The notes under the pieces: model-generated | Databases searched by the model: none | Seen by the model: only the letters and a program-made list of their open reading frames with translations | What the model was told of the DNA's origin: nothing | In this document: piece after piece, positions 1 through 312 of the stretch | Numbering within the stretch: the stretch's first letter is position 1 | How the letters are laid out: each line of letters starts with the position of its first letter | Assembly (NCBI RefSeq): GCF_003334255.1 | Contig: NZ_QOWU01000267.1 | Strand: one strand, 5' to 3' | Length of the DNA stretch: 312 nt | Source of the DNA: Escherichia coli | GTDB taxonomy: Bacteria > Pseudomonadota > Gammaproteobacteria > Enterobacterales > Enterobacteriaceae | Translations under genes and position numbers: made by a program

Positions 1-135
1 TACTGCTTCAGAAAGTTCAGCAAAATCCATCTGGTAAAGTTCCATCAGATAAGTCAGCACGATATTCTGGTGAACGCAACTGCCATACTTATCCGTCAGT
101 GTGATGGATTTACCAGTCAGCTCAATATCTGTCAC
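1..135 (-). CDS. 5' end of a protein-coding gene (3' part lies beyond the window's left edge); hypothetical protein, start codon uncertain
   Basis: Seen in sequence: the minus-strand frame with codons at 144..142 down to 3..1 is open for 48 codons after an in-frame TAG (147..145): F L A V T D I E L T G K S I T L T D K Y G S C V H Q N I V L T Y L M E L Y Q M D F A E L S E A V. The other two minus frames each contain several stops across 1..156. Candidate starts are GTG 135..133, GTG 60..58, ATG 45..43 and ATG 30..28; none has a strong Shine-Dalgarno (best is a GGA about 10 nt upstream of ATG 30..28). Codons are enterobacterial-like (CTG x5, GAT, GAA, AAA), whereas the same-phase plus-strand ORF uses rare codons (AGA, ATA x2, CTA, GGA) and is Cys/His-rich. 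The end coordinate assumes the most upstream candidate start, GTG at 135; no hydrophobic signal-peptide-like N-terminus is visible. Confidence 0.55.
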   Translation of the reverse strand, partial: MTDIELTGKSITLTDKYGSCVHQNIVLTYLMELYQMDFAELSEAV

Positions 136-149
136 TGCCAGAAACTACC

Positions 150-176
150 AAAAAAACGCCTGCACAAGGCAGGCGT
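150..176 (-). terminator. Rho-independent (intrinsic) transcription terminator oriented for minus-strand transcription
   Basis: Seen in sequence: on the minus strand, 5'-(A)CGCCTGC-CTTGT-GCAGGCG(T)-3' (stem 175..169 pairing with 163..157, 7 GC-rich bp plus an optional A176-U156 pair; 5-nt loop 168..164) followed immediately by TTTTTTT (156..150). On the plus strand the same hairpin is preceded by an A7 run and followed by tggtgtaaaaaggg, which is not U-rich, so it is essentially unidirectional. It lies about 33 nt downstream of the TGA stop of the upstream minus-strand CDS. Confidence 0.8.
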
Positions 177-208
177 GGTGTAAAAAGGGAACAGCGTATT
201 CCGGTTAT

Positions 209-312
209 TCAGTCCTGGTTAAGCGTACCATTACACTGCACCGGGACGTAATCCAGAGCCTGCAGCAACTGCTCATCTGTCAGATCCAGAAAATCTTTGA
301 TTTCCTCCAGAG
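209..312 (-). CDS. 3' end of a protein-coding gene (5' part lies beyond the window's right edge); hypothetical protein with acidic C-terminal tail ...LEEIKDFLDLTDEQLLQALDYVPVQCNGTLNQD*
   Basis: Seen in sequence: the reverse complement of 212..310 reads ctg gag gaa atc aaa gat ttt ctg gat ctg aca gat gag cag ttg ctg cag gct ctg gat tac gtc ccg gtg cag tgt aat ggt acg ctt aac cag gac, then TGA (plus-strand tca at 209..211). The other two minus frames hit stops within about 30-40 nt of the window edge. Codon usage is typical of highly used enterobacterial codons (CTG x6, GAT x4, CAG x4). The only competing frame (plus frame 1, 184..312) has no ATG, GTG or TTG start. An intrinsic terminator sits about 33 nt downstream of the stop on the same strand, as expected for a gene end. 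Confidence 0.7.
   Translation of the reverse strand, partial: LEEIKDFLDLTDEQLLQALDYVPVQCNGTLNQD

Follow-up and report, generated by a model that had tools for sequence, protein, structure and literature searches.

An Escherichia coli rpn gene on an integrating conjugative element is followed by a tandem copy of its 3' end, probably an antitoxin cassette

The stretch of DNA analysed here, called the window throughout, comprises 312 nucleotides and is 100% identical to a segment of the chromosome of E. coli STEC2018-553 (NZ_CP075665.1); phage and plasmid collections yielded no matches to it. The surroundings of the window form an integrating conjugative element (ICE) of the PFGI-1 class, and one record labels its pilL gene explicitly as 'PFGI-1 class ICE'. 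The gene order of this element reads topoisomerase III, a replication protein of the STY4534 family, ssb, rpn, a 'transposase', pilL, and the TIGR03759 genes; rpn and its downstream copy occupied the same slot, between ssb and pilL, in all loci compared. The window contains the 3' end of rpn (hereafter gene A), a terminator, and the beginning of the reading frame annotated as a transposase (hereafter gene B), all on the minus strand (Table 1); positions outside the window are given in the coordinates of the locus, L001.

Table 1. Annotated and predicted features of the 312-nt window, with the evidence for each.
Feature	Window position	Strand	Evidence
3' end of rpn, last 34 codons ...SLEEIKDFLDLTDEQLLQALDYVPVQCNGTLNQD, stop codon TGA at 211..209	209..312	-	annotated CDS, translation, TIGR01784
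Intrinsic terminator of rpn	150..176	-	terminator scan and folding
Duplication junction or 'filler' ggtagtttctggcagtgacagat	127..149	-	repeat boundaries 4166/4187
GTG, RefSeq start of 'transposase' WP_096955009.1	133..135	-	annotation; Shine-Dalgarno duplex -2.9 kcal/mol
rpn coding relic, parent codons ~193-234, IELxGKSITLTDKYGS.VHQNIVLTYLMELYQMDFAELSEAV	1..126	-	D1 repeat, 97% identical
Candidate promoter (predicted), ATGGCA 86..81, 16 nt, TATCGT 64..59	59..86	-	approximate PWM
Alternative candidate promoter (predicted), TTGAGC 125..120, 16 nt, CACACT 103..98	98..125	-	approximate PWM

Gene A (CDS at L001 3181-4104, 307 aa) is annotated as 'Rpn family recombination-promoting nuclease' and passed the TIGR01784 family model, whose cutoff is 52.1 bits, with a score of 101.9 bits. 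In the protein alignment, gene A has kept the residues that match the catalytic positions D11, D63, E82, Q84, and R94 of RpnA, together with the DDEI motif. The rpn genes are toxin-antitoxin systems organized as genes within genes, with the full-length product RpnL acting as nuclease and toxin (Zhong et al., 2023, PNAS, PMC10400941); a promoter and a translation start inside the gene give rise to a separate product of the C-terminal tail, RpnS, which blocks RpnL (PMC10400941). Mutating K240, E241, and M244 of RpnA, which correspond to the ribosome binding site and the start codon, abolished RpnAS (PMC10400941). By homology, gene A would encode an RpnL-type toxin of the PD-(D/E)XK nuclease type and, from an internal start, an intragenic RpnS antitoxin as well. 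Window positions 209..312 are shared by the full-length RpnL of 307 aa and the RpnS reading frame inside it, whose start lies upstream of the window.

The rpn stop codon is followed at a distance of 33 nt by a hairpin at 176..156 (minus strand), whose stem ACGCCTGC/GCAGGCGT consists of 8 bp, including 6 G-C pairs, and encloses the 5-nt loop CUUGU; a tract of seven U residues (156..150) comes directly after it. The hairpin alone folds with -14.1 kcal/mol (z = -4.9), a value reached by none of 200 shuffled sequences, and the terminator scan of the window returned two overlapping terminator-like calls where 0.3 were expected. The hairpin is the intrinsic terminator of the rpn gene itself, as predicted from its structure. 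An earlier note on this DNA had placed the end of the U tract at 150 and the first start codon of the next reading frame, GTG 135..133, only 14 nt beyond it; both coordinates were confirmed, and the 14-nt spacer ggtagtttctggca (149..136) directly precedes the GTG.

The RefSeq coding sequence WP_096955009.1, a 'transposase' of 122 aa, begins exactly at GTG135. An in-frame TAG (147..145) closes the reading frame of gene B, and of the start codons in the resulting maximal open reading frame GTG135 is simply the first. The earlier note had also remarked that this codon lacks a recognisable promoter and a Shine-Dalgarno sequence, and had pointed to internal ATG codons at 45..43 and 30..28; on all three counts it was right. 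A scan for the sigma-70 consensus found no site in the window, where 0.4 were expected, and the duplexes with the anti-Shine-Dalgarno sequence amount to -2.9 kcal/mol at GTG135, -1.7 kcal/mol at ATG45, and -3.3 kcal/mol at ATG30. Since all these energies are weaker than the locus-wide mean (-3.9 kcal/mol), none of the three codons is preceded by a recognisable Shine-Dalgarno sequence. The databases do not speak with one voice on this start: across records, the reading-frame family of gene B has been called at lengths of 122, 126, 95, 92, 87, 82, and 66 aa, and the same DNA is annotated from ATG45 or ATG30 in other records (the 92-aa and 87-aa forms).

The sequence downstream of the terminator is a second version of the sequence upstream of it. 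Two direct repeats (L001 3757-4166 and 4187-4607) are 95-97% identical and recur with a period of 430-442 nt; within them, the sub-repeat D1 (3757-3949 vs. 4187-4379) is 97% identical. Both repeats close with the same terminator, the second copy of which is located at L001 4578-4598, and a homologous terminator follows every repeated cassette, the last one included, with a conserved stem and a loop that varies across loci. Gene B is thus a duplicate of the last third of gene A, with its terminator included. The two proteins, ...DVIELIGKSITLTDKYGSSVHQNIVLTYLMELYQMDFAELSEAVSTHYPIHKGVIMTIAEQLEEKGRAEERSRL...QCNGTLNQD for gene A and VTDIELTGKSITLTDKYGSCVHQ...PSHKGVIMTIAEQLEEKGLEKGRAEERSRL...QRNGALNQD for gene B, differ in their tails by C/T in gene A and R/A in gene B. 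The TIGR01784 model (E = 1.4e-7) and the RpnA model (E = 1.2e-5) are matched by gene B at their C-terminal ends only. A Pfam search with the 122-aa reading frame found no significant family (DUF433 appeared weakly, with i-E = 0.004), and PADLOC gave no match to an Rpn model. The domain DUF4351 (PF14261), which has been noted for separate RpnS genes only 'in some species' (PMC10400941), was not matched by the gene B product; it is not a universal criterion for the RpnS family. The junction between the repeats (149..127, ~20 nt) resembles neither the parent gene nor its 3' flank.

A duplication of 430-442 nt copied the last ~115 codons of rpn together with the terminator and placed them directly behind the original terminator; the reading frame that opens 14 nt past the U tract is therefore leftover Rpn coding sequence that happens to be open back to the TAG in the junction. 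A gene start 14 nt behind a terminator is, in this case, most likely the outcome of tandem duplication and longest-ORF annotation and not a new mode of expression. The origin of gene B by tandem duplication, from the 3' third of gene A and the terminator, had escaped the earlier note; the duplication is invisible in the window, because the last 34 codons of gene A and the first 45 codons of gene B, all that the window covers of the two genes, do not overlap within the repeat.

In some strains, a second and separate copy of the antitoxin gene, designated rpnSs, is found directly downstream of an rpn gene, as ypaA (rpnESs) after rpnE and as rpnCSs after rpnC (PMC10400941); rpnCSs and rpnESs are duplications of the upstream gene, and the RpnESs protein has been detected (PMC10400941). 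In the protein alignment, M244 of RpnA and Met1 of YpaA/RpnESs correspond to M246 of gene A and to M57 of gene B. The rpn relic continues for 33 nt past the window to a Shine-Dalgarno sequence and an ATG at L001 4346; this ATG (L001 4346-4348, 34 nt beyond window position 1) is the codon of copy B that aligns with RpnA M244. Its Shine-Dalgarno sequence, AAGGGGG in AAGGGGGTGATC, forms a duplex of -14.8 kcal/mol, compared to a first percentile of -11.5 kcal/mol for the locus, and the duplex energy is identical to that of the parental internal site. Residues M1, T2, and A4 behind the start are invariant in 12 RpnS-like reading frames and define the motif M-T-(I/L)-A. The functional gene B is most likely the 66-aa reading frame MTIAEQLEEKGLEKGRAEER...NQD that begins at this ATG, as judged from the sequence, with the predicted product MTIAEQLEEKGLEKGRAEERSRLVLMMRQKGKSLEEIKDFLDLTDEQLLQALDYVPVQRNGALNQD, and GTG135 is most likely an artefact of longest-ORF annotation instead of a real initiation site. 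The ~170 nt between the terminator and the ATG, window positions 1..149 included, would serve as the 5' leader of the cassette. The earlier suggestion of an internal true start is therefore retained in one respect, a start further downstream with a leader behind the terminator, and abandoned in another, as ATG45 and ATG30 have no Shine-Dalgarno sequence.

An AlphaFold2 (AF2) model of the 66-aa product (pLDDT 74.6) contains three helices at residues 3-29, 34-41, and 45-53, the first of them long; the crystal structure of RpnAS (7TH0) is described as a three-helix bundle with a long first helix that dimerises. A Foldseek search of the PDB with this model gave no significant match (best E of 0.8, with HTH-like domains on top), and did not recover 7TH0; phmmer against the RpnAS sequence of 7th0 gave a weak match (E = 0.53). 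The product of copy B is likely an RpnS-type antitoxin, a function assigned by homology. As a whole, the window probably spans the point where an rpn toxin-antitoxin gene adjoins a tandem duplicate of its antitoxin-coding 3' module, an rpnSs cassette.

Downstream copies of this kind are the rule for the element: about 50 of the approximately 53 E. coli genomes with this ICE-borne rpn carry at least one. Their junctions differ in how much sequence is kept upstream of the start. Type I, the type of the window, keeps 169 nt and was found in 18 of 5426 E. coli genomes, among them SCU-171 with two downstream copies; the junction sequence is identical in all type I copies. Type II keeps ~80 nt and was found in 32 genomes, and the rpnE-ypaA junction of K-12 keeps 15 nt. 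The Shine-Dalgarno sequence and the ATG are retained at all three kinds of junction in spite of these very different upstream lengths, and the small reading frame was intact in all 23 copies examined. Copy lengths range from 61 to 85 aa, and the differences are always whole 4-aa units (LEKG, RAEG, LAEG) beginning at residue ~8-12; variation in the number of 4-aa repeats is a hallmark of RpnS (PMC10400941). Between diverged downstream copies, pN/pS is 0.16-0.18. The 9-mer 'ctggtaaat' occurs at both type I and type II junctions and is too short to judge whether type II arose from type I by internal deletion. Outside this set, a scan of the GTDB species representatives for the Shine-Dalgarno and start motif had no matches, and a metagenome scan for the junction found only four loci, all with the same architectures.

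The parent gene and its downstream copy are seldom alike; repeat number or tail type differs between them in six of seven architectures. In STEC2018-553, the parent rpn has no extra LEKG unit and the downstream copy has one, and both positions carry tail 1; the commoner allele combines a tail 1 rpn with a tail 2 copy downstream. The single-copy rpn of strain APEC E19035 has exactly the tail of the downstream copy in strain CM2. These mosaics of parent and copy fit frequent recombination between copies, as already noted by Zhong et al. (PMC10400941).

If the annotation were right, a 122-aa protein would be made from GTG135 on read-through transcripts by initiation independent of a Shine-Dalgarno sequence. 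This is highly improbable. The start is the one chosen by RefSeq/PGAP, almost every type I allele has the frame open from GTG135, and folding of the leader region is weak (z = -1.06), as might suit such initiation; yet the codon lacks a Shine-Dalgarno sequence, with a duplex weaker than the locus mean, it is simply the first start codon past the in-frame TAG, and other pipelines begin the same DNA at other codons. The extra 56 residues would be a truncated piece of the Rpn domain; the copies in the 32 type II genomes do without the first ~30 codons, and K-12 ypaA does without all of them. The persistence of the long frame is to be expected in a recent duplicate that exchanges sequence with a coding parent. 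All alleles but one keep the long GTG reading frame in frame; the exception, NCTC9112, has lost 1 nt in a homopolymer (G6 vs. G7) in a long-read assembly and may reflect a sequencing error. The NCTC9112 frameshift, as proof that the GTG reading frame is dispensable, was downgraded on account of this homopolymer difference. As a further caveat, pN/pS of the relic is 0.25-0.5 in downstream and parent-to-parent comparisons alike, with few substitutions, many of them shared with parent alleles; as the values equal those between parents, they do not demonstrate that the relic is non-coding.

Since the duplication included the terminator, copy B is insulated from its parent, and its transcription needs a separate explanation. 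The consensus scan that was blank in the window also found no sigma-70 site near copy B; the same scan found none inside K-12 rpnA, rpnC, and rpnE, despite the documented internal transcription starts of these genes (PMC10400941), and the missing consensus match near copy B is therefore uninformative. Promoter candidates come from a looser, self-made approximate position weight matrix (PWM) evaluated against a genomic null, and are predictions only. The candidate ATGGCA-16-TATCGT reaches the 99.8th percentile of the genomic null, with 92 nt between the end of its -10 element and the inferred start; the best PWM candidate of K-12 rpnA and rpnE, ATGACA-17-TTTAAT, ends 88 nt upstream of the internal start, so that the two positions (-92 and -88) are close to each other. 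The alternative, TTGAGC-16-CACACT, has a PWM score of 6.72 and also reaches the 99.8th percentile. Type II copies, with their ~80 nt upstream of the start, have neither candidate site, and a promoter at either of them cannot be general.

According to the proposed mechanism, the duplicated leader would carry the internal rpnS promoter, and each repeat unit would be a self-contained cassette of promoter, Shine-Dalgarno sequence, reading frame, and terminator; read-through of the terminator may add some transcription of copy B. As a working model for the transcription question alone, a promoter of its own is given about an even chance, transcription by read-through only is clearly less probable, and the absence of meaningful expression is less probable still. 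The last of these estimates applies to the transcription question only, and slightly exceeds the probability assigned below to a silent cassette overall.

The earlier note had proposed attenuator-like control of gene B. In this scenario, the hairpin acts as an attenuator of adjustable efficiency, and copy B expression is coupled to the transcription of rpn and rpnS. A downstream start close behind a terminator and the missing consensus promoter would suit it, as would K-12 ypaA, which lacks a promoter and a terminator and depends on co-transcription with rpnE. However, no competing antiterminator pairing was found, and whichever of three sequence contexts was folded, the minimum-energy structure included the terminator hairpin; the Rfam search brought up neither a riboswitch or leader nor any other family above threshold (best score 23.8 bits, gathering score 70), and no leader peptide is present. 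With no antiterminator pairing in any fold and no Rfam match, an attenuator is not supported; moreover, the hairpin is simply the terminator of rpn and is found again behind every cassette, the last one included. Regulated read-through is very unlikely, and the proposal was dropped in this form; passive read-through is possible. Such unregulated leakage is counted here as part of the preferred reading, an rpnSs cassette, and not as part of the attenuator alternative.

A different alternative takes copy B for a silent and essentially untranscribed relic of unequal recombination, which persists, or is useful, as donor or acceptor in swaps of the C-terminal module; the Rpn relic and the terminator would then be two homology arms, and copy B not an expressed gene. 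The terminator directly upstream and the lack of a consensus promoter agree with this, and so does much of the variation among copies: the mismatch of parent and copy in six of seven architectures, the single rpn of APEC E19035 with its CM2-type tail (which fits fusion or deletion between repeats), the tail 1 of the STEC2018-553 downstream copy in place of the commoner type 2 (a conversion-like mosaic), and the expansion to two downstream copies in SCU-171. Copies of rpnSs can indeed be lost by deletion or fusion (PMC10400941), and for losses by fusion RpnL has been suggested as a possible driver (PMC10400941). Against silence stand the detectable expression of RpnESs in K-12 (PMC10400941), the strong Shine-Dalgarno sequence and ATG of every copy with the small reading frame intact in 23 of 23, and the low pN/pS of 0.16-0.18, although such values could also stem from sequence exchange with parent copies that are expressed. 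Expression and a role as recombination substrate are, besides, not mutually exclusive. A silent cassette is unlikely.

A more speculative extension, and an unlikely one, is that the downstream cassettes, also or instead of being spare antitoxins, constitute a small archive from which recombination could switch the module that sets the specificity of the Rpn toxin-antitoxin pair. Each cassette is flanked by ~170 nt of Rpn relic on one side and by a homologous terminator on the other, and the relic could have been kept as an upstream homology arm; unequal crossover or gene conversion could move tails with a different repeat number or type into or out of the expressed rpnL/rpnS gene. If this were true, the pairing specificity of RpnL and RpnS would change in a single step, possibly under phage pressure.

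Whether or not cassettes are switched, the partner of the copy B antitoxin is a matter for caution. An RpnCS with one additional repeat no longer counteracts RpnC (PMC10400941). Copy B of STEC2018-553 has one extra LEKG compared to its parent, and since a difference of one repeat abolished the neutralisation of RpnC (PMC10400941), it is doubtful that copy B serves as antitoxin of the adjacent RpnL. Natural pairs of this kind, in which the copy and the adjacent toxin are one to four repeats or a tail type apart, provide ready material on whether the specificity of RpnL-RpnS pairing is set by repeat number, and likewise on the purpose of the downstream copies.

For annotation, the consequence is a correction. 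This protein family is now listed with at least five different start sites and under the labels 'transposase', 'DUF433 protein', 'RpnC/YadD family protein', or 'hypothetical'; its product is likely an RpnS-type antitoxin of 61-70 aa. The ICE-borne Rpn toxin-antitoxin system with its one or two terminator-insulated antitoxin cassettes joins the known examples of rpnC and rpnE.

Compared to known systems, the locus shares some features with an ordinary tandem duplication that has left a truncated pseudogene: the repeats are arranged head to tail with a short junction filler, and the over-extended reading frame starts at the first available start codon, on which annotation pipelines disagree. Unlike a truncated pseudogene, all copies have an intact Shine-Dalgarno sequence, start codon, and small reading frame; the cassette is present in ~50 of the ~53 genomes with the element, and its length changes are always in frame. 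The parent gene is a distinct ICE-borne Rpn paralog that shares no more than 34-39% identity with RpnA, RpnC, and RpnE.

The closest counterparts are the rpnSs genes rpnESs (ypaA) and rpnCSs. Like copy B, they consist of the RpnS-coding 3' module placed directly downstream of its parent by tandem duplication; they share the conserved MT(I/L)A start motif and the strong Shine-Dalgarno sequence, the repeat number of their first helix varies in steps of 4 aa, and loss or fusion with the N-terminal part of rpn is possible in both groups. The difference lies in the extent of the duplication, which in copy B comprises 169 nt of coding relic and the whole terminator, whereas rpnE-ypaA has 15 nt and no terminator, and in the arrays, which in the family of copy B extend to two downstream copies and include two alternative tail types. 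The intragenic antitoxins, among them RpnAS, RpnBS, and RpnCS, represent the same protein module with the same start position, and they are likewise derived from the C-terminus of the toxin itself; in contrast to copy B, they are nested within the full-length toxin reading frame. Copy B is not, and is therefore free to evolve independently of RpnL.

Two C-terminal tails that look unrelated are in circulation; the N-terminal helix and the repeats that precede them are the same, and the switch from one tail type to the other lies directly after RAEER. The downstream copy in the window strain, the tandem duplicate of the rpn 3' module, seems to have undergone conversion to type 1, together with its terminator. 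APEC E19035 has rpn in a single copy, and the tail of this gene that encodes RpnS (L014 1960-2169) is identical in protein sequence to the downstream cassette in CM2 (L013 2354-2563); this identity fits an event between the repeats, either fusion or deletion, or the reverse of such an event.

Type II junctions, in which the interval upstream of the small-ORF ATG is about 80 nt, have a downstream copy whose leader is closer to alleles of the type I lineage (GGATTTTGCTGAACTTTCTGAAGC) than to its own parent (GGATGTTGCTGAACTTTTTGAAGC), so the type II copy did not arise by recent self-duplication from the gene that now precedes it. The cassette array can also expand, since E. coli SCU-171 (NZ_CP054363.1; L010 399-2254) carries rpn followed by two identical downstream cassettes, so that the module is present three times with a period of 454 nt; every copy has a terminator of its own, and the junction is the same throughout.

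In one lineage a T-to-G change has turned AAGGGGGTGAT into a G7 run (L016 about 672-686). NCTC9112 has G6 at this site (L009 2030-2041), which places the long ORF and the small ORF in different frames, and PGAP calls only the 66-aa ORF there, under the name 'DUF433 domain-containing protein'; the G6 may be real, or it may be a homopolymer sequencing error.

Opposite rpn, a terminator-like hairpin lies inside the coding sequence, and it is present twice because of the duplication; only three of its 11 pairs are G-C, and it is probably a chance match. A 37-aa GTG ORF on the same strand, running across the terminator hairpin, is without support and most likely spurious.

Tail types, leaders and opposite-strand features, with their positions in the window, in the STEC2018-553 locus (L001) and in other compared loci
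Feature	Position	Strand	Sequence or comparison
Tail type 1, downstream copy	L001 4346-4546		...SRLVLMMRQKGKSLEEIKDFLDLTDEQLLQALDYVPVQRNGALNQD
Tail type 2, downstream copy	L003/L004/L017, e.g. L003 3601-3786		...KKALEATYASVRRMSDMGMSTEVIKQALQLSDEQIREALHN
Type II leader, downstream copy	L012 2310-2392		compared with L012 1880-1962
Terminator-like hairpin	window 289-312, continuing to L001 3995	+ (opposite rpn)	GAAAATCTTTGATTTCCTCCAGAGATTTTC, then T-rich tail
Second copy of this hairpin	L001 4437-4466		
37-aa GTG ORF	window 70-183	+	

The best promoter-like site common to K-12 rpnA (L006 5781-5809) and rpnE (L007 5518-5546), ATGACA-17-TTTAAT, ends 88 nt ahead of the internal start of RpnS; a stricter consensus promoter scan of the two genes missed it. 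This candidate is a plausible location for their documented internal promoter.

The downstream copy usually differs from the intragenic RpnS of the neighbouring rpn (table of 23 copies; for example, L001 3916-4101 vs. 4346-4543). It has one additional four-aa repeat, two or four fewer, or the other tail type, and the two match in only one of seven architectures. In RpnC, a mismatch of a single repeat abolished neutralisation (PMC10400941).

Follow-up and report, generated by a model that had tools for sequence, protein, structure and literature searches.

A probable rpnSs gene, with a likely start beyond a relic leader, in a tandemly duplicated rpn 3' cassette of an Escherichia coli conjugative element

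What does the open frame of 48 codons at the edge of this locus encode, and where does its translation begin? The window, by which we mean the whole 312-nucleotide stretch of Escherichia coli DNA that was analysed (contig NZ_QOWU01000267.1), had been read in an earlier note, from its letters, as holding the N-terminal region of a second protein whose family was not recognised and whose initiation site was ambiguous. Translation of positions 144..1 on the minus strand gives FLAVTDIELTGKSITLTDKYGSCVHQNIVLTYLMELYQMDFAELSEAV, exactly as that note had written it, and the frame opens after a TAG in phase with it at 147-145. An open stretch of 48 codons at the edge of a window is not significant when taken alone, since (61/64)^48 is approximately 0.1. 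What makes the frame a real feature is its continuation into a long ORF, along with a DNA identity of 97% to part of the adjacent bona fide gene. Leftward extension, which the earlier note had proposed for obtaining the full ORF, gave 125 codons in the source genome, up to a TGA situated 231 nt past the left edge of the window. The window does contain the beginning of a second gene's ORF, for which RefSeq annotates a CDS of 122 aa from GTG 135-133.

Candidate starts and genomic setting

The frame has exactly four canonical in-frame starts in the window, which were scored by their best anti-Shine-Dalgarno duplex energy with the 3' end of 16S rRNA:

133..135, minus strand: GTG start of the 122-aa RefSeq CDS WP_096955009.1 ('transposase'); -2.8 kcal/mol, no Shine-Dalgarno sequence
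58..60, minus strand: GTG candidate, residue 26 of the 122-aa CDS; +0.2 kcal/mol, no Shine-Dalgarno sequence
43..45, minus strand: ATG candidate (MELYQ...), used as the start in some annotations (92/96 aa); +0.6 kcal/mol, no Shine-Dalgarno sequence
28..30, minus strand: ATG candidate (MDFAEL...), used as the start in some annotations (87/82 aa); -3.3 kcal/mol, at best a weak Shine-Dalgarno sequence

In the 12-kb locus, an energy of -3 kcal/mol is attained at approximately half of all positions, and the earlier description of four starts with no strong ribosome-binding site for any of them was thus correct. The ambiguity that it saw in the initiation site is mirrored in the public annotations of the same or nearly identical ORFs, which use at least four start codons, give lengths of 122/126, 92/96, 87 and 66 aa, and name the product variously as 'transposase', 'hypothetical protein', 'RpnC/YadD family protein' or 'DUF433 domain-containing protein' in RefSeq.

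The window is a 100% match to E. coli STEC2018-553 (NZ_CP075665.1), and the locus was found in 53 of 5,426 complete E. coli genomes, in all of which it is chromosomal; the phage and plasmid collections that were searched gave no match to it. It is placed between ssb and pilL in an integrating conjugative element (ICE) of the PFGI-1/SPI-7 type, in the company of topoisomerase III, TraD and several genes that RefSeq annotates as ICE proteins, and its gene order is ssb - rpnL - Ss - pilL, where Ss denotes the short copy to which the noted frame belongs. On the coding (minus) strand, the window runs from the 3' end of an rpn gene through a terminator into the ORF of the noted frame. Coordinates in this locus are given below as L001, and other loci are numbered likewise. 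The features of the window other than the candidate starts are as follows:

209..312, minus strand: 3' end of rpnL, comprising its last 34 codons and the TGA stop (211-209); RefSeq CDS WP_032308780.1, L001 5181-6104
209..312, minus strand: C-terminal end of the internally initiated RpnS of rpnL, in codons common with rpnL
149..176, minus strand: intrinsic terminator of rpnL, from the terminator scan, RNA folding and repeat family D3
127..148, minus strand: junction at which unit 1 gives way to unit 2, from alignment A1 and comparison of the sequence after each terminator
1..126, minus strand: 5' part of the duplicated unit, read from 126 to 1 and matching RpnL codons 193-234, from direct repeat D1, codon-by-codon comparison and protein alignment A2

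The product of rpnL has 307 aa and is named 'Rpn family recombination-promoting nuclease/putative transposase' in RefSeq. A Pfam scan placed the PF04754 nuclease domain over its residues 12-205 (E 2.2e-59), and the protein is collinear with the NCBIfam RpnA model at E 2.2e-61, under the equivalog cut-off. The rpnL terminator has an 8-bp stem with six G-C pairs and a 5-nt loop (176-156), followed by a run of seven T (155-149), and GTG 135-133 is situated 13 nt after this run. The terminator belongs to a repeated unit, and the terminator scan found it again after the duplicate (L001 6137-6157 and 6578-6598). The junction, which contains the in-frame TAG, is only weakly similar to the parental gene and recurs in L002, L003, L004, L005, L010, L017 and L018. 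A search of Rfam returned nothing near gathering scores, and the intergenic part holds no known RNA gene.

Two minor features of the window were also observed. On the plus strand, a GTG-started ORF of 37 aa (70-183) runs antisense across the terminator and the 5' part of the duplicated unit, with no homology or supporting signal. Within the RpnS coding region, at window 289-312 (minus strand, L001 5995-6024, and again at 6437-6466), an 11-bp inverted repeat, GAAAATCTTTGATTTCCTCCAGAGATTTTC, has a terminator-like score on the antisense strand in both copies, which is probably incidental to the coding sequence.

Tandem copies of the rpn 3' unit

The locus contains two head-to-tail copies (L001 5757-6166 and 6187-6607) that are 95-97% identical and have a period of 430-442 bp. 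Each unit runs from RpnL codon 193 to codon 307 and includes the stop codon, 3' UTR and terminator that follow, and the direct repeat D1 (L001 5757-5949 vs 6187-6379) is 97% identical; the unit that begins in the window extends left beyond position 1. The sole length difference in the coding part is 12 nt, where RpnL reads EEKG-RAEER and the copy EEKG-LEKG-RAEER, which gives the window copy a four-residue repeat number of n=1 versus n=0 in the adjacent RpnL.

Related elements differ in how many extra units they carry, with none in L006, one each in L001, L002, L003, L005 and L007, and two in L004. In L004, from E. coli SCU-171, two identical tandem short copies (2003-2383 and 2457-2837) follow the long rpn gene; they are annotated as 126 aa, and the 454-bp unit, including its terminator, thus occurs as three consecutive copies. 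A second junction class (L007, L011, L012 and L015) has a different terminator upstream and only 28 open codons ahead of the ATG that we favour as the start (see below). Since this class keeps only 28 codons before that ATG, and GTG 60-58 is missing from its Ss units, both GTG 135 and GTG 60 are dispensable. The ATGs at 45-43 and 30-28, for their part, are kept in frame in all short copies of both junction classes. One member of the second class, L007 (1-2150) from E. coli YZLc1-3, has its long rpn gene interrupted in the 5' part by an IS66-family element, ISCro1, and what is left of that gene is an N-terminally truncated CDS of 268 aa; the short copy downstream is intact.

The repeats, which are of the forms LEKG, RAEG and LAEG, number from zero to seven in long copies and one or two in short copies, and all changes in their number are multiples of 12 nt and so preserve the frame. 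In 4 of 6 loci, the repeat number of the long copy is not that of the short copy. Repeat number aside, the tail DNA of the window copy is the same as that of the long copies of L003 and L004, and such identity between tails in long and short positions indicates that alleles evidently move between the two positions. A different arrangement was seen in L002 (4425-5786) and L017 (5848 and 6289), where the short copy carries the tail allele ...RAEERKKALEATYASVRRMSDMGMSTEVIK... and the adjacent long gene ...RAEERSRLVLMMRQKGKSLEEIKDF...; in this lineage the repeat number is equal in the two copies, and a long gene with a type-A tail accompanies a type-B short copy. The differing tails point to exchange between divergent rpn alleles.

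The earlier note had named frame-disrupting indels among relatives as a result that would speak against coding in this frame. One such indel was found. In the NCTC9112 assembly (L005 2895-2905), a run of six G just before the short-copy ATG puts the upstream frame out of phase with the ORF of 66 aa, which alone is called there by PGAP ('DUF433 domain-containing protein'). An independent metagenome contig of the same haplotype (L018 673-683) has seven G at this position and is in frame, and the NCTC9112 deletion is thus probably a homopolymer sequencing error. The frame is otherwise open in every reliably sequenced copy of the window's junction class. We considered the NCTC9112 frameshift as proof that the upstream stretch is non-coding and rejected it, since the reading of G6 in place of G7 probably reflects an error in sequencing. 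A comparison of codon-level selection between the upstream stretch and the RpnS part had no power, as there are only a handful of differing sites and the alleles are common to long and short positions. The open frame upstream says little either way, because the copies are so recent.

Initiation, the predicted product and the alternatives

Where the short copy initiates is suggested by its likeness to the long genes. Mutation of the ribosome-binding site and start codon within rpnA (K240R, E241D, M244L) abolished production of RpnAS (Zhong et al. 2023, PMC10400941). In the present locus, the only start with a strong Shine-Dalgarno sequence is an ATG at L001:6346, 34 nt beyond window position 1, and its duplex energy of -11.8 kcal/mol is within the top 3% of positions, versus +0.6 to -3.3 kcal/mol for the four starts in the window. 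Alignment of orthologues, another check that the earlier note had proposed, revealed an invariant MTIAE.L motif that begins at M244 of RpnA, an internal Met of RpnE, M1 of YpaA, M246 of the ICE RpnL and residue 57 of the 122-aa ORF (alignment A2). The Shine-Dalgarno sequence falls in the same two codons before the ATG (K-E or K-G), as in RpnA K240/E241, and is spelled AAG GAG in rpnA, rpnE and ypaA and AAG GGG G in the ICE copies. Seven complete genomes supplied 14 long and short copies, and all 14 have the element AAGGGGGTGAT(C/T)ATG, one of them with a variant spelling; ten metagenome contigs have it too. Its exact form is absent from two copies only, and the Ss copies of one haplotype have a variant that still provides a G-rich Shine-Dalgarno sequence and the ATG. 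The 23-mer spanning the Shine-Dalgarno sequence and ATG had no match in a set of one genome per species, nor in the phage and plasmid collections. Counted from the favoured Met, the LEKG repeat starts at residue 12, inside the range of 8-20 residues after the initiating Met published for all RpnS, in which each repeat consists of one hydrophobic and three charged or Gly residues (PMC10400941).

These observations lead us to a reading that we regard as probable, in which the frame at 144..1 is the 5' end of a tandemly duplicated, ICE-borne rpn 3' cassette and the start of its rpnSs gene lies outside the window. In window 1-126, rpn codons 193-234 most likely survive as a relic that serves as a leader, and not as the N-terminus of a new protein. 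The product would be a 66-aa RpnS-type three-helix protein (MTIAEQLEEKGLEKGRAEER...) initiated at the ATG that lies 34 nt outside the left edge of the window, and the 48 codons in the window would be a parental coding relic in the 5' leader that is untranslated or only incidentally translated. The protein that the earlier note could not assign to a family can now be described as a copy, made by tandem duplication, of the C-terminal third of the Rpn protein encoded upstream, that is, as rpnSs, and the suggestion that the window holds its N-terminal region is probably wrong, given the homology and Shine-Dalgarno support for a start 34 nt beyond the left edge. That note had also argued that the choice of start decides whether the terminator hairpin lies in the leader or abuts the coding sequence. 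The hairpin was indeed found (176-156), and the favoured start puts it approximately 180 nt upstream of the coding sequence, so that the two would not abut.

Structure prediction is compatible with a short product. The AlphaFold model of the 66-aa protein has a pLDDT of 74 and helices at residues 3-29, 34-41 and 45-53, and its one long and two short helices agree with the published description of RpnAS. The model of the 122-aa ORF has a mean pLDDT of 60, with residues 1-18 under 50 and helices at residues 20-33 and 38-48. No transmembrane segment was predicted, in line with what the earlier note had gathered from the letters, and the product was modelled as all-helical. Fold searches returned generic helix-turn-helix domains and did not recover the RpnAS crystal structure, 7TH0, which a phmmer search of the PDB did not retrieve either. 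A Pfam scan of the 122-aa ORF detected neither PF04754 nor PF14261 (DUF4351), the best match being DUF433 at E 0.004, and NCBIfam gave sub-threshold matches to the C-terminal end of Rpn models, including TIGR01784. Searches of the PDB, PADLOC and Pfam with the short ORF found nothing significant. A HMMER scan with the 66-aa product matched only 10 proteins under E 1e-3, and so small a number would fit a domain that is hypervariable in sequence.

A strong terminator is situated upstream of the copy and counts against the favoured reading. Between the terminator and the favoured ATG, a promoter tool found no promoter, and the best sites in a relaxed sigma-70 scan matched at 8 of 12 positions, none convincingly. 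The only promoter-like site in the leader part of the window (59-86, L001 6227-6254) reads ATGGCA-16-TATCGT, also 8 of 12; it is common to the parental gene, is missing from the second junction class, and is too weak to call. By analogy with the K-12 rpn genes, for all of which an internal transcription start has been reported ahead of the internal start codon (PMC10400941), the relic leader possibly carries an internal promoter, and the duplicated unit could have brought it along.

An alternative to the favoured start is that RefSeq is right and that the copy encodes a longer RpnS isoform, of 122 aa from GTG 135-133 or of 92 or 87 aa from ATG 45-43 or 30-28, which would include the helices linking the nuclease domain to the tail and would make the window truly encode an N-terminus. 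That PGAP and other pipelines call starts in the window, that the frame is open from position 144 in every reliable sequence of this junction class, that two ATGs are held in frame in both classes, and that helices are predicted at 20-33 and 38-48 are all in keeping with such an isoform. We consider it unlikely, however, since the starts in the window have no Shine-Dalgarno sequence and a strong, conserved one precedes the downstream ATG; moreover, GTG 135 lies just behind the T-run in junction sequence that the second class does not have. The open frame itself could persist without selection in copies so recent, at 97% identity and with shared alleles, and the extra part has no detected Pfam domain and is modelled with a confidence below 50 for residues 1-18 and a mean of 60. 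Distinctly unlikely, in our judgement, is the possibility that the copy is a silent by-product of unequal recombination, a promoterless fragment behind a terminator that is unexpressed and in the course of being lost. In favour of such a remnant are the copy number of zero, one or two in related elements, which marks the copy as dispensable, and the mismatch in repeat number with the adjacent RpnL; the terminator directly upstream, the want of a good promoter match and the listing of its K-12 analogue, ypaA, as a pseudogene in RefSeq point in the same direction. Yet no short copy in either junction class, or with either tail allele, has lost the ORF of 61-70 aa or its Shine-Dalgarno sequence, and the changes in repeat number keep the frame. 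Tagged YpaA/RpnESs protein was detected in K-12 (PMC10400941), and the internal transcription starts of the K-12 genes offer a kind of promoter that the duplicated unit could have carried with it.

If the copy does encode a 66-aa RpnS-type protein from the downstream ATG, as we favour, the protein would by analogy with RpnAS, RpnBS and RpnCS dimerise via its long first helix, and would bind RpnL and block its DNA endonuclease, the toxin. In the case of RpnC, RpnL was neutralised only by RpnS of the same repeat number, and a mismatch abolished neutralisation (PMC10400941). The window copy has one four-residue repeat more than the adjacent RpnL, and in light of the RpnC experiment it may not neutralise that protein; its role may instead be that of an alternative allele of the C-terminal part, available for recombination into the long gene. 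A doubtful but conceivable extension of this idea is that the Ss units form a cassette system through which the RpnL toxin switches the C-terminal domain that determines its specificity. A complete alternative tail, in repeat number or allele, would be supplied by each unit along with its own 3' UTR and terminator and with approximately 160 nt that are homologous to the long gene. One recombination event joining a unit to that gene would create a new RpnL/RpnS pair, and unequal exchange would regenerate units. Such a system would fit the identical tail DNA in long and short positions of different strains, the loci (4 of 6) in which long and short repeat numbers differ, and the lineage that combines a type-A long tail with a type-B short copy.

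Relation to known Rpn proteins

RpnS binds and inhibits the toxic RpnL nuclease, and it is a three-helix bundle whose long first helix contains a strain-variable number of four-residue repeats (PMC10400941). It is also made from separate downstream genes termed rpnSs, such as ypaA (rpnESs) and rpnCSs, which originated in tandem duplications and can later disappear or become fused once more (PMC10400941). By its sequence, the ORF that begins in the window is a member of this published class (Zhong et al. 2023, PMC10400941). It is a separate gene downstream of its parental rpn, produced by tandem duplication, with 95-97% DNA identity to the 3' third of that gene; it has hypervariable four-residue repeats from residue 12 (n = 0-7 across the copies); and, as far as can be judged from the DNA, it has its own ribosome-binding site and a start equivalent to the internal start of rpn. 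The main value of this assignment is one of annotation, in that the ORF should be read as an rpnSs (Rpn small antitoxin) gene, probably of 66 aa, which places it in an ICE-borne Rpn toxin-antitoxin defence module.

Full-length Rpn/YhgA-like PD-(D/E)XK nucleases (PF04754, TIGR01784, COG5464) include the parent of the ORF, to whose codons 193-307 it is 97% identical in DNA. These proteins carry PF04754, whereas the ORF has no nuclease domain, and the RefSeq names 'transposase' and 'Rpn family nuclease' are misleading for it because that domain is absent. RpnAS shares with the window copy the start motif, the placement of the Shine-Dalgarno sequence and the insertion of repeats in helix 1, and the predicted architecture of the copy, a long first helix and two short ones, agrees with that of RpnAS, in which the long first helix forms the dimer interface (PDB 7TH0; PMC10400941). 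The two are 36% identical over 45 residues (pairwise E 8e-4). They differ in that RpnAS is encoded inside a long gene and the window copy is a gene of its own.

The closest parallels are RpnESs (YpaA) and RpnCSs, which like the window copy are encoded by small, separate, tandemly duplicated genes directly downstream of the parental rpn and start with MTIAE.L behind a strong Shine-Dalgarno sequence at the position of the internal start. YpaA and the window copy also each have one four-residue repeat more than their parent, although the tail of the window copy is only distantly related to that of RpnESs and RpnCSs. In K-12, ypaA (L009 5817-6002) is listed as a pseudogene by RefSeq despite the detection of the tagged protein by Zhong et al. 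2023. The duplication that gave rise to it starts only approximately 15 nt before the ATG, right after the rpnE stop codon, and includes neither a terminator nor a coding relic. Unlike the K-12 arrangement, the unit described here is 430-442 bp long and includes approximately 160 nt of upstream coding relic as well as the 3' UTR and terminator. It can be present as two tandem copies, and a conjugative element carries it as cargo. It thus adds to the rpnSs class a variant with a long duplication unit, a coding relic, a terminator of its own and a copy number of zero to two on a conjugative element, and this variant could be a convenient natural system in which to follow the exchange of repeat numbers and tail alleles between toxin and antitoxin copies.

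Follow-up and report, generated by a model that had tools for sequence, protein, structure and literature searches.

An Rpn nuclease gene on an integrating conjugative element of Escherichia coli, with a predicted intragenic antitoxin and a tandemly duplicated rpnSs

The closest described relatives of the locus analyzed here are the Rpn proteins of Escherichia coli, among which RpnA (YhgA) forms a gene-within-gene toxin-antitoxin pair: the full-length protein (RpnL) is the toxin, and its small C-terminal domain (RpnS), which an internal start allows to be made on its own as well, acts as the antitoxin to it, with a crystal structure of the small domain, RpnA-S, available as PDB 7TH0 (Zhong et al. 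2023, PNAS, PMC10400941). The ribosome-binding site and internal start (iTIS) of RpnA were validated at residues K240 and M244 (PMC10400941), and mutagenesis of the same protein identified D11, D63, E82, Q84 and R94, along with D165 in a DDEI motif, as functional residues (Kingston 2017, PMC5350276). Duplication gave rise to separate small rpnS genes, ypaA/rpnESs and rpnCSs, which are expressed (Zhong et al. 2023, Fig. 2I, PMC10400941). The number of four-residue repeats located 8-20 residues after the initiating Met, in helix 1, varies between strains, and in RpnC a difference of one repeat abolished neutralisation (Zhong et al., Fig. 4D, PMC10400941). [quoted passage not shown] A search of the literature after 2023 for Rpn proteins borne by integrating conjugative elements (ICEs) yielded nothing beyond Zhong et al.

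Here, we describe an rpn gene carried by an ICE of E. coli, starting from a 312-nucleotide stretch of DNA (hereafter, the window). The window is a 100% match to E. coli STEC2018-553 and lies within an ICE, between ssb and pilL, in the gene order PFL_4669, TopoIII, STY4534, ssb, rpn, pilL, TIGR03759, TraD. On the minus strand, positions 310..209 translate to LEEIKDFLDLTDEQLLQALDYVPVQCNGTLNQD, followed by the stop codon, positions 311-312 being the final two bases of the preceding Ser codon; these 33 residues are residues 275-307 of a 307-aa Rpn (YhgA-like, PD-(D/E)XK) nuclease (Table 1). The initial annotation, made from the window, had described the tail as the end of an unidentified protein, suggested that the genomic neighbourhood be checked for a mobile context, and reasoned that in-frame stops just upstream would argue against a coding sequence. 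The neighbourhood is that of an ICE, and no such stops appear upon extension: the frame stays open through the whole gene in the source genome, so that the tail is where a genuine protein ends and does not come from a chance ORF. Positions 209-312 (minus strand) are assigned from sequence comparison to the 3' end of ICE-borne rpn, encoding a predicted Rpn/YhgA-like PD-(D/E)XK DNA endonuclease (RpnL). We consider it highly probable that the locus as a whole is an ICE-borne rpn gene-within-gene toxin-antitoxin module with a duplicated downstream rpnSs. A plus-strand ORF at 70..183 (37 aa) and the out-of-frame ORFs of the minus strand were set aside as by-products of the real rpn frame.

Table 1. 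Features of the window and of the rpn gene that extends beyond it (window positions unless preceded by L001, which refers to the locus in the source genome)
Feature	Position	Strand	Evidence or content
Full rpn ORF	L001 5181-6104	window minus strand	307 codons open in source genome
Codons 275-293 (+2 nt of codon 274)	254..312	-	helix 2 LEEIKDF, turn LDLT, helix 3 DEQLLQAL of RpnS domain
Codons 294-307 (DYVPVQCNGTLNQD)	212..253	-	predicted disordered C-terminal extension
TGA stop of rpnL/rpnS	209..211	-	translation, full ORF
Rho-independent terminator	149..176	-	ACGCCTGC-CTTGT-GCAGGCGT at 176..156, then T7 at 155..149
Duplication junction GGTAGTTTCTGGCAGTGACAGAT	127..148	-	matches neither flank; holds the GTG (135..133) used by RefSeq
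Start of second copy, equivalent to rpn codons 193-234	1..126	-	about 96% identical to L001 5757-5882

The protein that the initial annotation left without a family belongs to a known one. A Pfam scan of the full-length product matched PF04754 (Transposase_31) over residues 12-205 (E 2.2e-59, 200.9 bits), TIGR01784 covered residues 12-291 with 101.9 bits, above its curated cutoff of 52.1, and the RefSeq label of the upstream ORF, Rpn family nuclease, agrees. The annotation had reasoned that a well-characterised housekeeping family would remove any novelty; the family is indeed characterised, but it is a mobile toxin-antitoxin and defence family rather than a housekeeping one. Like RpnA, the ICE Rpn has a PF04754 PD-(D/E)XK N-terminal domain in which all mutationally defined residues are conserved, D11, D63, E82, Q84, R94 and D165 of RpnA aligning to D13, D65, E85, Q87, R97 and D169 (in TDDEI), respectively. 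The first five are invariant among 56 homologues; D169 is conserved in an alignment of 4 sequences, and in the 56-sequence alignment the adjacent D168 is the invariant residue. By family membership, the protein is predicted to be a Mg2+-dependent DNA endonuclease that would be toxic and would induce the SOS response.

Unlike what would be expected of RpnA itself, the ICE Rpn is 39% identical overall to the K-12 protein and scores 207.9 bits against the RpnA equivalog model NF007361, below the cutoff of 583, and it is encoded on an ICE, whereas RpnA resides at the feoC-bioH chromosomal locus. Rpn proteins of the ICE clade share less than 50% identity with any Rpn outside the clade, and beyond the E. 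coli ICEs, their nearest relatives are rpn genes of the ordinary chromosomal kind. The ICE rpn product is thus best classified as a distinct Rpn clade and not as an RpnA orthologue; in this uncharacterised clade, the gene takes up a constant cargo position, between ssb and pilL, in an E. coli ICE family.

The domain content of the C-terminal part was compared with that of other Rpn proteins. The scan of full-length Rpn gave no PF14261 (DUF4351) match over the C-terminal domain, not even with the limit set at E <= 10; DUF4351 is the annotation of separate rpnS genes in some species and, according to Zhong et al., is not required for membership of the class. The newer C-terminal family PF27070, which is present in most other Rpn proteins, is missing from the close clusters. 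In a Foldseek search of the PDB, the full-length AF2 model had no significant neighbour (best E 0.16); the weak matches include the PD-(D/E)XK enzymes EcoO109I, EndoMS, BspD6I, RecU and Card1, which are consistent with the family assignment and are not evidence for it. PADLOC-DB 2.0 (2023) contained no model matching the Rpn protein, a result that shows only that this library has no fitting model, and a PADLOC match of the small protein to DpdH (E 0.0035) was weak and taken as noise.

The internal start of RpnA is retained at the homologous position of the ICE gene, where K242 and M246 align with RpnA K240 and M244. As in RpnA, a Shine-Dalgarno (SD) sequence that includes the Lys codon precedes the internal Met, and the small protein begins with MTIAE, which is invariant at this position in 56 homologues. 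The AAGGGGGTGATC-ATG arrangement at M246 gives a 12-bp SD/anti-SD duplex of -21.3 kcal/mol, a value that speaks to the presence of the signal only. When the regions upstream of the internal start or rpnSs were scanned for sigma-70-like promoters (at least 9 of 12 matches), no consensus site was found, and manual inspection for an internal or rpnSs promoter turned up 3-of-6 hexamers only; we infer a promoter for the internal start or rpnSs.

In the mechanism we propose, the small C-terminal domain would be made alone, as a 62-aa RpnS starting at M246 behind its very strong SD, and the long first helix of RpnS would pair with the identical domain of RpnL, blocking the toxic nuclease. Separate translation of RpnS, its antitoxin action and any defence role are anticipated from the homologous E. 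coli proteins RpnA-E and RpnP2 (Zhong et al. 2023). Like RpnP2, the ICE Rpn would be a toxin-antitoxin module that travels as cargo on a mobile element, and as a gene-within-gene module rpn would probably aid phage defence or stabilise the element. Unlike plasmid-borne RpnP2, however, it is found on an ICE: tblastn of RpnS against 72,556 plasmids (PLSDB) returned only distant Rpn tails (<50% identity), in Erwinia, Pantoea and Arsenophonus, and the type-A tail described below was not plasmid-borne.

The predicted fold of the small domain agrees with that of its RpnA counterpart. AF2, run without templates on an input alignment that had RpnA-S as one row, modelled RpnS as a three-helix bundle (helices 3-25, 30-37 and 41-49; pLDDT 72.8), and the best PDB match of this model among 350,542 chains searched with Foldseek was 7TH0, RpnA-S (probability 0.99, TM 0.72, rmsd 2.1 A, 33% identity), the E-value reaching only 0.24 owing to the short domain. 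By sequence alone, the tail matched 7TH0 weakly (E 0.18 against the whole PDB). The tail alignment to RpnA-S is free of gaps, and the zero-repeat form of the small domain aligns without gaps to residues 1-47 of the 49 in RpnA-S. A search of the PDB with a profile built from the RpnS alignment returned 7TH0 at E 3.9e-16, which was not used, the comparison being circular since the profile itself contained RpnA-S; the designed PPR and helical-repeat proteins that topped the same search were rejected, their scores being sums of many sub-threshold repeat matches.

Helices 2-3 of the domain also resemble HTH DNA-binding domains (LuxR/GerE, sigma region 4, resolvase; Foldseek ranks 5-30), superposing at about 1.1-1.5 A over about 32-35 residues, with E-values all above 1, although the role demonstrated for the RpnA domain is protein-protein inhibition; Pfam gave weak matches to DUF433, MerR and HTH_68 on residues 263-295. 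These resemblances would suit a reading in which Rpn belongs to the DNA-processing or recombination machinery of the ICE, together with ssb, topoisomerase III and the replication genes, the HTH-like domain serving DNA binding or dimerisation; so would the slot between ssb and pilL, which lies among ICE core genes and is shared by all the variants examined, and the finding that overexpressed Rpn proteins raise RecA-independent recombination (Kingston 2017, PMC5350276). We nevertheless judge such a role improbable. Zhong et al. found no evidence of a transposase-like role but showed toxin-antitoxin and anti-phage behaviour in family members. Furthermore, the hypervariable repeats and swapped tail types detailed below are typical of conflict genes and not of core machinery, and the ordinary chromosomal location of the closest relatives outside E. 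coli ICEs points the same way, to the toxin-antitoxin reading.

Within this proposed toxin-antitoxin module, the 33-residue tail comprises two unlike parts. The initial annotation had called it acidic and probably amphipathic helical. It is acidic (8 acidic residues and 1 basic, with 7 Leu and 4 Gln) and partly helical, but it does not form one amphipathic helix. AF2 on the full-length protein places residues 275-281 and 286-293 in two short helices with a turn between, and the hydrophobic moment of each is not significant against shuffles (p about 0.2), p = 0.03 being obtained only with residues 275-293 taken as one helix; the single amphipathic helix was accordingly rejected in favor of a helix-turn-helix. 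Residues 275-293 are common to full-length RpnL and the internally initiated RpnS. The last 14 residues, 294-307, form no helix in either AF2 model, pLDDT falling below 50 over 297-307, and this extension is confined to the "type A" ICE Rpn clade, being absent from RpnA and other Rpn tails. In this respect as well, the ICE Rpn differs from RpnA, its disordered C-terminal extension of 14-15 residues (LDYVPVQxNGxLNQD) being unique. The Cys that had been singled out in the terminal segment is no family feature: among the copies examined, it occurs in the tails of two strains only, STEC2018-553 and 2015C-3121, and all others, the downstream duplicate of the source strain included, have Arg (CGT) at this position, apart from one with Ser (AGT). 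The Arg-to-Cys and Ala-to-Thr changes in the extension are private to the upstream gene copy, and the other copies read VQRNGALNQD.

The tail was also said to be followed by its own terminator and a second unidentified gene. The first of these statements is borne out by an 8-bp stem, 6 GC, followed by T7, with a hairpin energy of -14.1 kcal/mol; an identical copy of the terminator lies after the duplicate (L001 6578-6598). Terminator-like sites in the region number 10, against 1.4 expected from shuffles, several of the sites overlapping and both hairpin copies being counted. Rfam matches on the window, to asX2 (23.8 of 70 bits) and RyhB (19.7 of 55 bits), both over the terminator hairpin, were sub-threshold and discarded.

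An annotated ORF does follow, as stated, but it is a tandem duplicate of the rpn 3' end and not an independent gene. L001 6187-6605 duplicates 5757-6163 at about 97% identity, terminator included, such that the duplicated unit is the last ~408 bp of rpn, from codon 193 through the terminator, and the two copies differ by a 12-nt GAGAAAGGTCTG indel. Because the second gene duplicates the 3' end of the same gene, the acidic tail and the "second gene" belong to a single phenomenon, that of the Rpn toxin, intragenic antitoxin and duplicated rpnSs published in 2023. A rough dN/dS between the copies of about 0.4, hand-counted from 9 substitutions, is uninformative.

The duplicate contains an intact 66-aa ORF (L001 6346-6546), whose ATG, with the SD AAGGGGGTGATC, lies 34 nt beyond window position 1; compared with the upstream RpnS, its predicted product carries an additional LEKG repeat within helix 1 and two changed tail residues. 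The real rpnSs product is probably this 66-aa RpnS paralogue, with its start outside the window, and window positions 1..126, although annotated as coding, more likely represent the 5' leader or promoter region of rpnSs. Judged by its sequence and arrangement, the downstream copy qualifies as an rpnSs gene comparable to K-12 ypaA. As in rpnE-ypaA (rpnESs) and rpnC-rpnCSs, a tandem direct 3' duplication has produced a separate RpnS-like ORF immediately after rpn, the small copy has its own upstream gene as its closest relative, the number of four-residue repeats is variable, and loss or fusion variants exist, here as states in NCTC9112, APEC E19035 and TUM1886. The ICE case differs from these two pairs in belonging to another rpn clade, with independent events and two distinct junctions within this ICE family, and in having the terminator included in the duplicated unit.

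RefSeq represents the second ORF as a 122-aa "transposase" starting from the GTG at window position 135. The names given to the duplicated ORF vary between transposase, hypothetical protein, RpnC/YadD family and DUF433, and the RefSeq start codons are probably wrong, exposing an annotation problem in which the same ORF stands under four names. Should the 122-aa ORF (VTDIELTGK...) be what the second gene actually encodes, the product would be a longer C-terminal fragment of Rpn that takes in some of the non-catalytic PF04754 region. Of 6 type-A strains, 5 have an open frame running from the junction GTG, and the ORF is called by PGAP and matched by TIGR01784 on residues 25-106 (31.6 bits, below cutoff); an open frame, however, is what one would expect by default when an in-frame duplication is recent, and PGAP starts differ for the same DNA (82 vs 87 aa). 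The GTG lacks an SD, the duplex there having -3.7 kcal/mol, compared with -21.3 for the internal ATG. NCTC9112 has lost the long frame through a 1-nt deletion that interrupts the remnant shortly before the ATG, whereas the 66-aa ORF is intact and annotated, and the type-B duplication retains only about 75 nt (about 25 codons) upstream of the ATG. We regard the 122-aa product as very improbable and retain the 66-aa RpnS paralogue as the candidate product.

Among 5426 complete E. coli genomes, the junction seen in the window (junction A) is present in 18 and an independent junction B in 32, and 50 of the 53 genomes with an ICE rpn carry one of the two. The rpnSs duplication hence arose at least twice in this ICE family and is the majority state. 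All rpnSs copies that were read (10/10) retain the SD, the ATG and an intact ORF of 61-70 aa.

The copies vary in the number of repeats. Among 8 representative alleles, 0-7 units of (L/R)(E/K/A/V)(K/E)G are inserted after RpnS residue 11, the DNA unit being GAGAAAGGTCTG. In 5 of 6 arrangement classes, RpnSs carries a single LEKG unit, against 0-7 in RpnL, and the repeat numbers of RpnL and RpnSs are usually mismatched. Because a one-repeat difference abolished neutralisation in RpnC, RpnSs, which is one repeat off RpnL/RpnS in the locus described here, may not be an antitoxin for its neighbour. The Rpn toxin-antitoxin system with a duplicated rpnSs has been known since 2023, and this mismatch is the oddity that remains; given the published rule by which antitoxin specificity is determined by repeat number, it raises the question of what the rpnSs copies are for.

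One answer would be that the downstream copy is a functionless, decaying by-product of a recent tandem duplication and that only the upstream rpnL/rpnS matters. The about 97% identity between the copies implies that duplication or homogenisation was recent; no consensus promoter was found, RefSeq names are inconsistent, and a repeat number unlike that of the neighbouring RpnL should, by Fig. 4D of Zhong et al., prevent neutralisation. Decay is nonetheless an unlikely explanation of two independent duplications with different junctions kept in 50/53 genomes and of translation signals and small ORFs preserved in every copy read, even in NCTC9112 with its broken upstream frame; moreover, the K-12 analogue ypaA is translated (PMC10400941).

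What rpnSs might do can be outlined tentatively. We entertain, as a speculative and on balance doubtful proposal, that rpnSs is a deliberately non-cognate cassette and not a spare cognate antitoxin, serving as a recombination donor, an immunity factor or a modulator. As a donor, it could allow the ICE to switch the RpnL/RpnS specificity domain by deletion or fusion; as an immunity factor, it could neutralise the RpnL of competing ICE variants entering the same cell; and as a modulator, it could titrate RpnS, tuning toxin release. Unlike rpnESs and rpnCSs, the ICE family also includes one strain with two rpnSs copies and one lineage in which a type-A RpnL stands beside a type-B-tailed RpnSs.

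Extension beyond the window leaves the reading frame open, and the 33-residue tail proves to be the 3' end of a 307-codon gene, which codes for an Rpn nuclease and carries that annotation in RefSeq. Of 5426 complete E. coli genomes, 53 contain related sequence, chromosomal every time. The initial annotation recognized no family in the fragment; the full-length protein, however, matches Pfam PF04754 (YhgA-like Transposase_31) over residues 12-205 (E 2.2e-59) and scores 101.9 bits with NCBIfam TIGR01784, whose curated cutoff is 52.1. The RpnA equivalog model aligns along its full length (residues 7-291 to model positions 5-289) but scores 207.9, far under its cutoff of 583, so the protein is an Rpn but not an ortholog of RpnA (39% identity to K-12 RpnA); neither was membership in DUF4351 found. 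Mutation of D11, D63, E82, Q84, R94, or D165 (DDEI motif) inactivates or alters RpnA (Kingston et al. 2017, PMC5350276), and the aligned counterparts here are D13, D65, E85, Q87, R97, and D169, the first five of them invariant across 56 homologues.

The nearest protein-database clusters share its tail type at 96% identity or have another tail type at about 75%; all others fall below 50%, which delineates a distinct clade of Rpn proteins borne essentially on integrating conjugative elements (ICEs) of E. coli. In addition to PF04754, most Rpn homologues have a second precomputed Pfam assignment, PF27070; it is absent from this clade (clusters P0001-P0011), whose C-terminal domain seems to escape the model. 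The closest database entry, P0001 (313 aa, a 204-sequence cluster), has an irregular repeat region, EEKGLEGRRSGAEERSRL, in place of EEKGLEKGRAEERSRL, which could be a compensated frameshift in the dodecamer repeats.

The gene is flanked upstream by a PFL_4669-family protein, topoisomerase III, an STY4534-family replication protein, and ssb, and downstream by PilL, TIGR03759, a transglycosylase, a restriction endonuclease, and TraD. All of them belong to the core gene set of an ICE. The 199-aa "restriction endonuclease" weakly matches two PADLOC models, one for a type IV methyl-directed restriction enzyme (E 1.9e-4) and PDC-S02 (E 4e-5), and may be a second defence-type cargo gene of the ICE.

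Coordinates of features in the window, in the locus of the source genome (L001), and in equivalent ICE loci of other strains
Feature	Position	Strand	Details
Window in E. coli STEC2018-553	NZ_CP075665.1 2771283-2771594	reverse	100% identical
Window in L001	L001 6001-6312		window minus strand
rpn ORF	L001 5181-6104		307 codons
Tail	window 310..209	minus	LEEIKDFLDLTDEQLLQALDYVPVQCNGTLNQD*; TGA stop at 211..209
rpn codon 302	window 227-229		TGT (Cys)
rpn intrinsic terminator	window 176..156 (stem), 155..149 (T7)	minus	stem ACGCCTGC/GCAGGCGT; loop 5 nt; hairpin -14.1 kcal/mol
Sub-threshold Rfam matches asX2, RyhB	window 70-176; 150-222	+; -	rejected
Open frame VTDIELTGKSITLTDKYGSC...	window 135 (GTG)	minus	runs off window
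Next ORF	L001 6178-6546		RefSeq "transposase"
Tandem copies	L001 5757-6163; 6187-6605		alignment of L001 5730-6180 with 6150-6620
Duplicated internal SD-ATG	L001 6346		66-aa ORF
LEKG repeat sites compared	L001 5937-5950 vs 6367-6392		and equivalents in L004, L005, L008, L011
Inverted repeat GAAAATCTCTGGAGGAAATCAAAGATTTTC	window 289-312 and beyond; L001 5995-6024, 6437-6466		inside KSLEEIKDF coding sequence
"Restriction endonuclease"	L001 9937-10536		199 aa
S19-651 chimera	L003 3001-4362
NCTC9112 deletion	L004 4190-4203		1 nt
SCU-171 tandem rpnSs	L006 4022-4856		period 454 bp

Rpn genes are genes-within-genes in which the variable C-terminal domain is also translated alone, as RpnS, from an internal start; RpnS binds the full-length protein, RpnL, whose toxic nuclease activity it blocks, the structure of RpnA-S is a dimeric three-helix bundle, and protection from T-even phages is documented for at least one member, RpnP2 (Zhong et al. 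2023, PMC10400941). Residues M246 and K242 of the ICE protein align with M244, the internal start validated in RpnA, and with K240 of its ribosome-binding site, and the "MTIAE" at this start is invariant across the family. The DNA upstream of it (AAGGGGGTGATC-ATG) can pair with the 16S 3' end over 12 bp (-21.3 kcal/mol); the rpnL start gives -10.7 and the GTG annotated for the second ORF -3.7. The predicted 62-aa RpnS aligns gap-free with positions 1-47 of the 49 residues of RpnA-S in PDB 7TH0 (E 0.18 against the whole PDB, 0.006 pairwise). AlphaFold2 placed helices at residues 239-270, 275-281, and 286-293 of the full-length protein (pLDDT 79, falling below 50 at 297-307), and the same three helices in RpnS alone. 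In a Foldseek search of 350,542 PDB chains, the RpnS model matched 7TH0 best (probability 0.99, TM 0.72, rmsd 2.1 A; E 0.24, non-significant for so short a domain, with RpnA-S in the input alignment), followed by helix-turn-helix domains.

From the RpnA alignment and the modeled helices, the tail corresponds to helices 2 and 3 of RpnS with the turn between them, plus a disordered extension, DYVPVQCNGTLNQD, absent from RpnA and the other Rpn tails. The acidic, D/E/L/Q-rich composition noted initially is borne out (8 acidic residues against 1 basic, 7 Leu, 4 Gln), and the helical reading holds for helices 2 and 3. The Cys is not a family feature: codon 302 is TGT (Cys) in the window, CGT (Arg) in most copies, and AGT (Ser) in the downstream copy of 2013C-3033, and apart from the one with Ser the other alleles that were read have VQRNGALNQD. 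That near-identical copies differ in three ways at the first position of this codon may reflect noise in a disordered tail, or it may point to diversifying selection. An imperfect inverted repeat in the codons for KSLEEIKDF, which scored as terminator-like on the opposite strand, has 11 pairs counting G-T, only 3 of them GC, and an 8-nt loop; it is probably due to chance or codon-driven.

The terminator attributed to the gene is a textbook intrinsic one, on the same strand and downstream of the tail. Rfam matches over its hairpin, to asX2 (23.8 of 70 bits) and RyhB (19.7 of 55 bits), were taken as chance. The second gene reported beyond it exists as an ORF but is no longer unidentified, being a tandem direct copy of the rpn 3' end, rpnSs, that spans codon 193 to the gene's end, with stop and terminator included. 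About 9 substitutions in the coding part set the two copies apart, together with 3 changes beyond the stop (a 1-nt indel and two substitutions) and one 12-nt indel, GAGAAAGGTCTG, encoding LEKG; the 22-nt junction between them matches neither flank. The same arrangement has precedents in rpnE-ypaA and rpnC-rpnCSs (Zhong et al. 2023, PMC10400941).

As annotated, the downstream ORF is 122 aa long and uses a GTG that the junction created and that has no Shine-Dalgarno sequence (SD), whereas the duplicated internal SD-ATG opens a 66-aa protein, MTIAEQLEEKGLEKGRAEER...VQRNGALNQD. In NCTC9112, a 1-nt deletion between SD and ATG (AAGGGGGGATTATG vs AAGGGGGTGATCATG) breaks the frame of the upstream remnant and brings SD and ATG closer together but leaves the 66-aa ORF intact, the only one called by PGAP ("DUF433 domain-containing protein"), and the independent duplication in ICEs with the other (type B) tail retained only about 75 nt upstream of the ATG. 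Both support the short product, so that window 1-126 is most likely not coding but a 5' leader or putative promoter region of rpnSs; a promoter scan found no consensus promoter for rpnSs or the internal start. RefSeq gives essentially this one ORF four names (transposase, hypothetical protein, RpnC/YadD family protein, DUF433 domain-containing protein) and start codons yielding 66, 82, 87, 117, 122, or 126 aa.

A search for the window's duplication junction located it at 19 places in 18 genomes, and the independent type-B junction in 32, so rpnSs is present in 50 of the 53 genomes with this rpn. The tandem pair in SCU-171, two identical copies each with a terminator, extends the range of the duplicated unit to 0 to 2 copies among strains. 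Exactly one LEKG unit is found in rpnSs of 5 of 6 arrangement classes, across two independent junctions, and 0 to 7 in the upstream rpnL/S.

Repeat units between EEKG and RAEER at the ICE slot ssb / rpn / pilL, read in representatives of every identity class
Strain or class	RpnL repeats	rpnSs
APEC E19035	3	none
TUM1886 (L011)	7	none
STEC2018-553 / 2015C-3121	0	one copy, 1 repeat
2013C-3033	0	one copy, 1 repeat
S19-651 class	1	one copy, 1 repeat, type-B tail
NCTC9112	3	one copy, 1 repeat
SCU-171	2	two copies, 2 repeats each
SF-088 / GF4 class (type B)	5	one copy, 1 repeat

RpnA orthology, DUF4351, and an internal promoter aside, the RpnL/S plus rpnSs architecture and Rpn membership hold for every feature testable in silico; the tail is a real feature, correctly read, of a published kind of system, whose closest known relatives are RpnA L/S, rpnE-ypaA, rpnC-rpnCSs, and the plasmid-borne RpnP2. 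A literature search found no paper on an ICE-borne Rpn, and the survey of Zhong et al. may already include the clade. By homology to the systems in that work, RpnS would be made separately and dimerize through helix 1 with the RpnL C-terminal domain, silencing the nuclease; released RpnL would damage DNA, with a possible role in phage defence or element addiction, and RpnSs would be translated from its own copy of the internal start. The number of four-residue repeats in the first RpnS helix varies among strains and sets L/S specificity, and in RpnC unequal numbers abolished neutralization (Zhong et al. 2023, PMC10400941). Given the unequal numbers here, most RpnSs are expected to be non-cognate to the neighboring RpnL. 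That such mismatched copies are specificity-switching cassettes, or cross-immunity factors between ICE variants, is a speculative and rather improbable reading.

S19-651 and 12 similar genomes are chimeric: RpnL carries a type-A tail, SRLVLMMRQKGKSLEEIKDF...NQD, and the downstream rpnSs a type-B tail, KKALEATYASVRRMSDMGMSTEVIKQALQLSDEQIREALHN, with a type-B 3' flank. This has the look of two ICE alleles having undergone unequal crossover, or of a C-terminal domain replacement caught midway.
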